From IMG/VR virus record IMGVR_UViG_3300020470_001313, positions 1-64,000 of that record: DNA of 64,000 bases; one strand, 5' to 3'. The notes under the pieces were generated by a model, which was not told where the DNA came from, did not search any database, and saw only the letters and a program-made list of their open reading frames with translations. The stretch is from a virus. This document shows positions 1-64,000 of this stretch, one piece after another (positions within the stretch are counted from its first letter, which is position 1; each line of letters starts with the position of its first letter). The position numbers were made by a program, and so were the translations under genes.

Positions 1-641
1 GCACTAAACAGGGCACCACCAAACATACCCGCCACACCTGCCATGTGGAATGGATGCATGAGGATATTATGTTCCGCCTGGAAGACAAACATAAAGTTGA
101 ACGTGCCTGAAATGCCGAGAGGCATACCGTCACTGAATGATCCTTGTCCGAAAGGATAGACCAAGAAGACAGCGAAGGCTGCTGATACTGGTGCGGAGTA
201 AGCAACACAGATCCAAGGGCGCATGCCTAAACGATACGATAGTTCCCACTGTCTACCCATGTATGCTGAGATACCTATGAGGAAGTGGAAAATTACTAAC
301 TGGTATGGACCTCCGTTATACAACCATTCATCAATGGTTGCTGCTTCCCAGATGGGATAGAAGTGCATGCCTATAGCATTAGATGATGGAACTACAGCAC
401 CAGAGATGATGTTGTTGCCATACATTAATGAACCAGCAACTGGCTCACGGATCCCGTCAATATCAACAGGAGGTGCAGCAATGAATGCTACGATGAAACA
501 AGTGGCGGCTGTCAACAAGCAAGGAATCATTAATACTCCAAACCAACCTACGTATAGTCTGTTGTTTGTACTTGTTACCCAGTCACAAAACTCGCTCCAA
601 TTCGTTAGCAGACCTTGCTCTCTACGTTGGAGAGTTGTCAT
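1..641 (-). CDS. psbA: Photosystem II D1 protein, N-terminal part (runs off window start)
   Basis: Manual translation from ATG at 641: [40 protein letters not shown]...HFYPIWEA...[14 protein letters not shown]...[27 protein letters not shown]. Confidence 0.99.
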
Positions 642-669
642 TTAAAAAAAGAGTGCGATTTGTACTTGT

Positions 670-712
670 ATGATAAGACATTATGACCCCGTGGTCTTGG
701 TTAGGGGGTATG
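670..712 (-). ncRNA. PhotoRC-II-like cis-regulatory RNA (H-type pseudoknot) in psbA leader
   Basis: Interleaved pairings ACCCC(709-705)/GGGGT(690-686) and AAGAC(698-694)/GTCTT(679-675) just upstream of phage psbA, where the PhotoRC-II motif is known to occur; family assignment from memory. Confidence 0.65.
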
Positions 713-844
713 TAAAAGGTGGTGATACATATGCTGCTTATACTCAGCCCCATTGTATCAGCGGGGGGACTTATTTGTGTTCAGAACTACCCAGCCACGC
801 ATAAATGCGATTCATCGGTTCGGTCTTGCCCTTGCCACCCAAGT

Positions 845-878
845 TATTTATCATAACAAAACTTCACAAATTTGTCAA
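845..878 (-). promoter_or_regulatory. Dual psbA promoter: sigma70 TTGACA-17-TATGAT overlapped with T4-type late TAAATA
   Basis: -35 at 878-873, -10 at 855-850, late box at 850-845. Confidence 0.8.
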
Positions 879-893
879 GAGAATAAATAAAAA

Positions 894-979
894 CTCTGAG
901 GGTAGGAGTTGAACCTACAAGTCCCGCCAGGAACAATAGATAAACGGTCTATCGCGTTTGCCAGTTTCGCCACCTCAGA
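894..979 (-). tRNA. Atypical tRNA, anticodon GTT (Asn), long variable arm, no encoded CCA
   Basis: TCTGAGG/CCTCAGA acceptor stem, D-arm GCG-AAACTGGCAAA-CGC, anticodon stem ATAGA/TCTAT with loop CCGTTTA, variable arm GTTCC-TGGC-GGGAC, T-arm GTAGG-TTCAACT-CCTAC, discriminator G. Confidence 0.85.
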
Positions 980-987
980 TTGAGGCA

Positions 988-1785
988 CTATGAAAGTGCC
1001 GAGATCATGCGAGTGATACCAATTCCTCCTCCAGAACGAGGGAAGAAGTCAAAGGAAAGGAAGTCTTCTAGTTCTTTCTCTACTCTACTTCTTCCAAACA
1101 AATCAATGATGAGTTGTGCATACTGTCCATCAGAGATGGTATAGAATGTGTCTCTCATTTGATCCTTGTCAGTGCTACGTTCAGCACTACCAATGGTTTC
1201 CATACCACCTAGGATCACATCAATCTTTTTACTAGTGCCATCATCATTCCTTGCCATGTTCCAGAAGGGTGATGTCCACTCAGGGAAGTCAGTAATCATA
1301 CCACGTCCAATCTTTTTCTCATGGTCATGGTCTAACTCTTTACAGTTAAACTTGTTAGTCCAGTCATCATAGGTCATGATGTCTTCTTTATCTAATGGTA
1401 GACCTAACCATTCACATAGTTCCCACTCCATGTCTTGAAGTTCTTTGACACCACCCTTCATTTCAAATTCAAACATGGGAAAGATGGTCTCGTGTCTACC
1501 TGGTACAGGGTTTGGTTCTGCTCTGTATGAAGTTGAGACACAGAAAAACCCTTCCGCTGAAGGGTTGGAAAGTAATTCATATTCTAACCACATCTGACCT
1601 GTTTGAGGGAGTGGCCAGATATTATCACCGTAATTATATGTTGCTACTGTCTCTGGGTCTTCACAAGCAGCAAGTATACTCAGTCTATTCTGAGTGTGAA
1701 CCTCTAGGTAATTTTTAGACAAAAAAAATGACCTCAATAGGTCAACAGTCTCACTATATTTACGAGGATCAATCAGACTTGTCAT
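988..1785 (-). CDS. Class IIb aminoacyl-tRNA synthetase-like protein (Asn/Asp/Lys family), catalytic core only
   Basis: Motif 1 LRSFF..YLEVHT, LPQTGQMWLE, motif 2 YRAEPNPVPGRH..FPMFEFE, ETIGSAER, motif 3 PRSGGGIGITRMI; 265 aa with no N-terminal OB anticodon-binding domain. Confidence 0.85.
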   Translation of the reverse strand: MTSLIDPRKYSETVDLLRSFFLSKNYLEVHTQNRLSILAACEDPETVATYNYGDNIWPLPQTGQMWLEYELLSNPSAEGFFCVSTSYRAEPNPVPGRHETIFPMFEFEMKGGVKELQDMEWELCEWLGLPLDKEDIMTYDDWTNKFNCKELDHDHEKKIGRGMITDFPEWTSPFWNMARNDDGTSKKIDVILGGMETIGSAERSTDKDQMRDTFYTISDGQYAQLIIDLFGRSRVEKELEDFLSFDFFPRSGGGIGITRMISALS

Positions 1786-1832
1786 TAATTTTTTGCAAAA
1801 CTAATCTATTTAGCAAGTCCGACTGTCTTTAT

Positions 1833-2099
1833 TTACTTTGTTAACATTTCAGAACCACCACCGATAGTATGCTTACCACTCTTGGTTGCTAGTCTATACA
1901 TTTTTTCATGTAAAGATAGTTCTGCCTCAACATCTTTAGGATCTTTGGCAATAGGCATAGCATCTAAAGGGTTGGGTGGTCTACCATAGTCATCCAGTTT
2001 ATCTGGATCATACTTGTATGAAGGATCAAACCATTCATCATAAGGGATTGTTGGGAGTCCCATATTACTTTGCTTTTCGTATAGTTCCTTTCTGTCCAA
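1833..2099 (-). CDS. Hypothetical protein
   Basis: 88-aa ORF in minus-strand gene run. Confidence 0.6.
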   Translation of the reverse strand: MDRKELYEKQSNMGLPTIPYDEWFDPSYKYDPDKLDDYGRPPNPLDAMPIAKDPKDVEAELSLHEKMYRLATKSGKHTIGGGSEMLTK

Positions 2100-2256
2100 T
2101 AGATTTTAGAAATGCCCTTGCTTCCTTTTGAGCATCAAATACTTTAGCAAACCGTGGATCTTCTGACCATGTAGTTTTAGATACAAGGTATTCAATAGCA
2201 CCGTCTACCTTACGTGTTGCGTTCCAAACGGACTCGTTGTTGGGATCTCTACTCAT
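2065..2256 (-). CDS. Hypothetical protein
   Basis: 63-aa ORF preceded by a TAAATA late box near 2280-2285. Confidence 0.6.
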   Translation of the reverse strand: MSRDPNNESVWNATRKVDGAIEYLVSKTTWSEDPRFAKVFDAQKEARAFLKSIGQKGTIRKAK

Positions 2257-2278
2257 GACTAATAAATGTAATCTTCAG

Positions 2279-2446
2279 CTATTTATCCATCCAATAGGCT
2301 TCATAATACTGAACGATACCTGTCGTCACTACCTGCTTACGAGACCACTCTTCAGCACAGGCATAGATGCTATCACGCTGTCCGTACTTCTTATATAAAA
2401 TCTTTATTGAATTTTGTTTTACGTCTTCTGCTGTTAGTGTTTCCAT
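2279..2446 (-). CDS. Hypothetical protein (55 aa, not in ORF track)
   Basis: METLTAEDVKQNSIKILYKKYGQRDSIYACAEEWSRKQVVTTGIVQYYEAYWMDK; TAATG coupling to upstream gene. Confidence 0.65.
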   Translation of the reverse strand: METLTAEDVKQNSIKILYKKYGQRDSIYACAEEWSRKQVVTTGIVQYYEAYWMDK

Positions 2447-2730
2447 TATCCTTGCCAAATCATATCAGGCATTGCCTGTGGTTGTTGTCTTCCTACCGTA
2501 AACATTAATATAAAATAAGCAAAGAACCATACGATATTAAAGATCCATGCTTGTCTGTAAAGGTACTTACGTATACCCATAGATATCATTACATTCCTTA
2601 CGTCCTGTGGATTGTCTTCATTACCTCTGGCTCTGAAGATCTGTTCTATCACAACAGCAACCAATGTTCCTACCACTAATGGATAGAACACAAAGTTTGC
2701 AAAGGACATGATGCCAATTAAAAAAGTCAT
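2446..2730 (-). CDS. Small membrane protein
   Basis: 94 aa, two hydrophobic segments. Confidence 0.7.
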   Translation of the reverse strand: MTFLIGIMSFANFVFYPLVVGTLVAVVIEQIFRARGNEDNPQDVRNVMISMGIRKYLYRQAWIFNIVWFFAYFILMFTVGRQQPQAMPDMIWQG

Positions 2731-2828
2731 AGTAAACCTAATGATCCTGCTGTAAATCCTACGGCACAGAAGAAACCAAATTCATACAGTGCGTAGTATG
2801 GACTATTGAAGAACGAATTGACCGACAT
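2727..2828 (-). CDS. Single-helix membrane micro-peptide (33 aa)
   Basis: MSVNSFFNSPYYALYEFGFFCAVGFTAGSLGLL; ATGA overlap with next gene. Confidence 0.55.
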   Translation of the reverse strand: MSVNSFFNSPYYALYEFGFFCAVGFTAGSLGLL

Positions 2829-2877
2829 TTGTATATGCTACTGCTACTAATGTTGCTGCGAATAAAATGAAATTCAT
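2803..2877 (-). CDS. Single-helix membrane micro-peptide (24 aa)
   Basis: MNFILFAATLVAVAYTNVGQFVLQ; starts right after upstream stop (C-terminal part of the track's 60-aa ORF). Confidence 0.45.
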   Translation of the reverse strand: MNFILFAATLVAVAYTNVGQFVLQ

Positions 2878-2878
2878 T

Positions 2879-3070
2879 TTAAGTTCCTGATGGTACAGGT
2901 ACAGCAATGGGTTGTCTAATACGAATACCTTTACCACCATCTTGATCGTCATCGTCATCATTGAACGCACGTAGAAGTAGTTCAATCAAAACAAGTGCAG
3001 CCATTGGGTAGAACACCCACAAGATTGCTACGATTGGTGAAACTGTATCCGTTACTAGATCGCCCATCAC
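2879..3070 (-). CDS. Small membrane protein with poly-Asp tract, hli-cluster associated
   Basis: TM segment followed by NDDDDDQDGG; preceded by perfect late promoter TATAAATA (3104-3097). Confidence 0.7.
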   Translation of the reverse strand: MMGDLVTDTVSPIVAILWVFYPMAALVLIELLLRAFNDDDDDQDGGKGIRIRQPIAVPVPSGT

Positions 3071-3116
3071 TACCTTTAAGTTTTGTTACGAGTAAGTATT
3101 TATACGTTAGAATATT

Positions 3117-3218
3117 CTAACTGAAATACTGTAGTTTGGTATAGATTGCTATACCTGCCCAGAAGAGCATCATAGTTGCTCTTCCATTCGCTCTCCAAAA
3201 GATATCTGCTTGTGTCAT
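3117..3218 (-). CDS. hli: Divergent high-light-inducible (HLIP)-like peptide (33 aa)
   Basis: MTQADIFWRANGRATMMLFWAGIAIYTKLQYFS; NGRxxM motif but the chlorophyll-ligating Glu is replaced. Confidence 0.6.
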   Translation of the reverse strand: MTQADIFWRANGRATMMLFWAGIAIYTKLQYFS

Positions 3219-3325
3219 TAGAAGATACCTGGAATGATTTGTCCTGTAGTGATGTAAGCACCTGTTGCTGCAACGAATCCGATCATTGCTGCCCAACCGT
3301 TAAACTTTTCTGCTTCTGGTGTCAT
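3218..3325 (-). CDS. hli: High-light-inducible protein (35 aa)
   Basis: MTPEAEKFNGWAAMIGFVAATGAYITTGQIIPGIF; AExxNGxxAMIGF and TGQIIPGIF signatures; AGGAG RBS. Confidence 0.95.
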   Translation of the reverse strand: MTPEAEKFNGWAAMIGFVAATGAYITTGQIIPGIF

Positions 3326-3402
3326 TGTTTTGCTCCTTTTGTTAGATTTAATAGGGTTAAAAAGTAACTAGCATTTGCTAGTGGTGTAAAAGACCTTGTA
3401 AA

Positions 3403-3603
3403 TTATACAATGCCTGGAATTACCCATCCAAAGACGGTGTAATTGAAGACTCCGATTACTAATCCCATCATCGCTAGGCGACCATTGGTTAGTTCGGCAT
3501 TCTTCCAGTAATCTACGTCTTCCATTACCTCAATACGAGGCTCCGCAGCAAACATATTCTGCTTGCCGTACTCGGTGGTGACGTATCTTGAACTTGAAGT
3601 CAT
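3403..3603 (-). CDS. hli: High-light-inducible protein
   Basis: AELTNGRLAMMG motif, C-terminal GWVIPGIV. Confidence 0.95.
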   Translation of the reverse strand: MTSSSRYVTTEYGKQNMFAAEPRIEVMEDVDYWKNAELTNGRLAMMGLVIGVFNYTVFGWVIPGIV

Positions 3604-3609
3604 TAGTTC

Positions 3610-3655
3610 GTTACGAAACTTTACATACTATATAGCATGTGTAAAGTTTTGTCAA
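3610..3655 (-). promoter_or_regulatory. hli promoter TTGACA-17-TATAGT with HLR1 (RpaB)-like direct repeat
   Basis: -35 at 3655-3650, -10 at 3632-3627; GTTACGAA-AC-TTTACATA at 3610-3627. Confidence 0.7.
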
Positions 3656-3683
3656 GAAAATGTTAAGGAATCCTGAACAAATC

Positions 3684-4280
3684 TTAAGATTTCAACTCTG
3701 TCTGTACGTTCTGTTGCATTGGTGAAAACTTACCCATACCATTCATGGGTGCGAACCATCCTGTTAAAATATACTTACTACCACTGATAGGTGGGTTACC
3801 TCTGTGTAAATGTGTCCATGAACCTGGCCAAATTAATGCTGTGTTCTTGGTAGGTTTAAATCTTTTCTTCTGATATAAGAACTCAGTCTCACCACCCTCT
3901 TCAACATCATTAAGATAGATCATCCATGCTAATGCTCTGAATCTATTAGACCATGCTACATTCTCAGCATGGAAACTATGATACCCTTCACATGGATCAG
4001 TCTTCTGAAGTATAGTTGTACCACTCATCCAGTCTGCTTCCTGATTCTTTAGGTATGGGAAGTCATCAAAGTATCTACCTAAACATTTACCGATAAGGTA
4101 TGAGTTAATTTCTTCTGCTAGTTCAGGCCAAAATGGTTCCAACGCATACTGTCTATCCTTTCTATGCTTATCGGATCTATGAGACCACTGAGCATACTGT
4201 TGATTGTCTATCAGTTGTGTTAACGCATTGAATATTCTCTCATCCAATACGTCATTGTATACTCTAATGAAATCATCCAT
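3684..4280 (-). CDS. 2OG-Fe(II) oxygenase (prolyl-4-hydroxylase-like)
   Basis: YHSFHAE, WMIYLNDVEEGGETEF, WTHLHRGNPP, KYILTGW. Confidence 0.9.
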   Translation of the reverse strand: MDDFIRVYNDVLDERIFNALTQLIDNQQYAQWSHRSDKHRKDRQYALEPFWPELAEEINSYLIGKCLGRYFDDFPYLKNQEADWMSGTTILQKTDPCEGYHSFHAENVAWSNRFRALAWMIYLNDVEEGGETEFLYQKKRFKPTKNTALIWPGSWTHLHRGNPPISGSKYILTGWFAPMNGMGKFSPMQQNVQTELKS

Positions 4281-4293
4281 AATTTATATAAAG

Positions 4294-4314
4294 AAAAGGG
4301 GAGCAGTGCTCCCC
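4294..4314 (-). terminator. Intrinsic terminator
   Basis: GGGGAGC-ACT-GCTCCCC followed by TTTT on minus strand. Confidence 0.75.
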
Positions 4315-4319
4315 AGTTG

Positions 4320-4380
4320 TCAGTCTTATTGTTGCTTTCGCGCTACAACCATCTAGATTATAGTCTATTGGCAAAGACGT
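4320..4380 (-). ncRNA. Candidate small structured late RNA
   Basis: TAAATA at 4389-4384, then GTCTT...AAGAC closing two inner hairpins, then terminator; no ORF. Confidence 0.45.
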
Positions 4381-4386
4381 TTTTAT

Positions 4387-4845
4387 TTAGGTAGTTTCTT
4401 CGTCTTCTTTTTTCTCTGTGTCTCCACCAAATACTATAGTATCTGAACTATCAAAACCATATGTGAATGGACTTGTCATGTCAACATCAGTATTAAATGT
4501 AATAACATCCTCAAGACTTCCATCAGGAACGAATGTTACATCACCACCTGCTGAATAGTTAACAGTATTTACAGCATCACCTGCTATAAAACCATTATCA
4601 TCTACACGAAAGTTATCATCTCCAGCACCACCAGGTACAGGGAATGTTACGTTATCAATCTTACCATCTACTTCATTCTCTGTTAGAAATATCTTTTCTG
4701 TTGCCTTGGGTTTAGTCTCAGCAATAGAACGAAGACCTAGATAGTGTCTCCATAAATCACCCAGAGTATTTTGATCTACATTATCATAAAGTGCCTGAAT
4801 AACAGCGTCTCTTGCTGCAATTTCTGCTTCTGAATACTTACTCAT
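4387..4845 (-). CDS. Hypothetical protein with acidic low-complexity C-terminal half
   Basis: 152-aa ORF; repeated Dx(V/I)(T/V)F elements. Confidence 0.7.
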   Translation of the reverse strand: MSKYSEAEIAARDAVIQALYDNVDQNTLGDLWRHYLGLRSIAETKPKATEKIFLTENEVDGKIDNVTFPVPGGAGDDNFRVDDNGFIAGDAVNTVNYSAGGDVTFVPDGSLEDVITFNTDVDMTSPFTYGFDSSDTIVFGGDTEKKEDEETT

Positions 4846-5114
4846 AGAGCCTCATTAAGTTGGTGGATTTGTTCAACGATTTGTTCACAGTCATCTCCTA
4901 TGCTCACAGCATAATGGAGTTCATCAATCAAAGCAGAGAGTGTAGCATGGAGTTGATCCATCTGCTGATCTTCAAGGAAGTTGAACATGTCTGGAGTACA
5001 GGTAGGCTTAGTATAGCACCCACCTTCATCGGTGTCAACCCTTGAAGTAGTCTTTCCGCATGTACCTTCCAAGAATGTTTGAGTTGTAGAAAGCAGGTGT
5101 TCCATCATCCGCAA
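4842..5114 (-). CDS. Hypothetical protein (true start probably near 4989)
   Basis: ATGA coupling at 4842-4845; N-terminal part overlaps upstream gene. Confidence 0.55.
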   Translation of the reverse strand: MRMMEHLLSTTQTFLEGTCGKTTSRVDTDEGGCYTKPTCTPDMFNFLEDQQMDQLHATLSALIDELHYAVSIGDDCEQIVEQIHQLNEAL

Positions 5115-5493
5115 CCTCAGTCAGTACATTATTTATGAATAACTGTCGGGTCTCCTCGTAGTTTACTTGACCCAATGTAGTATGTAGGCTAATTATTTCA
5201 CGCTTGAAAACGTTTCGTCCATACTTTGTAACGTCGTCTTTAAGTTCCTTAGAACTTCCGTAGTAGCGTTTCCAGTCACTCTCACTCGTAACTTTTCGTT
5301 TCCCACCTCTAGGCTTTCTACGACTGGTAAAGTATTTACGTCCGATGTATTTTTTGTTCGTGATTGTATTTGTAATACAGTAGACGTAACCGAAGAAACC
5401 GTTAATGTCGTTAGAAGTAAAAGTTGTACCTTGATAGGTCCAGGGGTTTTCATAATCTCCTTCAACCACTGAGGTCTTTGTGGTGGTCTCCAT
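5035..5493 (-). CDS. GIY-YIG family endonuclease
   Basis: GYVYCITNTITNKKYIGRK, YYGSS, conserved E and FYN. Confidence 0.85.
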   Translation of the reverse strand: METTTKTSVVEGDYENPWTYQGTTFTSNDINGFFGYVYCITNTITNKKYIGRKYFTSRRKPRGGKRKVTSESDWKRYYGSSKELKDDVTKYGRNVFKREIISLHTTLGQVNYEETRQLFINNVLTEVADDGTPAFYNSNILGRYMRKDYFKG

Positions 5494-5511
5494 CCCATGA
5501 TCTTCATTAGT

Positions 5512-6141
5512 TTATATTGAAAGGTTCATGATACAGATAGATCTAATTTCTCCTGGTCCTGTAGGACCGATAGCATGGAAGTGTTTACCATTAAAGACTG
5601 CTATCTTACCACGCTTAGGAGTTATACGATGTTTGATAGTAAGTTCTTGTTTATCAAAAACTGTACTACGATAACCTGCACCAACGGAGACGGAATTAAA
5701 ACCGCCTCCTTTCTTACAATAGTATATATCTATGTCATCATCGGGGTTCCATTCATCCTCAAAGACAAAGGTGTCACCAGTAGCATCATTAAGATACATC
5801 ATAAAGATTAGGTGAGGACACTTAGCATCTAGGTGTGGGTCTTGGTATTCGTATCCAGGTATATGATATGTGTTGTTAAGACATGCTCTAATAATACTTT
5901 TATATTTGATATCATTCTTCTTACAAAACTCATCCATGATCTCAAAAAAGAATGGATAAATTTCAGAGACAGGATTAACTTTCCTAATCTCCTTAGCATG
6001 ATCATTTCTTTCTACCAATAGGTGTTGGTAGTATGGAAACTCAGGTGATGAAGACTGAGTATGATAATAAGGTATACGATCTACCCTCTTGTCAAGGTAG
6101 TCAAGTTTCTCTAAGGGTATACCATTCTCATCTTCAATCAT
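5512..6141 (-). CDS. 2OG-Fe(II) oxygenase-like protein
   Basis: PHLD...YLND..GDT, FNGKHFHA, RSICIMNL. Confidence 0.8.
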   Translation of the reverse strand: MIEDENGIPLEKLDYLDKRVDRIPYYHTQSSSPEFPYYQHLLVERNDHAKEIRKVNPVSEIYPFFFEIMDEFCKKNDIKYKSIIRACLNNTYHIPGYEYQDPHLDAKCPHLIFMMYLNDATGDTFVFEDEWNPDDDIDIYYCKKGGGFNSVSVGAGYRSTVFDKQELTIKHRITPKRGKIAVFNGKHFHAIGPTGPGEIRSICIMNLSI

Positions 6142-6728
6142 GCTAATAAATTAAAAATACAAATGCTTCTATGCTCACCGATACCAGTACATCTATTGGT
6201 ATGATAATGCTTACCATTAAAGACTGCTATCTTACCACGCTGAGGAGTTATCTCTTTCTTAATAGTGAAGTGTTTACCTTGCTGACTCTGTAGATACATT
6301 CCCTTATCATTTTCAGGATAAGTCTCATCAAATACTACAGTGTTACCACTAGCATTATTAAGATACATTATAAGAACGTAGTGAGGAACCTTAGCATCAA
6401 CATGAGGGTCACCGTATTCAAATGGTAAGTGATAGGTATTGTTAATACATCCTCTAATAATAGATCTATACTTTAGATCCCACTTCTCCATGAAGTTATG
6501 CATGATAGTCCAGAAGAAAGGGAATGCATCAGAGCATGGTTCTACTGGTATAGTCTCATCAATCTTCTCGTTTCTTTCTACTAATGGATGTTGGTAATAA
6601 GGAAAAGACGGTGACGTTGACATGCGGTACGTGAAAGGCATGCCAGAAAACTTTGACTCAATAATAAGTAAGTCAGCTTCATTGATTCCATTAGGATCCT
6701 CCAGAATTTTGTTCAATGTCATATTCAA
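6138..6728 (-). CDS. 2OG-Fe(II) oxygenase-like protein (paralog of 5512..6141)
   Basis: PHVD...YLNN..GNT, FNGKHYHT, RSICIFNL. Confidence 0.8.
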   Translation of the reverse strand: MNMTLNKILEDPNGINEADLLIIESKFSGMPFTYRMSTSPSFPYYQHPLVERNEKIDETIPVEPCSDAFPFFWTIMHNFMEKWDLKYRSIIRGCINNTYHLPFEYGDPHVDAKVPHYVLIMYLNNASGNTVVFDETYPENDKGMYLQSQQGKHFTIKKEITPQRGKIAVFNGKHYHTNRCTGIGEHRSICIFNLLA

Positions 6729-6927
6729 TCACGATTTTTTTACTAGATCTACCCATGCTATTTAAAGTAGAAGTATGTTGTATAGTACCACCTATCTGAT
6801 CTACAATCTTTTCAAGTTTTTCCTTCCAAGTAAGTGGTTTAATACTATCTCCAGTGACTGTCGTACGACATTCCTCTGGTGTACATGCGAAGAAGATATT
6901 CTCTTCTGGTTCTAAGTTACCATGCAT
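6691..6927 (-). CDS. Hypothetical protein
   Basis: 78-aa ORF coupled to ho1 stop. Confidence 0.6.
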   Translation of the reverse strand: MHGNLEPEENIFFACTPEECRTTVTGDSIKPLTWKEKLEKIVDQIGGTIQHTSTLNSMGRSSKKIVIEYDIEQNSGGS

Positions 6928-7658
6928 CAGATCACTCCTGCTACCTTTAAAAAGTATTGGATACGTGAGTTAACATAGCCACATGCAGTTGCTAGGAATC
7001 CTTTAGTAGCATCACCTTGTATCTCCTCAAACATATACATGTTCAATCGGAAAGCATAGTTTGCCTCTACGATAATAGCATTTACATCTGACTGATCAAC
7101 TGGTATGAAGTTATCTAGGACACTACGATAAGATTCTTTGAATCCTTTCTTGTCTGTTATCTCAGGGAAGTCATAGAATGCTAGACCCTTATCCTTAAGG
7201 TTCAAAGCATTCTTAGTAATGTTACCAAGGATAACACCACCAGATAGATCTCCCATGTAACGTGTGTAATGATGTCCTATCAATAGTTTAGGATTATCAT
7301 GTGCTACTTCTTTAATTCTGTTAATATATTGTTGCGTTGCTTCAGTAGGGTAAATATTTTCTCTCCAATCTTTACCCCAAAAATACTCACAGTCTTCTGC
7401 TAATGCTTTCTGCCTAGGTAGACCGTTTAATCTCATCGGTCCTACAAAGTCATCCTCTTTAAGTCTTTCTACTTCAGTCTCCATAGCATGATAGATGAAA
7501 TAGAAGTTGGCAATCAATTGTTTGTAGTTCTCTTCACTGACAACACCACGTAAGTATGATGCAACGAACTTAGTATTCTCAGCAGCAGTGTGAGACTTCT
7601 TAGTTCCTGCTTTAAGTTGCTTAGAAAAATCAGGGATTCTTTTCTTCATAGTAGGCAT
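6927..7658 (-). CDS. ho1: Heme oxygenase
   Basis: LKAGTKKSHTAAEN (proximal His), HHYTRYMGDLSGG, EANYAFRLNM. Confidence 0.97.
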   Translation of the reverse strand: MPTMKKRIPDFSKQLKAGTKKSHTAAENTKFVASYLRGVVSEENYKQLIANFYFIYHAMETEVERLKEDDFVGPMRLNGLPRQKALAEDCEYFWGKDWRENIYPTEATQQYINRIKEVAHDNPKLLIGHHYTRYMGDLSGGVILGNITKNALNLKDKGLAFYDFPEITDKKGFKESYRSVLDNFIPVDQSDVNAIIVEANYAFRLNMYMFEEIQGDATKGFLATACGYVNSRIQYFLKVAGVI

Positions 7659-7779
7659 AAATATTTGTTAAATGTATCAGGGAATACTGACACAAGTTGT
7701 CTAAATAATAGCAGAATTAGGGATCAACAAGATGTACCCAAATTTCTATATTATGATTGTCCACTGACGGAGGAGAAAG

Positions 7780-7941
7780 ATGCATAACATAGTCTCACAT
7801 AATAATTTAGCAGAATGGAATCACATGGATCATGCTTTCTCTAGCGATGATCAAAAATTAAATGATTACTACGAATGCTTAATTGAATGTGCAGACGATC
7901 AAAGTTCATGCAAACGTGTGTGTAAGGAAATCTTACTTTAA
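7780..7941 (+). CDS. Small four-Cys protein (53 aa, not in ORF track)
   Basis: MHNIVSHNNLAEWNHMDHAFSSDDQKLNDYYECLIECADDQSSCKRVCKEILL; GGAGGAG RBS, TAAATA at 7702-7707, downstream terminator. Confidence 0.8.
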   Translation: MHNIVSHNNLAEWNHMDHAFSSDDQKLNDYYECLIECADDQSSCKRVCKEILL

Positions 7942-7967
7942 GAGACAAATGAACTCAAGTTAATAGT

Positions 7968-7998
7968 TTTTATAAGACCCCTTCGGGGGTCTTTTTTT
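7968..7998. terminator. Intrinsic terminator between convergent genes
   Basis: AAGACCCC-TTCG-GGGGTCTT followed by a T-run. Confidence 0.9.
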
Positions 7999-8200
7999 AA
8001 TGCACTTCCAAGTATGGGTAGTAATCTTTTTCAACTTCTACTATCACCTCTTCAAGAACACGGTTGATACTTTCAGACATCAAACGATATCCAGTACCAA
8101 CATACATTTGTCCAGCAAATACGGATACAGTAGCAGCACCCCAGAAGATATAATACCATCTGGATTTAACTTGATGTCGTTGCTTCTTCTTCTTGTTCAT
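7997..8200 (-). CDS. Small membrane protein
   Basis: Basic N-terminus plus one TM helix. Confidence 0.65.
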   Translation of the reverse strand: MNKKKKQRHQVKSRWYYIFWGAATVSVFAGQMYVGTGYRLMSESINRVLEEVIVEVEKDYYPYLEVH

Positions 8201-8337
8201 AAAATAATTGCACCAATAATAACACCCTTAGCAAAGGATACACATAACATTTGGTAGTCAGTCAAGTTAAACTTATCCTGAAACCTTCGTGCCATACGAC
8301 GATCCCAATCAACTACCTTATCAAAGTATTTTTTCAT
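8197..8337 (-). CDS. Small membrane protein (46 aa, not in track)
   Basis: MKKYFDKVVDWDRRMARRFQDKFNLTDYQMLCVSFAKGVIIGAIIL; ATGA overlaps at both ends. Confidence 0.7.
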   Translation of the reverse strand: MKKYFDKVVDWDRRMARRFQDKFNLTDYQMLCVSFAKGVIIGAIIL

Positions 8338-8552
8338 AGATTCATTTCCTCTCCTAGGTTATCTATAAACTCACGACGCTGCTCCCATGTCTGTCCACTG
8401 GTACTACCTTTGCATGGATTAATGCATTTGTCAGTACCATATTCATTACATAGGAGACCAGCAAGATCGTGAGGACAACCTATTTTACCATTACTCCAGT
8501 ACAATTGTCCAGCTATCCACTGTGCTTGACAGCAAGGACAGATCTTAATCAT
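8334..8552 (-). CDS. Cys-rich hypothetical protein
   Basis: CPCC plus four further Cys in 72 aa. Confidence 0.65.
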   Translation of the reverse strand: MIKICPCCQAQWIAGQLYWSNGKIGCPHDLAGLLCNEYGTDKCINPCKGSTSGQTWEQRREFIDNLGEEMNL

Positions 8553-8767
8553 CCTTTGAAGTATTTGTCTATAACTTCAACCTGATCATGGTAACGTGCA
8601 ATCTTATCCAATTCAGTTTGAATTGCTTCAGTAATATCTGAATGCTCTCCGATACCAGCAGGATGTTCTAAGTAAACGTTAACGTTTGCTCTATGTTTGG
8701 CGATCTCACCTTGTGCGTGAGCTTTCACTGCCGCTAATAATTGTTCTCTCATGTGTAACATACTCAA
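8549..8767 (-). CDS. Hypothetical protein
   Basis: 72 aa, PAGIGEH motif, translationally coupled. Confidence 0.75.
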   Translation of the reverse strand: MSMLHMREQLLAAVKAHAQGEIAKHRANVNVYLEHPAGIGEHSDITEAIQTELDKIARYHDQVEVIDKYFKG

Positions 8768-8955
8768 TAGTGATATTCATCTAATATATCTAGGGCATTA
8801 TTCAATGCCAGTTGTGCTGCCCATCTCTCTTTATCATCCCACTCAGGATACCATGACTTGCTATCTATATTACGTTTAAGTTTCAGTAAACGTGCAGTCA
8901 TGTCCACTTTGGACAGTCGGCCATTCACTTTAGGGACTCCTGAACTTTTTGCCAA
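8764..8955 (-). CDS. Hypothetical protein
   Basis: Coupled ORF downstream of talC. Confidence 0.6.
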   Translation of the reverse strand: MAKSSGVPKVNGRLSKVDMTARLLKLKRNIDSKSWYPEWDDKERWAAQLALNNALDILDEYHY

Positions 8956-9584
8956 TCAGCATCAAAGAGTTCTAAACCCTTATCAGTTAGAATATGTTTG
9001 TACATTCCTTTGAATACCTTAATGGGTAGTGTACAAATGTCAGCACCATATTCAAATGCTCTACCTACATCTCTTACATTTCTTATAGATGCTGCTAAGA
9101 TCTCAGTACCTTCCCACTTCTGTTTAGCAAACACATTAGCAATATCTTTTACTAGGCATAACCCACCAAATGAATTGTCATCTACACGTCCTACAAATGG
9201 TGACACATACTTAGCACCTGCCTTAGCAGCAAGGATTGCCTGTGTCTGAGAAAATACTAAGGTTACATTAACTGGTATATCATTGTTAGATAATTCTTTG
9301 CATACCATCAGACCTTCTGGGGTGCATGGTACTTTGATTGTAATGTTTGGTCCTATATTCACATACTGTTCTGCCATCTCTAGCATCTCCCACTGATCAC
9401 CTATAACTTCAGCAGATATAGAAGCATTCCAAGGAAATACATTAGAGATCTCTTTGATTACTTCCACTGGATCTCTACCTGACTTAGCCATCAGTGAGGG
9501 ATTGGTGGTCACACCATCAATCAAACCAGTATCAAATAACTCCGTGATTTCTTTAGTATCTGAAGAGTCCAGAAAAATTTTCAT
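8925..9584 (-). CDS. talC: Transaldolase (TalC/FSA family)
   Basis: MKIFLDS, GVTTNPSL, ITIKVP (Schiff-base Lys), YVSPFVGR, ILAASIR. Confidence 0.97.
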   Translation of the reverse strand: MKIFLDSSDTKEITELFDTGLIDGVTTNPSLMAKSGRDPVEVIKEISNVFPWNASISAEVIGDQWEMLEMAEQYVNIGPNITIKVPCTPEGLMVCKELSNNDIPVNVTLVFSQTQAILAAKAGAKYVSPFVGRVDDNSFGGLCLVKDIANVFAKQKWEGTEILAASIRNVRDVGRAFEYGADICTLPIKVFKGMYKHILTDKGLELFDADWQKVQESLK

Positions 9585-9618
9585 GACATCTCGCGTTTCG
9601 TAGTATTTATTGTAACAT

Positions 9619-9647
9619 AAAAAAAGAGACCCTGCAATGGGTCTCTT
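9619..9647 (-). terminator. Intrinsic terminator after DUF4278 gene
   Basis: AAGAGACCC-loop-GGGTCTCTT followed by a T-run on minus strand. Confidence 0.8.
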
Positions 9648-9667
9648 GTATTCATTTCATAACTTAG

Positions 9668-9793
9668 TTATGAAGCCGTCGCAAGTTCCTTTTTGAACTT
9701 CACACCACGATAGGCCAGTTCTGGCTTTAATTTCGTAGCTTTCTTTTGCTTGTCGGTGTCATATTTAACACCACGGTATGTGACTTGTGCCAT
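9668..9793 (-). CDS. DUF4278-type small basic protein (41 aa, not in track)
   Basis: MAQVTYRGVKYDTDKQKKATKLKPELAYRGVKFKKELATAS; two YRGV repeats; AGGAG RBS at 9805-9801. Confidence 0.85.
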   Translation of the reverse strand: MAQVTYRGVKYDTDKQKKATKLKPELAYRGVKFKKELATAS

Positions 9794-9826
9794 GATAGTA
9801 CTCCTGTAGGATTAGGTTTATGAAAC

Positions 9827-10047
9827 CGTTCCTTCAGTCGGCATTTGCGTCCCAACATCCGTCCGTTTCTTCTTTCACAATCTGAATCATCTCAGATCGT
9901 GTCTCTTCTTCCACCTTATACTTACTCATTTTATCAACGAGTAGGTGTGCGTCAGAACAGGATAAAGAAGTAGCGATTAAAATAGGAATCATGGGATGAA
10001 CGTATCCGTTCCGTGTCGGCTTACTTGCGTCTCCTTAGAGATGAACG
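9827..10047 (-). ncRNA. Tandem glnA-type (glutamine riboswitch-like) aptamers
   Basis: Aptamer 1 (10047-10007): CGTTC-A-TCTC-TAAG-GAGA-CGCAAGTAAGCCGACACG-GAACG. Aptamer 2 (10002-9827): CGTTC-A-TCCCA-[long loop]-TGGGA-CGCAAATGCCGACTGAAG-GAACG. Confidence 0.7.
9834..9992 (-). CDS. 52-aa ORF nested in second aptamer
   Basis: MIPILIATSLSCSDAHLLVDKMSKYKVEEETRSEMIQIVKEETDGCWDANAD, open from the P2 5' strand to the TGA in the aptamer junction. Confidence 0.65.
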   Translation of the reverse strand: MIPILIATSLSCSDAHLLVDKMSKYKVEEETRSEMIQIVKEETDGCWDANAD

Positions 10048-10074
10048 TTAAAAGGTATGTTAGCATACCCACAT

Positions 10075-10209
10075 CTATTTATCAATCTTTTTTGTATCTT
10101 TCGTAACATTTTTCTTTCCTGCTTCCCATAACATCATCAAACCCTCCTTTTCTAAGGGTGATGTGTCAAATTCACTTAAGAGTTCTTCATATTTCTCTTC
10201 CGCTTTCAT
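10075..10209 (-). CDS. Hypothetical protein (44 aa)
   Basis: MKAEEKYEELLSEFDTSPLEKEGLMMLWEAGKKNVTKDTKKIDK fills the intergenic gap. Confidence 0.45.
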   Translation of the reverse strand: MKAEEKYEELLSEFDTSPLEKEGLMMLWEAGKKNVTKDTKKIDK

Positions 10210-10231
10210 CTGATACTCTTCTGTTAATGGT

Positions 10232-10825
10232 CTATTTTGCTCCACTTGAACTTGCCTCCCACATGAACCAACCTGTTACGATGTATTTAGTTTCCTTTGG
10301 AGCAGTCACACCCTTGTGTCTATGGGTATATCCCGCAGGAAATAATACAGTCTTACCTTTTATTGGTTGTACTGTATAGTCTTGATAAAGGAAATGAGTT
10401 CCACCTCCTTCTTTAACAGTATTTAAATAAGTTATCCAAGCAACTACTCTACCTTGGTCAGTACCCATAGCATCAAAATGCTCTTCATAGAATGCTTCAC
10501 CTGGTGCATAGACTTGGAACTTAGGATGACTATGGAATCCTAATGGTGCCCAGAACAAATATCTTTCAGAGTAATCTTTAATACACTCCATCAAGTGTGT
10601 TCTATACTCCATGTCCTTATACTCAGGACTATACTCTATCTCTGCCTTGGGTATATCATTAAAAAATAAATCAGTACACTTTTTAAACTCTTCATTAACG
10701 TGTGGTACATTACCTACAGTACCAGGTCTACATGCTTTACCAGTTGCTTCTACTGTATCATATAGTTTGATAAGTCCATCACATACAGACTCATCTACAG
10801 TGTACTCAATTACATGTTCAATCAT
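10232..10825 (-). CDS. 2OG-Fe(II) oxygenase
   Basis: EHFD, WITYLNTVKEGGGT, YTHRHKG, KYIVTGW. Confidence 0.9.
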   Translation of the reverse strand: MIEHVIEYTVDESVCDGLIKLYDTVEATGKACRPGTVGNVPHVNEEFKKCTDLFFNDIPKAEIEYSPEYKDMEYRTHLMECIKDYSERYLFWAPLGFHSHPKFQVYAPGEAFYEEHFDAMGTDQGRVVAWITYLNTVKEGGGTHFLYQDYTVQPIKGKTVLFPAGYTHRHKGVTAPKETKYIVTGWFMWEASSSGAK

Positions 10826-11982
10826 AATGAAAATCCAGCAAACATATCTTTCTCAACATCCTGCTTGATACCACCTACAACATAAGATTCAATCTCAGTT
10901 TCTTGTGGTGCATTCTGTTGTCCTTTGCTATTTAACCAATGGTCTGTCCAAGGTAATGGATTATTCTTAATGGGAACATCATACAATGGTTTTAATCCTA
11001 TGGATCTCATACGTTTGTTAGCAATCCATTCAACATACTGACTCAACAATCTCTCGTTCAGTCCTATCATTGTACCACCTTCAAACAAATACTCTGCCCA
11101 CTCCTTCTCTTCATCAACACATCTCTTAAACATTTCAATGACATTATCTTCTTCTTCCTTAGCAATTTCAATCATCTCTGGGTCATCACCCTTTCTCCAA
11201 TTGTTAATTATGTTTTGGGTGAGGGCGAGGTGTTGAGATTCATCTCTGGCAATGAGCGATAGAATCTTAGCTGACCCTTCCATAAACTTAAGTTCACCAA
11301 ATGCAAAACTACAAGCAAAAGAAACATAGAAGCGTACGCCTTCCAAGATGTTAACATTAGCAACTGCCTTATACAAACTTCTCTTTAGATCTTTACGAGT
11401 CCACACTGCATTAATATGATCCTTCCAATCAGGCTTCCAGTTATTACTCTGACCATACTCATTTGCTACGTTAATGAACTCATCATACGATCTAGTAACA
11501 GACTCTGCTCTCTTTAATATTCTATCATCATCTAGGATAGTATCAAATACCTCAGCAGCATCTGAATATACATTCTTAATAATATATGTATAGGATCTGG
11601 AGTGAATCATCTCCATGAAACCCCACACTTCCATACAGGATTCTAGTTCTGGTAAAGAACAGTAAGGTAGGAATGCCATACCTGGTGCTCTACCTTGTAC
11701 ACTATCTAACATGATCTGATACTTCAGATTAGATGTAAAGATGTGCTTCTGTGCCTCAGTCAATTGACCATAATCAGCACGGTCTTTCTGGAGTGATACC
11801 TCTTCAGGTCTCCAGAAGTAACCTAGTTGTTGCTTTGTTAAATTTTCAAATGCAGGATACTTAAAGTTATCGTATCTCTGCACACCTAACGGAGCACCAA
11901 AAAACATAGGTTGCTTCTTGGTATTAGTCTTCATAGTATTAAAGACAGTCATGCCTTTAATATCAGACGGCGCAGCTGTCAC
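10822..11982 (-). CDS. nrdB: Ribonucleotide reductase class Ia beta subunit (start uncertain, 11952-11982)
   Basis: FWRPEE, LDSVQGR, EMIHSRSY, EGVRFY, RDESQH, APQETEIESY. Confidence 0.98.
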   Translation of the reverse strand: MTAAPSDIKGMTVFNTMKTNTKKQPMFFGAPLGVQRYDNFKYPAFENLTKQQLGYFWRPEEVSLQKDRADYGQLTEAQKHIFTSNLKYQIMLDSVQGRAPGMAFLPYCSLPELESCMEVWGFMEMIHSRSYTYIIKNVYSDAAEVFDTILDDDRILKRAESVTRSYDEFINVANEYGQSNNWKPDWKDHINAVWTRKDLKRSLYKAVANVNILEGVRFYVSFACSFAFGELKFMEGSAKILSLIARDESQHLALTQNIINNWRKGDDPEMIEIAKEEEDNVIEMFKRCVDEEKEWAEYLFEGGTMIGLNERLLSQYVEWIANKRMRSIGLKPLYDVPIKNNPLPWTDHWLNSKGQQNAPQETEIESYVVGGIKQDVEKDMFAGFSL

Positions 11983-14284
11983 AGATCTCCTCCTCAGTAG
12001 TAAGAATGTTTTCAATTAAATCATCAACGTTCTCTACGTTGTCATGCCAACCCATTGGATGAGTCGGTTCATCTATATCTTTCTTAGCATCATATGTATT
12101 CTGATAGTAAGAAGTCTTCCAACCATACTTGTAACTAGTTAGTAGATCATTTGCCATTACACTAATAGGAACTTCAGAGTCAGGAAAATGCTCTGGATTA
12201 TAGGACCAGTTTCCAGAAATTGCTTGATCAAAGAACTTCTGCATAACAGCAACAATATTAATATACCCAGTATTCCCAGGCATATCCCACAGCAACGTAT
12301 AATTGTTTTTAAGTGTCTGATATGATGGGACAATTTGTTTTAGTGGTCCTTTCTTACTCTTCTTAACGGACAAGTAGTCTCTAGGTGGTTCAATTCCATT
12401 TGTTGCGTTTGACACAACGGAGCTGCTCTCCGAAGGCATTTGTGCGGACAATGTGCTGTGCCGTAACCCATAGGTTCGTATGTCTTGCCGTAAATTTCCC
12501 CAATCAAGATGAAGGTCATTCGGAACTAACTCATCAACGTCCTGCTTATATGTATCTATAGGTAGAATTCCATCAGCGTATTTAGTACTCTTAAATCCTT
12601 CACATGCTCCCTTCTCTTGTGCAACTTTGTTAGATGACTTAAGAAGATAGTATTGAAAATACTCTGTGAGAGTGTGAACTAATGACCATGCTGCTGGATC
12701 ATCATACTTAACACCTTGCTTGGCAAGATAATGTGCTAGTCCTATGAACCCTACACCAAGAGAACGTCTTGCCTTGGTTGATTCTTCAGCAGCAACTACA
12801 GGATAGTTCTGATAATCAATCAACTCTTCTAGTCCACGTACTGATAGGTCACAGAGTTCTTCCATGTCCTCAAGTTTATTCAACTTACCTACGTTAATAG
12901 CAGACAGTATACACAATGCTATCTCACCTTCATGGTCATCAATATGATCAATAGGTTTAGTAGGTAGTGTAATCTCTTGACATAGATTACTCATAGTAAC
13001 CTTGTCTTTAAATGATGAATGACTATTACAATGGTCAATGTTCATCAAATATATACGTCCTGTCTCTGCTCTCTCCTTAAGGAGATCACCAATCAACTCT
13101 TGAGCATTTACTTTTGTACATGGTACTCCAGCATTTTCATATCTTACGTATAGATCATCAAAATTCTCTGTACCAAAACTATCATACAACCCTGGCACAT
13201 CATGAGGAGAAAAAAGCGTAATCTCCTCGTTCTTAATGAAGCGTTCATAAAATAACTTACTTAACTGGATGGAGTAGTCAAGTTTTCTGACTCGGTTATC
13301 TTCGGTTCCTTTGTTGTTTTTGAGGACGAGGATGTCTCTGATTTCTTGGTGCCAAATAGGGAAGTGGACAGTTGCTGAACCCCCTCGGATGCCGTTTTGA
13401 GTGCAGCATCTGACAGTTGACTCAAACTTTTTGAGAAATGGGACAACACCTGTATGTTGAACTTCTCCGCCTCTGATTTTACTGTTGATTCCTCTGATGC
13501 GGCCCGCGTTAATACCGATACCAGCACGTTGTGCGACGTATTTGCCAATAGCCATATCACTGCTAAAGATACTATTGAGGGTGTCATCAACATCAACCAG
13601 AACACAAGATGCAAATTGACGAATAGGGGTTCGTACTCCCGCCATGACTGGCGTGGGGATGTTGAGTCTGTGCTTGGAGATTGCGTCGTAGTATCGTCTG
13701 ACATAATTAAGTCTAGTTTCTATAGGATAATTTCTAAACAGTGTAGCTGCAATGAGACAATACATGAACTGTGGTGTCTCGTAAACCTTTCCAGTGCTAC
13801 GATCTTGTACAAGATATTTATCTACAACCTGTCTAAGACCTGCGTAAGTAAACAAAAAGTCACGATCATGGTCAATGAATGAATTTATTTCAACCCACTC
13901 TTCTTCTGAATAATATGAGGGCAACTCCTCATCATACACACCACTACTTATACCCTTCTTAAGATGCTCTAGTATTGGAGGAGGATTATCAGGATGGCAA
14001 CCATACACACCCTTGCGAAGTCCAAATAATAACAGTCTTGCTGCTACAAATTGGTAGTTAGGATTGTCTAATGAGATCAGATCATTAGCAGACCTTATTA
14101 GAATCTCTTGAATATCACAAGTTTTAATACCATCATACCATTGCAGGTTGGCATTCATTTCAACTTGCGACTCAGACACACCTGCAAGACCTCTGCAAGC
14201 GTGTTCTACCATTTTATGTACTTTCTCTAGGTTGATCTGTTCAACGCTGTTGTTGCGCTTTACAACCTTAATTGTTCCATTCAT
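11963..14284 (-). CDS. nrdA: Ribonucleotide reductase class Ia alpha subunit
   Basis: ATP-cone N-terminus, QFASCVL, SNLCQEI, GWKTSYY, C-terminal CDSC. Confidence 0.99.
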   Translation of the reverse strand: MNGTIKVVKRNNSVEQINLEKVHKMVEHACRGLAGVSESQVEMNANLQWYDGIKTCDIQEILIRSANDLISLDNPNYQFVAARLLLFGLRKGVYGCHPDNPPPILEHLKKGISSGVYDEELPSYYSEEEWVEINSFIDHDRDFLFTYAGLRQVVDKYLVQDRSTGKVYETPQFMYCLIAATLFRNYPIETRLNYVRRYYDAISKHRLNIPTPVMAGVRTPIRQFASCVLVDVDDTLNSIFSSDMAIGKYVAQRAGIGINAGRIRGINSKIRGGEVQHTGVVPFLKKFESTVRCCTQNGIRGGSATVHFPIWHQEIRDILVLKNNKGTEDNRVRKLDYSIQLSKLFYERFIKNEEITLFSPHDVPGLYDSFGTENFDDLYVRYENAGVPCTKVNAQELIGDLLKERAETGRIYLMNIDHCNSHSSFKDKVTMSNLCQEITLPTKPIDHIDDHEGEIALCILSAINVGKLNKLEDMEELCDLSVRGLEELIDYQNYPVVAAEESTKARRSLGVGFIGLAHYLAKQGVKYDDPAAWSLVHTLTEYFQYYLLKSSNKVAQEKGACEGFKSTKYADGILPIDTYKQDVDELVPNDLHLDWGNLRQDIRTYGLRHSTLSAQMPSESSSVVSNATNGIEPPRDYLSVKKSKKGPLKQIVPSYQTLKNNYTLLWDMPGNTGYINIVAVMQKFFDQAISGNWSYNPEHFPDSEVPISVMANDLLTSYKYGWKTSYYQNTYDAKKDIDEPTHPMGWHDNVENVDDLIENILTTEEEICDSCAV

Positions 14285-15285
14285 ACTTTCTTCCAATCAT
14301 TAAGGGTGAGTTGTGCTTTAAGTCCGCTAAAGGTATTTGATTCTACCACATCCTGAACCTTATGTCCAGCGAGTACCATATCATTTATGTCCTTCTCCTC
14401 AAGATACTTTGGCCATATTACAATCTTAAACCCTTTGTCTATTACCTTTTGCATTCGGTTAATGATCTGTTCGTTACGTGGTTCGTTGTCGTATACAAAC
14501 ACGATTCGTTTTCCTTCTGCGAATGACCATTCAACGTCAGCACCTACCATAGCAATGGCATTGTTTAAAAATAACGAGTCAATTGGTCCTTCAGTGACAT
14601 AAAGGGTTCTGTTATATGAGGAGTGATTTAAACCGTAGATCTTCGTCTTCTCATCATCCAAAATTACGGTGACATACCGCATCTTATCTGTGGGATCTAG
14701 GGATCTACCTTGGAATCCAAACCAAGAACCATCCTCTATCAACGGTATGATGACACGAGGATGGTCGTACTTTAGACTCTCATCTGAGTATGTATATTTC
14801 TGGGTGTTAACCCATGCCTGAAACTGTTCAACATAAAATAATTCACTGTGATATTGCTCTGGAATTCCACGTTTCAGGATGTACTCTTTAGCGGGATGTT
14901 CTTTATTTAGCTCGGAAATCTTCGTCAATCCTGTGGGATTTTTAACTGGTTTTGGTTTCCTTGTTTTAAAATTAATCGTAGGATTCTTTATATAACGTCC
15001 CTTACCAGTGAGACCCTCCTTATAGCGTTCCAATACATACTCATCATGTAGATCCAATGCCTGTTCCTTAAGAAAATTGGAAAAAGATCTACCCACGCCA
15101 CAATTATGACACTTGTATATTAAATCAGTTTTTACTCTGATAAAATAACCACGTGCCTTGTTCTTATACTTCTGACTGTCCCCACAATAGGGACATCTAA
15201 AATTCCACAGTCCTTCTTTCTTCCTTACAAATTTATCCAGTCTCCCACTGAGAAGATTCACGTACTTGCTTTCTATGTAGTTCAT
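14281..15285 (-). CDS. g61: DNA primase gp61
   Basis: NFRCPYCGDS...CHNCG Zn finger, TEGPIDSLF, YDNEPRN TOPRIM. Confidence 0.97.
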   Translation of the reverse strand: MNYIESKYVNLLSGRLDKFVRKKEGLWNFRCPYCGDSQKYKNKARGYFIRVKTDLIYKCHNCGVGRSFSNFLKEQALDLHDEYVLERYKEGLTGKGRYIKNPTINFKTRKPKPVKNPTGLTKISELNKEHPAKEYILKRGIPEQYHSELFYVEQFQAWVNTQKYTYSDESLKYDHPRVIIPLIEDGSWFGFQGRSLDPTDKMRYVTVILDDEKTKIYGLNHSSYNRTLYVTEGPIDSLFLNNAIAMVGADVEWSFAEGKRIVFVYDNEPRNEQIINRMQKVIDKGFKIVIWPKYLEEKDINDMVLAGHKVQDVVESNTFSGLKAQLTLNDWKKV

Positions 15286-15670
15286 ACGCAACCTGACTCT
15301 CATATATTCTAGCAGGTTGCTCTGCGTCTGTCAAGGTTCTAATGATTTTTTGTCCGATTGGACTAACGATGACAGATATAATACTAAGAGCACCAAAAAT
15401 AGACCACATCTTCTTTTCCATGACCCTAAGACGGTCATCAACCTTTCGTATGTCTCTTTCACAACCTTTCTTAATCTCCTCTGCTCTACGGTTTACTTCA
15501 CGATGGACACTCTCTATCTTTTCAAAGAGAACACCATCAATCCTGTCCTGCTTGTCCAACTTTTCATTGTGAACAGCAAGAAGTTGCCCCATCTTCGTGG
15601 AGTTTTCCTGGAGAGACTCAACGACCTTCTCCAGTCGTTCAATTATTGCACTATTAATATTCTCAGCCAT
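15233..15670 (-). CDS. Coiled-coil protein with C-terminal TM helix
   Basis: Heptad-rich region followed by WSIFGALSIISVIV. Confidence 0.75.
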   Translation of the reverse strand: MAENINSAIIERLEKVVESLQENSTKMGQLLAVHNEKLDKQDRIDGVLFEKIESVHREVNRRAEEIKKGCERDIRKVDDRLRVMEKKMWSIFGALSIISVIVSPIGQKIIRTLTDAEQPARIYESQVAYELHRKQVRESSQWETG

Positions 15671-16532
15671 TATTCTCAGGTGGATTAGCAAATGCTAAGA
15701 CACGATTAAACATGTCTGGAGATTCATTCGTAGCATTACTAAACCTTGCCTGATTCTTACGTACGTTTAACTGTCCGTAGGCTTTCATTACCTTGGTTGC
15801 TACATCAGGTGTAACATCAACCTCTGTACCATCGTGGAACTTAATAGCACCAGCACAACCATTCTCTGCACAGTGCTTGATCTTTGCTAAGTTACCAGTC
15901 TTGGAAAATTCTTCGTTCTGAGTTGATACATCTGTACCTACTCTCGCTTTACGTTTTAAGTTAGCAGTCTTCTTTTGTAAAGTCTTTTGGATCTCTTGCT
16001 TCTTAAGGTCAGCATTCTTCTTTAAGATCTGTATCTTTGATTGAGCAAGTTGTTGTTTGATTTGCTTGTCCTGATCCTCAAGGACAAATTCTTCAGGGAT
16101 ATTCTTCATCGCTTTCATTCTCTTATTGTAATAAAATTTCTGTGCTTCACCAGGGAATACCCTATCAATCTCCACATCACCTCGGTAACGAGGATTAATT
16201 AGAAGACGCATCTTTTGTCTTAACTCTGCCTGAGTGTTAGCATAAACTATAGTTTCACCCACACCAGGAATCTTAACCTTATACTGTAGTAACCTGCTAG
16301 GCATAGCAGGGTTCACTTTATTTTTTACCTTACCATCGTTAGGTGTATGACCTTCCTTCCAGTTTTTACGGAGCTTTCTATAGGCAGAGACGAATGGTTG
16401 ATCTTTGATCTTCTTATTCGCTCTCTTACGGAAGTCTAACTTAGGATCAAAACCTGCATTAGGTCCAGTGGCAGCAGCAGATCCAGAGAATCCACCTGTA
16501 CCAGCACTCATTGTAGGTTCTTCATTAATCAT
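15663..16532 (-). CDS. Hypothetical (probable virion/head) protein
   Basis: 289 aa, basic, within late head-protein cluster. Confidence 0.7.
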   Translation of the reverse strand: MINEEPTMSAGTGGFSGSAAATGPNAGFDPKLDFRKRANKKIKDQPFVSAYRKLRKNWKEGHTPNDGKVKNKVNPAMPSRLLQYKVKIPGVGETIVYANTQAELRQKMRLLINPRYRGDVEIDRVFPGEAQKFYYNKRMKAMKNIPEEFVLEDQDKQIKQQLAQSKIQILKKNADLKKQEIQKTLQKKTANLKRKARVGTDVSTQNEEFSKTGNLAKIKHCAENGCAGAIKFHDGTEVDVTPDVATKVMKAYGQLNVRKNQARFSNATNESPDMFNRVLAFANPPENNG

Positions 16533-16891
16533 AATGTGCTAAGTTCCTCTACGACATCAGGGTCAGACTCTAAACAGTCCATGTAATGTTCAGGGAATCT
16601 GTTTAGGTATTCTAAGAATGCTTTCAACAGTGGCCAATATTCTTTTTCAAATTTGAATAAGAGTAATGGTGTTGCAGCGTCATCAAAAACATTATAAAGA
16701 ACAATCAGATGATTTATAATCAAATGAGACCTTAAAGGTCCCCCACGCAGATACCTCTTGAGTAATCTCTTGAGGTACTTAAAGCGTTTCATGTCTTCAT
16801 CAAAATCCTCACGAGTAACACTGTGAGGATTCTCATAATTTCTGATGGCGAACATTACGTAGTTATCGTTGTTCAGTTCACCAAATTTCAT
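16529..16891 (-). CDS. Conserved T4-like cyanophage hypothetical protein
   Basis: FDEDMKRFKYLKRLL..HLIINHLIVLYNVF motif. Confidence 0.8.
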   Translation of the reverse strand: MKFGELNNDNYVMFAIRNYENPHSVTREDFDEDMKRFKYLKRLLKRYLRGGPLRSHLIINHLIVLYNVFDDAATPLLLFKFEKEYWPLLKAFLEYLNRFPEHYMDCLESDPDVVEELSTL

Positions 16892-16897
16892 CTAGTA

Positions 16898-17470
16898 TTA
16901 AGTAGTTGTAAACGTCTTAGTAGTACCAGAACCACCTGCTCCAATTGTATCACCTAGAACAAATGCCTTATCGGATGTTGCACCACCAGTGGAGTCAACG
17001 ATTGTTCCAGAGATTGTTTGAGCACCGATTGTATGCACCTTGTCAGCAGCAGCAGCGGTGAATGTAAATTCAACACGGTTTGTGTTTGACTGAGCAGCAG
17101 CAGTAGCAGTTATACTTGCACTGTCTGTAGTGTTGGTAACTACAAGAGTTGCACCGTTAGTAACGTTGACTCTCTCGTTATATATGACAACAACAGTACC
17201 AGTTGCTCCAGCAGCGTATGAAGTCTCCTCAAAGAATACAGCAGTGATGTCTGCCTCTCCAAGTGTATTAGTTCCACGACCACCAGCACCTACAAGACCA
17301 TCAACAGCAACTAGAACTTCATCCCAGTACTCTGATAGATCAGCTTTCTTGTAGTGTCTTAGTACCCAACCTTGCTCGGTTGCAAAAATATTTGATGGGT
17401 CTACAGCACCACCCTGTACCGCCCACTTCGGCTTAGCTTCATCAGCATCAGTTACACCATATAGTGCCAT
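16898..17470 (-). CDS. Virion structural protein (Ig-like beta-rich C-terminus)
   Basis: MALYG N-terminus, Thr/Ala/Gly-rich; late TAAATA box upstream. Confidence 0.75.
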   Translation of the reverse strand: MALYGVTDADEAKPKWAVQGGAVDPSNIFATEQGWVLRHYKKADLSEYWDEVLVAVDGLVGAGGRGTNTLGEADITAVFFEETSYAAGATGTVVVIYNERVNVTNGATLVVTNTTDSASITATAAAQSNTNRVEFTFTAAAADKVHTIGAQTISGTIVDSTGGATSDKAFVLGDTIGAGGSGTTKTFTTT

Positions 17471-17525
17471 TTGATCGTCTCCGTATAATTAACTCAATCT
17501 GTTATTATTTATCAGTTTGAGTGCT

Positions 17526-17729
17526 TTAAAGATATGCTTTAGATATGTTAGTAGCGAATCCTATAACCGTGACTCCAGCAGCTATCACTGCCCCAGCTCC
17601 GATTACCCACTTCTCTACTGTTTTTAATCTTTCTCTTAGGTCATCCTGTTTTTCCTCAAGACGTTCTATCTTGAGTTGCATCACAGTAATACGAGTTTCC
17701 TGTGAAGCATCAAGTCCTAGATCGCTCAT
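17526..17729 (-). CDS. Small coiled-coil plus TM protein
   Basis: LKIERLEEKQDDLRERL then hydrophobic helix. Confidence 0.7.
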   Translation of the reverse strand: MSDLGLDASQETRITVMQLKIERLEEKQDDLRERLKTVEKWVIGAGAVIAAGVTVIGFATNISKAYL

Positions 17730-17953
17730 GATACAAAGTCGTCAGCTTTGACTTCTCTGTTTCTAATTGCTTTTGCTACTTGCTCAAACAACTGATCATC
17801 AACGTCTGTCTTAGTAGTCTTTACTGCTTTAGCAAGAACTCTTAAACAAATCTCAATGAGTCTATCTCCAATCTCTGCATCGTTTGGGATAGCGTTAACT
17901 GCATCTTTTATAATCTTAGATGCAAAAGGTAAAAGTGCTTTAAACATTTTCAA
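17726..17953 (-). CDS. Hypothetical protein
   Basis: 75-aa coupled ORF. Confidence 0.7.
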   Translation of the reverse strand: MKMFKALLPFASKIIKDAVNAIPNDAEIGDRLIEICLRVLAKAVKTTKTDVDDQLFEQVAKAIRNREVKADDFVS

Positions 17954-17967
17954 TAGATTACTCTAAT

Positions 17968-18489
17968 CTATATAGGTTTAAATTTCCCACCTTTGAGATA
18001 TCCCCACTTACCACCTCGGACTGCCTTCACTCCTTTAGCAGTTCTCTTAGCGTCAGCAGCATTCTTCATGAAATCTTTATACTTCTTTGCCTTAACTTCC
18101 TTATGCTTTCTCTGAGCATTATCTATCAATTCCTTATGGATGTCTTCTTTTTTAACACCACGTCTTGCTTCATGGTCTGCTCTTCTATCCTTTCTAATAC
18201 CACCACCTAGTTCATGTGATCCATGTGGGTTACCATATCTCTTATCTCTGACTGTTGCTCTCTTATGCTCAGGTGTTTTTAGATCAACCTTTGCTTCATT
18301 GGTATGAGCAAATGCTTTTTTCATAACATCCAACCGAAGATGAGGAGGAAGACTTTTCTCAGCTTCCTTCCTCTTCTTCTCAGCCTTCTTCTTAACAGCA
18401 TCACCTAGTTTGCTGTGTTCTATCTCAGGTTTCCAATCTTCATTATGTTCCAAGGCCACGTCCTCTATCGTAGTTGTCTTTACCACCAT
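17968..18489 (-). CDS. Basic hypothetical protein (probable internal head protein)
   Basis: K/R-rich 173 aa. Confidence 0.65.
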   Translation of the reverse strand: MVVKTTTIEDVALEHNEDWKPEIEHSKLGDAVKKKAEKKRKEAEKSLPPHLRLDVMKKAFAHTNEAKVDLKTPEHKRATVRDKRYGNPHGSHELGGGIRKDRRADHEARRGVKKEDIHKELIDNAQRKHKEVKAKKYKDFMKNAADAKRTAKGVKAVRGGKWGYLKGGKFKPI

Positions 18490-19705
18490 AGCGAGCCATG
18501 GTGTTAACGTAATTCTTTACGTCTTTGAATCCACGCTTCTTAGCATCAGATGCGGTTGCTTTCTTAGCATCTGCTGCCTTCTTATACTTTCCAGTACCAG
18601 CATCAGATTTAGCACCCTTTACTTTCTTTGCTTGTCTGCTTCCTTGCCCTACTACAGCACCTGCTCCATGATCCTTACGGATCTTAGCCAGCACAGCTGC
18701 TAGGGCTGGATCCTTTTTTCCCTTAGTGCCCCCTTTGTCGTAACCTTTCTCTTTCTTAAGACGTGTTGCTTCTGAAACTAGACGTGCCTTTAGATGATTC
18801 ATCATAGCTTCTTCTTTAGAAACTACCTTCTTAACATCCTTAGCAAACTTAACAGCAGTCTTTACACCAGACTTAACGCCCTTAGCAAATTCCTTAGCAC
18901 GTTTCTCAGGTACTTTACCCTTAGCACGTTGCTTAGAGTATGCTGCTTTAGCATCTCCTACTGCTTTCTTATGTCTTTCAACACCTTTCTTAACAGCACC
19001 ACTTACTCTACCGAGTATTCCTTTCTTTGAGGTTGGTTTTGCTGGTTGCTTCGCTTTTGCTTTTGTAACAGTCGCTGCAACTTTCTTACTAGTAGCAGCC
19101 TTCTTTGCAGGTGCTGCTTTCGGTTTTCTAACAGTAGCCTTAGCAACTGGTTTGACTTCTGTTTTAGGTGCTGCCTTCTTCTTTGGAGCCGCTGCTTTCT
19201 TTTTAGCAGCAGGTTTTTTAGAATCTCCATAGTTAGTACTGTCCTCAGTTTCACCAGATCTCTTGGCGTATGACTTAGCATACTCACCTTTACCTGATGC
19301 TTTCTTTGCTTTGTCTGCTGCATCAACCTTTGCTTTTACCTTCTCGTAAGAAGGTGCTTTAACAGATGCCTTTCTTGCAGACCGTTCCTCATTGAGTTCT
19401 TCAATAGGATCAATAACGAATTCAGTGAACTCATCAATACCTATCTCTTCAATAAGACTGTCAAGACCTTCTTCGTTAAGTCCTTCTGAGTAGAAATATT
19501 CAGCAGCAACTTCTACAGCAGAATCAATCCACTCTTCAGTGAATTCAACAGACTCTACAGTTGGTCCTTCAGCATCCTCTTTCTTCTCACACTTACCACA
19601 AGTGCAATCTTCAGGATGTTTCTTAGGAGCCTCCATCAATTCATCCTTGCGAGGATTGATCTTGATCTTAGACTTCTTTTCGGTTAGTTCTTTAAAACTA
19701 AGCAT
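18443..19705 (-). CDS. Lys/Ala-rich (histone H1-like) probable internal head protein
   Basis: MLSFKELTE N-terminus; KKPAAKKKAAAPKKKAAPK repeats. Confidence 0.75.
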   Translation of the reverse strand: MLSFKELTEKKSKIKINPRKDELMEAPKKHPEDCTCGKCEKKEDAEGPTVESVEFTEEWIDSAVEVAAEYFYSEGLNEEGLDSLIEEIGIDEFTEFVIDPIEELNEERSARKASVKAPSYEKVKAKVDAADKAKKASGKGEYAKSYAKRSGETEDSTNYGDSKKPAAKKKAAAPKKKAAPKTEVKPVAKATVRKPKAAPAKKAATSKKVAATVTKAKAKQPAKPTSKKGILGRVSGAVKKGVERHKKAVGDAKAAYSKQRAKGKVPEKRAKEFAKGVKSGVKTAVKFAKDVKKVVSKEEAMMNHLKARLVSEATRLKKEKGYDKGGTKGKKDPALAAVLAKIRKDHGAGAVVGQGSRQAKKVKGAKSDAGTGKYKKAADAKKATASDAKKRGFKDVKNYVNTMARYGGKDNYDRGRGLGT

Positions 19706-19934
19706 CGGATTTTTCCTCCTCAGTTTCTATGTCATGTTCAATAACTTTACCATCAGCATCTACTTCATGATGCTCCTTCTTAGTTTTGAACTTACCATCT
19801 ACCTCACCTTTCTCATAACCTTTTCCATCGCCGTCATCATCCCACCAGCGTTTAGTCTTCTTGTCATACTTTTTCTTGCCCTCATACACTTTATTAAGTG
19901 CATCGGTCATATCGGGTAGGTCTTGTAAGTTCAT
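19698..19934 (-). CDS. Hypothetical protein
   Basis: 78 aa, DDDGDGKGYE; TATAAATA at 19964-19957. Confidence 0.65.
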   Translation of the reverse strand: MNLQDLPDMTDALNKVYEGKKKYDKKTKRWWDDDGDGKGYEKGEVDGKFKTKKEHHEVDADGKVIEHDIETEEEKSDA

Positions 19935-21145
19935 TTCTTTTTGCTGCTGCTCTTTTTATTTATAGTTTCACCAGGTGTCAGAGTCTTGACTGCCTTGGCA
20001 AGTTTTGGTGTTCCCTCTAATCCTAATGGGCTAAAGTTAAACGCTTTAAGATCGGCATAACCTTTCTTAGGGTCAGTCTTTCTATAGGATACAAAGTTCT
20101 TTACAGATACTTCCTGTAAATCCTTTAACCAACCACGATAAACATGATCATGTTCATCAATGTATATAACGTAGTTCACACCACGTTTAACAATCTTTCC
20201 AGTGATACCACTATTAATGTTCTCAATGATAGCACCTTCTTTAAAGATCTTCTTACCATAGTATGCTTCTCTAAGTCCTTCTGGATCTAACTTAGGTGCA
20301 ATCTCATATAGTTCGTAAGAAGCATCTCCAAAATCTTCTATGGATTCTACTTGCATAGAACCTCTTAACTCTTTGAAGAGTTCCTTTGCTTCCTTATCTT
20401 CTAATGCTTGAGGCATACCAGAACGGAATGAATTAAAATCATTCTCTGCTGCTGCCTTACGCATCTTAGATGCAGACATACCTTCTACACTATCAGAATC
20501 TGGATCTCTATCACCAGCAGACTGAACGTTGATCTCTTCAAACTCATAGAGTTTACCATTATATTTCTCTGCTAAGTTCTCAAACTCAGCAACCCTATCA
20601 CCACCCAAAACTAAATTGATTGTTGAGTACCCTTCATTGTAGAGTGACTTGAGTACATCAAATATAGTTTTAAATTCTTCGTTGTTTACAATAGCATGTG
20701 CATGGTCAGGAAACATCTGACGCATGTAATGTACTTTAGTCTCAGGATCTATTGGGTTTTTCTTTGGATCTTGAGATCTACTGGGATATATCTTGTATTC
20801 CCCACTCTTACTAGATGAAGCGAGTCGCTCAATGAGTTTCTCATGTCCGATAGTTGGTGGATTAAATCTTCCAAATGTAATAGATATGTCACCTTTAGTG
20901 CCCGCGTTGCCACCTTCTTCCTGTCCAGTTCCTTGTTGTCCCTGTTGTTCTGGTGGTACTCCATTCTTTGCTGCCTGTTGTTCAGGTGATAGTTCTATTA
21001 GTTGTCCATTAACAGAACGATGGGTCACAGTTCCATCGGGACGACCATAATAGCCGTATCCTACATGACTGAGACCTAGTTTTGCTGCTTTATCTGATGC
21101 TTGTGATTTTGCTGCTTCGGTAAGGAAGTCGCTAAACTTTTTCAT
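19931..21145 (-). CDS. Cytidyltransferase-like (HIGH-family nucleotidyltransferase)
   Basis: TFGRFNPPTIGHEKL, VLGGDR, GMSASKMR. Confidence 0.9.
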   Translation of the reverse strand: MKKFSDFLTEAAKSQASDKAAKLGLSHVGYGYYGRPDGTVTHRSVNGQLIELSPEQQAAKNGVPPEQQGQQGTGQEEGGNAGTKGDISITFGRFNPPTIGHEKLIERLASSSKSGEYKIYPSRSQDPKKNPIDPETKVHYMRQMFPDHAHAIVNNEEFKTIFDVLKSLYNEGYSTINLVLGGDRVAEFENLAEKYNGKLYEFEEINVQSAGDRDPDSDSVEGMSASKMRKAAAENDFNSFRSGMPQALEDKEAKELFKELRGSMQVESIEDFGDASYELYEIAPKLDPEGLREAYYGKKIFKEGAIIENINSGITGKIVKRGVNYVIYIDEHDHVYRGWLKDLQEVSVKNFVSYRKTDPKKGYADLKAFNFSPLGLEGTPKLAKAVKTLTPGETINKKSSSKKK

Positions 21146-22037
21146 GCTTCCAATTTTTACGTAAGTTAAAGTTTGCTTGACTAAATTCCAAACGGTTAAC
21201 GAGTTTCACTGAATACTTAGGTCCAATTAATACATAACCTTCTGGTTTAGAAGGTTGATCACCAATTAAGCATTCAACACTCTCATCTACCTTGACAGCA
21301 GAGAGAAGTATATCTTTAATATTCAGGATTAGATTATATAATCTGAAGGTATTTATGTTTACCTCACACTTATATTTATCATCCAAACTGTAGTAGATTT
21401 CAGATGCCGTAGGAGCTTTTCCTTCACGGATAAATTTATTATAGAATTGTCTTAGATCTGAAGTAGGAAACTTACAGAATGGAACTAACAATCTTGCCTG
21501 ACTAATTAAAAACTTTGCCCAGAATGGAACCTCAAGTTTAGATGTATTTGTATCTACACAATAGCAAGTGGCAGTAGAAGGTAAAGTCACACCGTAGATA
21601 GGTACAGCAGTAGGACTTACTTCATTATATGCTGTGTGTGGTGCTATTATTACGTCTTGTAAAACAAGTGAATTAAACTTATAAGTAATCGTGTTGGGAC
21701 GGTAGGTATCAGACCCTCCAAATCCGATAAAGTCTGCTTGTACGATACCTTCTATACGAGGTAAAGCATAGAAACAGGCGGTCAGAATCTGAGCTACCGC
21801 ACCATCATGGTTACGAACTATATCAGCGACACTATAATTTATTTTAACTTTTCTTTTGTTGAAAACACTCTTCGTACCAACAAAGAACTTACCCTCATTC
21901 TTACCAAACACTATGGATGGTGCTCCATCCCACTTAGTTGAGAGTTTGTGTACCATAAACAGATGATCTAGAACCTCATTAGGATCAACCCCTGTAAGGA
22001 TCATATCTTCTGGATGTTCTAGGTGCTTATTGGGCAT
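21132..22037 (-). CDS. Conserved cyanophage protein (DUF6267-like, ligase-type nucleotidyltransferase motifs)
   Basis: NKHLEHPED, STKWDGAPSI, FFVGTKSVFNK, PEGYV, VKLVNRLEFS; extended -10 TGCTATAAT upstream. Confidence 0.75.
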   Translation of the reverse strand: MPNKHLEHPEDMILTGVDPNEVLDHLFMVHKLSTKWDGAPSIVFGKNEGKFFVGTKSVFNKRKVKINYSVADIVRNHDGAVAQILTACFYALPRIEGIVQADFIGFGGSDTYRPNTITYKFNSLVLQDVIIAPHTAYNEVSPTAVPIYGVTLPSTATCYCVDTNTSKLEVPFWAKFLISQARLLVPFCKFPTSDLRQFYNKFIREGKAPTASEIYYSLDDKYKCEVNINTFRLYNLILNIKDILLSAVKVDESVECLIGDQPSKPEGYVLIGPKYSVKLVNRLEFSQANFNLRKNWKHEKV

Positions 22038-22092
22038 GGGTGTCTTTCAGATACCCTTATTATAGCATGCTAGAACCTAGTTGTGTACTGCC

Positions 22093-23535
22093 TTAGTACA
22101 GTTTGCCAAATGGTCCAAAGCGTTTACCCTTCTTCGCTGCTAAGAACACCATATCTGTCATAAATTCATCACGATTTTTAACTTTCATCCCTGATAGCAT
22201 GGCAATGAATTTCATCTGCATTAATTTTGATGTGGCAAGACCGAATGGATCATTCTTCAATGCAGTTTTCATATTATTAACAAAGGTATCTTCATCCACA
22301 CCTTTTGTATCAGCAAACTTATCAACCTTTTTAAAGATTGATCTCCACTCCTTCTCTTCTTTTACAAAGGTATCTACATCTTTAGGATACTCTTTGTGTT
22401 GATTTTTAAAATCAAGTTTCTGTTTATTATCTTTGATAAGTTGTTGAACCATAGCAACTGGTGCTTTACCCATACGAGCAGCTCTACCTTTATCCTCAGT
22501 TGGTTCAAACTTTAAGTTTGATACCTTCTTAGTATCATTACCTTTGATTTGAAAATCATAAGAAGCATCATTACCTGATACAACAACACGACTGTCCTGT
22601 GATGCCCATCCATTATTATAATTTAAATTACATAAAGGTTTCAGAGTTTTATAGTTGTAAGTATCTTCATCCAATCCCAATTCTCTAACGTTATACTCTC
22701 TCCAGTCTGCACTACTACCACTAATCTTTTTCAAAGATATACCAACAACCCTTCTCTGATGGAACATTTTCCTTAGAACAGCATTAAGTTCAATAATAGT
22801 TTGGGATCCATTACCATCAATAGTTTTATCAATATCGTTTTTAATTGACGTTGTAGTACCTTTTATACCCCAAATATCAGCAGGGTTCCAGTTATCTTTC
22901 TGAGATATACCAAACTTTTCTTTAACTGTATCACTAATATATTTCATGAACCCACCCTTGTGGTTGAAATCAGTAAAGTCACTCTTCTTAAACTCATCTA
23001 ATATCTTTTTCTGTTGTGCATAGTATCCTTTAATCCAATCTTCTGATACATCTTCATAAACTTCATAGATTGTTTTGAATGGTTTACTATCATCAATTCT
23101 AACTCCTTCTCCAGGAGCTTGATACGTTACTATATCTTCCCACTTACTAAAGTTTGCATTCTTTTTCAATGCACATTTAATAATCCAAGCAGATGTACGT
23201 TCTTGTTTTTCTGTTGTCTTAGCATCTGCTGCTTTTGCAGATTTCTTACCAGACTTTAAAAATTTTATTCTCCACTCTTTCTTATCACCAGTGTTTACAA
23301 ATCCTTTTGTGTTTGGTTTCTCACCAAAGTGTATAGCAATGGATTCATACTCATCTTCTGAAACCTTCCATTGCCATTGAGATGACTTAGTTCTTCCCCA
23401 ATTAGCATCAGCAAATATAGTTGCCTTACCTCTTGGTAGAGCACTCCAGATTTCATCAACCAAAGCTTTACAATCTGCTGGAGCTTTCGCTTTTATTTTT
23501 GTTTTGGTATCTAAAGTAAATGCTGTCTTAGCCAT
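22093..23535 (-). CDS. Hypothetical protein, possible PD-(D/E)xK-fold nuclease
   Basis: 480 aa; WNPADIW...VGISLKK. Confidence 0.6.
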   Translation of the reverse strand: MAKTAFTLDTKTKIKAKAPADCKALVDEIWSALPRGKATIFADANWGRTKSSQWQWKVSEDEYESIAIHFGEKPNTKGFVNTGDKKEWRIKFLKSGKKSAKAADAKTTEKQERTSAWIIKCALKKNANFSKWEDIVTYQAPGEGVRIDDSKPFKTIYEVYEDVSEDWIKGYYAQQKKILDEFKKSDFTDFNHKGGFMKYISDTVKEKFGISQKDNWNPADIWGIKGTTTSIKNDIDKTIDGNGSQTIIELNAVLRKMFHQRRVVGISLKKISGSSADWREYNVRELGLDEDTYNYKTLKPLCNLNYNNGWASQDSRVVVSGNDASYDFQIKGNDTKKVSNLKFEPTEDKGRAARMGKAPVAMVQQLIKDNKQKLDFKNQHKEYPKDVDTFVKEEKEWRSIFKKVDKFADTKGVDEDTFVNNMKTALKNDPFGLATSKLMQMKFIAMLSGMKVKNRDEFMTDMVFLAAKKGKRFGPFGKLY

Positions 23536-23559
23536 TAGTTCTCGCAGGTCTCCACGAGA

Positions 23560-23658
23560 CTATTTAGATTCCAATTGCTTCCTCCAAGCATCAATCAGAA
23601 GTTGGAGTTCCTTCTGACGTGCTTGTGCTACTTTGATTTTTTCTTCCAGATTATTCAT
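23560..23658 (-). CDS. Small hypothetical protein (32 aa)
   Basis: MNNLEEKIKVAQARQKELQLLIDAWRKQLESK; ATGA overlap with mazG stop. Confidence 0.5.
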   Translation of the reverse strand: MNNLEEKIKVAQARQKELQLLIDAWRKQLESK

Positions 23659-24131
23659 CTGTCTCCTGCTTTACGATTCTCCGAACGCATAACATTAAAC
23701 TGACCCTCTGGGTAGCGTGACACTAACTTATTTACATTCATTAAAGCAAGTTCATCAAACGATGTGTCTAATGCCATACATGCCTGAGCAATATACCATA
23801 GGCAATCACCTAACTCAGTCTTCATATGATCAATGTTATCCACACTATATGGTTTACCTTGGAATACAATCTTCTTAACGATCTCAGTAAACTCACCTGC
23901 TTCAGCAGATAGACCAGTAGCAGCAGTCATAAGACGATTGACATCACAACCCTTAGTTTTAAGAGCATCTAATCGTTCTTGAAATGCATCGTAGTCTTTA
24001 CTTTCTTGTGAGGTTACCTCATTTACAAACTCTAGGTAACGTGCGTAATCAACCTTTGGAATTTCGTCAGTTACTTGATCCTCATTGATACCAGGAACAG
24101 AAGTATCTCCAAAGCCATGTGGTTTTGTCAT
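23655..24131 (-). CDS. mazG: MazG-like NTP pyrophosphohydrolase
   Basis: GLSAEAGEFTEIVKK...ELGDCLWY...NVNKLVSRYP. Confidence 0.93.
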   Translation of the reverse strand: MTKPHGFGDTSVPGINEDQVTDEIPKVDYARYLEFVNEVTSQESKDYDAFQERLDALKTKGCDVNRLMTAATGLSAEAGEFTEIVKKIVFQGKPYSVDNIDHMKTELGDCLWYIAQACMALDTSFDELALMNVNKLVSRYPEGQFNVMRSENRKAGDR

Positions 24132-24132
24132 T

Positions 24133-25509
24133 TTAATAAGTTAGTTGTGATAATTTATCGTTAGAGAACTTCTTTACGATAGAAATCTCTTCATTTGCTT
24201 GCTGTCCAGAATCAACTAGACCTTTTTGAGCATCCTCTATATCATACAGCCTCATCTTCGCTCTGTCAATACCTACGCAAAACTTCTTATTTATTGTAGG
24301 ATCATTATAGCGATTCTTTAACTGCTTAACCATGATCTGATTCAACCCTTCCAACTCCTCAGTAGAAATAAGAGCAAACATGAGATCAGCAGTGGCAGGA
24401 AGCCCGAAGGATTCAGATGTGTCAGTAAGATCAACATCGCTACTACCGTAACCAGCACGAGTGGTCTGGGTAGCCGAGACAATAGGAAGATTAAACTCCA
24501 CCGCAAGACCTCTAAGCTCCTCAGCAATACTCTTGACAAGCGTGTACGAATTGATGTTGCTACCTGCACGGTATCTTGATGATGCACAGATATTTAGATA
24601 GTCTACAAAGATAATATCTGGAGTGAAATTTTTCTTAAGTTTAAGTTCACCTACCAATGATCTGAAGTGTCCAGAGTGTGCTGATGCAGTTGGATACTCC
24701 TTGACAATGATCTTACCCTGAGTCTTCTTAATAAGATTACTTATCTTATTATCAAACATCACTTTAGGTAATGTCTTCAGGTCTTGGATCGGAACGTTGA
24801 GTAAATTTGCGTCAATTCTCTCTGCGATCTTCTCTTCAGCCATCTCCAATGTGATGTAGAGAACGTTCTTCCCTTGTAGTAAGACCGCACTGGCCATATG
24901 ACACATAAACAATGACTTACCAACACCAGTTCCAGCCAATGCAATATTAAGGGTCTTATTTGGGATGCCACCCTTAGTAATTTTGTTGAAGAACTCAAGG
25001 TCAAATGGTATCTTAGTCTCCTCTTGATGATACGATTCATATCTTTCTTCCGAATCTTTAATATAGTCATGCCCTACATTATTGTCAAAAGAAACTCCAA
25101 GTGCCTCTGTTAATACATGTGGTATGGCACCCTTGTCTTTAGTATCATCCTGTCCATCTGCGATTTTAATAGACTCCATCAGTGCCAAATAGATAGCACG
25201 TTCCTGACACCACTTCTCTGTAGTGTCTAGCAACCAAGGTAAGTCAGTCTCTTCGCAAATTATACTGTCTACAATTTCTTTGACTTGCTGGAACCCTTCA
25301 TCGGTGAGATCTGTTCTCTTCTCTAACTCAATGTAGAGTATGTCCTTATTGGCAAGACTGTTGTATTTATCAATGTAAGTGTGTAACTCTTCGTAAATGA
25401 CTCTGTAGTTGAACTCACTAAAGTACTCTGACTTTAGGAAAGGAACTACCTTACGAACATACTGCTCGTGACAGAGCAAGTTCGTGATGATCAGTAGTTC
25501 TGTATTCAT
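24133..25509 (-). CDS. g41: Replicative DNA helicase gp41
   Basis: Walker A AGTGVGKS, FVDYLNI, SATQTTR, QLKNRY. Confidence 0.98.
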   Translation of the reverse strand: MNTELLIITNLLCHEQYVRKVVPFLKSEYFSEFNYRVIYEELHTYIDKYNSLANKDILYIELEKRTDLTDEGFQQVKEIVDSIICEETDLPWLLDTTEKWCQERAIYLALMESIKIADGQDDTKDKGAIPHVLTEALGVSFDNNVGHDYIKDSEERYESYHQEETKIPFDLEFFNKITKGGIPNKTLNIALAGTGVGKSLFMCHMASAVLLQGKNVLYITLEMAEEKIAERIDANLLNVPIQDLKTLPKVMFDNKISNLIKKTQGKIIVKEYPTASAHSGHFRSLVGELKLKKNFTPDIIFVDYLNICASSRYRAGSNINSYTLVKSIAEELRGLAVEFNLPIVSATQTTRAGYGSSDVDLTDTSESFGLPATADLMFALISTEELEGLNQIMVKQLKNRYNDPTINKKFCVGIDRAKMRLYDIEDAQKGLVDSGQQANEEISIVKKFSNDKLSQLTY

Positions 25510-26150
25510 AGGTAATGGAGATACGATCCAACGATGTACTTAGGGAACTTTCTACATGGTCTTCCTTCATGTGGGAACATCCATGTTGGTGGGAACACCA
25601 TCATTCTACCACACTTTGGCTTAATCCACTGACTCCATTTAGGAAATACTGTCTCACCCTGATCTGGTTCATTCAAATACAGGAAGAAACCAAGGTATCT
25701 ACGAGCAGAATTATAGTCAAGGACATCCACATGCTTGGCAAACTGATCTGGTCTACCACTAGGTGCATCACATTGTCCTAAACCATCTGGGTTATACTTC
25801 TTAATTCTAAATTCTTCTAATGCTATCTCGTATGGAAAATCCTCACCAATACCTAACTCAGTCTTATATAAATTGACACACCCCATGAAGGCAGTCTGTA
25901 GTAAGTAGTGAAGAGGTTCATGTTTGATCTTACTCTCTTCACTCTCCTTATATAACTGAGTGAAATTTAACTGAGTGAACTGAGGTTTCATGTTCTCAGT
26001 TTCAACTCGGTCATGCTTGTCAGTATTAGATTCAAAAAGATCAATACATTGTTGTGCTAGGTCTTTGTCAATGACCTCATCGTATACACGGACGTAATCT
26101 TTAAGCTGTTTCATTACCGTAACTGAATTCTTTTTGGGCACACTCATCAA
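25506..26150 (-). CDS. 2OG-Fe(II) oxygenase (start probably near 26115)
   Basis: [31 protein letters not shown]. Confidence 0.9.
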
Positions 26151-27120
26151 GTGCTTGCATTAATTCTGGCGTGAAGTACTTTTCTGGCTCGGCAAGAATA
26201 GCTGACGGATACACAGAACTATCCCCAACAACAATACGATTTCCTTTACGGGTAAAGACTCCGTACTTCTCACCCAATTCCAATAGTCCGTAATAACGGT
26301 CAAGTCCTTTGTCATAAAATAATCTAGTGGTTACTTCTGAATTTTCTTTAGAGAGTCTGCTTTTAGCTGTCTTAGCTTTGATAAGGTTTCCAACAACCTC
26401 TTTCGCACTCTTTTCCTTTTTTTTACTGAGATAAATGATTGTACTCGCGGCATATTTGAGACCAGAGCCGCCTCCCATTTCTTTAGTAGGGATGTAACTG
26501 CCGACAACATCGTAGGTATGGTTTGTAACTATAAGTGGAACGTTTGCCTTACCTAACTTCAGTGTAAGAACTCTAAAAATAGACTTGACAACTTGGGCAC
26601 GAGTCATATCACGAGTTTCCTTACCTGCTTCACTGTCCTCTATCTCCTTGGTGGTACTTAGCATACCAAGTGAATCAAGAACGAACATTAAAGGTTTACG
26701 TTCAGATGAATCCTGCTGTAAATATTTATCAAGAATCTTAATTGCCTGAGTTCTAAACTCTTGTACTGTTACTACAGGTACAATAACTATACGGTCACCA
26801 TCAATACCTTTCTCTTGAATCAAATCTTTTGACAAAGCAGATTCAGACTCAAAGTAAATGACACCTGCATCCTTATCCATCTCAAGGAAACTACGTACTA
26901 GTCCTAGGGCAAAGAATGTTTTACCTGTACTAGTCTCACCTGCTAAGGCAGTGATCTTATTAGATGGAAGACCACCATAGATAGATCCACTGCATAGTGC
27001 ATTGAAAATGTAACTGCCTGTATCAATGTAGTTAGCAGTATCACCTGCTGCTACACCATCAGAGACAATGGAAGCATACTCGTTTCCTATCTCTCCTACT
27101 ACATCTTTTAAAAAACTCAT
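26101..27120 (-). CDS. uvsX: RecA-like recombinase UvsX
   Basis: [30 protein letters not shown]. Confidence 0.98.
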
Positions 27121-29594
27121 CCGAATAAATGTTCTAAGGTTGCTACTTTCTCAGGTTTCCACCCGATTGTGTCAAGAATGACTTTCAGTGGATCTAGGAA
27201 ACTCTTCTGGAATTGTAAGTCATAATCCACTGATTTGTCAAGCCCCAATTCTTTGGGGAAGTCACTCATAAATGAAATGACATTTTCAACTATCTTGTTT
27301 GGTGTCTTTAGGTAAATGAATTTCACCTTCTCACCATCCTGTATTAGTGGGTACTTGTGGGTCAACTTATTTTTCTTGATATGATAGTTATAAAGGATAG
27401 CACCACGGACATGTATGGGTGTACCCTTACTATACAGTCCTGCTGGATTAGACCACTTTCTCACACCATTACATCCACGAGGGAATGCTATATCCTCTGG
27501 TGGCATTGATTCAAACTTCTCTCGGAAGTCAGCAATATACTTTTGTGCATCCTTCTCATCACCATTCATAATAACTTTAAGTGCTTCCTTAATAGCAATA
27601 CGACATGGTGCTGGTGTTGAGGATTTGACTGCCTCAATACCCATTATTTTAAGCTTTGGTTCTGCGAATCTGACTCCTTCTATGTCCCATGCATTTAAGA
27701 TGTATCGTTTTTTAGCAGTCCAGATACCTTTATTAGCAATGGTCTCACGTTTCATGAACATCTTCTGATCATAGGCACTTACGTAGTCGGCCAATTCTTG
27801 GTAAGAACTCGTAATATACTTTTCAAGTTCCACTTCACAGACCTTATTAAGGAACGTGACAATGCTTTCATCAGTTTTCTCTCTGCCCTTGTATACAGTG
27901 TCAACCAAAGGACCCAAGTTAAGGTAAATACTATCGGTATCAGCAGCAATAACATAATCTTCTCCAGTAGTTTTAAGTATCTTATTCAGATACTGATTCA
28001 TTTTGTTTTCAATCCAACGGATGCTAACTTGACCCGATAGAGTAATCGCCTCAGCATTAGCCAAGTTGTAATATCTAAAGTATTGGTTTCCAATAGCTCC
28101 ATAGGCACTGTTAAGTTGAATCTTGCGAGCCATCTGGATGTTATTGAATTTGCTAATATCTCTCTGTAGTTTTGCACTTGGGTTAGTTTCATTATCCCGC
28201 TTCGCTTGAAGCATTTTCTTCTTATAGATCGTACGCTCATTGTAAATAGTCTCCATCATTTCAGGTAGGAAACCACGTATATCTTTACGGTACTGAGCAC
28301 CGTTAGCACACGTAGCAAACTTAGAATCAAACTCAACTTCTTCGTTTAGAATCCCCTCAACGCTCGCGCTGGAATGTCTAGTCTCCCAGAGTGTTTCGGG
28401 TGAGATGTTGTACTGCATGATGAGATGAGGATACAGACTGTTAAGGTCAAAAGAAACAACCCACTTATATAACCCAGGTATAGGCTCCTTAACGAAAGCT
28501 CCTGCATACTTCTCATCTTTCTTTTCACGTTTCTTAGGAGGTACGACAAAGTTTTTCTTCTTAAGGTAATTATATATCATAGTATCCCACATGCGAACTT
28601 GGGAATAAACGTCATCAAAGTTAACCTTAGCATCGTAAGCCATTGTCACTGCTAGTTCTAACAGTTTCATCTTGTCTTCAAGACGGTCAACAAGTTCAAC
28701 GTCCTTTATGTTGTAATCAATAAATTTCTGCCAATCTCTAGTATAGAACTCCTTAAAATTATCATACTCACTGTGGTCTAATTTCTTCTGACCTAGTTCT
28801 ACGTTAGCAATGTAATCAAGACGATAAGATTCCTGATTAGTATAGGTAAACTTCTTATATAAGTCTAAGTAGTCTAGGATTGATACACCACATATATCAT
28901 AGTAAATATTACGACGACCCTGAATATAAACCTCTTCCTCATCTACCTTATTCCAAGGTGATAAAGACTTCATCCACTTCTCACCTAAGATACGTGATAC
29001 TCTACGACAAATATAAGGTATATCATATAGGTTACAGTTCCATCCTGTTACAATGTCAGGAGTATTCTGTGCCCACCAGTTAATAAAGTGAGAAAGCATC
29101 TCACGTTCGTCTTTACAAATATAATGTTCATGCTCTGTTTCAAATTCTCTTGTACCCCATACAATAAATTTCTTAGTTGCTAGATCTCTTACTGTAATAC
29201 ACAGCATTTCTTCTGCTGCTGCATCTACATCAGGGAATCCATTCTCACAAGCAACCTCAATATCAATCGTTAGGATATTCATTTGATCCATACGATAGTC
29301 TACCTCACCCTCAAACTCACTGGAGATAAACTGGTATAAGTAACGGTCATATCCGTGAACTTCTACACCCTCTACACCATGATATCTGTCCGCAAAGTCT
29401 CGTGCCTCACGAACAGTATTAAAGTTAACAGGTTTTACATCACGTCCACCTAATGTCTTCCACTTCTCCTTTTTATTACTGGTAATATAAAGAGTTGGAG
29501 AAAACTGGAAGCGATGTTCTACTCGCTCCCCTCCCTCATACCCTCTATAGAGGATAGTGTTACCAAGAAGTTGGACGTTAGTGTAGAAACTCAT
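27117..29594 (-). CDS. g43: DNA polymerase family B gp43
   Basis: DIEV exonuclease, [26 protein letters not shown]; uninterrupted. Confidence 0.99.
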
Positions 29595-29851
29595 TCAGTA
29601 GGTGGTTTCGCAGGTACAGTAGACTCATAAAGTTCCACCATCGTGGCACTTGGATCCACTATAGTAAAGATTGACTCAGATGTCAAGAACAAATCACGTT
29701 GTGCTGAATACTTTGGATATACTTCCAACTGATCGTTCACAATCTTGAAGCAGTCTTGGATGAAGAGACTAGGTTCCTCATCCAATTCTTCTATTCTTCC
29801 TATGAGATAGTCATTTAGACCACCGTTCTTAAGTAGTACTACCTTGATCAT
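29591..29851 (-). CDS. Conserved hypothetical protein
   Basis: 86-aa ORF at usual position upstream of g43. Confidence 0.7.
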   Translation of the reverse strand: MIKVVLLKNGGLNDYLIGRIEELDEEPSLFIQDCFKIVNDQLEVYPKYSAQRDLFLTSESIFTIVDPSATMVELYESTVPAKPPTE

Positions 29852-30233
29852 TTTTAGATTCCTTTGCTTCTATGAGTTCATTATACTTTTCGGTTACCTG
29901 ACCATGAGGATCATAGACTGTAACCACTTCTTCTAAACGAACAAAAAATTCTTTGTTAGTCGCTAATGGACACCAAGGATATAGGATAAGATTAGGGTTC
30001 TTATCAATCTGTTCTTGGTTCTCTGGAAGGATTTCAGGTTCATCTTCTAAAGACTCATCACCCTCACCCCATAGTTCCATTTCAATTTCAGACTGATCAT
30101 CTAAAATGACTGAGTAAGGATTCTTAAAACAAAAGGCGATAGCAGTTTTGTTAGTGTCTTCTTTAGCACTGACTTCTTTAATGTCAGCGATGACATCTTC
30201 ACCGCTTTTTAGTCTTGCGATTTTTACGCTCAT
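29829..30233 (-). CDS. Conserved hypothetical protein (Sm-like fold)
   Basis: LKSGEDVIADIKE...LYPWCPL. Confidence 0.75.
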   Translation of the reverse strand: MSVKIARLKSGEDVIADIKEVSAKEDTNKTAIAFCFKNPYSVILDDQSEIEMELWGEGDESLEDEPEILPENQEQIDKNPNLILYPWCPLATNKEFFVRLEEVVTVYDPHGQVTEKYNELIEAKESKNDQGSTT

Positions 30234-30441
30234 AACTCTTTGCTGAAATTGTGTTAATGCTTTGACTAATTATGTCCTTAAGGACTTTGTTTGTATGAGT
30301 ACCTTTGTCATATGCAATGTTACGAGCATATTCCAATACGTCCTCCATCATATACGATGGGAGCTCAATTGTCAAGACCTCCCTATCACCACTATATGAA
30401 GGTGGTGAAAAATTATAGTAAAAGTTCATAGTTTTTCCCAA
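30199..30441 (-). CDS. Hypothetical protein
   Basis: 80-aa ORF. Confidence 0.55.
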   Translation of the reverse strand: MGKTMNFYYNFSPPSYSGDREVLTIELPSYMMEDVLEYARNIAYDKGTHTNKVLKDIISQSINTISAKSYERKNRKTKKR

Positions 30442-30442
30442 T

Positions 30443-30468
30443 AAAAAGAGAACCCCGAAGGGTTCTCT
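30443..30468 (-). terminator. Intrinsic terminator after OMP gene
   Basis: AGAGAACCC-TTCG-GGGTTCTCT plus T-run on minus strand. Confidence 0.9.
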
Positions 30469-30502
30469 ATTCAGTTATACACTATATATCAGATTCTGAT
30501 TA

Positions 30503-30886
30503 TCAGAATGTGAATTTAACTCCTGCTTTAGCACCCCAGTTAACTAGTGAGTCGCCATTAGCGTCCTCATCAGTAGCACCTGATAGCTCACCGTATACAG
30601 ATGTAGCTTCAGCGATTGCATAAGATGCACCAACCTTACCAGAGAAATCTACGTCTGTATCATCAGCAGATTCTGAATGGTTAACTTGAGGACCACCTTG
30701 TACGTAGTAAGCTACTTTACCTTCGCCACCTTCATATCCAACGTGGATATCTGTAGCTGCTGAGGAGTACTCTCCATCAGGATAAGAAAGGTTGCTCTCA
30801 ACATTCACATATGGACCAGCAAAAGCTGCACCAGCGAGAAGGAATGGAGATGCTGCTACCGCAGCGATTGTTGATTTGATAGACAT
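30503..30886 (-). CDS. Small outer-membrane beta-barrel protein
   Basis: Signal peptide ending AAFA, alternating beta-strand pattern, C-terminal GVKFTF (terminal Phe). Confidence 0.85.
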   Translation of the reverse strand: MSIKSTIAAVAASPFLLAGAAFAGPYVNVESNLSYPDGEYSSAATDIHVGYEGGEGKVAYYVQGGPQVNHSESADDTDVDFSGKVGASYAIAEATSVYGELSGATDEDANGDSLVNWGAKAGVKFTF

Positions 30887-31007
30887 GTTAATTTTTAAAA
30901 GTATCTCGCAAGAAAAAACCCTGCGGATGATAGATTCCCCGACATGGGAATCTTTGTAACATCTGACGCAGGGTACGATCTTTCGGGCCTGTGTAGTTAT
31001 GTTAAGT

Positions 31008-31053
31008 TATTTATAATACCAGAACGTTAAGAATTTGTCAAGGGGTGACAGTT
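31008..31053 (-). promoter_or_regulatory. Dual early/late promoter of OMP gene
   Basis: AACTGTCAC upstream box (31053-31045), TTGACA(31041-31036)-17-TATTAT, overlapping TATAAATA (31015-31008). Confidence 0.8.
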
Positions 31054-31070
31054 TCTAAAGTGTCCCAACC

Positions 31071-31508
31071 TTAGAACCATTCTTTTCTGGCATGATGTTC
31101 AGGCACAATCTTCTTCAGCACGATAGTAAGAAGACCATCCTCAAACGTAACTTCCTTGACTTCGGTGTCATCAGTAAGAGTCCATGTTCTAGTAAAGGAT
31201 CTCTGAGCAAGTCCTTTATGGTAGTAAGTTACGTCATCCTCTTTTTCATCCTGATTACCTTCTACAACGAGTTTACCATACTCAGTGTAGACCTTAACGT
31301 CATCTTTTTTAAATCCAGCAAGTGCAATCTCCAAACGTGACTCCACGTTATTAACAGTTACAAGATTGTATGGTGGATAATTACTTTGCGGTGTTGCTAT
31401 ATTGAAGAAACGATCAAAGTACTCATCGTTGAGTCCAATACTGTGCTTAGAGATCTTATCAAAAAGTTCAGGAAGATCTGACGCACGATAGCGTGTTAAA
31501 TTAGTCAT
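31071..31508 (-). CDS. hsp20: Small heat-shock protein
   Basis: NYPPYN, EIALAGF, HKGLAQRSFTRTW, FEDGLLTI. Confidence 0.97.
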   Translation of the reverse strand: MTNLTRYRASDLPELFDKISKHSIGLNDEYFDRFFNIATPQSNYPPYNLVTVNNVESRLEIALAGFKKDDVKVYTEYGKLVVEGNQDEKEDDVTYYHKGLAQRSFTRTWTLTDDTEVKEVTFEDGLLTIVLKKIVPEHHARKEWF

Positions 31509-31515
31509 TGTTATG

Positions 31516-31569
31516 CTCCTTATAAAGCGAGTTTTATTTTGGTGTCCCCGAAGGCGACATAACTATTTA
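31516..31569 (-). promoter_or_regulatory. hsp20 leader: late TAAATA plus ROSE-like RBS-sequestering hairpin
   Basis: CUC-G-CUU-UAU-AAGGAG (31531-31516); upstream UUCG hairpin (31559-31543). Confidence 0.6.
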
Positions 31570-31640
31570 ACCACAGACACTAGATATAGTATAGGGTGGA
31601 TACCATAATATTTCCTTCGGTTTTCTAGAATAAAAGTAGG

Positions 31641-31648
31641 TATAAATA
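31641..31648 (+). promoter_or_regulatory. T4-type late promoter TATAAATA
   Basis: Exact gp55 consensus 25 nt upstream of the plus-strand operon. Confidence 0.85.
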
Positions 31649-31673
31649 GCCTTAGGTTAGACAATGTGAAGAT

Positions 31674-32177
31674 ATGAAAAGATTTCTTCCTTTCGTTATG
31701 CTTGCTGGACTAGGTGTTGTGGTAGCAAACCCTGTTAAAGCTGATATTACAACAAGATTTTCATCTAGTGTTCAACTAAGTGTTGGAGGTGCTTCAACTC
31801 AAGCTGAGAGGGTGGGATCGTCATTCTCAATTTCAGGTAGTGGAGTAAATACAACTGATGGAACCACGGCTGGCACGATTAGTGCTGGTACTATAACTTC
31901 AGGAGTATATGCTCCTGGGACGATTGCTGCCACCCAAGCTAGTAATGGCGCAGCATTTAGCTTTGCCCAGTCATATACTCAAGCCGATGCGGTCCCAACA
32001 AGTGCCGTTACTGTAGGTGCATCACAAAACTTTAGTGATACATACAGTGTTGCTGGTGGAACTGTTGGCGATCTTGCTGGTTCTGTCACTAGTTCTCATG
32101 GATTTAGTGGTGTAGAGGCTGGTGGAGCAAATACATCTGCGACTTCTCAGTTCGTAACTGAAGTCACAATCAGGTAA
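31674..32177 (+). CDS. Secreted Ser/Thr/Gly-rich protein
   Basis: Signal peptide MKRFLPFVMLAGLGVVVANPVKA. Confidence 0.85.
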   Translation: MKRFLPFVMLAGLGVVVANPVKADITTRFSSSVQLSVGGASTQAERVGSSFSISGSGVNTTDGTTAGTISAGTITSGVYAPGTIAATQASNGAAFSFAQSYTQADAVPTSAVTVGASQNFSDTYSVAGGTVGDLAGSVTSSHGFSGVEAGGANTSATSQFVTEVTIR

Positions 32178-32181
32178 GACG

Positions 32182-32613
32182 ATGAGACGAGTTATAGCAT
32201 TACTATGGCTTAGTCTTTTGGGATCTGCTGCTAACGCAGTGCCAGTGGTCCCAAATTTTACCCAGGGCTCTATGACTAGTCATACAGAAACTACGTCTAA
32301 GGTAACTGAGACGATTAATAGCATGGATTATGCTACAGGCTGGCAGTATTCAGTTACTGGTACAGGCATTCAACACGATGGTTCCTCAATTACACCAGGA
32401 ACAACATCATCTACGAATACAATTGATGGGGTGACTTCAACATGGACAGGATTGGATTTAAACAACAAACCCAACTGGACACAAACAACACCAGGTGCAG
32501 CATTTCAGATGACGGAAACGTATCTCGGACCTGGGCTTCAAAATCAGACAATAATTCAAAGAGTGACCGAGGTAACAAGCGTCACCGACACAACAAGTAT
32601 CTTCTCGCAATAG
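32182..32613 (+). CDS. Secreted Thr-rich protein
   Basis: Signal peptide then VPVVPNFTQGSMTSHTET. Confidence 0.85.
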   Translation: MRRVIALLWLSLLGSAANAVPVVPNFTQGSMTSHTETTSKVTETINSMDYATGWQYSVTGTGIQHDGSSITPGTTSSTNTIDGVTSTWTGLDLNNKPNWTQTTPGAAFQMTETYLGPGLQNQTIIQRVTEVTSVTDTTSIFSQ

Positions 32614-33443
32614 GGAGTTCCCTTGCTATAACAGGGTTCTTACCAGTTAATGTCTATGCTCAGACAGACGTTGGTGGTGTATCAGCAACCGCCAATCCTG
32701 TCGCTAATTCTTCTGGCTCAGTCACCAACCAGGCAATACAAGTTTTACAAGGTCCATACATAACTAATACTTATGGTGGTGGTATTCAATGCCAAGGACC
32801 TACCCTCAACATCACACCATACGTCACACGAACGATGTCATGGCAGGATCCGTTTGAGGCATACTATAATGATCCAGTCTACAACAACGTTGATGCTAAT
32901 GACGATGGTGTTCCTGATAATCCTGGAGAAGTTTTATATTACGTACCTACTAGAACTGGACAAAAGGATACTCACAACTGGTCAGTAGGTGTATCAGCAA
33001 CTATATCTCACCCATTAGATAAAAAATTACAAAACCAATGTAAGGAAGCTGTAGCAGTTCAAATAGATTTACAACGACAATTAACTGCTAATAAAAGATT
33101 AGACTTTGAGATCGCAAGACTTAAAAATTGTGGTGAACTCAAGAAAGCTGGAATAATGTTTCATCCAAAATCACCTTATGCAGGGGTATGTGCCGATGTT
33201 ATGTTGGTAAATCCACCTGGTGTAGTAGCACAACATACACATACTATAGACAAAGGTTCTTTAACTCCTAAAGCAAATGGAACTGCTGAAAATCTAGGAA
33301 CATTCTCTATTGGCAATCCTATTTCTTCTTCTTCCGAGTCAACTTCAAAGGAGGAAGACCTTTCTTCAAACGATACTGGTCTGCCAACACTTCAGATCGG
33401 GACGGTTTCGGAGGAGTCTTCCCAAGAATCGTCTGAACCTTAG
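32442..33443 (+). CDS. Secreted/membrane-associated protein (start uncertain)
   Basis: Internal signal-peptide-like KYLLAIGSSLAITGFLPVNVYA, then Cys-containing body and DANDDGVPD Ca-binding-like loop. Confidence 0.8.
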   Translation: MDRIGFKQQTQLDTNNTRCSISDDGNVSRTWASKSDNNSKSDRGNKRHRHNKYLLAIGSSLAITGFLPVNVYAQTDVGGVSATANPVANSSGSVTNQAIQVLQGPYITNTYGGGIQCQGPTLNITPYVTRTMSWQDPFEAYYNDPVYNNVDANDDGVPDNPGEVLYYVPTRTGQKDTHNWSVGVSATISHPLDKKLQNQCKEAVAVQIDLQRQLTANKRLDFEIARLKNCGELKKAGIMFHPKSPYAGVCADVMLVNPPGVVAQHTHTIDKGSLTPKANGTAENLGTFSIGNPISSSSESTSKEEDLSSNDTGLPTLQIGTVSEESSQESSEP

Positions 33444-34170
33444 TTATCACCTTCTTCACAACAGGTTTCACAACCTTCAGGAGAAGATCAGCAAGAGGTT
33501 TTGCAAGAAGTGCTGAAGTTGTTGCAGCAACAGCAATTCCAGCCGTAGTTGTTACAACATTAGCACTCGGTAAATATTTTTCTACTACAGTTAATTCTTC
33601 ATAGAGAGTCACACAGATCTTTTCTGTAGGGTTATTAGGATCTACCTGTAACTCATAACCAGATACTGCTTCATTTCCACTCTGAGCCACGTCACCTATT
33701 CTAGGAGCATTAGGTGGTGGACAGGGTGGATCTTCTTTTGTATCTGTCTTAGGTATTGATGGTGCCTCTACTTCAGGTGCAGGAGGTACTTCCTGATTAG
33801 GTACTTTAGGAACTGGTGCTTCAGTAGTAATAGTCAACTGTTCAGGTTCATAGTCCATAGGACTGAATGAAGGAGTACCTGCATCGCAGTAAGTTCGTAC
33901 TCCTTTAGGATCATTATCTACTAGACTACCTGCCTTACCCTCATCTTCACTATGTGCTTCTACACATCCTGGCATATCAACTATAGGCTTTCCCAATACA
34001 GAAGTAACAGGTACTACTGGTGAGATTGCCTGTGGTGGATTCGTTAACCATATTCTAGGACCATCAATGTTGATGTCCCTTATCTGACTAACGCTAACAT
34101 TAATTTGTCTGATTCCTATTTGGGGTATTGACGCATCACGTACCCCAATCTGGGGTATCTCTGACATCAA
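33319..34170 (-). CDS. Pro-rich membrane-anchored protein
   Basis: PQIG repeats, Cys pairs, C-terminal TM helix and basic tail. Confidence 0.8.
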   Translation of the reverse strand: MMSEIPQIGVRDASIPQIGIRQINVSVSQIRDINIDGPRIWLTNPPQAISPVVPVTSVLGKPIVDMPGCVEAHSEDEGKAGSLVDNDPKGVRTYCDAGTPSFSPMDYEPEQLTITTEAPVPKVPNQEVPPAPEVEAPSIPKTDTKEDPPCPPPNAPRIGDVAQSGNEAVSGYELQVDPNNPTEKICVTLYEELTVVEKYLPSANVVTTTAGIAVAATTSALLAKPLADLLLKVVKPVVKKVITKVQTILGKTPPKPSRSEVLADQYRLKKGLPPLKLTRKKKK

Positions 34171-34427
34171 AGGCTACCGATATTAGGATTAGGATCTGCC
34201 ATAGGAGCATCCATCATGACACCACCTGTAGCGGAGGGAACACTAGGAATTTCTGGGAGAGCAGTGTCCACCAATCCTGGCAATGCTCCAGTAACTGCTT
34301 CCATAACTTGAGATTTAACGCCATCAACGATGGATGCGCGATTAAGAAATAGAAATAGCCCACCGCCGACAACGGCAACAGATACAGCACCAGACGCAAG
34401 AGCAATGATGTTGACAATTTTCTGCAT
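34167..34427 (-). CDS. Small membrane protein
   Basis: N-terminal TM helix, Pro-rich tail. Confidence 0.75.
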   Translation of the reverse strand: MQKIVNIIALASGAVSVAVVGGGLFLFLNRASIVDGVKSQVMEAVTGALPGLVDTALPEIPSVPSATGGVMMDAPMADPNPNIGSL

Positions 34428-34453
34428 GGTAATTTTTTAACTAATAATATATA

Positions 34454-34612
34454 TCATTTATTATCACGTGCTTCACGTAGCATATCATTGACAGTGCGAT
34501 TTGCCTTAGCCAATTTTTCAATCCAAATCATATCTTCTATCGGTAATTCCAGACCATTTCTAATGTAATAGCATAGAGTCTGTGCTCTTTTTCTATAGTC
34601 AGTACTTAACAT
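34454..34612 (-). CDS. Hypothetical protein (52 aa, not in track)
   Basis: MLSTDYRKRAQTLCYYIRNGLELPIEDMIWIEKLAKANRTVNDMLREARDNK; GAGG RBS. Confidence 0.7.
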   Translation of the reverse strand: MLSTDYRKRAQTLCYYIRNGLELPIEDMIWIEKLAKANRTVNDMLREARDNK

Positions 34613-35604
34613 ACCTCACCTATAACCCACGACTTAACACCATTAGATTCCCAAATGATCTTACGAGCATCATACTCTACGTTTGGTGGAACAATAATAC
34701 AGAAACCTATACCCATGTTAAAGACTTTTCTCATCTCCTCATCAGGAAGTCTGTATGGTGTACCTGCTGGACCACTTCCAGCATTCTGTATCTTATCAAA
34801 TATAGGAGGTATATCCCATGAAGTATAATCTACATGAACATCAAGACCTTCTGGTAAACAACGTGGTAAATTACCTGGTATACCACCACCAGTTATATGT
34901 GCCATACCAACAATAGGAACTTCATCTAATAATTCATCTATCATACGATGATATATTCTTGTTGGTTCTATTAGTTCAGGAGTATCAGCAATTTTTATAT
35001 GTTGATGGAACAACATATTATTGATCATTGAATAACCATTACTATGGATGCCACTACTTGCTATACCAATAACCTTATCACCCTTTCTAATCAATTTCCC
35101 ATCAATAATCTCATTCTCTTCTACAATGCCTGTACAGAACCCTGCAAGGTCAAACTTACTATGACTATACATACGTGGCATTTCTGCTGTTTCTCCTCCT
35201 AGGAGGGCACAGGATGCCTCGTGACACCCATCACCTATACCAAATACAATCTGTTTGAGTACCTCCTCATCAATCTTACCAGTGGCAATATAATCTAAAA
35301 AATATAATGGTTTAGCACCTGATGTAATAACATCATTAACACACATTGCAACTAGATCTCTACCTACACAATAGTATGCTTCATCATTATTAAATGCAGC
35401 TGCTACATTTAATTTTGTACCTACTCCATCAGCACCTGATACTAGTACTGGTTTCTCATATCCTTCTGGGAGTCTCATCATCCCATTAAAACCACCAAAT
35501 CCACCCAATACTTCTGGAGTATGAGTGGACTTTACCTTTTCTGATATGAGATCTACAAATCGTTGACCTGCTTCTATGTCAACTCCGCATTCCTTGTAGT
35601 TCAT
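34606..35604 (-). CDS. purM: Phosphoribosylformylglycinamidine cyclo-ligase (AIR synthetase)
   Basis: YKECGVDI, DGVGTK, DLVAMCVND, GGETAEMP, SSGIHSNGYS, AHITGGG, VFNMGIG. Confidence 0.98.
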   Translation of the reverse strand: MNYKECGVDIEAGQRFVDLISEKVKSTHTPEVLGGFGGFNGMMRLPEGYEKPVLVSGADGVGTKLNVAAAFNNDEAYYCVGRDLVAMCVNDVITSGAKPLYFLDYIATGKIDEEVLKQIVFGIGDGCHEASCALLGGETAEMPRMYSHSKFDLAGFCTGIVEENEIIDGKLIRKGDKVIGIASSGIHSNGYSMINNMLFHQHIKIADTPELIEPTRIYHRMIDELLDEVPIVGMAHITGGGIPGNLPRCLPEGLDVHVDYTSWDIPPIFDKIQNAGSGPAGTPYRLPDEEMRKVFNMGIGFCIIVPPNVEYDARKIIWESNGVKSWVIGEVC

Positions 35605-36280
35605 TTATTAAAGGTTTGTCAAACAATACTGTATCTATATAGTTGCTTGCCCATTCCTTGTTAAATAATTTTTCTAATATACCACGAGTCTTATCATTCT
35701 TTTTTTGTTGGTTGCAGTAATGAATTTGATCATCAAGCCTCAACATAGTATTAACCCAGTTTGAATCTGGTTTAGATTCTAATACAAGATTACGATATAC
35801 ATGAAGATAATGTAGTACGAGACAATAGAAATTAACCATCTCTATGTTCTTATTGATACGCATAAACTTACAATAAGGTGAGAAGATCTCATCACCCCAT
35901 AATGGTATTGGTCTTCTTTCACTGAATTTATATTCGTTACTAAGTTCTCTAATGTCTTCCCAGTTATCAAAACCTCTTACAGGAGACACATCAACAATAG
36001 CAGCAGTTACTGTCTTACCTGTAGAAACTATATCACATCCAAAGATAGGTAGATTGTAATGAGGATTTGGAAAGAACACTGAATGTAGTATCTTCAAACC
36101 ATTTAGATTTGCTAACTCAAGATGCATCTTTCTAAGTGGAGGACACTTACTCATCTTATTTGTTATGAGTAGATCATCCTTCTTTACTTCAGGAATAGGA
36201 CTGTCTAATGGTTCTACATCAGGGAAATCTTCTATAACATCTGTAATTAAAGATGCCAAGTCATCTACTAAGTCACGCAT
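35579..36280 (-). CDS. pcyA: Phycocyanobilin:ferredoxin oxidoreductase
   Basis: RKMHLE, ILHSVFFP, LPIFGCDIV, AAIVDVSP, YCNQQKKNDKTR. Confidence 0.93.
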   Translation of the reverse strand: MRDLVDDLASLITDVIEDFPDVEPLDSPIPEVKKDDLLITNKMSKCPPLRKMHLELANLNGLKILHSVFFPNPHYNLPIFGCDIVSTGKTVTAAIVDVSPVRGFDNWEDIRELSNEYKFSERRPIPLWGDEIFSPYCKFMRINKNIEMVNFYCLVLHYLHVYRNLVLESKPDSNWVNTMLRLDDQIHYCNQQKKNDKTRGILEKLFNKEWASNYIDTVLFDKPLINELQGMRS

Positions 36281-36902
36281 AACTAAAAAAGAATTCCTCA
36301 ATTAGTTTCTTAGACTCTTCCTTACCGAAAGCACTTCCTAGATATCCTGAGATAGGATCTAACCTTATCATATAAGAATCAAAGTCTTTATAACAACTAG
36401 TATCTTCACCAGTTGGTTTTGATTCTTCTATCATGTCTTTATAAAGTGACAGATAATATTTAAATGTTGGTAAGTACGTATCAACCATGTCTGCTTCACA
36501 GTATCTTACAAAGATATTGTCAGAGAAATGATTACCCTTCTCAAAGAAACGATAAGTCTCTGTTGTCTTTGGTAATGGAGGTACTTCTAATAAAAAATTT
36601 TCTACAGGATGCTGGAAGTCAAATACAATTATAACTTTCTTCTGACTGAATCCCATAAGATCCATACCAAAACAAGGAACATTATCTCCTGTCTTAGGAT
36701 AGATTATATTGTTATGAATATTAAGATATTTCTCATCCCAGATGTCAACATGTCTGGACTTAAGAAAATACTTACCAGAATATAAGTCAGCAGTTAACTT
36801 CGTGCCCTTCTTATTCTCCCAGTTAGCATGTTGTTTTTCAAATTTTAGATCAGGAAAGGTGTCAAATACTGCCTTTCTATAGTTCTTCCAAAGATCTTTC
36901 AT
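36273..36902 (-). CDS. pebS: Phycoerythrobilin synthase
   Basis: YPKTG..PCFGMDLM, KKVIIVFDFQHP, YRFFE.GNHFS.NIFVRYC, DFDSYM..LDP. Confidence 0.93.
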   Translation of the reverse strand: MKDLWKNYRKAVFDTFPDLKFEKQHANWENKKGTKLTADLYSGKYFLKSRHVDIWDEKYLNIHNNIIYPKTGDNVPCFGMDLMGFSQKKVIIVFDFQHPVENFLLEVPPLPKTTETYRFFEKGNHFSDNIFVRYCEADMVDTYLPTFKYYLSLYKDMIEESKPTGEDTSCYKDFDSYMIRLDPISGYLGSAFGKEESKKLIEEFFFSYA

Positions 36903-37093
36903 GCATGTATTGTACACGTAGAGGTAGGATCCCAACAATCAGGACAATCCATCTCTTGTTCATAACTATGTAGTTTGTGTATTACTTTGTCGTACTCTTC
37001 GGCGACGCTAGGGTCTTGATTGCCGATAGCACTCTTGTAGTATTCGCATGCACGTAGTATGCGATCAACCTCTTTTTCATGAAACTGCATCAT
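36899..37093 (-). CDS. Hypothetical protein
   Basis: 64 aa, C-terminal CPDC..C..H. Confidence 0.6.
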   Translation of the reverse strand: MMQFHEKEVDRILRACEYYKSAIGNQDPSVAEEYDKVIHKLHSYEQEMDCPDCWDPTSTCTIHA

Positions 37094-37301
37094 CGCGCTC
37101 GGTCTCTTGATTACCGTTGGTCTTATATTTTAGCAGTTTTCTAAGCAATGTCACCTCCTTAAGAAGTGATTTGTTTTCAACCTCTAACTTTTGGATCTCT
37201 TGTTCGTAAACAATAATCATATCTTTTAGATTTAGATTCTCATTCTCTAGTTCCCAGTCCATGTGCGTACTTACTACCCTTGCACCTAAAGGTAGAGTCA
37301 T
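37077..37301 (-). CDS. Small coiled-coil protein (start probably near 37263)
   Basis: Heptad pattern. Confidence 0.6.
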   Translation of the reverse strand: MTLPLGARVVSTHMDWELENENLNLKDMIIVYEQEIQKLEVENKSLLKEVTLLRKLLKYKTNGNQETERDDAVS

Positions 37302-37437
37302 TAATATTTAGGTCTGGTAGAACTATTTACCCACTTAAGAATCTCTTAATCCTTTGCTGGATGGTTCAGAATGTATAACCACACTACACCTAGCACTATA
37401 ATAGCGAACATTCTTATAGAGCTAGGTGAGGTATCAA

Positions 37438-37878
37438 TCACAATGTGTAAGGTTTCTCATCCTTCTTGTTTGGATCAACAGCAATAATCTTTAATGGTGC
37501 TTGTTCTATCCTTAAAGTTTGAACAGGTCCACCATTACCACCACCATTAGGTCCACCATTACCATTACCTGCCATCTTCATAGTGCCATCACCTTTCTTA
37601 GAAGCAGTCTGAATTCCGAAGCTAGCTAAAACCCCAGTAAAAACTGAAGCTATGAAAGTCGGATCTATTTTTTGTTGAGGTACACCAGGAATCGCCACAT
37701 AATTAAGAGTCAATATTCCTCCTGACCACACCAAGACCCCAAGCCTAACCATGCTAGAAAGCAATGCTGCTTGCTCTTCTTGATCTGGAAGAATAGCATC
37801 CTTTATTTTACCAAAGGCACCCTTCTTTTTCTCTTCCTGTTCTTCCTCTTCTACAAGGACTTCTTCTTTATCTGCCAT
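37438..37878 (-). CDS. Membrane protein with Gly/Asn linker
   Basis: Two TM segments, IDPTFIASVFTGVLASFG. Confidence 0.8.
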   Translation of the reverse strand: MADKEEVLVEEEEQEEKKKGAFGKIKDAILPDQEEQAALLSSMVRLGVLVWSGGILTLNYVAIPGVPQQKIDPTFIASVFTGVLASFGIQTASKKGDGTMKMAGNGNGGPNGGGNGGPVQTLRIEQAPLKIIAVDPNKKDEKPYTL

Positions 37879-38307
37879 TTAAGCCTCCGTGGTTGTTTTC
37901 TTTTTTCCAATGTTGTATTTGGACTCAAGATCCCAATCACCTTTTTCCTTGTAGGATATAATTTTAATCTGACTCAGTGGAGCAGTATCTAATATAGAAT
38001 CTTTCTTAGGAACATCAACTAAACCCCAATCGGATAGTAGTTGTACAATCCTGTTTCTCCTCTGTACATCATTTTGAGATAGATTTGTCCGTTTGCCATC
38101 TAAGGCAAACAACTCTTTGAAATGAACTATGTAATACTGTCCCTTCTTATGTAAGATGTGACAAGATTGATATAGTTTCTTTTCTTTTCTAGAAGCTACT
38201 CCAATACGTGTGAGAGTTTCACGTACCTTTAGAAAATCATCAGGTTCCCTAAGTGTAACCTCTATCATATCGTTTTTAGACCACGATATATCCTGTTCCT
38301 CGCTCAT
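37879..38307 (-). CDS. regA: Translational repressor RegA
   Basis: DDFLKVRETLTRIG, LYQSCHILHK.G.YYIVHFKELF. Confidence 0.98.
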   Translation of the reverse strand: MSEEQDISWSKNDMIEVTLREPDDFLKVRETLTRIGVASRKEKKLYQSCHILHKKGQYYIVHFKELFALDGKRTNLSQNDVQRRNRIVQLLSDWGLVDVPKKDSILDTAPLSQIKIISYKEKGDWDLESKYNIGKKKTTTEA

Positions 38308-38684
38308 GTTAATCCTCCAGTATTCAGTTTTGATTTAATATAGTCAAGTTGTTGCGGGGACAATAGGGATATGGCTTGTCTTGCTTTTTCTATGGAGTAT
38401 CCATAGTATTTTTGAACAAGTTCAAGGTTCTCAACCGTGTCCTTTTTACCCCAAGGAGAGAAACGCTTCCTTGGTCTAACCGTATTTATATAAAAATCGT
38501 ACTGTAATTTAGATGGAAGATTTGTGCAACGATTCATCTCATTAGCATGCATCACAGTGTCTATGTGATGTGACATACACTTATTAATAATATAAGCAGG
38601 ATACCCCTTCTCATTGAGGGGATCCTGATCCATTAGGTTATCTTTAGTTGTATTAATACTATTAAGATAATCTTTAAGTTGCAT
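38304..38684 (-). CDS. g62: Clamp loader small subunit gp62
   Basis: YIINKCMS, ANEMN, LQYDFY, YYGYS. Confidence 0.93.
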   Translation of the reverse strand: MQLKDYLNSINTTKDNLMDQDPLNEKGYPAYIINKCMSHHIDTVMHANEMNRCTNLPSKLQYDFYINTVRPRKRFSPWGKKDTVENLELVQKYYGYSIEKARQAISLLSPQQLDYIKSKLNTGGLT

Positions 38685-38880
38685 TAGATTCCTGAATTGC
38701 CTCTTTAATAACAGTTTTAAGTTGTCTTAGTTTCTTTTTACCAAGACCTGCTCTTGTATCAATTTGTACCTTCAACCAGTATACAAATGCAAGAACAATA
38801 ATAAATTGAATGCCTTCACTCCAAGACATATTCCATGCTTCATTAAGATCTAATGAGGCAGCAGCTAATAGGTTAATCAT
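38674..38880 (-). CDS. Small membrane protein
   Basis: 68 aa, one TM helix. Confidence 0.65.
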   Translation of the reverse strand: MINLLAAASLDLNEAWNMSWSEGIQFIIVLAFVYWLKVQIDTRAGLGKKKLRQLKTVIKEAIQESNAT

Positions 38881-39019
38881 TTAATACAGCAGTGACACCA
38901 AGTATTCTGGCGTTAGGGTTTCTAGCAAGAGCGACTTCTCTTGCTTCATCGTAGTTGCGACAGATTACTTTCTCAGTAAAAACTGTTCCAGCAACATAGA
39001 GCTTGACTTCACATTTCAT
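38873..39019 (-). CDS. Hypothetical protein (48 aa, not in track)
   Basis: MKCEVKLYVAGTVFTEKVICRNYDEAREVALARNPNARILGVTAVLND. Confidence 0.7.
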   Translation of the reverse strand: MKCEVKLYVAGTVFTEKVICRNYDEAREVALARNPNARILGVTAVLND

Positions 39020-39842
39020 AGTTCATTAGTACCAACTCTTTACGTTCGTTCTGATCTTTCATGTAGTCACCCACAGAACGCATGGTATAAGTGTGACTAA
39101 ATTCAGCAGCGACCCAGTACTTGAAGCGATCCCTCACGCACTGACTACTATTATAACTGATCATTTGCTTGCAACAGTAATTGTCACAAGATGATGCAAA
39201 AGCATCATGATCAAAGTACTTATGCATGTCACCCTTCTTACCATAGAGTTTGTCTCCAATCTCATATGGTGGATCTAGATAAACAAATGCTTCAGGAGTG
39301 TCATCCAATAAAGCACCAAAATGATAATTGGTTATCTGCCAATTCTGAATCAGTTCACTATAACTAGGGAGTTTTTCAATCCCTCGCATTGAGAAGTTGG
39401 ATTCACTTGCTTGTTTGGAGAATGAGGATGACTCAGTAAGACCACTAAAAGAACACTTGTTAACGATGTAAAAAGCCACGGCTCTGTCTTTGTCACTTTC
39501 ATTTCTGTTATTGATTATATCTTTCTGAGATCTAAACAATTTACCAGCAGAAAGTGGTTCATTATTCTCTTGCTTGAAAGTCTTTAGTTGTTCATACAAA
39601 TAATTACCTTCATCTCTGAGAATAGACCAGAAATTATACAAGGGTTCATACAGATCATTAACCCATATTTTAAGTTTAGGGTAAGTCTTAGTAATGTGGA
39701 TTGCCATAGACCCACCACCTAAGAATGGTTCACGATAGATCGTATACTTAGATAGATCAGGAATCCATTGTGCTAGCTTAGGCACTGCACGAGACTTACC
39801 ACCAGGATAACGAAGTGGTGTTTTTAAACCTTTAAGACTCAT
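39009..39842 (-). CDS. dam: DNA adenine methyltransferase
   Basis: PLRYPGGKS, EPFLGGGS, YLDPPY. Confidence 0.95.
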   Translation of the reverse strand: MSLKGLKTPLRYPGGKSRAVPKLAQWIPDLSKYTIYREPFLGGGSMAIHITKTYPKLKIWVNDLYEPLYNFWSILRDEGNYLYEQLKTFKQENNEPLSAGKLFRSQKDIINNRNESDKDRAVAFYIVNKCSFSGLTESSSFSKQASESNFSMRGIEKLPSYSELIQNWQITNYHFGALLDDTPEAFVYLDPPYEIGDKLYGKKGDMHKYFDHDAFASSCDNYCCKQMISYNSSQCVRDRFKYWVAAEFSHTYTMRSVGDYMKDQNERKELVLMNYEM

Positions 39843-40029
39843 CTCGGTAAGCTTCCTCTGCTTTTTCTAAGAATGGTGCAACTGTTATTAGATTCTCTAT
39901 GTTAGATAACATATCAGCAATGTGCTTACTGATGTATGGTTTCTCAGTTCTTGCTGCAAATGCTAATGCATTTCTGAGATCTTCTTGTGCTGCTTGTAGA
40001 GAATCTTCTACTTGCTTTGATAAACTCAT
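39832..40029 (-). CDS. Hypothetical protein
   Basis: 65-aa coupled ORF. Confidence 0.7.
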   Translation of the reverse strand: MSLSKQVEDSLQAAQEDLRNALAFAARTEKPYISKHIADMLSNIENLITVAPFLEKAEEAYRDES

Positions 40030-40970
40030 TTAAATTCACACTCCATCATAATTTGTGTTAGACTTGCCAGAAGATTAATCTCCTGATCAGCAACGAATGC
40101 TGCCTTATACTGATAGTCTGCAATAATAAGAACCATTGCTGCTATAGACTGAGGGTTCAGTCTAGTATATAGGGTATCATATACCTTACGATATAGGGCG
40201 GTTATATCATTATCAATGTTCTGTACTACCCACTTCTTAACTGTTGTAAAATTCTTTGCTTTCAATCCCTCTACTAATTGCTCCATAGGAGCATCACCAA
40301 TGACTGATAGAATACCACTATCAATTTTTCCACTGGATCCATAACGCTGAAGTTCATTAAGAACTCTTCTCCAGTCAGGGAAGTACTTCTTGATCAACTC
40401 AGCAACAACCTTCATCTCAAATTCTATATTCTCATTAGCAAGTATATAATTAACACGTTTGAAGAACTGACCTGATATCTCCATCTTATCCTTACCAGTT
40501 ATTCCGAAGTCAACAACCGAACAACGTGAGTGTAAGGGTTCAATAATACGATTCTTATAATTGCACGTAAATATAAAACGACAGTTCTTCTGAAACTCTT
40601 CAATGCTTGCACGTAAGAGTAACTGGACATCATTGGTGGTATTATCCGCTTCATCAATAATAAGTACTTTATGCTTCGCTCCACCAACAAGAGAGACAGT
40701 ACTAGCAAAGGTCTTTGCCTGATTGCGTACAGTGTCCAAGAATCTACCTTCATCCGATCCATTAATGACATAGAAATCTGCTCCTAATTCATTGCACAGT
40801 GCTTTAGCAACTGTTGTCTTACCTATACCAGCAGTACCAGACAATAGTAAGTTTGGTATCTCACCTGCCTCTAAGAAACCTTTGAAGGTATCCTTTATAG
40901 GTTGTGTGAGAATACATTCATCAATTGTTTTAGGTCGGTACTTCTCAACCCAAAGGAAATCATTGTTCAT
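40026..40970 (-). CDS. g44: Clamp loader large subunit gp44
   Basis: LWVEKYRP, GTAGIGKTT, IIDEAD, LHSRC. Confidence 0.98.
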   Translation of the reverse strand: MNNDFLWVEKYRPKTIDECILTQPIKDTFKGFLEAGEIPNLLLSGTAGIGKTTVAKALCNELGADFYVINGSDEGRFLDTVRNQAKTFASTVSLVGGAKHKVLIIDEADNTTNDVQLLLRASIEEFQKNCRFIFTCNYKNRIIEPLHSRCSVVDFGITGKDKMEISGQFFKRVNYILANENIEFEMKVVAELIKKYFPDWRRVLNELQRYGSSGKIDSGILSVIGDAPMEQLVEGLKAKNFTTVKKWVVQNIDNDITALYRKVYDTLYTRLNPQSIAAMVLIIADYQYKAAFVADQEINLLASLTQIMMECEFK

Positions 40971-41524
40971 AATTTTAATCTGCTCTCCAGTTGAGGAGAA
41001 TTAATGTATCCAAAAGAAAGGTTACAACTGATGATGGTCTTTCGTTGATCACCAGTTATGATTGGAGATCTATGTGGCATTGCACCAGGAAAAATAAAAA
41101 TATCTCCTTCTTCAACATCTGGTTGGAACTTCACCATCGTATCATAATCTACGAGTTCTGTACACTCTTTGGGATCTGGAAGTTCAAGATAGTATACAAA
41201 TGCTACAGAGGTTTGACCATGAACATGCCATCCATGCTTATCTCCAGTAGTATATTGTTGATACCATCCATTAAGTAATTGAGAATCTCTCAAACAATAA
41301 TGATCATGGAGTGTAGCATAGAAATCATTCAGATTATTATGAAGCAGTGTTAGATACTGCTTCTCATCTAATGACTTTTCTGCATAGTAATCAGTTCTAG
41401 AAATAGAATCATCTGCACTATAAGGATCATGTTGAACTGTCTTACCTTCAGAGTATTCAATACTCTTTAGTAATGCTGGTTTCAACTCATTATGTAATGG
41501 AAACTTATAAGTCCAGGGTTTCAT
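40967..41524 (-). CDS. 2OG-Fe(II) oxygenase-like protein
   Basis: WYQQY..GDKHGWHVH, VYYLELP, FPGAMPHRSP, RKTIISCN. Confidence 0.85.
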   Translation of the reverse strand: MKPWTYKFPLHNELKPALLKSIEYSEGKTVQHDPYSADDSISRTDYYAEKSLDEKQYLTLLHNNLNDFYATLHDHYCLRDSQLLNGWYQQYTTGDKHGWHVHGQTSVAFVYYLELPDPKECTELVDYDTMVKFQPDVEEGDIFIFPGAMPHRSPIITGDQRKTIISCNLSFGYINSPQLESRLKL

Positions 41525-42177
41525 TATGGTTCTAGAGCGATCCAGTACTTAACATTATCACCTTGAAAGAGTGCTACATTAGCATCACTAATAGTAACCT
41601 GATACTCACAAGGTACTAACTTTAAATTCTCAATCTTAAAACAATAGCAGTAATCCTTATCAGTCTCACCAACTTCTACTGAGTACGTATTGGATGTATC
41701 ATTCTTCTTATCAGTCACACACAAACGCATCTTACCATCACGACCATATAAGCATAGATCAGGAACCTGATACACTGCTGCTGCACGTTGTAGTGAGTTT
41801 AGATTCTCAGGTGTAAGAGTAAAAGTTACATCCTCAGATGGTAGTGTGATATCCTGATCAGGTGGTTGCACGATCACATCAGGATCAGCATAGAAGAACT
41901 TAGTCTTAGACTTACCAGTGCTATCACTTACAGATAGATACTGACTGTTGCTAGTATCAAACTGAGGTTGATCAAATAGACTAAGACATCCTAGAAAAGA
42001 ACTTAGATCATAGATAGAAATCTGACTATCAATGTTTTCTTCCACCGAAGCTTCAGCAAGAATGTTCTTGTTAACACTCAAGGTCTTGATAGTACTTCCT
42101 GGTTTAATTACAATAGACTTGTTGATACTGCTGAAGTTCTTCAGGATATCAATGGTCTCTCTGGAAATTACTGTCAT
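41524..42177 (-). CDS. g45: Sliding clamp gp45
   Basis: LKNFSSINKSI, IYDLSSFL, FKIENLK, YWIALEP. Confidence 0.96.
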   Translation of the reverse strand: MTVISRETIDILKNFSSINKSIVIKPGSTIKTLSVNKNILAEASVEENIDSQISIYDLSSFLGCLSLFDQPQFDTSNSQYLSVSDSTGKSKTKFFYADPDVIVQPPDQDITLPSEDVTFTLTPENLNSLQRAAAVYQVPDLCLYGRDGKMRLCVTDKKNDTSNTYSVEVGETDKDYCYCFKIENLKLVPCEYQVTISDANVALFQGDNVKYWIALEP

Positions 42178-42491
42178 TTGTCGTAGTCTACTGCGAAGGC
42201 GGTTGAATTGTTAGCGTTAAGACGGTCTGCTGCTTCACGCTTATCATTGAAGTGTAGAAGAAGGATACCGTAGTGTATAATTTTTATGATATCTTTACGT
42301 GATGAACCTTTACGATCATAACGTGAAGCATACTTGAGAACATTACTTCTACAGAACGCTTCAGCATCACCTACAGAATCAATAAGGTCAAGAGTCTGAA
42401 CGTTACCGACAGAATAATGACCTTTGTATGTGCTTGAAATATAGTCCGAGATCTCCTTTAGTATCTCGGACTCACTGTACTTGTTACTCAT
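42174..42491 (-). CDS. DUF3310-like conserved phage protein
   Basis: HYS..QTLDLI, FCRSNVLKYASRY..KG..RKDIIKIIHY. Confidence 0.8.
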   Translation of the reverse strand: MSNKYSESEILKEISDYISSTYKGHYSVGNVQTLDLIDSVGDAEAFCRSNVLKYASRYDRKGSSRKDIIKIIHYGILLLHFNDKREAADRLNANNSTAFAVDYDK

Positions 42492-43582
42492 TCTAAGGAC
42501 TTCAGAAGTTGTTCATCTGTTAGTTCCTCTTCATTATACACTGTTTCTTCTCCTGCGTCAACCTTAGTATAAAGATCAAGGAATGACTGCTTAGTATCCT
42601 CATCAAAACGATTGATACAATTGGTTAGTGCCTTCAACTTGTCACCAAAGATGCTATATGCTTGAGCAATATGCACCAAACGTCTGGTGGTTATGATCTC
42701 ATCCACTCCACCATCATAGAATGTTTTACGAATTGCTCCTGCCCACTTAACTAGGTTCTCAGCAAACTCTTTATCACATCCTACATTGAGTAGAATTTTA
42801 GTCTCGGTAACTGGAGTAGGATAGGACTGTTCAAATGTTACTGGGAATCTTTCAAGGAACGCTTCGTTGAGCACGTTAGTTCCAATAAATCTGCCGTCGT
42901 CTGAACCTTTACCTTTAGTATTTGCTGTGGCAACGACTGTGAAACCTTGTGCGGGTCTGACGTACTCTCCGATCTTTTTAAGGAAAATTCCTTTACCTTC
43001 AAGGACGGACTGGAGGCAGAGAATCTTGTTTGAGGCAAGGTCAATTTCGTCAAGGAGCAAGACAGCCCCTCGCTGGAGAGCTTCAACAACAGGTCCGTTG
43101 TGCCAGACGGTATCGCCGTTAACAAGACGGAAGCCCCCAATGAGATCATCTTCATCTGTTTCTATAGTAATGTTTACACGAATCAATTCACGATTGGTTG
43201 CGGCACATGTTTGCTCAACAGAAACAGTCTTACCGTTACCAGATAAACCAGTAATGAATACAGGATAGTATGCTTTGGATTGAATTATTTTTTTAAGATC
43301 ATTATAAGGACCAAATGGTACGAAAGTTTTATCCTTAGTAGGAACCAAACTTACATCCACTGCCTTAGCAGGTGCTTCAAATACTCTTTCAAGATCTGCT
43401 ACTGTGAGATCCCACTTACCTCGTCCAACCTTAAATTGTTTAAGTCTTTTGAAGACTGTCGGTTGACTAACTCCAAACTTATCAACAGCAGCACGGATAG
43501 CAGTAGAACCAAATTCATTACCAAATTTGCGTTTGATGAATTTTGTGATGTCATTGGTTGAAAGTTCAAGTTTTTGTGGCAT
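42488..43582 (-). CDS. cobS: MoxR/CobS-like AAA+ ATPase
   Basis: GLSGNGKT, LLLDEID, ATANTKG, NEAFLERF. Confidence 0.92.
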   Translation of the reverse strand: MPQKLELSTNDITKFIKRKFGNEFGSTAIRAAVDKFGVSQPTVFKRLKQFKVGRGKWDLTVADLERVFEAPAKAVDVSLVPTKDKTFVPFGPYNDLKKIIQSKAYYPVFITGLSGNGKTVSVEQTCAATNRELIRVNITIETDEDDLIGGFRLVNGDTVWHNGPVVEALQRGAVLLLDEIDLASNKILCLQSVLEGKGIFLKKIGEYVRPAQGFTVVATANTKGKGSDDGRFIGTNVLNEAFLERFPVTFEQSYPTPVTETKILLNVGCDKEFAENLVKWAGAIRKTFYDGGVDEIITTRRLVHIAQAYSIFGDKLKALTNCINRFDEDTKQSFLDLYTKVDAGEETVYNEEELTDEQLLKSLE

Positions 43583-43606
43583 GTTTTCTCTTTTGTTTAT
43601 ATAAAC

Positions 43607-43651
43607 ATTATAGCAGTTTTCATACTATAATGGTGGGGTGAGTGGACAGTT
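43607..43651 (-). promoter_or_regulatory. Early promoter with AACTGTCCAC upstream box and TGCTATAAT extended -10
   Basis: Same AACTGTCCAC box and TGnTATAAT recur at 46075-46118. Confidence 0.7.
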
Positions 43652-43897
43652 TCACCACTGTTCCCCCTTGTATGTGGTGGACGCTGCTAGATCATTTAAA
43701 GAATCAGTAGCAATAGTTTCCTGACCCTCAGATCCACCTGATACTGGGTGAGGATGATCCTTCATAAAAGCATTAGGAAATGCCTTCTGGAAATTTAAAC
43801 ACGCTCTTGCTTGAGTAGGTGCATACAGATGACCAGAGTACAACTTCTCACGATCTTCTTTATAATAGTATTCAAACTCCCACTTAGGTAACGTCAT
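43652..43897 (-). CDS. Hypothetical protein
   Basis: 81-aa coupled ORF. Confidence 0.6.
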   Translation of the reverse strand: MTLPKWEFEYYYKEDREKLYSGHLYAPTQARACLNFQKAFPNAFMKDHPHPVSGGSEGQETIATDSLNDLAASTTYKGEQW

Positions 43898-46053
43898 GCG
43901 ATTTGCTCCACAAACTTATTAAGAATTAACTTGTTTGTCATCTTAGAACCCATGTGCTTTTTGAATGCTCTAGTAAGTTCTCCTGCGGTGGCAGTCTCAC
44001 CTTTAACCTTTACATCAAGATCATTAGTATCACCACCCACATTGGATGATCCTAGGATAAGTAATTCACTGTACCCATATTTATCAGTAGATACAAATTT
44101 CTGCTTAGACCATTGCTTATTGTAATCTTGCTGATCCGACCAAGAAATATCTGCCTGACGTAAGATTCTATTCATATCACCCTTGTCACCTATACGAATA
44201 CCAATCCAATTATAATCTGTAACCTGATTAACAAATCCTACAATCTCTCTTGTTGTTAAACTATATGTTGTATTAATTTTCTTGGATAAACCTGTTTCCT
44301 TATCACGTAAGATGAATACTTTACTATGACAATTTTGCATATAGGCACTACGAAATTCACGATTTTCCCAATCACACTTAGTTAAGTATGACATTGGATT
44401 TGAATCACCATCACTTAGAACAACCACATTAACTTTATCAACCTTCTCAATTGCTTTAAACTTATTAACTAAAGTACGAGTACAAATAACTGCATCTGCT
44501 AATGGTGTACCACCAAGATTATATTTCTGCATAGGTCTGCAACCCCAACTGTATCTCATTCCCCATGCTTGAGTCCAGATATATTTCATCATTAATTCAA
44601 GATCACGATTGTTCATCTTGTTACTGAAGAACTCAAACAACTGAAATTGTTCAGTAAGTGAAAGTGTATTCTCCTTCTCAACATATGTTTCAAGTTTCTC
44701 TCCACCCCATCCATTAGAAAAGGCATATACTCTAAATGGAATGTTTACTTTCTTACAGAACCAGATTAGATTAAATGTTTGCTTAAGAGTATCAGTAAGA
44801 AGTGTACCTGAAGGTGTAGTAGTGGTCATAGAACCTGACCAGTCAAGATGCATTATTAGACCATGATTCTTACCATCTGCTACAGTAGTAACTCTCTTAA
44901 AAATATCCTCACTGATCTTATACTTGTATAATGAATTGGTATTGATAACTCCAGTCTTAGAAGTTGCTGCACGTTGATAATTAGCAGCAGACTTTTTCAT
45001 CTCAAACTGCTTAACAAGATAGTTAACAGTCTTTACTGATGACTTCTTAAATTCAGTAAATTTTGAAAAATTATATCTGAGATTCTTATCATAATATTCT
45101 TGTGCATTCTGATCAACATGTGCTTGACCTAAGAAATGGTAGTGAAGATCTTCTAATATTTTTTTGTAAGGTACAACAATGTTATCAATTTTAACCTTTG
45201 GAAGATCTACGTAGACCCATTCCTTAGCAGAATCATCAACCAATTGCTGCTGTGCTTCTGCCATTGCTTTATCAGTATGAGATTCAGTCTCATCATAATC
45301 TTCACCAGCACCGTTAACTGGTGCTTCTATATCCTCACCACCTTCATCTGAAGCTTCTGGTGTCTGACCTTCACCTTTTTCTTCTGAGGTTGGATCAGGA
45401 GAACATGGTTCATACTCAGCATTTTCTTCAATCTCCTGCTTTATCTCATCAGGTAAAGAACCAGCACCCATAGGTGGTACATCAGGTAGTTGCTCTTTCT
45501 CTTTCTCCTTCTGTAATCCCTCACAATATTCATACAACTCATTAGCAAGTTTTACCACATCTTCAAATGTATTAGTCTTACCAGCACGATCAACCCAAAC
45601 CTGCTCTTCCTCAGTAAATTTTATTTCCTGATGTGAACCAATCTTATAGTGAAGATTGATACGATCAATGAAAGGAAGTCTTGCTGGATCTTCTTTACGT
45701 ACACCGAAGAAATCCTTATCATGTAACTCAGTATATCCTGTATAGAATGACTTGCGTAGACCAGGATATGTTACCTTCATCTTCTTCTCAATTCTTACAT
45801 CCTCTATTACATTCACAAAATCCTTTGGAGCATCCCCAAAACAATCAGCAGGGGTGTACAAGGCATGTCCTACCTCGTGCCCTACTAGAAGGTCATATAC
45901 ATCATTACTAACATCCTTCCATATAGGCAGAGCAAGTACACGCTTCTGAACATCAAAATATGCTGTAGCGATCTTACGATGCTCTACATGTAGGTTCTCT
46001 GTAGCAAGTAACTTTGCTAGTTGACCTTTGACATCAGTGTTTACTTCTTGCAT
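43894..46053 (-). CDS. Metallopeptidase-VWA protein (CobT-like partner of MoxR AAA)
   Basis: HEVGH zinc motif, acidic linker, MIDAS DWSGS, GGTPL, LSDG. Confidence 0.9.
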   Translation of the reverse strand: MQEVNTDVKGQLAKLLATENLHVEHRKIATAYFDVQKRVLALPIWKDVSNDVYDLLVGHEVGHALYTPADCFGDAPKDFVNVIEDVRIEKKMKVTYPGLRKSFYTGYTELHDKDFFGVRKEDPARLPFIDRINLHYKIGSHQEIKFTEEEQVWVDRAGKTNTFEDVVKLANELYEYCEGLQKEKEKEQLPDVPPMGAGSLPDEIKQEIEENAEYEPCSPDPTSEEKGEGQTPEASDEGGEDIEAPVNGAGEDYDETESHTDKAMAEAQQQLVDDSAKEWVYVDLPKVKIDNIVVPYKKILEDLHYHFLGQAHVDQNAQEYYDKNLRYNFSKFTEFKKSSVKTVNYLVKQFEMKKSAANYQRAATSKTGVINTNSLYKYKISEDIFKRVTTVADGKNHGLIMHLDWSGSMTTTTPSGTLLTDTLKQTFNLIWFCKKVNIPFRVYAFSNGWGGEKLETYVEKENTLSLTEQFQLFEFFSNKMNNRDLELMMKYIWTQAWGMRYSWGCRPMQKYNLGGTPLADAVICTRTLVNKFKAIEKVDKVNVVVLSDGDSNPMSYLTKCDWENREFRSAYMQNCHSKVFILRDKETGLSKKINTTYSLTTREIVGFVNQVTDYNWIGIRIGDKGDMNRILRQADISWSDQQDYNKQWSKQKFVSTDKYGYSELLILGSSNVGGDTNDLDVKVKGETATAGELTRAFKKHMGSKMTNKLILNKFVEQIA

Positions 46054-46074
46054 TTTCCTCCTTGGTTACACCTA

Positions 46075-46118
46075 TTATAACAGGTATCAAAGTCGGAAGC
46101 AACGCAGGGTGGACAGTT
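46075..46118 (-). promoter_or_regulatory. Early promoter with AACTGTCCAC box, TTGCTT-17-TATAAT
   Basis: GAACTGTCCACCCTGCGTTGCTTCCGACTTTGATACCTGTTATAAT; strong AAGGAGG RBS downstream. Confidence 0.75.
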
Positions 46119-46294
46119 CAATAACTGGGTGTCTCATCTAAAGGTGGTTCCCATACTGGGACGATCTCATGATCTTTAAATCTAACCACACCTTCTCTCA
46201 ATTTCTCTTCAAGTTCATCAACATCTAAACTGTGAGCAACCACCTTAGTTTCACTCTTATCATTTTCATATACGTGGAATGTTAAACTACTCAT
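46118..46294 (-). CDS. Hypothetical protein (58 aa, not in track)
   Basis: MSSLTFHVYENDKSETKVVAHSLDVDELEEKLREGVVRFKDHEIVPVWEPPLDETPSY; ATGA overlap with g46. Confidence 0.65.
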   Translation of the reverse strand: MSSLTFHVYENDKSETKVVAHSLDVDELEEKLREGVVRFKDHEIVPVWEPPLDETPSY

Positions 46295-48012
46295 GACACA
46301 TCTTTCATTTTGGAGAAATCATTAATCTTCTCAAATCTTAAAGTGGTCATAAACTTATCTGCAAGTATATCACCCTTATGTGATATCACAAATACGTTTG
46401 TACTCTGTCCTAAATTTCTAAGAATTTTCATAAGTTCTTGAGTAGAAGAATCATCCAATGATGAATCAAATACTTCATCCAATATAAGAAGATTAGTTGA
46501 TGCAGAGTTTTTCATTCTAGCAACTTCTCGCCATGTGAATAGTAATGCTAAATCAATCTTCTGCTTCTCACCCTCAGAGAATGAGGAGTAAGAGAAGTCA
46601 TCACGAAATCTTGATTTAATTACTTCATTAAATTCATCATCTAAGGTGAAGTTAACGTAGAAGTCCATACTCTGAAGGTATTTATTGATCAGTGTATTGA
46701 AGACTGGTACGTATTTCTTTATAACTTGGGATTTAATACCTGAATCCTTAAGCAAATATGAAACTGCTGTGTACTCATCCAGAGTTTTGTTAATATTTGC
46801 ACAATCTTTCTCAGTTTTTGATAGATTTGCTTTGAGAGATTCTAATACTTCTATCTCACCTTTAACATTTGGTTGATCATCTGTTAGAGATTTAATCTGT
46901 TTCTCAATAGCAATGTTTCTCTTCTCTATTCTTATTAGATCTCTATCAAGATTATTAATATCATTATTTAAATTAAAAATACTTTTATTTAAAATTTCAA
47001 GTTCAGTAATATCTTTTAAACATGTTTCAATTTGACCTTCTAATTTTAAAAGTCCCTTATTATATGTTGATGATTCTTCATCTAATGTTGTACACTTGTG
47101 TGTCTTAAATTCTGTATCAATCTCCTGAGTGCAGGTAGGGCATACATTATTTGAGGAAAAGAACTTTAATTCTTTAAGTAAAGCAGACTGTTTGTGTTCT
47201 ATCTTTACACGTAATCCCTTTAACTTTTCTAAATCTTTCTTAACAGTTTTGTAATTATCTAATTTTGGTTCTTCACTTTTTAATTTAAATTCAAGCTTAC
47301 TGCGATCAGCATTTAAAACTTTAATAGAATCTTTATTATTTAAAAGTTCATCTTCCTTTTCACGAACTCTATCCTCATTGATAGCAGATAGTTTATCAAT
47401 ATGTGCTTGCTGAGTGTTAACTCTTTCTTCTGCTATTGCTAATAGGTGGTCACAGTCTTTACCTTGATCCTGAGACTCCTTGATACGATCCTTTAATAGT
47501 GTATTCATAACACTAAAGATCTGAATATCTAATAGATCTTCTACAACCTCACGTCTTACACTAGCATTCAATTGCATAAAGGGAACAAATGTACTACTCC
47601 CTAGTATAACAACCTGTGTGAATGACTTATAATTTAGTTTAAGTATTGACTGTTCAAGATACTTTTGATAATCTCTATTAGCAGCATCTTGATCTACCAG
47701 TTTATCGTTCTCAAATATTTCAAACTTATTAGGTTTAATCTGACGACGTACTAGATACTGTCTACCATTAACTTCAAATTCTGTTTCTACTACTGTTCCT
47801 TTCTCATTAATACTATTAACTAACTGACCCTTTGTTATCTTACGAAAGGGTTTGTTAAACAATACGAATGTAATAGCATCTAATATGGTTGACTTTCCAG
47901 CACCATTGGTTCCAATTATAAGAGTTGATGGAGATTCACTCAATGGGATCTCAATGAATTGATCTCCTGCACTCAGGAAATTTTTCCATCGGATCTTCTG
48001 GAAGGTTATCAT
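46291..48012 (-). CDS. g46: Recombination endonuclease subunit gp46 (Rad50-like)
   Basis: GTNGAGKS, CPTC zinc hook, FSEGEK, LILDEVFD. Confidence 0.98.
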   Translation of the reverse strand: MITFQKIRWKNFLSAGDQFIEIPLSESPSTLIIGTNGAGKSTILDAITFVLFNKPFRKITKGQLVNSINEKGTVVETEFEVNGRQYLVRRQIKPNKFEIFENDKLVDQDAANRDYQKYLEQSILKLNYKSFTQVVILGSSTFVPFMQLNASVRREVVEDLLDIQIFSVMNTLLKDRIKESQDQGKDCDHLLAIAEERVNTQQAHIDKLSAINEDRVREKEDELLNNKDSIKVLNADRSKLEFKLKSEEPKLDNYKTVKKDLEKLKGLRVKIEHKQSALLKELKFFSSNNVCPTCTQEIDTEFKTHKCTTLDEESSTYNKGLLKLEGQIETCLKDITELEILNKSIFNLNNDINNLDRDLIRIEKRNIAIEKQIKSLTDDQPNVKGEIEVLESLKANLSKTEKDCANINKTLDEYTAVSYLLKDSGIKSQVIKKYVPVFNTLINKYLQSMDFYVNFTLDDEFNEVIKSRFRDDFSYSSFSEGEKQKIDLALLFTWREVARMKNSASTNLLILDEVFDSSLDDSSTQELMKILRNLGQSTNVFVISHKGDILADKFMTTLRFEKINDFSKMKDVS

Positions 48013-48275
48013 TTGGGTGGTGGAACAACTAAAGTGTCAGATTCAATAATACTGTAGCGATAACCAAACTGTTTACAGTTGGACGCTACCATGTCTATAT
48101 CAATATGTGCGATTCTTAAGTTGGAATTCTTCTTATCAGGTGTGTCTTCTGCTTCAAGATGTACTAAGTAACGTTCAGCATCATCCTGCTTTTCAAAGAT
48201 CTGGACAATTTTAGATTTGTCCTTTGCCTTTACAGCATAGACTCCTTCAGTACCGTTGTCTACTAGTATGAACAT
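48009..48275 (-). CDS. DUF3110-like conserved protein
   Basis: EGVYAV..FEKQDDAERY..L, LVVPP. Confidence 0.75.
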   Translation of the reverse strand: MFILVDNGTEGVYAVKAKDKSKIVQIFEKQDDAERYLVHLEAEDTPDKKNSNLRIAHIDIDMVASNCKQFGYRYSIIESDTLVVPPPK

Positions 48276-49297
48276 GCTTCTACATACAATGACTTCATGA
48301 TGGATTTAATGTTGGTTTTGTTTTCTTGTAGTTCCATCTCATCTATGTAGTTCTCTAACAAAGTTAAAGTGTCTTCGGTCTCTACCACTTCTAGTTGTTT
48401 TTCTAGAACAGTACCGAGATCTTCAATGATCTTTAAGTCTGCTACCTCACACTCCTGTAATCTACGAACAAACTGATCAAATTTAATTTGGTCAGTCTTA
48501 TTCTCTACTATCAATTTGACATAAGTGCCTTTGATAGTCTTAGGATCAGGCAAAACGCAACCCTCATTATAGTACAGTTTGTGGAACATGTCAAATGGAT
48601 TTCTATAGAAGGTAGTCTTCATAGTGTCCGTATCAAACACGTGGAACCCACGTTTGCAACCATAGTCATTCCAGTATAACTGGGAAGGGTTACCTAGGTA
48701 TGTAATATTATCCTGCTTAGACTTCATATGATAGTGTCCAGTAAATACTTTTTCAAATTTACTGTACGGTGATCTATCCATACCATGAGTCATGAAAGCA
48801 CCTGGATGAGCTTCAAAGCCGTTAAGCTCAAGATGGCCCATACAGACAGGTGCAGTACTTTCTGAGATGCATCTGAAGGTAGCGTCTCTGTTCTCATCAC
48901 ATATCCAAGGAAGAAGTAGAATGTCAATACCACCGATGTTACAGGTAGTAGGGTCTTCAATGATAGTGATGTTGTCGTACTCTCCCAGTAATTCCTTTGG
49001 AGCATTAATTCTAAGAGTATTTTTGTAGTATATGTCATGGTTCCCTATGAGCATTGTCATATGACATCCCATCTCTCTAATAGGATCAAACCACATATCT
49101 CTTGCAGCATCAAGAGACTGGAAGTTTATGCTCTTTCTTTTGTCAAAAGTATCACCCAGATTGATAATAGTTTTAATTCCACTTGCTTTAATAAAAGGTA
49201 CAACTATCTCACCATAGAATTTCTTGTACGCAGTTATATAAGCTTGGTTATCATTACGAACACCAAAGTGCTGATCTGTTATTAGTAATATTTTCAC
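48263..49297 (-). CDS. g47: Recombination endonuclease subunit gp47 (Mre11-like)
   Basis: TDQHFG, LGDTFD, GNHD, GHYH. Confidence 0.98.
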   Translation of the reverse strand: MKILLITDQHFGVRNDNQAYITAYKKFYGEIVVPFIKASGIKTIINLGDTFDKRKSINFQSLDAARDMWFDPIREMGCHMTMLIGNHDIYYKNTLRINAPKELLGEYDNITIIEDPTTCNIGGIDILLLPWICDENRDATFRCISESTAPVCMGHLELNGFEAHPGAFMTHGMDRSPYSKFEKVFTGHYHMKSKQDNITYLGNPSQLYWNDYGCKRGFHVFDTDTMKTTFYRNPFDMFHKLYYNEGCVLPDPKTIKGTYVKLIVENKTDQIKFDQFVRRLQECEVADLKIIEDLGTVLEKQLEVVETEDTLTLLENYIDEMELQENKTNIKSIMKSLYVEACSY

Positions 49298-49782
49298 TAG
49301 TTATATCTCTGGCTGGTTTCTATACGTGCTTTAATAGCATTATATTCTGCTGATTGCTCACCATCCACATGCATAACTTCTTGGTAACCTGACTTCTCAA
49401 TTATCTTATCTCTAATCTCCATCTGACGTTTCTCTTTAGCAATACGTCTTAAGAATGCAAAGTAAACTATCTGTGTAAAATAAGCAAATGGATTTTTAGA
49501 TTTTGCTGGATCAAAATTATCTATGTACTGTATACAATTTTCTATTCCGTCACAAACCATATCATCCTTATACATGTAGTTGATAAAGTTTGGTCTATAC
49601 GATAAATGAGTAGCAATTTTTAAAAAGCAACTACCAATATAATCATTTACTCTAGGCTTTGGAAGTCCCTCTCTTTTATTACGAAGAATTTTGGCACGAT
49701 ACTTTTCAAGCTCTGATAAGAACTTTTTATTATCTAAGTAGTGTTCCTTTTTTCTTCTAGGGGCCATAGATTTAGTGTACAT
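49297..49782 (-). CDS. g55: Late-transcription sigma factor gp55
   Basis: HYLDNKKF, LSYRPNFINY, NPFAYFTQI..AFLRRI.KEK; the track's start at 49833 is the TTG of the -35 box. Confidence 0.97.
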   Translation of the reverse strand: MYTKSMAPRRKKEHYLDNKKFLSELEKYRAKILRNKREGLPKPRVNDYIGSCFLKIATHLSYRPNFINYMYKDDMVCDGIENCIQYIDNFDPAKSKNPFAYFTQIVYFAFLRRIAKEKRQMEIRDKIIEKSGYQEVMHVDGEQSAEYNAIKARIETSQRYN

Positions 49783-49804
49783 GTATAGCCAACTGACTGA
49801 CCCT

Positions 49805-49833
49805 ATTATAGTAAATCCTGACCATTGTGTCAA
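49805..49833 (-). promoter_or_regulatory. Perfect sigma70 promoter for g55
   Basis: TTGACA(49833-49828)-17-TATAAT(49810-49805). Confidence 0.9.
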
Positions 49834-49839
49834 GGGGGC

Positions 49840-49868
49840 TTGACAAGATCAGGAATCCTCTATAGAAT
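49840..49868 (+). promoter_or_regulatory. Divergent antisense-directed sigma70 promoter
   Basis: TTGACA(49840-49845)-17-TAGAAT(49863-49868). Confidence 0.7.
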
Positions 49869-49895
49869 AACAATGTCAGTTGTGAAGGGTTACCT

Positions 49896-50348
49896 CTAGC
49901 TTTTCTTATATAGTTCTTCAAATCTCTTACGAGCATCGGAGATCTTACCGATTTTACCCTCTTTTTCCGTGACTTCTACTTGATGGTCTTTTCTAATTTT
50001 TGCTTTGTCAGCACTGCCGCGCTGCGAATGTAGGTAAGATTCATAAACAAATATCATTTCTCGTGAGAGAGAAGCAATAGAAACAACGTCCTTCTCGTTT
50101 ATAATATAAAAATCTTCTTCAGAAAAATTCTGCCATTGAGTGAAACCAATACCTTTAACAGCTTTATCTTCTGCAATCTCTTTCGTAAAACTTTGTACTA
50201 CCAATGGGTTTTCAACATACAATAAGTCCTGTGTAGGAAAGGTTGCTTTGTCCCTTGAGACAATACACTTCCCAATAATTTCGTCACCACTTGTTAATTT
50301 AATACAGCAGTGAAATTCTTCATCATGCTTAACGTAGTTTAAACTCAT
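49896..50348 (-). CDS. Conserved hypothetical protein (Sm-like)
   Basis: IKLTSGDEIIG; usual position between uvsW and g55. Confidence 0.8.
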   Translation of the reverse strand: MSLNYVKHDEEFHCCIKLTSGDEIIGKCIVSRDKATFPTQDLLYVENPLVVQSFTKEIAEDKAVKGIGFTQWQNFSEEDFYIINEKDVVSIASLSREMIFVYESYLHSQRGSADKAKIRKDHQVEVTEKEGKIGKISDARKRFEELYKKS

Positions 50349-50351
50349 TGA

Positions 50352-51806
50352 CTACCCTAACTTTACATCTATGATTTCATAATCAAATTTTTCATCTTTG
50401 TAAACTTTGACTCTTTCAAACAAATGGTTTAAAGTATAATTGTGAAATTGGTTTCGGGAGATGTTATCTGCAATATCATATAATACTGCTTGTGATTTGT
50501 TATCACCCTTTCTTAATACTCTACCAATTGATTGTAAGTTCCTCACTCTTGATTTACTAGGACTAGCAAAAATTACATTATGAAGGTTTTTTATATTGAT
50601 GCCTGTAGAAAAAGTTCCGTAGGATGCAACAATAATATTATCGTTGGTCTCCTCTGCTAGAGCTCTTATCTTCTCACGATCATCAACATCAACACCACCA
50701 TGAACTAAATGTACTGGTTGTGTTACATTACTATTTAGCAGATCATATAAAGGGAGTCCGTGACGCTCTACATAGTTAAAGAGAACTAACGTATTTCCGC
50801 GCAGATCTTTTGTTAATCTCATAATGAATTTGTTTCTCCGTTCATGAGAAACTAAGTATTCCATTTCTTCTTGATAAGTTTCAAATGGTATATAATCATG
50901 CTTCAATACTAGGATCTTGACCTTAAGACTAGCAACTTGACCTCTATCCATGAGAGTCTTAGTTCTAGTTACTTGAGAACATCTACCGAATAAACCTTCT
51001 AATACTAGTTGATTACATTCTGATCCATCAAGTGTGCCTGTAAAACCAATTCTATACTTGCACTTATGAAGCTTAGTCATTAACGTAGTAAGAGATTTGG
51101 CTTTGAAAAGGTGCGCTTCGTCACCTACGATAACATCAAATTGTTCAAACCATTTACGAGGTTGTTTATAAATTGACTGCCAAGTTGAAATAGTTACATA
51201 ATGATTAGTGTTCTTTGATTCACCTGCATAAATTTTGTAGCAGAATACATCTACTTTCCATCCATAATCAGCAAAGTCTTTATACATTTGCTCTACAAGG
51301 GATGTAGTAGGAACTACAATCAAAACTCTTCTATTAACATTAACATGAAAACGTACCAATGAATAAATCATCAAGGATTTCCCGCTGGCAGTTGGGGACA
51401 ATAGGAGTCGTCTGTTGTATCGTAGGGATTCGTATATTGCTCGGTATTGGTAATCGCGTACCTGTACAGGAAGACGTAAAGACTTTACAAACCCAGCCAC
51501 CGACTGAGGAGTTACAAACTGATTTTCCTCCAAAGGGAGGCCAAAGTGCTCGTTAGGTTCAAACTTATATTCATACCCTCTCTCCTGACACCAATCCTGT
51601 AGGTATTTTAATAACCCTACGTAAATATCTCCAGTGCCAGGAGAATACAATCTTATTTTACCATCCCATCTCCTATATCTTTTCGTCCTCTGTAAAAACT
51701 TTGCAGATGGTACTTCAAAAGTAAAGTAATCTGAGAGTTCATGGTGAACATGCTGCTCCGCATCTACTGTAAGATAGACTTCGTTCTTCTTTTTGATTGT
51801 GATCAC
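50352..51806 (-). CDS. uvsW: RNA-DNA/DNA helicase UvsW
   Basis: WDGKIRL, SPTASGKS, DEAH, GFTGT, QSIGRVLR. Confidence 0.98.
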   Translation of the reverse strand: MITIKKKNEVYLTVDAEQHVHHELSDYFTFEVPSAKFLQRTKRYRRWDGKIRLYSPGTGDIYVGLLKYLQDWCQERGYEYKFEPNEHFGLPLEENQFVTPQSVAGFVKSLRLPVQVRDYQYRAIYESLRYNRRLLLSPTASGKSLMIYSLVRFHVNVNRRVLIVVPTTSLVEQMYKDFADYGWKVDVFCYKIYAGESKNTNHYVTISTWQSIYKQPRKWFEQFDVIVGDEAHLFKAKSLTTLMTKLHKCKYRIGFTGTLDGSECNQLVLEGLFGRCSQVTRTKTLMDRGQVASLKVKILVLKHDYIPFETYQEEMEYLVSHERRNKFIMRLTKDLRGNTLVLFNYVERHGLPLYDLLNSNVTQPVHLVHGGVDVDDREKIRALAEETNDNIIVASYGTFSTGINIKNLHNVIFASPSKSRVRNLQSIGRVLRKGDNKSQAVLYDIADNISRNQFHNYTLNHLFERVKVYKDEKFDYEIIDVKLG

Positions 51807-51808
51807 AG

Positions 51809-52237
51809 TTACATACCAGCTTGGAATTTTTCCCAATCAATAGCACTCTTGATGTGGAAGCCTCGGTTCTGAATCATACGGATAATTGAATCCAAATAAT
51901 TCATACATGTTTCTATGTATGCAAGTTTGGATCTGGTCTTAATAACCTCTGTGTCTGCGTTTATAAACGTTTCTACTTCATCTCTATTAGTTAATTTCAA
52001 ATCAAAAGGCACCTCACGGTATGCTACCGCAGGTGCTTTGCCTTTATAATATTTCCATTTATCACGAATTAAGGTATTTAATTTACCTTCTGTTTCAATC
52101 TTCATACCAGAGAATACATTAATATACTCATAGTATTTCGCATGAAGACTAGCGATCTTAACAGATTCTTCAGAGTATAAGTCAGGTTGAATCTGACTAT
52201 CTACTCTCCACTGTTCTTGGATAGTCTCCAGATTCAT
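51809..52237 (-). CDS. uvsY: Recombination mediator UvsY
   Basis: LHAKY, KWKYYKGKA, RGFHIKSAIDWEKFQAG. Confidence 0.93.
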   Translation of the reverse strand: MNLETIQEQWRVDSQIQPDLYSEESVKIASLHAKYYEYINVFSGMKIETEGKLNTLIRDKWKYYKGKAPAVAYREVPFDLKLTNRDEVETFINADTEVIKTRSKLAYIETCMNYLDSIIRMIQNRGFHIKSAIDWEKFQAGM

Positions 52238-52476
52238 TAGATACCTTGGTCTTTAGTTTTTTCTAAAAATTCTTTTAAACTTGATTGACAGTTTGGTGGT
52301 TCAGGATCTTTATAGCCTTTTATATCCTTCCACTTATTATATAATGCTCCCATCATCCATGACTGAGACAGACTTTTAGGTCCATTCTCTAGTAAATCTA
52401 ACTCATACTTACTAGAAGTATAAGCTTTATATTCTTCTCTCCAATTGGAGTTGTCAAAAGGTTCCTTAGTCATCAT
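52237..52476 (-). CDS. Hypothetical protein
   Basis: 79-aa ORF WREEYK..LLENGPKSL. Confidence 0.7.
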   Translation of the reverse strand: MMTKEPFDNSNWREEYKAYTSSKYELDLLENGPKSLSQSWMMGALYNKWKDIKGYKDPEPPNCQSSLKEFLEKTKDQGI

Positions 52477-52519
52477 AGACCTCCCTAGGGTAAGAGTCTA
52501 TCACGAAGTAGGTCGGTTG

Positions 52520-53086
52520 TCAAGTAGTTCGTCTTGTACCAGAGTTCTTTCCTCTAACCTCATAGAGAGTATAGTTGAATGTTGCCTGTGCTTGGAAGAA
52601 CTGCGTGTCGGTTTGCGTTACGTCAAATGATAGGGTGGATAAGTTTGTTGGAAATAGATCTTCAAAAACTACTTCAAACGAAACGTTGTTTTGATTATTT
52701 AGTACCTGAAGTGTAGCGTCACTTACAAGTGATTTATAGTTTGCAGCATCAGGTGTAGTTCTCTTATCAACAATCCAAACACCTCTCTCATTTAAATCTT
52801 GTGGAGTACCTAATGCTCTCATCCAGTTATGAATCTGCATATAATTTTCTAAATTCTCATCCACCAAAAACGATACACTAAATTCTCCATAGCGTATGTT
52901 ACCATCAATAGGATATGATACTAAACCTCTAGTGGGTATAGCAATATCTCCGACAGTTATATCAGGAATACTTGCTTGCTGAACTAAGAACGCAACCTTT
53001 GGTGCTTTCTCTAATATGAACTTAAACCCTATAGGTGCAAGAAAGTTCTTGTTCTTTAATTCATTTTCGTACCACGTAGCAGCCAT
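52520..53086 (-). CDS. g3: Tail completion/sheath stabilizer gp3
   Basis: NFLAPIGFKF, FLVDENLENY..IHNWM, SDATL, FPTNLS. Confidence 0.92.
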   Translation of the reverse strand: MAATWYENELKNKNFLAPIGFKFILEKAPKVAFLVQQASIPDITVGDIAIPTRGLVSYPIDGNIRYGEFSVSFLVDENLENYMQIHNWMRALGTPQDLNERGVWIVDKRTTPDAANYKSLVSDATLQVLNNQNNVSFEVVFEDLFPTNLSTLSFDVTQTDTQFFQAQATFNYTLYEVRGKNSGTRRTT

Positions 53087-53107
53087 ATCAACAACCTAGC
53101 ATCATTA

Positions 53108-54652
53108 TTATTTAGTATAGATGGTGTCTCCGACACACAATACATCTAGATCAGTATCATGTAATAACTGTAGTGCATCACTTATTCTACCAGCAATAGG
53201 TTTACCACCATTATTGAGAGAAGTATTAAGTACCATCGGTAATCCAGTCAGTTCTTCAAAGACCGATATAAGATCGTAATAATCCTCTTTATCCTCACCT
53301 ACTGTCTGTGGTCTACATGTACCATCCGCATGTGTAATAGATTTAAAAGTTTCTGGATCTCTTACATCCATACAATATAACATATAGTCTGACTTCCCTT
53401 CCCATACAAAGTAATCACTTACTTTATCTTCAATTATACTTGCACCAAATGGTCTAAACCACTCACGGTGTTTTACTCTTTTATTTAAAAACTCTTTTCC
53501 ATCTTCTAAATCAGGACGCATCAATATAGATCTGTTACCTAATGCTCTGGGACCTAGTTCACCATGTCCTTGATACCATCCAACAATTCTACCATCAGCA
53601 ATATACTCTGCAACCTCTGTAATAGTTTTAGCTGATGGTCTCTCAGCAGGTGCTTCATCATCTTGCCAGAATGGGAATCCACTTCTATCAAATTCAGGTT
53701 GCTTCCAATATCTTCTTAACCATTCAACTATACCAAGTGTTAGACCTTCATCAGCACAGTGTGGTATAATATTTAAGTTTGGTCTTACCTTTTTAATCTT
53801 AGAATTTACAATAGTATTAAGAGCAACCCCACCACTGTAGAGTATAGTATCATTAGGTCTACTACTCTTTACGAAATGATTTACAAGAATATCTTCTGTA
53901 ACACTATGGCAGAATTGAATTTGATCTAGTACTTTATGATCTTCTCCCTCACCTTGATATACTAAACGTTCAATATATTCTAGGTTCCATAGATCCCTTA
54001 TACCTTCAATACCAATATCATAGGTATGACATTCTAGTTTAGTTTTTTCTAAGCACTCAGGTGTCAATCTACCATAGGCTTTTAATGCCATGACTTTACC
54101 TGCCATGTCATGTGGACTACCTTGTAACTTTAATATATGACCACCAAGATCTCCTAACACTCCACCAAAACTAGGTGCATGATCAGTAGTATATCTTTGA
54201 AATCTTTCATCACCATGATATGCAGTGAAGGTTATCTTATCATCACCGAATCCATCATATACAAAATTAACATCTGATTTAATACCAAGTGGCCATGCAC
54301 TTAGCATATGAGCATAGTGATGATCTATTCTATAGATGGGACAGTCATACCCAATATCTCTGAAGACTGGTATTTCAATTTCTTCAACTAACTTCTTCTC
54401 ATCTGTCTGTATCCTTGGGTACATATGACAGTCTAATACTATACCAATAGCATCAACTTCTCTAGGATCAAAAGGTTCTCCAGTTCTACAATATGAATAA
54501 CGCTCTAAGGAATGTGCCCACGAGGTTAGATCCCGTGGTGCATAATGCTTTTGTTGAAAGTCTCTTTCGTGTTTATAATACCAGACACTAGAATCTCTTG
54601 TGTAGGTTATACTACTGTCATGGTCACACAATCTTAATCCTAAGAAGTTCAT
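53108..54652 (-). CDS. Carbamoyltransferase (NodU/CmcH/TobZ family)
   Basis: HDSS, HHYAH, DGFGD, GKVMAL, GGVALN, GPRALGNRS, KHREWFRPF, LNTSLN. Confidence 0.93.
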   Translation of the reverse strand: MNFLGLRLCDHDSSITYTRDSSVWYYKHERDFQQKHYAPRDLTSWAHSLERYSYCRTGEPFDPREVDAIGIVLDCHMYPRIQTDEKKLVEEIEIPVFRDIGYDCPIYRIDHHYAHMLSAWPLGIKSDVNFVYDGFGDDKITFTAYHGDERFQRYTTDHAPSFGGVLGDLGGHILKLQGSPHDMAGKVMALKAYGRLTPECLEKTKLECHTYDIGIEGIRDLWNLEYIERLVYQGEGEDHKVLDQIQFCHSVTEDILVNHFVKSSRPNDTILYSGGVALNTIVNSKIKKVRPNLNIIPHCADEGLTLGIVEWLRRYWKQPEFDRSGFPFWQDDEAPAERPSAKTITEVAEYIADGRIVGWYQGHGELGPRALGNRSILMRPDLEDGKEFLNKRVKHREWFRPFGASIIEDKVSDYFVWEGKSDYMLYCMDVRDPETFKSITHADGTCRPQTVGEDKEDYYDLISVFEELTGLPMVLNTSLNNGGKPIAGRISDALQLLHDTDLDVLCVGDTIYTK

Positions 54653-54678
54653 AATAATCCTCGTGATTTATTTAGGCA

Positions 54679-54711
54679 CAAAAAAAAGACCCCCGAAGGA
54701 GTCTCTTTTTT
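54679..54711 (-). terminator. Intrinsic terminator after g23
   Basis: AGACTCC-TTCG-GGGGTCT plus T-run. Confidence 0.88.
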
Positions 54712-54727
54712 AAACTTATGTGATGGA

Positions 54728-56113
54728 TCACATGAGGTTTGTAACTTGTACACGTCTGTAGTACTTGTTGGTATTTGCAGTAAGTGCGCCAGATCCTTGT
54801 GTAAGACCTTGTGAGAATGGGTTTGAAACCATGCCGTAACGAGTCTTGAATCCAATTTTTGGTTGGAAGGTATCAGGATTGATCGCTCTGACTTGCTGTA
54901 GAGGAACGTAAGGACAATAGAATAGTCCAGCGTCATAAGGAGAAGTACCTTTGTATCCAGCAACGTAGAAGTGCTTGTCAGCAACGTTAGCAGAATATGG
55001 GTCAACGTAAACCTTAATGCGTCCGTTTAGAGTACCAACGAATGTTGAAGAAGTATCATCAACAGATGTTAGTTGGTTGTTACCATTAAGAGCAGGAGCA
55101 TAGTCAAGAACACCAGCCATTCCGAGGGCACTTGCTACATCAGCAGATGTAATCAAAATGTTGCCCTTCCCGCGACGAGTCTCTTGTCCGATAGCGTTTG
55201 CATCTCTTTCAATCTGGAATAGAAGTCCCTTGAATTTTTCAACTGACCATCTACCATTTGAGTCAACGTCTAGGTCAAAGATTCCGTCTGTAGCGGTATC
55301 ATTGATAGCACCTTTAACAGCGTTAACATAGATTGTACGAACAACTTCACGGTTGATCTCAGCAAGAATTTCAGTAGATAGAATGTTGCTTAATTCCTGC
55401 TCGGCATCCAATCCGTGAATAGCCTTGAGGTCTTGAGCAAGTTCTAAACTGTACTCTGCCTTTAAAGCACGAGACTTAGCAGTCACCGTTACTTTCTCAA
55501 TGGCGAAGCCCATTTCGCGGAACTCAGTTCCAGACTCACCTAGAGATTCAGCAGTTGCTGTTGCCATACCTTGAGCGTCACCTGTCAACTCGTAAGTTCC
55601 TGGTGAACCGTCGTTAAGAACGGCAGGGTTAGTACCCTCAGCGTCGTTGTTAGCAGAGCTTGAAGCGCCTGGGTCGTATGTACCTGAACCACCAGATTGA
55701 CCTGCGTTTGGCTCGTTGAAGAATGCTTCTCTGAATGCTGCATTCTGTGGGTCGCGTTGAGTACCGTAGTTAGTTCTCATTGCGAAGATTAGTCCAGTAG
55801 GACCTGTCATTGGCTGAACGCCAGCAATGTCATAAGCAATAAGCTTAGGCATTGAACGACGAATCAAGCTAATGAGTACAGGGTCAAAACCAGCAACTGG
55901 ACCAGTTGCGGTTGCATCAGCACCGAAACCGCCTGTTCCAGCAGCGTTCGTTGGTGCCTCCATCAACATCTGCGACTCTTCACGAGCAGCAAATTCTTGG
56001 TTCTCAAGAAGTTGTGCGACAACTCCACGCTTGTGAGAGTCTTCAATCTTTGGAAGACTTTCGTGCTCAAGTACGGGTGCCCACTTCTCTTGTAGTTGTT
56101 TTAGATCAGCCAT
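54728..56113 (-). CDS. g23: Major capsid protein gp23
   Basis: FDPVLISLIRR, GVQPMTGPTGLIFAMR, SRALKAEYSLELAQDLKAIHG, FQPKIGFKTRYG. Confidence 0.99.
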   Translation of the reverse strand: MADLKQLQEKWAPVLEHESLPKIEDSHKRGVVAQLLENQEFAAREESQMLMEAPTNAAGTGGFGADATATGPVAGFDPVLISLIRRSMPKLIAYDIAGVQPMTGPTGLIFAMRTNYGTQRDPQNAAFREAFFNEPNAGQSGGSGTYDPGASSSANNDAEGTNPAVLNDGSPGTYELTGDAQGMATATAESLGESGTEFREMGFAIEKVTVTAKSRALKAEYSLELAQDLKAIHGLDAEQELSNILSTEILAEINREVVRTIYVNAVKGAINDTATDGIFDLDVDSNGRWSVEKFKGLLFQIERDANAIGQETRRGKGNILITSADVASALGMAGVLDYAPALNGNNQLTSVDDTSSTFVGTLNGRIKVYVDPYSANVADKHFYVAGYKGTSPYDAGLFYCPYVPLQQVRAINPDTFQPKIGFKTRYGMVSNPFSQGLTQGSGALTANTNKYYRRVQVTNLM

Positions 56114-56163
56114 TTTAATTCCTTAAAATTGTTTTTAGAAAAGTAGTGTTTACAAAATCATGC

Positions 56164-57270
56164 TTAATTAGTCCAACGGCTCAGGGCATCAACATAAGCT
56201 CCCATCACGCCTTCTGGTTTGGACTCTTCTACTAGGGGTGCTACATCTTCAACAGGATCAGCAGAAGATTTCACTGCCACTTCCTTGTTTGTGAAGTAAG
56301 ATTCCTTAATAGTTGTGATCTTCTTACGAAAATCATCCTCACTCTCAAACTCAACACCCTCAGAAAGTTCGCTTAGCTTCTCTTTCTGTGTCTCGGAGAG
56401 ACCTAGAGCACACTCGTTCACAATTTCCATTTTAGTAAATTGACCAACCTTCTTATTCAAAGAAATGTTAGCCTCAATTTGCTCGTTGAGTTTTCCTTCC
56501 ATTTCATCTAATTGCTCAACCATTCCGTCTAGGAGATTGAACTTCTCTTCGGGTACACCAACATGGTGTTCCACGAATAGATTCTTGAGACCTGTCATGA
56601 ATGACTCTGCTATCTCGTTTTTAACACCATGCTCAATAGCAAGGGCGTTTTCTTCTGCCCACTGCTTTGCAGCATACGAGATATAGTCGTCAACCTTCTC
56701 GGCCAATTCTGTTTTGATTGCTTCCACTTGTTCGGTAAGTGCAGCTTCAAATGCTTCTGTTAGAGATGCTTTCTCTTTAGTAACGCGAGAATTAACGGCA
56801 GCTTCAAAAATAGTAACTGCTTTGTCTCTAAACTCTTCGCTTAGTTCTTCACCAGCGACAAGAGCGTTAACATCTTCAGTAAAGTCGTACTCGGCTTCAG
56901 GGGTTTCTTCTTGGATCGTTTCGCCATCTTCCTCCTTAGAGTCAAAGATTTTTCCTGAGAGTCCAGCACTTACGTTACCAGATCCTGCATCAGATCCCTT
57001 CGTTTTAATTGAAGAGTCTTTCGTTGCACCTACAGGTGCGGCTGCCTTTGCTCCGAGGTTTTCTGTACCTTCGGGGTTAGACTTGTTATCTGATCCACCG
57101 ATGTCGGAATGTTTCGCACCAGAGGTATCAATTTTTTCACCAGAGGTTGCCCCCTTCTTTATAGCGGCAACACCAGTCGCTGCGTCTTCGTTGACAGCAG
57201 TGTCTGACATTGAAGCCTCAAATTCTGTGTCGCGGGTTTCGGACATTTGTGGTTCTCCTGAGTTCAGCAT
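56164..57270 (-). CDS. g22: Prohead core scaffold gp22
   Basis: ELSEEFRDKAVTIFEAAV, KVDDYISY, IKESYF; late promoter TATAAATA at 57293-57286. Confidence 0.95.
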   Translation of the reverse strand: MLNSGEPQMSETRDTEFEASMSDTAVNEDAATGVAAIKKGATSGEKIDTSGAKHSDIGGSDNKSNPEGTENLGAKAAAPVGATKDSSIKTKGSDAGSGNVSAGLSGKIFDSKEEDGETIQEETPEAEYDFTEDVNALVAGEELSEEFRDKAVTIFEAAVNSRVTKEKASLTEAFEAALTEQVEAIKTELAEKVDDYISYAAKQWAEENALAIEHGVKNEIAESFMTGLKNLFVEHHVGVPEEKFNLLDGMVEQLDEMEGKLNEQIEANISLNKKVGQFTKMEIVNECALGLSETQKEKLSELSEGVEFESEDDFRKKITTIKESYFTNKEVAVKSSADPVEDVAPLVEESKPEGVMGAYVDALSRWTN

Positions 57271-57295
57271 TTGCTTTTCTAAGATTATTTATACT

Positions 57296-57943
57296 TTATA
57301 ATGTTTGTAAAAAGGATTTGAACGCGGAAATTTTGCGTTCTTGGATGTTTACGAGAGTAGCTTGATCAAGTTCTTTCTTAATTTCAGCTATCTTGGACTC
57401 TTTAATGACTCCGTTATCCCACACCCACTCTTTACCTTCCATGATTCCATCCACAAATGCGTCTGGAGCTGATGGATCTGCTACAATATCAGCAGCGGTT
57501 GCCAACATGAAGTCATCTTGTATGATGTTCATGTTATTTTCTCTACGGATGGATCCCATACCGCGAGATGATACACCTAGTTTCACTCCTTCATCAAGTA
57601 GATTTTTAGCGATAGATCCCATTGGTGTATCCATGATCTTCGCTCTACCAATGAAGTTGTCTCCTTCTTGCTTAAGAGAATTGATCTTGTGTGACACACG
57701 ATCTAAGTTGATGGAAGGACCATCAGGGTGACCGAGTTCTCCAAGAGCTCTTCCTTTAGTAATAAAAGACTCCTCATATTTAGCAACTTCCCTACCAAGG
57801 GTTTCAATAGGATAAAATCTCCCGTTGCGATTCTTGATGTTACCTTGCAAGAAGACACCCTCAATGTAGTGTGCTTTCTTACCGTTTTTTTCTTCGGTAA
57901 TAAATTCTACCTGATTGATTTCTTCAGCTATTAGCTTCATCAT
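57296..57943 (-). CDS. g21: Prohead protease gp21
   Basis: NRNGRFYP, ALGELGHP, GVSSRGMGS, DIVADPSAPDA. Confidence 0.98.
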   Translation of the reverse strand: MMKLIAEEINQVEFITEEKNGKKAHYIEGVFLQGNIKNRNGRFYPIETLGREVAKYEESFITKGRALGELGHPDGPSINLDRVSHKINSLKQEGDNFIGRAKIMDTPMGSIAKNLLDEGVKLGVSSRGMGSIRRENNMNIIQDDFMLATAADIVADPSAPDAFVDGIMEGKEWVWDNGVIKESKIAEIKKELDQATLVNIQERKISAFKSFLQTL

Positions 57944-58289
57944 TCGTCTCCTCTTCTGGGGTAGTTTCTGTTTCAACAGATGCTTCTGGTTCTACACTTG
58001 AAGGTGTTCCAGGAGCTTCATCCTCTGGTGGTTCATGGGGTTGACGTTCGCCAGGATCATAATCCTTTGCTTGGTTAGTCCCATCTGGCAGAGTAGCACT
58101 AAGTTCATCAGCAGCAGCTTGTCCAGTTTGTGATTGGTCGTAACCCCACTTCTGTGCCCAGTCTGCTTTAGTTGCTTGAACTAAATCATAAGATGCTGCG
58201 GATAAACCTGTCTTAGTTTGATCTAAGGCAGCTACTTTATCATCAGCGAAAATCTTATTCACGATGTCAGTTGCTATTTCTGATGCCAT
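57924..58289 (-). CDS. Prohead core protein (gp67/68-like position)
   Basis: Acidic 121-aa ORF between g20 and g21. Confidence 0.7.
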   Translation of the reverse strand: MASEIATDIVNKIFADDKVAALDQTKTGLSAASYDLVQATKADWAQKWGYDQSQTGQAAADELSATLPDGTNQAKDYDPGERQPHEPPEDEAPGTPSSVEPEASVETETTPEEETNDEANS

Positions 58290-58314
58290 AATATGTATCT
58301 ATGTATAGTACTAT

Positions 58315-59940
58315 TTAGAAAGTTCCGCGCTTCGCATCCTCAGCACTAAGATCTTTATCGTTAAATAACGGTTTTTGTTCTTGTGCAGGTGCTCCTCCAG
58401 CAGCGGGATCCATCCCTCCACCAGCAGCGGCCATCATTGCTTCTTCAGCAGGATCTACGATCTTACCTTCTGCCATTTCACTCTCAATCTGTTTATCTAT
58501 TTCTTTTATTTCTACGTCAGTCTGCTTAAGAACCTGACGACGTACGTAATCTATTGAGAAGTATTTGCCTACGAATGGATCAATTACATTAACTAGATTC
58601 ATTCTTTCATTGCGGATTTCAGTCTCCTTCAGTTCGTTGAAGTAACTGTCAGCAATGTAATCAATCTGGATGTTCTCCTTCATATCATCCCATTCTTCAA
58701 TGGAGATAATACCTTTAAGAATCAACTGAGTCTTCAGAAGATCAAGGAATAGTTCACCAAATCTCTTACGTAGACGTGCAATGAATTTTTGGAATTTAAC
58801 TTCGTCTCGTGTTATCTCTGCTGCGCGACCAATGTTAAATGTAGTTTCTGTCTCTAGTCTGGAGGTTGGGACGTTGAGTGCTTTGTAGAGTTTCTTTTGG
58901 AAGTACTTGACATCCTCAAGTTCGCCAAGATTTTGACCACCAGGGAGAGTAGTAATCTCCGTTCCTCTACCACCTTCACGGCGAGGTAACCAAAAATCTT
59001 CAAGCATTGACATAAACTTCTTATCGTCTCGTATCTCACCTGTAGCCGCGTCATACACCAGCTTATTGCGATATCTACCCATAACCTCACGGAGATATTG
59101 CTCTGCTTTTTGCTTAGGTAAGTTACCCACATCAATGTAGAAAATTCTACGCTCTGGGGCACGAGATAAACGATAGATGACAAGGGAATCCTCAATCATG
59201 CGGAGTTGGTTTACCGCTTTGATTGCCTTATGTAGGTGAGACAGTACCATGTTCTTATTAAGATCCATGATACCTGAGTGAACATAAGTAACAGAATCAG
59301 GAGAAATCTTCAGTCCTTGATTACCTGTTTGCTTAAGTCCTTTAGGATTGTATAGGAAATAGTCTACTTGTTTCTGAGTTAGAGCATCATTTAATTCTAC
59401 TGGTCCACCAGAACGTACTTTCTGACTACCATCTATCTCAGTAACCTTTCTAATCTTGCGAGGGTCAATATATCTAATGTCAACCAGACCCTTCTTTGGT
59501 TGCTTAGGATCAATTACCTTATGATAAAAAAGTCTTCCGTCCACATACCAGCGGCGAAAGATCTCGTAACTTCTATTGTCAAAATCTAAAAGTCTTAGAA
59601 TCGTATCAAACTCTTCTCTAATTAACTTCTTGATTTTTTCTGATTGCTTTAAATTTGATAGTTCAACTGCTACTGGTACTGCATCAAAGTTCCCACATAT
59701 TGTTTCATTAACCACATCATCTACAGCAGAGTCACACTCTGGTTGTAGAATCATATCACGATAACGTCCAATTAACTCATATTCATTACGAACAGTCCCA
59801 TCTATATCTACAGTATATCCAAAGTGAGACCCACCTACGACGGGATAAGATCCATCTAGGTTGTCTTTCTGCACGAAAGAAGGCCCCTTTGGAGCCTTCT
59901 TCGCTCTTTCTATGGAAAAACCGAATAGTTGTGACATCAC
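58315..59940 (-). CDS. g20: Portal vertex protein gp20
   Basis: RRWYVDGR, YRLSRAPERRIFYIDVGNLP, EDFWLPRREGGRGTEI. Confidence 0.99.
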   Translation of the reverse strand: MMSQLFGFSIERAKKAPKGPSFVQKDNLDGSYPVVGGSHFGYTVDIDGTVRNEYELIGRYRDMILQPECDSAVDDVVNETICGNFDAVPVAVELSNLKQSEKIKKLIREEFDTILRLLDFDNRSYEIFRRWYVDGRLFYHKVIDPKQPKKGLVDIRYIDPRKIRKVTEIDGSQKVRSGGPVELNDALTQKQVDYFLYNPKGLKQTGNQGLKISPDSVTYVHSGIMDLNKNMVLSHLHKAIKAVNQLRMIEDSLVIYRLSRAPERRIFYIDVGNLPKQKAEQYLREVMGRYRNKLVYDAATGEIRDDKKFMSMLEDFWLPRREGGRGTEITTLPGGQNLGELEDVKYFQKKLYKALNVPTSRLETETTFNIGRAAEITRDEVKFQKFIARLRKRFGELFLDLLKTQLILKGIISIEEWDDMKENIQIDYIADSYFNELKETEIRNERMNLVNVIDPFVGKYFSIDYVRRQVLKQTDVEIKEIDKQIESEMAEGKIVDPAEEAMMAAAGGGMDPAAGGAPAQEQKPLFNDKDLSAEDAKRGTF

Positions 59941-59986
59941 TTATGCTCTATTATGTAAGTATTTAGGTACTTACGCAGACCCTATT

Positions 59987-60577
59987 TTAGGCGACTACGC
60001 CATCAGGGATTGCTTGCCAGTACTGAACCTGAAGTTCCACAGTGAATTCTTCAACAGCATCGTTGCTTCCGAAATCCAAGTCAATCGCCGAAACGTTACT
60101 TGGGAATACATCTGTAAACTTATAGGATCTCAAAATGCTTGCCTTCTCTCCAGAAGATGCATCGCGAGATAGTTGGTGAACAAACATATCTGCAAAATAT
60201 CCTGTAGCATCAGACTCATCGCCAAGTCCAGAGACCTGTGTGATGTTTTCATTAGCGGCTTGAATCTTCTCTACCCATACCTCAAATGCATTGCGGAGTG
60301 CGAACTTACTGTCATTCATAACAGTAATTGTCCAAGGTTCAAAAGTTCTGTCTCCAGCAATCTTAAGAACACGTCCTCTAAAAGGAACCTCAACGATACC
60401 CATCTGCGAGGAAGGTAAGTTCGCTGCGCGAACAGTGTACTTACCTAACTGCTGTAAACCAGTACCGTTTGCAATCACCTGAGAAGGGAAGGCAAGATCA
60501 ATCTGAAACAGATTGGGTCTCGCAAAATCCGAAACTACGCTTGACTTAAACGAGTCAATAGTGCCTCTTACTGCCAT
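59987..60577 (-). CDS. g19: Tail tube protein gp19
   Basis: ARPNLF, VPFRGRVLKIAGDRTFEPWTITV, EEFTVELQVQYW. Confidence 0.98.
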   Translation of the reverse strand: MAVRGTIDSFKSSVVSDFARPNLFQIDLAFPSQVIANGTGLQQLGKYTVRAANLPSSQMGIVEVPFRGRVLKIAGDRTFEPWTITVMNDSKFALRNAFEVWVEKIQAANENITQVSGLGDESDATGYFADMFVHQLSRDASSGEKASILRSYKFTDVFPSNVSAIDLDFGSNDAVEEFTVELQVQYWQAIPDGVVA

Positions 60578-60610
60578 TTTCTCTTTCTCCTGATGTTATT
60601 ATTATTTAGA

Positions 60611-63013
60611 CTAAGAAGCAATTTCAGAGAAGGCTACGCCTGTTCTGGTTGCTGTGAAGGTCAATGTAATGTAGTTGATAGTACGTGTTGGCTTAACGTA
60701 TATCTCAGCGTAGAACTCGCCACGATCAACAGAATCAGGAGGGTTATTCTCTTCATCACACTTAACCAAGAAATCGGTGACCCCACGACGGCCTTGGACA
60801 TCGCGTAGATAAGGTTCAACGATATTACGGAAGAGCGACCTTGAAGTCTCATCGTTCTGCTCAAAGAGTTGTTGCTTTGCAGCACTACTTATAACTCTTT
60901 CCATTGTAAGGAAGAGACGGCGAACGTTAATTCTGTCAAAGGCAGACTGATAACCAAGTGCAGTCTTATCACCGAATAGGATAATACCTTGTCCAGGGAA
61001 GGAGACTATTGGGTTAACTCTTTCTGCGTACAACTTATCGCGTTGATCTTTGTTAGGAGAGTAAGCAAGTTTAATTGCATTACGTAGAACACCACGAGAG
61101 AAACCAGCAGGTGAATACCAAGGATCTTGGTTAATACCTGTTTCTAGGCAGAGTCCAGCAGTGTCTCCATTGCAAGGAATGTAACGATAAACATCATTAT
61201 ACTTGTCATAGACGTACTTGTAACCTGCGTCTAGAACAGCATAAGATGTAGAACCAATCTTATTAAAGTATGTTAAAATACGCTCTGTGATTATATCAGC
61301 ATTAGATTGACCTACGATGTCAGTTCTCTGTGGAGAGAAGAATGCTAGGCAATCCTTACGTGTGTTAACGATGTTAAGAATGGCATTAGCTTTGGCAACA
61401 GCAGCGTCAGTAGTATCACCTTGAGGACCACTAAGGATATAATCAACTTGTAGTGATTCCGCATCGGATACTAGATTGTATGCTGTACTAAAGTTTGCTG
61501 AAGTATTAGAATAATCATCTACACCACCAGCGAATTGATACTGAAGTGAAGAACCTTCAAATCCACCTACATGCTCACGTCCACTTGGTTCTGAAATAAC
61601 AGGACCAGCAGATTGAATTAGGTTGAATGAACGGTTTGCAGCAGCATTACCCCAATCACCTGTTGAAGCAGCAGCACCTACTGTAAATGTATCAGAAGGA
61701 TGACTACCCCAATAGATGTAAGCAGAAGTCTGCTTAAGAACATTACCGTAGTAGTTGTTCTCTCCAACTGTACTCTTAGCATCAGTTGCTTTAGATACTG
61801 AGATGAACTTCTCTAGAAGTGTATTAGGTGTTCCACTTAGAGCACCATCACCATCAAGAACGATGACATGAAGCTCGTCACGATATCCACCTTTGTCTTG
61901 AACATAGAGTGAAGTGCCTGGACGTGGTGCAATAGATACCCACTTTTTACCAGGAAGATACTCACGCTCAGGATACTCATCTCTTACTGCACTGATAGTA
62001 GCAGTAGCAGAGTTGTCATCTGTAATTGTATTCGTTGCAGCGAATGATGCAGAATCTTTATCTAGTACAACCTGCAACTCACGAGTAACAGTATCAATAG
62101 AACCTGTAACAGTACCCTGTGTCAATACCATTGTGTTATCAATGATACCAGTAATACCAGCACCAGGAATTGCAATCTCAGCAATACGATCTGTTGGATT
62201 CCATGCAAGAATACTAACTGTCTGAGGTGAACCACCAATTTCAATAGTGGAAGCAGTTACTGTACCTTCAAATGCCCAAACAACAGCACCGTCAGTAACA
62301 TTACCAGACGTATGGGTAGGAGCAGTAGCACCAGCAGTGCCAGCATTTTGAGCAACGTATGACTTACCACCGTTACTAACTCTAGCGTACTGACTATAGT
62401 ATGAACCTTGTGACCATGCATCATGAACAGCAGGAGTGAAATCACCGTTTACATCAGTTTCAATCTGAAGTTTGATTGTATAGCGGAAAACCTTACCAGA
62501 TTTACCACCATTTGAAATACCAGCACCTTTAACGAATTCGTATTCGTTACCTGAGCTTGGAGCTGTAATAGTTGCGATCTGGTCTGCACCAGCATCTGTT
62601 AAAAATACTCTTAATGAGTTTCCGTATTCACCTGGAGTTTGTGTTCCTAACCTCCAGTTGTTTGTTTGACCAGTCTCATATGTGGTCTCGTAGTCTTGTA
62701 AATTCTTGATCTTAACAGAAGCAGCATTGCTTACCGCATTTTTCAAGTTTGTTGCATCTGCACGGATGGTCTTTAGTGTACCTCCGTAGCTTAAGAATTG
62801 AGCGGCTGTGAACCAGAACTCATAATTACTGTCGTTTGGTTTGCCGTAGGTGGAGATCAGAGTCCTTTCGTTGTTTACATCAACGATTTGCTCTACTGGA
62901 CCTCGCTCAAATGGGGCAGCAATCGCACCAATATTAGCCAGTGATACTGTGCTAACGGTAGTGAAGTCGCGCTCCCTAATAACAACACCTGGCGATAATT
63001 GTGACGCTGCCAT
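60611..63013 (-). CDS. g18: Tail sheath protein gp18
   Basis: SPGVVIRERD, PWYSPAG, GDKT, FDRINVRRLF, KPTRTINYI; late promoter TATAAATA at 63064-63057. Confidence 0.99.
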   Translation of the reverse strand: MAASQLSPGVVIRERDFTTVSTVSLANIGAIAAPFERGPVEQIVDVNNERTLISTYGKPNDSNYEFWFTAAQFLSYGGTLKTIRADATNLKNAVSNAASVKIKNLQDYETTYETGQTNNWRLGTQTPGEYGNSLRVFLTDAGADQIATITAPSSGNEYEFVKGAGISNGGKSGKVFRYTIKLQIETDVNGDFTPAVHDAWSQGSYYSQYARVSNGGKSYVAQNAGTAGATAPTHTSGNVTDGAVVWAFEGTVTASTIEIGGSPQTVSILAWNPTDRIAEIAIPGAGITGIIDNTMVLTQGTVTGSIDTVTRELQVVLDKDSASFAATNTITDDNSATATISAVRDEYPEREYLPGKKWVSIAPRPGTSLYVQDKGGYRDELHVIVLDGDGALSGTPNTLLEKFISVSKATDAKSTVGENNYYGNVLKQTSAYIYWGSHPSDTFTVGAAASTGDWGNAAANRSFNLIQSAGPVISEPSGREHVGGFEGSSLQYQFAGGVDDYSNTSANFSTAYNLVSDAESLQVDYILSGPQGDTTDAAVAKANAILNIVNTRKDCLAFFSPQRTDIVGQSNADIITERILTYFNKIGSTSYAVLDAGYKYVYDKYNDVYRYIPCNGDTAGLCLETGINQDPWYSPAGFSRGVLRNAIKLAYSPNKDQRDKLYAERVNPIVSFPGQGIILFGDKTALGYQSAFDRINVRRLFLTMERVISSAAKQQLFEQNDETSRSLFRNIVEPYLRDVQGRRGVTDFLVKCDEENNPPDSVDRGEFYAEIYVKPTRTINYITLTFTATRTGVAFSEIAS

Positions 63014-63082
63014 GTGATAACTCCTTATAAAGAATACTATATCAGTTTTCTGAAATTATTTATAATTTTCAAGTGCTGAGAT

Positions 63083-64000
63083 TCAGCGATACTCCCACAT
63101 ATACGCACGATCTCCGTACTCATCGGTGTGCCAAACGTCTCCATCCGCATCAACGAATGTATCTTCCGCAAGATGATCATCAATAAATCCGAAGGGTGCC
63201 ATATCCTGTTCTATATTTTCTTTCTGATCATCATATATTCTTTGACGGACATCATTGTCATTCATTTCTCTGAAGTATGGTTGTAATGCCAACCATGCAA
63301 ATATAACCAGAGTCATCGCTAGATCATCATTACATCCATCCTCTGCCTCAAAAGATTTACCCTTTTGAATGAACGTAGTAAGTTCTGATATTATGTCGTA
63401 GTCTGAGATTAAGAGTTTATCTTCTTCTATTAATGCTTTTAAATTAGAGCATCCAATCTGTTTAACAGTGGTACTCATCTTAACACCCATCTGGGTTTTT
63501 GTTCCTGAAAATCCTTGTCCTACTACCTGACCTGCTCTACCTCTCATAGATGCCATAAGAAGATTATCATACTCCAAATCAAAATGTATAATGTCAGCAA
63601 CCTGTCCACCAACATCATTTACTTCACATAGAACAAAAGCATGATTATAATTTGAAGCAGTCTGAACTATAATATTAGGAAATAATAAAGGTTTTATAGT
63701 ATTGCTTCTATACTTAGCAACAAGTTTATATGGGAACGTGGTTGTATCTATAACTGTGAATGCAGAATAGTCAGCAGACACACCTCTAGCCACATCACAT
63801 GCTATAACATATTGATGATCTTTAATTGCTTCTTCATATATATCCAGACCAGCATTTGATTTAACAGCATCATCATATGCTAAAACTTTTAACTTACTTG
63901 GTGAGATGAGAGTGTCAACAGATCCTAAGAACTCACACTCAAACTCAACTTTGAACTGTTGTTCAGATGTATTAGCAATAGTCTGGGCTTTCCATTTATC
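63083..64000 (-). CDS. g17: Terminase large subunit gp17, C-terminal nuclease part (extends past window end)
   Basis: Frame open to window end: QQFKVEFECEFLGS...YVIACDVARGVSADYSAF...DDLAM. Confidence 0.97.
   Translation of the reverse strand, partial: DKWKAQTIANTSEQQFKVEFECEFLGSVDTLISPSKLKVLAYDDAVKSNAGLDIYEEAIKDHQYVIACDVARGVSADYSAFTVIDTTTFPYKLVAKYRSNTIKPLLFPNIIVQTASNYNHAFVLCEVNDVGGQVADIIHFDLEYDNLLMASMRGRAGQVVGQGFSGTKTQMGVKMSTTVKQIGCSNLKALIEEDKLLISDYDIISELTTFIQKGKSFEAEDGCNDDLAMTLVIFAWLALQPYFREMNDNDVRQRIYDDQKENIEQDMAPFGFIDDHLAEDTFVDADGDVWHTDEYGDRAYMWEYR

Follow-up and report, generated by a model that had tools for sequence, protein, structure and literature searches.

A cyanophage cassette of a core-only class IIb synthetase-like enzyme and a chimeric tRNA(GUU), and its possible relation to pyrimidine synthesis

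The phage locus and its chimeric tRNA

The window, by which we mean the whole 64,000-nucleotide stretch of DNA that was analysed (positions 1 to 64,000 of IMG/VR record IMGVR_UViG_3300020470_001313), comes from a T4-like cyanomyovirus. The phage record is 150.6 kb long and 85% complete, and its first 2 kb hold the gene for a protein resembling a truncated aminoacyl-tRNA synthetase, followed by the only tRNA of the record, which carries the anticodon GUU (Table 1). Judged by protein identity, the nearest isolates are the Prochlorococcus phages P-SSM7 (91%) and P-SSM2 and P-SSM5 (both about 80%). The earlier note on this DNA had the tRNA beginning 8 nt past the stop codon on the same strand, and this is confirmed.

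Table 1. Positions of the features discussed, in window coordinates.
Feature	Position	Strand	Remarks
Truncated synthetase-like ORF, 265 aa	988..1785	-	Class IIb aminoacyl-tRNA-synthetase catalytic core
Chimeric tRNA(GUU), 86 nt	894..979	-	Rfam tRNA, 46.9 bits
Spacer from stop codon to tRNA position 1, 8 nt	980..987	-	Read from the sequence
CTAAATA, T4-type late-promoter-like box	1807..1813	-	21 nt upstream of the enzyme ATG; putative function
psbA	3-641	-	Cyanomyovirus gene
Near-consensus sigma-70-type promoter	850-878	-	TTGACA, 17 nt, TG-TATGAT; 11/12 matches

The short spacer implies co-transcription of the two genes, in which case RNase P would cleave just behind the ORF. Two contigs of relatives from marine RNA libraries span the ORF/tRNA junction; DNA carry-over is possible in both and their ends are unreadable, and we take them as a weak pointer to co-transcription. 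The late box that the earlier note saw ahead of the enzyme gene is indeed present as CTAAATA, but across the window the motif is no more frequent than expected by chance, which leaves its role as a late promoter putative. Sixteen of its 17 copies in the window lie on the minus (coding) strand. The sigma-70-type promoter follows the tRNA immediately and lies ahead of psbA, whose leader (654-722, minus strand) gives a sub-threshold match to PhotoRC-II (22.7 bits; gathering score 39).

The tRNA combines two identities. Its body is that of a tRNA-Leu, with the D arm and long variable arm of that type, and the D arm is nearly identical to that of a phage tRNA-Leu(UAA) on the same contig; A73 and a Leu anticodon are, however, both missing. 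Of the marks of a tRNA-Asn, GUU, G73 and U1-A72 are present, whereas a short variable loop, U33 and a purine at position 37 are not: the anticodon loop in the window reads CCGUUUA, with C33 and U37. No CCA is encoded. The long variable arm is a feature shared with the remoulded or chimeric long-arm tRNAs, such as bacterial tRNA-Leu and the allo-tRNAs, but where tRNA-Leu has A73 and G1-C72 the phage tRNA has G73, U1-A72 and a GUU anticodon followed by U37.

Comparison of 42 distinct tRNA sequences of 83-107 nt from related loci gave a cloverleaf that is 99.9% paired, with compensatory changes at 20 of the 24 pairs. Against this background of change U1-A72, G73 and the stretch G34 U35 U36 U37 are invariant, so that the Asn marks to which the earlier note drew attention hold throughout the set, and the six remaining acceptor pairs covary while U1-A72 and G73 stay fixed. 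Positions 32, 33 and 38 vary, C33 being found in the window and in several clades, and the variable arm, long as described, ranges from 13 to 37 nt. CCA is encoded in the tRNAs of deeper clades and not in those of the cyanophages; in the deeper marine phage clades (L079-L082, L085, L089-L091 and L114) the tRNAs are 86-107 nt long with CCA encoded, the longest having arms of up to about 37 nt. The tRNA is thus a genuine, selected product of remoulding, a phage tRNA-Leu bearing bacterial tRNA-Asn identity marks and an unusual U37. Its invariant positions are those read by AspRS or AsnRS and by GatCAB, so that charging by the host is the simplest view, probably through enzymes that recognise the anticodon, G73 and U1-A72. 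The last of these is named, in the title of one paper, as mediating tRNA-dependent asparagine synthesis (PMC1635274).

The tight linkage of enzyme and tRNA that had been noticed in this one sequence proved to be general among related phages. When homologs were counted, the pair was found in 86 of the 88 marine phage loci for which downstream sequence was available (among them contigs that had been mis-binned in marine MAGs), and it persists down to 59% protein identity. The spacer between stop codon and tRNA is 7-20 nt in most related loci; the sole long insertion, of about 90 nt with an internal repeat of the TATTAG/TACTAA type, lies between enzyme stop and tRNA at L073:2436-2525. Since the genomic neighbourhood of the pair differs among P-SSM7, P-SSM2 and the window, the pair moves as a unit. 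The enzyme tree groups the tRNA-linked sequences and sets them apart from a cellular clade with good support; it implies about four changes of state.

Outside these phages the linkage disappears. Neither the huge phages, whose homologs are 45-48% identical, nor the cellular genomes scanned with a covariance model of the chimeric tRNA contain a long-arm GUU tRNA, whether near the homolog or elsewhere; the model found ordinary tRNA-Leu and tRNA-Ser in both groups, tRNA-Leu giving the top matches in the cellular genomes. In a 735-kb huge phage the homolog stands between a fragment of a family B DNA polymerase, upstream, and a gene (L004:3940-5502) whose 520-aa product has a RimK-like ATP-grasp domain.

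A class IIb core with an asparagine-type pocket

The 265-aa protein carries class II motifs 1, 2 and 3, and a Pfam tRNA-synt_2 match covers residues 11-264. Its sequence starts with the motif-1 helix, and alignments with AsnRS chains are confined to their catalytic part, the N-terminal OB-fold anticodon-binding domain being absent; both domain and fold comparison thus uphold the first description of the protein as a class IIb core lacking that domain. In other respects it is hard to place among named families. It matches PHROG 29758, of uncharacterised function, and reaches none of the curated NCBIfam cut-offs, the top score being 24.6 bits against a required 353. The PADLOC library of defence systems gave no match, the ESM Atlas returned only viral clusters labelled ‘putative tRNA ligase’, and a literature search found no paper on such an enzyme or on a synthetase-like enzyme of pyrimidine metabolism.

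Fold comparison placed AsnRS structures nearest, followed by archaeal AspRS (score about 25), archaeal asparagine synthetase A (23.1-23.7), EpmA (about 23) and LysRS (about 23). A profile search of the PDB ranked the families in like order, with E-values of 1.4e-14 for AsnRS, 8e-14 for archaeal AspRS, 1.5e-6 for AS-AR and about 4e-5 for EpmA. The catalytic domains of human (8H53), Brugia (2XTI) and P. horikoshii (1X54) AsnRS, the nearest in fold, are nevertheless merely 21-22% identical to the phage enzyme, which scores 20.3 bits on the AsnRS equivalog TIGR00457 where 342.6 are needed. The enzyme differs from AsnRS further in having no anticodon-binding domain, in belonging to a family that coexists with true AsnRS, and in its genomic context, which is that of pyrimidine synthesis.

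With AS-AR (3P8T/3REU) and AsnA the phage enzyme shares a core-only class II fold. As measured by profile and fold scores, the similarity to AS-AR is weak in sequence, the E-value cited above applying to part of the length; the NF005055 profile gives 16.1 bits against a cut-off of 389, and the AsnA family TIGR00669 (cut-off 292.8 bits) gave no match in the NCBIfam scan of the phage enzyme. Nor is the family distributed as an asparagine synthetase would be, and its neighbours are pyrD, pyrE and pyrF. The NF005055 profile itself found no match in four archaeal MAGs, in 81 genomes of one phylum or in any control. For EpmA/GenX, the EF-P beta-lysine ligase, the scores again fall below the cut-offs (15 bits against 286.9 for TIGR00462, and 19.1 against 264 for NF006828); the phage enzyme has neither a Lys-type pocket nor an EF-P context.

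The pocket was compared in a family profile alignment with Brugia and human AsnRS and P. kodakarensis AspRS as references. The signature QTGQ-x-x-L-E, SYRAE and a Glu closing motif 2 is AsnRS-like; the corresponding residues of AspRS are Lys-Gln and Asp. In terms of the residues that we take, from the structural literature on AsnRS and AspRS, to define recognition of asparagine, the Asn-type features are present (Leu-Glu after QxxQ, and Glu rather than Asp at the end of motif 2), while the Asp-type features (a Lys that follows the second Gln of QSPQ by three residues, and Asp ending motif 2) are absent, the family having Leu67 and Glu106. A pocket of this kind makes asparagine, or an amide resembling it, the likely ligand. 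The ATP-binding arginines of motifs 2 and 3 and the acidic metal ligands are kept across the family, which argues that the ATP chemistry has been retained. To judge from its residues, then, the enzyme remains capable of adenylation and has an Asn-like pocket, and it constitutes a separate family within class IIb.

Cellular relatives and pyrimidine genes

A profile search with the family found 788 clusters at 50% identity, and a scan of reference genomes gave 384 matches. The main holders are Saccharibacteria and other CPR bacteria, Rickettsiales, Midichloriaceae, Dependentiae, Saprospiraceae, Chitinophagales, Weeksellaceae and an Actinobacillus. These cellular homologs share 55-62% identity with the phage protein, and many of them are encoded on long chromosomal contigs. 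As noted, no long-arm tRNA(GUU) accompanies them, and in cells the enzyme must therefore work without one. In nine loci of the CPR clade (L101, L104-L106, L127, L133, L140, L150 and L154) the enzyme gene lies in conserved synteny between dnaX and the gene for Dus, the tRNA-dihydrouridine synthase.

Clustering of flanking ORFs revealed which genes recur beside the enzyme in cells: those for OMP decarboxylase, for orotate phosphoribosyltransferase (often fused to the decarboxylase) and for dihydroorotate dehydrogenase. In 19 of the 28 cellular loci from outside the CPR, pyrF, pyrE, a fused pyrE-pyrF or pyrD is found within 3 kb, often in the same operon, and one CPR genome has an ORF of the size of a fused pyrE-pyrF 1.5 kb from the enzyme gene. 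In two representative proteins the domains are fused: P0122 consists of PyrD (residues 5-307) followed by the enzyme domain (375-633), and P0151 of the enzyme domain (37-324) followed by PyrF (349-561).

The distribution of the preceding pathway steps is complementary. PyrB exceeded the cut-off in none of 16 enzyme-bearing genomes, which come from several phyla and include genomes of 4-8 Mb, and in all of 14 controls. In a sample of 91 genomes from one order, PyrB was found in 79, and all three enzyme-bearing genomes fell among the 12 that lack it (hypergeometric p about 0.002); PyrF is kept in every one of the 12. Pooling these data, PyrB is present in 0/18 enzyme-bearing genomes against 79/88 relatives and 14/14 controls. 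An E. coli-type dihydroorotase was likewise absent from all 16 enzyme-bearing genomes, and the other type from all nine small genomes. Taken together, pyrimidine operons, fusions and missing PyrB and dihydroorotase are what is classically seen when one or more steps before PyrD have been taken over by a non-homologous enzyme.

The enzyme cannot be the sole way to live without PyrB, since nine of the PyrB-less genomes in the sampled order have no enzyme either. In the order of G210, five genomes of 4.5-7.8 Mb (G232, G267, G280, G292 and G304) have no PyrB at E<=1e-55 and no enzyme homolog, and carry an ORF of the size of a fused PyrE-PyrF like that of enzyme-bearing lineages; these may hold another substitute or a divergent PyrB.

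Within phages the evidence concerns pyrE. The gene scored above the cut-off in the enzyme-carrying phages P-SSM7, P-SSM2 and P-SSM5 and in one 179-kb UViG that is 100% complete, and in a fifth enzyme-carrying record it is cut by the contig end; all the complete enzyme-carrying records that were tested thus have pyrE. It was not found in the window's own phage record; in P-SSM7 it lies 17 kb beyond the enzyme gene, on the side that is missing from this record. A published listing reports pyrE in P-SSM2 (PMC1079782), and in a table of gene clusters from 16 cyanomyoviruses orotate phosphoribosyltransferase and a ‘tRNA ligase’ are both confined to one and the same pair of genomes (PMC3037559), a coincidence with a chance of 1 in 120.

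A proposed function and its alternatives

Our account of the reaction, the substrate, the enzyme that charges the tRNA and the reason for the linkage is one that we infer from these patterns. On balance we lean towards a tRNA-independent, ATP-dependent ligase that supplies dihydroorotate or a precursor of it, carried by the phage as an auxiliary metabolic gene. Such an enzyme would feed dihydroorotate or its immediate precursor into de novo pyrimidine synthesis, replacing aspartate carbamoyltransferase and, in small genomes, dihydroorotase too; given the fusion to PyrD and the absence of PyrB and often of PyrC, dihydroorotate is the product that asks for the fewest assumptions. The reaction might resemble that of AsnA: a carboxyl group on a substrate derived from Asx would be adenylated and then attacked by a nitrogen, closing or building the ureide ring. 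Candidate substrates are N-carbamoyl-aspartate, which would be cyclised through its beta-carboxyl, and asparagine that has taken up CO2 on its amino group. The phage enzyme would work with the phage pyrE and the host pyrD and pyrF to provide more pyrimidine nucleotides for DNA replication, and the tRNA would be co-transcribed with it and travel in the same cassette. PyrB and PyrC, which fill the place in the pathway, just before PyrD, that we assign to this enzyme, are unrelated to it in fold and chemistry; the enzyme would consume ATP and might do without carbamoyl phosphate.

Several observations tell against a dihydroorotate product. An AsnRS-like pocket normally puts the alpha-carboxyl by the ATP, and the alpha-carboxyl is free in dihydroorotate. 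In the Saccharibacteria-class sample none of six enzyme-bearing genomes has PyrD at E<=1e-25 and PyrF is missing in two of five, so that dihydroorotate would serve no purpose there in the absence of divergent partners. In Rickettsiales the enzyme gene does have divergent DHO_dh-like neighbours. At two Rickettsiales-like loci (L092:5341-6165 and L115:3836-4630) the adjoining ORF matches DHO_dh weakly, over the C-terminal third only (E 1e-8 to 5e-11), and may be a divergent dihydroorotate dehydrogenase that falls below standard thresholds. The near-absolute linkage in phages, kept while the flanking genes change, is not explained by a purely metabolic role.

The linkage would be accounted for if the tRNA assisted the pyrimidine enzyme. 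A non-discriminating AspRS of the host and GatCAB would make asparagine on the phage tRNA, and the enzyme would use that asparagine either freed or still bound, the tRNA serving as a substrate carrier in a host poor in free asparagine; the host may lack an AsnRS. This would unite the pyrimidine connection with the conserved pairing, the invariant G34, U35, U36 and G73 are positions read by AspRS and AsnRS, and U37 and the C33 variants suggest a tRNA that is not optimised for decoding; the role in tRNA-dependent asparagine synthesis that the title cited above gives to U1-A72 (PMC1635274) fits as well. Yet the cellular enzymes need no such tRNA, and the group esterified to the tRNA would be the alpha-carboxyl, which dihydroorotate has free, so that an extra release step is needed. 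We consider this assisted route unlikely, and we know of no precedent for it. Its specific form, in which tRNA-borne asparagine, CO2 and ATP would yield dihydroorotate and one cassette would bypass carbamoyl-phosphate synthetase, aspartate carbamoyltransferase and dihydroorotase, we likewise hold to be doubtful.

The earlier note had proposed a self-contained pair, in which a core-only ligase reads the acceptor end (U1-A72, G73) or the long arm and attaches Asn or Asp to the tRNA, to serve either translation or non-ribosomal transfer. What stands of this is the conserved linkage to a chimeric tRNA, which holds in changing contexts and down to the lowest identities; the fixity of U1-A72 and G73 amid covarying acceptor pairs, the AsnRS-like structure and pocket, and the fact that the phage has no other tRNA all suit it too. 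The charging role fares worse. Close relatives in many cells have no such tRNA and sit inside pyrimidine operons or fusions, so that many homologs, in cells and in huge phages alike, show none of the linkage on which the proposal had been staked, though the marine phage loci do. An invariant GUUU would moreover be superfluous for an enzyme blind to the anticodon and suggests readers of the anticodon instead, and the known core-only class IIb paralogs AsnA, AS-AR and EpmA do not charge tRNA. A dedicated aminoacylation pair is for these reasons improbable.

Coexistence with other enzymes of asparagine metabolism bears on what remains. Among the Bacteroidota and Actinobacillus genomes tested, the enzyme occurs together with AsnRS in five of five, with AsnB in three and with AsnA in two, and it is found as well in genomes that have GatB and no AsnRS. 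Replacement of AsnRS by the enzyme was rejected, as the Bacteroidota and Actinobacillus genomes hold both. In the Saccharibacteria-class sample the enzyme is present in six genomes and an AsnRS-like gene in 16, with an overlap of zero where only 0.8 was expected. A plain ammonia-dependent asparagine synthetase of the AsnA/AS-AR kind, serving an Asn-rich phage proteome encoded by AT-rich DNA with tRNA-Asn as a thematic partner, corresponds to the other suggestion of the earlier note, an Asp-ammonia ligase feeding Asn supply, and is chemically the closer of the two, but we regard it as very unlikely: AsnA and/or AsnB stand alongside the enzyme in four of the five tested genomes and AsnRS in all of them, free asparagine cannot enter proteins in the genomes without AsnRS, the scores fall far below the cut-offs of the AsnA and AS-A families, and the pyr operons, the fusions and the absence of PyrB would go unexplained.

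If the enzyme does make dihydroorotate or a precursor, as we favour, it would represent an unrecognised and widespread alternative to the first steps of pyrimidine synthesis, built on the fold of a tRNA synthetase and spread over free-living Bacteroidota, Rickettsiales-like and Dependentiae symbionts, CPR bacteria, giant and huge viruses and the cyanophages of the ocean. In the tRNA, a tRNA-Leu body has been rebuilt in nature with Asn identity, and the fixed linkage of this tRNA to the enzyme gene raises a possible tie between a tRNA and nucleotide metabolism that is directly testable. Should the proposal be true, marine phages would possess a new kind of auxiliary metabolic gene, and metabolic reconstructions in which these organisms now count as pyrimidine auxotrophs would change.

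Follow-up and report, generated by a model that had tools for sequence, protein, structure and literature searches.

A chimeric tRNA with an invariant U37 travels with an AsnRS-like catalytic core in marine phages and may serve as an aminoacyl carrier

The window, the 64-kb stretch of viral DNA analysed here, is part of a T4-like cyanomyovirus record of 150.6 kb, and the isolate nearest to it is Prochlorococcus phage P-SSM7; few viruses on Earth are as abundant as the marine T4-like cyanophages. ARAGORN finds a sole tRNA in the window, on the minus strand with anticodon GTT, and the complete record contains no other. The Rfam tRNA model (RF00005) matches this gene end to end with 46.9 bits (E 7e-07; gathering score 29). 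The acceptor stem comprises 7 bp (UCUGAGG/CCUCAGA) with a U1-A72 pair and discriminator G73, and CCA is absent from the gene. The D-arm, GCGAAACUGGCAAACGC, has a 3-bp stem plus A13.A22 and accommodates an additional A20a, which the Rfam alignment places as an insertion after position 20. The anticodon stem has 5 bp (AUAGA/UCUAU), and the T-arm (GUAGG-UUCAACU-CCUAC) includes the pairs U50-A64 and A51-U63. Every detail listed in a preliminary description of this DNA, namely the stems, the CC-GTT-TA loop, the Leu-like D-arm, the 5-bp variable stem, the U1-A72 pair and the T-stem pairs, is present when the minus strand is read (Table 1).

Table 1 Features of the tRNA-ligase locus in the window
Feature	Position	Strand	Basis
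tRNA, 86 nt, Leu-type class II body with Asn marks U1-A72, G73 and GUU	894..979	-	ARAGORN, RF00005, covariation (n=43 distinct homologues)
Variable region, 17 nt, 5-bp stem GUUCC/GGGAC with UGGC loop	919..935	-	Sequence; pairing across the family
Anticodon loop CCGUUUA: C32 947, C33 946, G34 945, U35 944, U36 943, U37 942, A38 941	941..947	-	Sequence; independent DNA contig identical
Hairpin, 6 bp, GGCACU-UUCAU-AGUGCC, around the stop codon of the ligase, 4 nt upstream of the tRNA	984..1000	-	Folding -9.7 kcal/mol, z -5.4
Class IIb synthetase catalytic core, AsnRS-like, 265 aa, without anticodon-binding domain	988..1785	-	Pfam, PDB profile, AF2, structure comparison
TAAATA box, located about 20 nt upstream from the start codon (ATG) of the ligase; candidate late promoter of T4 type for joint transcription of ligase and tRNA	1807..1812	-	Sequence

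The tRNA combines features of two isotypes. With bacterial tRNA-Asn it shares the anticodon GUU and G73, while the type I body, the 4-5 nt variable loop, U33 and A37 of a canonical tRNA-Asn have no match in it. With bacterial tRNA-Leu it shares the class II body, the long variable arm and the 20a-containing D-arm, but not A73. A family RNA model returned tRNA-Leu as its best hit outside the family in all seven genomes, and the D-arm of one homologue (L083) is identical to that of the same phage's own tRNA-Leu(UAA). These matches bear out the Leu-like body proposed in the preliminary description: the tRNA has a tRNA-Leu-derived class II body with an Asn identity set on top.

The stop codon of the ligase gene precedes U1 of the tRNA by 8 nt on the same strand, and the pair sits upstream of psbA. 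The hairpin that encloses this stop codon could be a processing or coupling signal. Hairpins with another sequence occupy the same place and adopt the same structure in P-SSM7 and P-SSM2 (L001:4085-4113; L002:3970-3998), and the L077-type clade has none. Neither a sigma-70-like promoter nor a terminator-like site was found in the gap that separates the tRNA from the ligase ORF. In an oligo-dT marine RNA library, one contig extends from the 3' end of a relative's enzyme gene into the tRNA, which fits a co-transcript, although DNA carry-over is possible; contigs from marine RNA libraries also cover the enzyme gene, a contig-level result for which DNA carry-over is likewise possible. A strong sigma-70-like promoter (TTGACA, 17-nt spacer, TG-TATGAT) lies at 850-878 on the minus strand, 16 nt past the tRNA 3' end, and presumably drives the downstream psbA.

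Homologous tRNAs occur in P-SSM7, P-SSM2, P-SSM5 and many uncultured marine virus contigs, and 43 distinct ones were aligned for covariation. Standard pairs fill 99.9% of the stem cells, and compensatory double changes are seen at 20 of the 24 pairs, in all five helices. None of 500 shuffles reached the real values of pairing and compensation, and pairing fell to about 45% when the partners were slid. The variable arm retains its stem over lengths of about 13 to 37 nt, with the four outer pairs 99.4% paired and three of the four showing compensatory changes. Besides U1-A72, which is present in 43 of 43 sequences, the invariant positions are G73, U8, G9, G18 G19, the T-loop and G34 U35 U36 U37; the nucleotides of the tertiary core (U8, A14, G18 G19, A21 and the T-loop GUUCRA) are invariant or nearly so. 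The distant members L098, L099 and L122 keep U1-A72, G73 and G34-U37 as well. The 2-71 pair is G-C in 36 sequences and C-G in 7, including that of the window. CCA is encoded after G73 in distant clades (L077-L083, L097-L099, L122 and many of L185-L264), which argues for an acceptor function, and is not encoded in the P-SSM2/P-SSM7-type clade to which the window belongs. The window tRNA is genuine and under strong purifying selection. The covariation check thus upholds the earlier preference for selection over decay, and the Asn-type acceptor end, U1-A72 together with G73, proves to be a fixed property of the family.

The two unusual residues of the anticodon loop behave differently across the family. 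C33 and U37 are almost never found at these positions in elongator tRNAs, and the preliminary description treated them together as one deviant loop. In P-SSM7, P-SSM2 and P-SSM5 the loop reads CUGUUUA, and U33 is the state of most relatives. C33 is found in the window, in its twin L068, in L043/L055/L058, L025, L064/L065 and L095 and at several loci from the tRNA pattern scan, and its carriers are scattered over different branches of the enzyme tree. The tRNA of L068, an IMG/VR contig from another sample, is identical to that of the window, and an independent 2025 marine run yielded a DNA contig over 905-1060 with zero differences; C33 is therefore not a sequencing error. On the sequences compared, position 33 is relaxed to either pyrimidine, and C33 is a tolerated, lineage-specific variant rather than a family trait. 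U37, by contrast, is present in every tRNA ascertained via the enzyme, and this count is unbiased because these tRNAs were found through the enzyme and not through their loop. The deviant loop thus survives as a family property in its U37 part and fails in its C33 part: close relatives carry a canonical residue at position 33 only, and all homologues have U37.

The association of tRNA and ligase was followed in both directions. Among loci found through the ligase, 82 are informative, that is, have sequence downstream, and the tRNA lies directly behind the ligase in 80 of them. The only exceptions are two viral contigs (L081 and L082) that keep the ligase and have another ORF in the tRNA's place, as scored directly behind the ligase. 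Conversely, a search pattern built on the D-loop, GUUU and the T-loop gave 73 informative loci with more than 100 nt upstream; all 73 have the ligase upstream, 15-44 nt away or, in two cases, 187 nt, and a lone tRNA was seen in none. Gene order marks the tRNA as the obligate downstream (3') partner of the AsnRS-like core, which is without an anticodon-binding domain. The tRNA-ligase family was found in every marine virus collection searched, in differing neighbourhoods: in P-SSM7 the pair lies between the gp23-side tRNA cluster and gp3, and in P-SSM2 beside a lipase gene. Marine cassette contigs (L095-L103, L122) also appear in MAGs labelled Poseidoniia, Thaumarchaeota, Flavobacteriaceae, Legionellales and Chloroflexota, and these are probably mis-binned viral contigs.

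Pfam recognizes only tRNA-synt_2 in the 265-aa ORF (E 2.7e-13). A profile of the enzyme family searched against the PDB matches AsnRS best (E 3.6e-14), with archaeal asparagine synthetase A (AS-AR) at 4.6e-07. The AF2 model (pLDDT 96.4) superimposes best on residues 230-528 of human AsnRS (Z 26.4, rmsd 2.2 Å over 242 residues), followed by archaeal-type AspRS (Z 25.3), archaeal asparagine synthetase A (23.8) and GenX (22.9). All 265 residues align within the catalytic domain, and the N-terminal OB-fold anticodon-binding domain is absent. Class II motifs 1-3 and an Asn-type pocket are present, the pocket motif Q-M-W-L-E aligning with Q-L-Y-L-E of AsnRS, and the arginines of motif 2, motif 3 and GSAER are invariant in the family. 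The phage enzymes are highly acidic, with a mean pI of 4.7 and a net charge of about -18.

The family is large, with at least 8000 clusters at 90% identity. Its matches in the ESM Atlas are viral 'tRNA ligase' clusters only, and GenBank labels the pair simply 'tRNA ligase' and 'tRNA-Asn'. A 'tRNA ligase', T4-GC194, is merely listed for P-SSM2 and P-SSM7 (Sullivan et al. 2010). In the literature we found no description of the tRNA-ligase pair, of a U37 tRNA of this kind or of the pyrimidine association set out below. Three distant enzyme representatives (P0258, P0223 and P0179) have no relatives in IMG/VR. The huge uncultured phages LR756501 (L085, 735 kb) and LR756508 (L086, 484 kb) encode the enzyme at 45-48% identity with no adjacent tRNA, and the family RNA model run on both gave ordinary tRNA-Leu as the best hit, only tRNA-Leu or tRNA-Ser among the top hits, and no odd tRNA.

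Relatives of the enzyme are found at 413 places in cellular assemblies, with 55-62% identity. The carriers include Saccharibacteria and other candidate-phyla bacteria, Midichloriaceae and other Rickettsiales, Dependentiae, Saprospiraceae/Chitinophagales and Actinobacillus, among others. At the cellular loci the odd tRNA is absent, and it is present only on marine phage-like contigs binned into MAGs; on five whole cellular genomes the best hits of the family RNA model are ordinary tRNA-Leu/tRNA-Ser only. Within 3 kb of the enzyme, 23 of 80 cellular loci have genes resembling pyrD, pyrE or pyrF (dihydroorotate dehydrogenase, orotate phosphoribosyltransferase and OMP decarboxylase, respectively), some canonical and some divergent. 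Two metagenomic proteins are outright fusions, one of DHO_dh with the ligase (661 aa) and one of the ligase with OMPdecase (588 aa). Examples of the enzyme in a pyr operon or fusion are L116, L123, L128, L146, L100, L106 and L150, and proteins P0123 and P0160. Both pyrB and pyrC are missing from all five cellular genomes tested. Among phage cassette loci, 16 of 160 have pyr-like neighbours, in several lineages; homologues of pyrD, pyrE and pyrF were not found in the source phage genome.

The tRNA-linked enzymes group as a single clade (support 96) in a maximum-likelihood tree, where pyr-linked cellular lineages surround them. Phage and cellular enzymes have 105 of 265 positions in common that are at least 90% conserved in both, and a single substitution is clade-specific, so the chemistry is almost certainly the same in phage and cell. 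The family may be an undescribed supplier of dihydroorotate in bacteria that lack pyrB and pyrC. As another role for the cellular enzyme, we considered a stand-in for a missing AsnRS. It was rejected: in four of the five genomes AsnRS is missing but GatB is present, which makes an AsnRS role for the enzyme unnecessary, and the fifth encodes AsnRS itself. The tested cellular genomes show no consistent pattern in their possession of asparagine synthetase A or B.

We tentatively favour, at rather less than even confidence, the reading that the tRNA is an Asx carrier, probably loaded by the host, that serves an Asn-using enzyme of a pyrimidine shortcut and is not mainly a routine decoder. A non-ribosomal aminoacyl carrier was one of four options offered in the preliminary description and is the one that fits best; the ligase context, which is decisive, had not been used there. 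A ligase without an anticodon-binding domain cannot explain an invariant anticodon, which must then be read by host enzymes or by the ribosome. Since anticodon and discriminator alike are invariant and the enzyme is anticodon-blind, loading by the host is the simplest explanation. The anticodon GUU and G73 constitute the AsnRS identity set in bacteria (PMC9976931), and the U1-A72 pair is a determinant for GatCAB (PMC1635274). The host would thus load the tRNA either with a non-discriminating AspRS followed by GatCAB, first with Asp and then with Asn, or with AsnRS. U37 would remove the site of t6A37, a modification reported to block aspartylation of yeast tRNA-Asn (PMC9976931), and could therefore favour AspRS-type loading.

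Under the same carrier reading, U37 together with a tolerated C33 should weaken decoding on the ribosome. The partner enzyme, with its Asn-type pocket and intact ATP site, would draw on asparagine, either carried by the tRNA or set free from it, and would turn out a pyrimidine precursor of the dihydroorotate type to feed the phage's DNA synthesis. Routine decoding is argued against because U37 is invariant, C33 is tolerated and the tRNA-Asn of Synechococcus phage Syn19 is canonical. A fuller version of the scheme, which we regard as distinctly speculative, is that host non-discriminating AspRS and GatCAB build asparagine on a translation-poor carrier, and that the enzyme, with ATP and a one-carbon unit, would convert it to dihydroorotate, bypassing carbamoyl-phosphate synthetase, PyrB and PyrC; the cellular homologues would perform the same chemistry from ordinary Asn-tRNA or free Asn.

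Several observations weigh against the carrier reading. A supernumerary U20A blocks GatCAB on tRNA-Asp (PMC1635274), and host amidation of a tRNA with A20a and a long variable arm is therefore uncertain. The cellular homologues work without the odd tRNA, and L081 and L082 lack a tRNA behind the ligase, so the enzyme may need no tRNA. The strict adjacency could mean no more than that both genes of a mobile cassette share a late transcript. Of the codons in the long ORFs of the source phage, 6.2% specify Asn (AAT 38 and AAC 24 per thousand), and a decoding role would thus pay too. The reading also gives no reason for U37 rather than C37, which is never seen.

An alternative that we hold to be doubtful is a private charging pair, in which the anticodon-blind core would read U1-A72, G73 and perhaps the body, and would load Asn or Asp onto the tRNA, to be used in translation or otherwise. 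The obligate linkage in both directions is what such a pair would produce. Class IIb cores contact G73 and U1-A72, both of which are fixed here, and the nearest matches of the enzyme, whose ATP and amino-acid residues are intact, are true AsnRS and archaeal-type AspRS. The CCA encoded in some clades and the status of the tRNA as the only one in the genome fit as well. Yet the same enzyme, with its 105 shared conserved positions and no functional shift, is found in cells without the odd tRNA, its fusions to dihydroorotate dehydrogenase and OMP decarboxylase are unexpected for a tRNA-charging enzyme, and L081 and L082 have it with no tRNA directly behind. An enzyme of this type would also leave the invariance of G34-U37 unexplained, and the strong acidity of the phage proteins (mean pI 4.7, net charge about -18) is a further point against it.

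A plain Asn decoder, charged by the host to read AAC/AAU and placed beside the ligase only through the late promoter and the mobility of the cassette, is in our view unlikely. It would account for the complete and conserved Asn identity set, for the frequency of its codons (AAT 38 and AAC 24 per thousand) and for the lack of a separate promoter in the ligase-tRNA gap. The host tRNA-Asn should, however, share the anticodon, leaving no gain in codon usage, and an enzyme-free tRNA would be expected at times but was seen at 0 of 73 loci. Moreover, Syn19, a cyanophage without the cassette, has as its Asn decoder a canonical 72-nt type I tRNA-Asn(GUU) with U33 and A37 (loop CUGUUAA), whereas here U37 is invariant and C33 recurrent, both near-absent in elongator tRNAs.

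Some phage tRNAs are known to withstand host nucleases through substitutions in the loop, and the concentration of deviations in the anticodon loop recalls them. A counter-defence tRNA of this kind, be it a nuclease-escaping replacement of tRNA-Asn with U37, sometimes C33 and a foreign body, or a decoy for the nuclease, is nevertheless improbable: the whole body is unlike tRNA-Asn, so that the changes are not confined to the loop, and the obligate enzyme partner and the pyrimidine association are left unexplained. To our knowledge, no nuclease targeting tRNA-Asn is known in these hosts.

Very improbable is the mis-decoder proposed in the preliminary description, in which SerRS or LeuRS would charge the Leu/Ser-type body and place Ser or Leu at Asn codons. 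The class II body, the long variable arm and G73 might invite it, but bacterial LeuRS needs A73, and the invariant G73 excludes that identity. The 2-71 pair is G-C in some sequences and C-G in others, and C2-G71, the state of the window itself, is an antideterminant for SerRS in E. coli (PMC9976931). The conserved set is that of Asn and not of Ser, and replacement of Asn by Ser throughout the proteome would be harmful. A decaying pseudogene or assembly error, to which the rarity of C33 and of U37 in functional tRNAs might point, is refuted by the covariation with compensatory changes in all five helices (n=43), by the identical L068 tRNA and independent DNA contig from separate samples, and by the presence of the family in every marine virus collection searched, and has a negligible probability.

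Should the tRNA prove to be a dedicated carrier or its enzyme's private substrate, the pair would constitute a compact module of enzyme and tRNA that occurs in nature and is almost orthogonal to the host, of interest to tRNA biology and to genetic-code engineering. If the enzyme family supplies dihydroorotate without pyrB and pyrC, it would represent an undescribed entry into pyrimidines in candidate-phyla bacteria, Rickettsiales-type symbionts and phages; and if the tRNA-fed shortcut is true, pyrimidines would have a new enzymatic route and tRNA a new function outside the ribosome. The combination of an invariant U37 with a tolerated C33 is in addition a natural test of what near-universal positions are for.

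Comparison with known systems places the pair among several partial likenesses. The tRNA-Asn of Syn19 resembles the window tRNA in GUU, U1-A72 and G73, and differs in its type I body, 5-nt variable loop, U33 and A37, in contrast to the Leu-type, 20a-containing D-arm, the 17-nt arm, C33 and U37 of the window tRNA, whose family is tied to the ligase. Syn19 also has a 75-nt tRNA with anticodon CUA, of amber-suppressor type, which ARAGORN labels tRNA-Pyl (L317:1500-1574). Bacterial tRNA-Leu shares the D-arm (3-bp stem, A20a and the A15/U48 type) and the long variable arm, and has A73 where G73, U1-A72 and GUU are found here. Nuclease-evading phage tRNAs are near-copies of a host-type tRNA with changes in the loop only, unlike the present combination of a Leu-type body and Asn-type marks. 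On the enzyme side, AS-AR (PDB 3P8T/3REU), E. coli AsnA and GenX/EpmA are likewise catalytic cores without an anticodon-binding domain (Z 23-24 for AS-AR and about 23 for GenX). The partner enzyme is nearer to genuine AsnRS (Z 26.4), and those paralogues have neither a dedicated tRNA gene nor a fusion to pyrD or pyrF. The proposed scheme recalls tRNA-Sec and other tRNAs of amino-acid conversion, in which a housekeeping synthetase charges an odd tRNA with a long arm and a specialised enzyme then takes it over; tRNA-Sec differs in details of the fold, anticodon and chemistry, and decodes on the ribosome with a dedicated factor. The transamidosome of non-discriminating AspRS and GatCAB offers a comparable logic, in that its tRNA-Asn has U1-A72, the anticodon and G73 of the window tRNA suit non-discriminating AspRS, and the tRNA would act, as proposed here, as a scaffold on which an amino acid is made. 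Its substrates, however, are ordinary tRNA-Asn with neither an extra base in the D-loop nor a long arm, and deliver their product to the ribosome, whereas the product proposed here would go to a metabolic enzyme.

What the first reader, a model, noticed from the sequence alone, without database searches (positions are those of the whole stretch)
9827..10047. Tandem glutamine-riboswitch-like aptamers with a whole protein-coding ORF inside the P2 loop of the second aptamer
Seen: two repeats of CGTTCA-[stem]-CGCAA...GCCGAC...GAACG. In copy 1, P2 is TCTC-TAAG-GAGA. In copy 2, the P2 strands TCCCA and TGGGA are about 135 nt apart. The ATG of a 52-codon ORF overlaps the 5' P2 strand, its last codons (W-D-A-N-A-D) are the aptamer 3' half, and its TGA lies within GCCGACTGAAGGAACG. 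Established: glnA-type aptamers bind L-glutamine and often occur in tandem in cyanobacteria and marine metagenomes. Inference: aptamer 2 folding would sequester the nested start codon, and a translating ribosome would unfold aptamer 2. This makes a mutually exclusive switch that could couple glutamine level, the nested peptide and the downstream DUF4278 gene. I do not know of a description of this architecture.
Basis: partly seen in the sequence, partly recalled or inferred. Interest (0 to 1): 0.85.

Follow-up and report, generated by a model that had tools for sequence, protein, structure and literature searches.

The report
Gene nested inside cyanophage glutamine riboswitch
In this marine cyanophage, and in many related phage sequences, one hairpin of a glutamine-sensing RNA switch closes around a real 52-codon protein gene, so nitrogen sensing and translation of that gene probably compete on one RNA; I found no paper that describes this layout.

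Summary
On the minus strand a sigma-70-type promoter is followed by a compact glutamine-I aptamer (10049..10003). A second aptamer follows, with its 5' half (10002..9990) and 3' half (9854..9827) 137 nt apart. Between them lies a 52-codon ORF. Its ATG sits in the P2 5' strand, and its last codons and TGA are aptamer core. A DUF4278 (IF17-like) gene and a terminator follow.

- **The ORF is a real gene.** It matches phrog_504. Median dN/dS is 0.27, against 0.87 and 1.51 in the shifted frames. Distant relatives are free-standing genes.
- **The split aptamer is conserved RNA.** P1 and P2 are kept in 69 of 69 units, and P2 covaries. Core letters are fixed at synonymous sites, and the RNA is kept even where the reading frame differs.
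- **The layout is common.** Among 120 IMG/VR contigs taken by the aptamer-1 3' half, aptamer 2 is split in 76 of 111 resolved. Aptamer 1 is split in 32 of 103, by a homologous gene family.
- **The stop codon lies in an anti-SD hexamer.** The nested stop codon sits inside CU[G/A]AAG, which pairs with the DUF4278 ribosome-binding region.

The regulatory coupling is inferred, not shown. This scan has noted the same layout on other genomes (134 notes, at least 89 genomes). I found no published description.

The parts
10094..10107 (-). NtcA-box-like GTT-N8-TAC. It starts 60 nt before the aptamer-1 CGTTCA and lies within the 3' end of the upstream ORF.
   Evidence: Read. A strict GTA-N8-TAC is present in 75 of 100 unique upstream regions of related loci, with the commonest position at -59. 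The window's copy is one letter off consensus.
10057..10085 (-). Sigma-70-type promoter TTGATA-17-TAACAT with a TG extension. It ends 9 nt before the aptamer-1 CGTTCA.
   Evidence: Equivalent promoters lie upstream in P-SSM7, S-PM2, P-HM1 and the IMG/VR loci.
10003..10049 (-). Aptamer 1, a compact glutamine-I (glnA-type) aptamer: P1 CGTTC/GAACG and P2 TCTC-TAAG-GAGA.
   Evidence: Rfam RF01739 at 31.4 bits, E 7e-5 locally and 4e-6 in the whole record. P2 covaries among relatives: TCTC/GAGA, ACCTC/GAGGT, GTCC/GGAC.
9990..10002 (-). Aptamer 2, 5' half: P1 strand CGTTC, an A, then P2 strand TCCCA running into ATG.
   Evidence: Columns 2-8 of alignment A2 are invariant in 69 sequences.
9834..9992 (-). 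Nested gene, 52 codons plus TGA. It belongs to phrog_504, called 'T4-like GC 430' in the P-SSM7, P-SSM4 and S-SSM7 records.
   Evidence: phrog_504 at E 1.4e-12. dN/dS is 0.27 in frame against 0.87 and 1.51 out of frame, and column entropy by codon position is 0.77/0.44/1.20. There are 280 cluster representatives. The AlphaFold2 model is a small three-helix protein.
9827..9854 (-). Aptamer 2, 3' half: P2 strand TGGGA, CGCAAATGCCGAC, TGAAG and P1 strand GAACG. It also encodes W-D-A-N-A-D-stop.
   Evidence: The codons here are fixed at synonymous sites. The variants seen (CGC/CGG/CGA-AA) are changes that alter the amino acid, not synonymous ones.
9831..9837 (-). Anti-SD segment CTGAAGG, which contains the nested stop codon TGA (9836..9834).
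   Evidence: CU[G/A]AAG pairs 6 of 6 with a hexamer 15-17 nt before the DUF4278 ATG in 95 of 122 unique sequences. In the window, CUGAAGGA pairs with UCCUACAG (9811..9804) with one A-A mismatch; I paired this by hand.
9794..9826 (-). Linker holding the anti-SD partner and the Shine-Dalgarno AGGAG (9805..9801).
9668..9793 (-). DUF4278 (IF17-like) gene, 41 codons, with two YRGV motifs.
   Evidence: Pfam PF14105 at 27.0 bits (cut-off 25.3). phrog_5049 at E 8.6e-15. A YRG-type ORF follows aptamer 2 in 108 of 108 resolved loci.
9624..9647 (-). Intrinsic terminator: 9-bp stem followed by a T run.

Best explanation
This is a self-contained nitrogen-status cassette of a T4-like cyanophage. In order it holds an NtcA-like box, a promoter, two glutamine-I aptamers in tandem, a DUF4278 (IF17-like) gene and a terminator.

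SHOWN:
- Aptamer 2 is a conserved aptamer whose P2 hairpin closes around a real protein-coding gene.
- That gene's ATG is part of the P2 5' strand. Its last six codons are the aptamer's junction, and its stop codon lies in CU[G/A]AAG.
- CU[G/A]AAG is complementary to the sequence abutting the DUF4278 Shine-Dalgarno.

INFERRED:
1. While RNA polymerase transcribes the roughly 140-nt loop, the nested start site is open and is translated.
2. Once the 3' half is made, P2 and P1 close. With glutamine bound they hold the nested start codon shut, which switches the nested gene off.
3. The folded, glutamine-bound aptamer also captures CU[G/A]AAG. This frees the DUF4278 ribosome site and switches DUF4278 on, as in the Synechocystis gifB switch.
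4. Ribosomes on the nested gene keep aptamer 2 unfolded. On reaching the stop codon they melt the anti-SD helix, so translation of the nested gene can also open DUF4278.
5. One RNA thus gives two outputs that depend on glutamine and on translation.
For: - Anatomy.
- The same layout occurs in P-SSM7, P-SSM4, S-SSM7, P-HM1 and P-RSM6 and in 83 of 83 parsed IMG/VR relatives.
- Coding selection on the interior, and free-standing homologues elsewhere.
- RNA selection on the halves. Tail codons are fixed at synonymous sites. In L077 and several database proteins the ORF crosses the same aptamer letters in another frame.
- Long-range P1 and P2 are predicted by RNAalifold with no broken pair in 69 sequences. 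99.7% of cells pair, against at most 69% when the partner is slid.
- P2 covaries. Matched strands give a mean of 6.2 bp against 3.9 for mismatched partners, and 91% against 30% reach 5 bp. Forms include TCCTCA/TGAGGA, TCTATGG/CCATAGA and TCACTAT/ATAGTGA.
- Predicted P2 probability is 0.82 in natural sequences against 0.49 after synonymous-codon shuffling.
- The uninterrupted aptamer 2 of P-TIM68 reaches the Rfam gathering score.
- The anti-SD helix covaries with the stop codon type.
- The ON-switch logic comes from Klahn et al. 2018, PMC6212724.
Against: - Nothing here shows glutamine binding, ribosome occupancy or regulation.
- P1 is invariant, so it carries no covariation evidence. The nearest-neighbour model prefers a swapped pairing, with aptamer 1's 3' strand on aptamer 2's 5' strand. 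The predicted probability of P1 in cis is about 0.
- P2 covariation within the window's own clade is thin: 3 cells with a change on both sides.
- In the window the anti-SD helix has a mismatch.
- Close relatives with and without the nested gene coexist, so the riboswitch does not need the gene.
- The sequences compared are related, so the statistics are not independent samples.
Confidence: 0.55

Rival explanations
1. Passenger gene in a permissive loop. The distal P2 loop is the one place in a compact leader where an insert does not harm the aptamer. A small phage gene settled there and gets free early expression. Genome compaction then trimmed the spacers until start and stop overlapped the aptamer. 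The riboswitch works as in phages without the gene, and no coupling is selected.
For: - P2 length already varies from 12 to 32 nt in intact aptamers.
- Intact and split forms coexist in related phages and in RNA-library contigs.
- The protein family also exists as ordinary free-standing genes.
Against: - In 76 of 76 split aptamer 2 units and 29 of 32 split aptamer 1 units, the ORF starts inside or next to the P2 5' strand, with no Shine-Dalgarno of its own in the loop. It ends in the aptamer core.
- Some P2 helices bury the ATG in 11-12 bp.
- Synonymous sites appear tuned for P2 closure.
- Physical competition between ribosome and fold is unavoidable in this geometry.
Confidence: 0.25
2. Daisy chain. 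Each aptamer controls the next gene. Aptamer 1's 3' P1 strand (GAACG) toggles between its own 5' strand and the identical CGUUC of aptamer 2, which lies 6-9 nt before the nested ATG. Glutamine on aptamer 1 therefore opens the nested gene's start site. Aptamer 2 then controls DUF4278 through the anti-SD helix. Both genes are glutamine-ON.
For: - The GAACG-loop-CGUUC hairpin is in the minimum-free-energy fold and dominates predicted ensembles.
- All 120 surveyed loci have the second CGTTC within a few nt of the first GGAACGG.
- The anti-SD logic for aptamer 2 is supported.
Against: - The same adjacency exists in phages whose aptamer 2 holds no gene, so it is not specific to the nested gene.
- The strands are invariant, so there is no covariation.
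- Nested genes in aptamer 1 have no aptamer upstream.
Confidence: 0.15
3. Relic aptamer. The split aptamer 2 no longer binds glutamine. Its halves are conserved only as coding sequence, as a translation start context and as the anti-SD element.
For: - Rfam does not detect it.
- The 3' half deviates from the consensus: CGCAAA instead of CGGAAGUA.
- P1 in cis is not predicted by the energy model.
Against: - The same deviating core in uninterrupted form reaches the Rfam gathering score.
- The noncoding 5' half is invariant.
- P2 covaries across 140-190 nt.
- The letters are kept when read in another frame.
Confidence: 0.07
4. The insert is an untranslated RNA domain, and the open frame is incidental.
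For: The ORF has no obvious Shine-Dalgarno.
Against: - Substitution follows codon positions, and dN/dS is 0.27 only in this frame.
- Length changes are all in whole codons.
- Homologous free-standing genes have their own ribosome sites.
- RNAalifold finds no conserved internal structure beyond two small hairpins.
Confidence: 0.02

Closest known systems
Glutamine-I riboswitch (glnA RNA motif, Rfam RF01739), e.g. the Synechocystis gifB (IF17) leader (Klahn et al. 2018, PMC6212724). Tandem copies were noted by Weinberg et al. 2010 (PMC2864571).
   Same: It has the same P1 (CGUUC/GAACG), the same P2 hairpin position and the same junction letters. It has the same downstream gene family (DUF4278, IF17-like), a tandem arrangement, and a 3' segment that can pair with the ribosome-binding region.
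   Different: Here P2 closes around a whole protein-coding gene that shares its start, last codons and stop with the aptamer. In some phages both aptamers do this. The phage cores deviate from the consensus (CGC instead of CGG, and a G after GAACG). Rfam scores sit at or just below the gathering score, and the split form is invisible to the model.
Glutamine-II riboswitch (Downstream-peptide motif, RF01704) with the yfr6 / DUF4278 genes of marine picocyanobacteria.
   Same: It shares the CGUUCA...GGAACGG core, the host group and the downstream YRG-type peptide. Aptamer 1 also gives a weak hit (26.5 bits, gathering score 33).
   Different: The type II pseudoknot hairpin around GGAACG is not convincingly present. 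No gene is nested in type II.
Homing-endonuclease or maturase ORFs in peripheral loops of group I and II introns, e.g. the phage T4 td intron (from my own knowledge).
   Same: A protein gene sits in a distal loop of a structured RNA, which must still close the helix around it. Forms with and without the ORF coexist.
   Different: Those ORFs are mobile-element genes that serve the intron. Here the RNA is a metabolite sensor, and the ORF's start and stop codons are built from the sensor's conserved core.
The Salmonella mgtA leader with the short ORF mgtL (Park et al. 2010, from my own knowledge), and attenuator leader peptides.
   Same: Translation of an ORF inside a sensing leader decides which RNA fold forms.
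   Different: mgtL is a sensor peptide of 17 codons with no function of its own. Here the nested gene encodes a conserved 50-68 aa protein family that also exists as a free-standing gene.
Dual-function RNAs such as SgrS/SgrT and RNAIII/hld (from my own knowledge).
   Same: One RNA carries both a structured regulatory function and a small protein gene.
   Different: Those are trans-acting sRNAs whose two functions lie side by side. Here the letters themselves are shared.

Membership tests
Glutamine-I riboswitch (RF01739): aptamer 1 | Covariance-model score at or above the gathering score (35 bits) | tested here: not met
   31.4 bits, E 7e-5 on 601 nt and 4e-6 on the 150-kb record. It is significant but under the curated cut-off. 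Relatives score 31.0-34.9 bits.
Glutamine-I riboswitch (RF01739): aptamer 1 | P1 and P2 helices with conserved junction letters, and P2 supported by covariation | tested here: met
   P2 varies with compensation among relatives.
Glutamine-I riboswitch (RF01739): aptamer 2 (split) | Covariance-model match | tested here: not met
   There is no hit at E up to 10. The model cannot span a 137-nt insert. The same core without the insert scores 35.4 bits in P-TIM68 and 33.3 bits in S-PM2.
Glutamine-I riboswitch (RF01739): aptamer 2 (split) | P1 and P2 pairing conserved, with P2 covariation | tested here: met
   69 of 69 sequences keep all 9 pairs. Matched P2 strands give 6.2 bp against 3.9 bp for mismatched ones, and many compensated forms occur. 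P1 never varies, so it is uninformative.
Glutamine-I riboswitch: both aptamers | Selective binding of L-glutamine | not testable with these tools
   This needs in-line probing, ITC or a crystal structure.
Glutamine-I riboswitch: both aptamers | Position in the 5' leader of a nitrogen-related gene (DUF4278/IF17-like) | tested here: met
   DUF4278 scores 27.0 bits against a cut-off of 25.3. A YRG-type ORF follows in 108 of 108 loci, at a median of 34 nt.
PHROG phrog_504 (the nested protein) | Profile match over the full length | tested here: met
   E 1.4e-12, residues 1-51 on profile positions 1-53 of 53.
NtcA-regulated promoter | GTA-N8-TAC box at a fixed distance from the promoter | tested here: inconclusive
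   The window has GTT-N8-TAC at the conserved position. 75 of 100 unique relatives have the strict box, mostly at -59 from CGTTCA. By my count the box centre lies about 10 nt further upstream than in the canonical class II arrangement.

The most novel reading that the evidence does not exclude
T4-like cyanophages use a class of riboswitch in which the aptamer and a protein gene are written in the same letters. The fold of a glutamine sensor and the translation of the gene inside its P2 helix exclude each other. The nested stop codon sits in the anti-SD element of the next gene. One leader therefore computes two protein outputs from glutamine level and ribosome traffic. The unit (aptamer plus nested gene) has been duplicated, giving phages with a gene inside each of two tandem aptamers.
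Probability: 0.45. Interest if true: 0.9.

Novelty: new variant of a known kind. Interest (0 to 1): 0.85.

Why it matters
- **Phage riboswitches may be undercounted.** A 2017 survey reported only two glutamine aptamers in cyanophage genomes and concluded that phages rarely use riboswitches (PMC5473149). Here part of the 521-nt query matches 178 phage records. A pattern scan of IMG/VR hit its 120-contig limit, and most units there are split forms that covariance models cannot see.
- **The architecture appears undescribed.** A metabolite aptamer that must fold around, and shares letters with, a translated gene would give a natural system for studying competition between ribosomes and ligand-dependent RNA folding.
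- **It points to a role for a large unknown protein family.** The family has 280 clusters at 50% identity. The nesting ties it to the nitrogen status of the infected cell, next to an IF17-like candidate regulator of glutamine synthetase, in some of the most abundant viruses of the ocean.

Tried and rejected
- Rfam at gathering threshold finds only a tRNA in the window. Even at E up to 10 it does not see aptamer 2.
- Pfam gives nothing for the nested protein; the ParB hit at E 0.027 is noise.
- tblastn with the single protein finds only 6 phage records. The family is too divergent for single-sequence search.
- The AlphaFold2 model (pLDDT 72) has no match to a protein of known function in BFVD; the best E-value is 0.025, and the hits are uncharacterised cyanophage proteins. 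The ESM Atlas gives only unnamed viral clusters.
- RNAalifold finds no conserved structure inside the ORF beyond two small hairpins.
- A second promoter-like site inside the ORF (9955..9928) is at chance level.
- The RNA runs hold only 4% of the words. Laying them gave contigs of relatives, some with and some without the insert. They cannot show a transcript, its ends or its level.
- Ames and Breaker 2011 and Ren et al. 2015 are not held. I could not check whether either mentions large P2 inserts.
- Earlier agents of this scan describe the two cores as 'interlocked'. I could not test this, because the P1 strands are invariant and identical in both aptamers.
- I did not search cellular genomes for split aptamers.

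Full report
**1. What is in the window**

The record is an IMG/VR virus contig of 150,607 bases. Its gene content is that of a T4-like cyanomyovirus: talC at 9584..8925, a 2OG-Fe(II) oxygenase, and nrdB. The closest matches are Prochlorococcus and Synechococcus myoviruses.

The feature lies on the minus strand. In order it holds:
- a promoter, TTGATA-17-TAACAT (10085..10057);
- aptamer 1 (10049..10003);
- the 5' half of aptamer 2 (10002..9990);
- a 52-codon ORF (9992..9834);
- the 3' half of aptamer 2 (9854..9827);
- a 33-nt linker with AGGAG;
- a 41-codon DUF4278 gene (9793..9668; Pfam 27.0 bits against a cut-off of 25.3);
- a terminator (9647..9624).

A pattern search of both strands finds no other such unit in the window.

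**2. Aptamer identity**

Rfam aligns aptamer 1 end to end to the Glutamine model at 31.4 bits. That is below the gathering score of 35, but E is 7e-5. Aptamer 2 is not reported, since the model cannot bridge 137 nt.

Phages S-PM2 and P-TIM68 carry the same tandem pair with an ordinary short P2 in aptamer 2. There Rfam scores the second aptamer at 33.3 and 35.4 bits. The window's two halves are those same letters. The split unit is therefore this aptamer with an insert in the distal end of P2.

**3. The insert is a gene**

The ORF matches phrog_504 (E 1.4e-12). It is annotated as 'T4-like GC 430' in the P-SSM7, P-SSM4 and S-SSM7 records, where the same architecture is present.

A protein search gave 75 clusters. 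A scan of IMG/VR gave 152 contigs, of which 80 were fetched.

For 66 distinct ORFs, interior codons give a median dN/dS of 0.27. The two shifted frames give 0.87 and 1.51. Column entropy by codon position is 0.77/0.44/1.20. ORF lengths of 51 to 59 codons differ by whole codons.

A profile search of 1.84 billion representatives finds 280 clusters. The three distant members whose context I checked are ordinary free-standing genes with their own ribosome sites and no aptamer halves. The protein therefore has a life of its own.

AlphaFold2 gives a small three-helix protein (pLDDT 72) with two invariant cysteines. The aptamer-encoded tail has low confidence. No function could be assigned.

**4. The halves are under RNA selection**

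- In all 83 relatives that could be checked, CGTTCA lies 3-8 nt before the ATG, and the stop (TGA or TAA) lies in GACT[G/A]AAGGAACGG.
- In the tail, TGT, GAC and GAC are fixed in every sequence that has them. The Ala codon is GCA in 60 of 66. Its only variants are GGA and GAA, which change the amino acid; no synonymous GCN codon occurs.
- In L077 and several database proteins, the ORF crosses the same aptamer letters in a different frame, ending ...YETQKPTEGTG. The RNA is unchanged and P2 is compensated as TCTCAT/ATGAGA.
- RNAalifold on 69 units predicts the long-range P1 and P2 unaided, with no broken pair. 99.7% of cells pair, against at most 69% when the partner is slid.
- Within this clade covariation is thin, because the 3' strand also encodes Trp-Asp.

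**5. An unbiased survey**

I scanned IMG/VR for the 3' half of aptamer 1 only.

- All 120 contigs have a second CGTTC right after the first aptamer.
- Aptamer 2 is split in 76, intact in 35 and unresolved in 9. All 76 split units hold an ORF running from the P2 5' strand to a stop in the 3' half.
- Aptamer 1 is split in 32, intact in 71 and unresolved in 17, with an ORF found in 29 of the 32.
- Both aptamers are intact in only 21 contigs.

P-SSM4 and P-HM1 show the doubly split form. In P-HM1 the aptamer-1 ORF ends ...G-R-K-stop, which is GGA CGC AAG TAA of the aptamer core. The same ending appears in most aptamer-1 ORFs of alignment A3.

Across 64 distinct split aptamer 2 units, matched P2 strands form a mean of 6.2 contiguous pairs, against 3.9 for mismatched partners. 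91% against 30% reach 5 bp. There are many compensated forms, some burying the ATG in 11-12 bp.

The families nested in aptamer 1 and in aptamer 2 are homologous over the Cys-to-Cys core (hhalign 90%, E 1.6e-6). Blastp links them directly. This suggests that the aptamer-plus-gene unit was duplicated as a whole.

**6. Folding**

In partition-function folds, the long-range P2 has a mean predicted probability of 0.82 in natural sequences. After shuffling synonymous codons inside the ORF it falls to 0.49. The natural value is higher in 134 of 168 shuffles, with Wilcoxon p 1.3e-5. The sequences are related, so this p-value overstates the support.

P1 in cis is not predicted. The energy model prefers the hairpin between aptamer 1's GAACG and aptamer 2's CGUUC. 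Because both P1s are invariant and identical, sequence comparison cannot settle this.

**7. Expression platform**

The hexamer CU[G/A]AAG contains the nested stop codon and the first G of GGAACG. I tested whether it pairs with the DUF4278 ribosome-binding region.

In 122 distinct sequences the best partner lies 15-17 nt before the ATG in 118. It forms 6 of 6 pairs in 95. The partner has a C opposite position 3 only when that position is G, never when it is A. In the window the helix is CUGAAGGA with UCCUACAG and one mismatch.

This fits the ON-switch logic shown for the Synechocystis gifB riboswitch, where glutamine binding frees the ribosome site (PMC6212724). It also means that a ribosome finishing the nested gene would melt the same helix.

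**8. Promoter context**

A strict GTA-N8-TAC (NtcA box) is present in 75 of 100 distinct upstream regions, mostly 59 nt before CGTTCA. About 0.02 per region would be expected by chance (my estimate). The window has GTT-N8-TAC at that place.

**9. Mechanism**

The shared letters and conserved pairings are shown. The rest is inference.
- The nested start site is open while the loop is being transcribed.
- It is closed by P2 and P1 once the 3' half exists, more firmly with glutamine bound.
- The folded aptamer frees the DUF4278 ribosome site.
- Ribosomes on the nested gene prevent folding, and at the stop codon they open the same site.

The rivals are a passenger gene without selected coupling, a daisy chain in which aptamer 1 controls the nested gene, a relic aptamer, and an untranslated insert. 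They are weighed in their own sections.

**10. Literature and earlier notes**

Weinberg 2010 and its supplements, Klahn 2018, McCown 2017 and the cyanophage genome papers that mention the riboswitch do not describe a nested gene. McCown 2017 reports only two glutamine aptamers in cyanophage genomes. Two key papers were not available.

This scan has noted the same layout 134 times, in at least 89 other genomes.

Noticed in passing
L002:390-626 (P-SSM4) and L085:365-596 (P-HM1): Aptamer 1 is also split in these phages. It holds a 66-67 codon gene ('T4-like GC 429') whose ATG lies in the P2 5' strand. Its stop is TAG in the P2 3' strand (P-SSM4) or the TAA of CGCAAGTAAG (P-HM1). These phages therefore carry a gene inside each of two tandem aptamers.
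   Followed up: yes
L077:1490-1673; proteins P0138, P0164, P0177: Some family members read the aptamer 3' half in a different frame, ending ...YETQKPTEGTG and stopping after P1. The RNA letters are kept and P2 is compensated.
   Followed up: partly
L209:701-883, L211:429-590, L212:701-877: Distant homologues of the nested protein are free-standing small genes with their own ribosome sites. They overlap downstream genes and lie in contigs without glutamine aptamer halves. I did not identify what these contigs come from.
   Followed up: partly
L086:857-1042 (P-RSM6): A manA RNA motif (RF01745, 188 bits) lies directly after the DUF4278 gene and its terminator, before talC.
   Followed up: no
window 894-979 (-): This is a tRNA (46.9 bits) with a long variable arm. 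Other notes of this scan on the same window discuss its odd anticodon loop.
   Followed up: no
window 10068-10078 (-), and upstream regions of L088-L207: A T4-late-promoter-like ATAAATA or CTAAATA motif overlaps the spacer of the sigma-70-type promoter in the window and in many relatives. The cassette might be transcribed both early and late.
   Followed up: no
window 10047..9827 (-): Aptamer 1's 5' half could also pair with aptamer 2's 3' half (TCTC with GGGA, 4 bp including a wobble). This would be an alternative outer fold enclosing everything. It has no covariation support.
   Followed up: no
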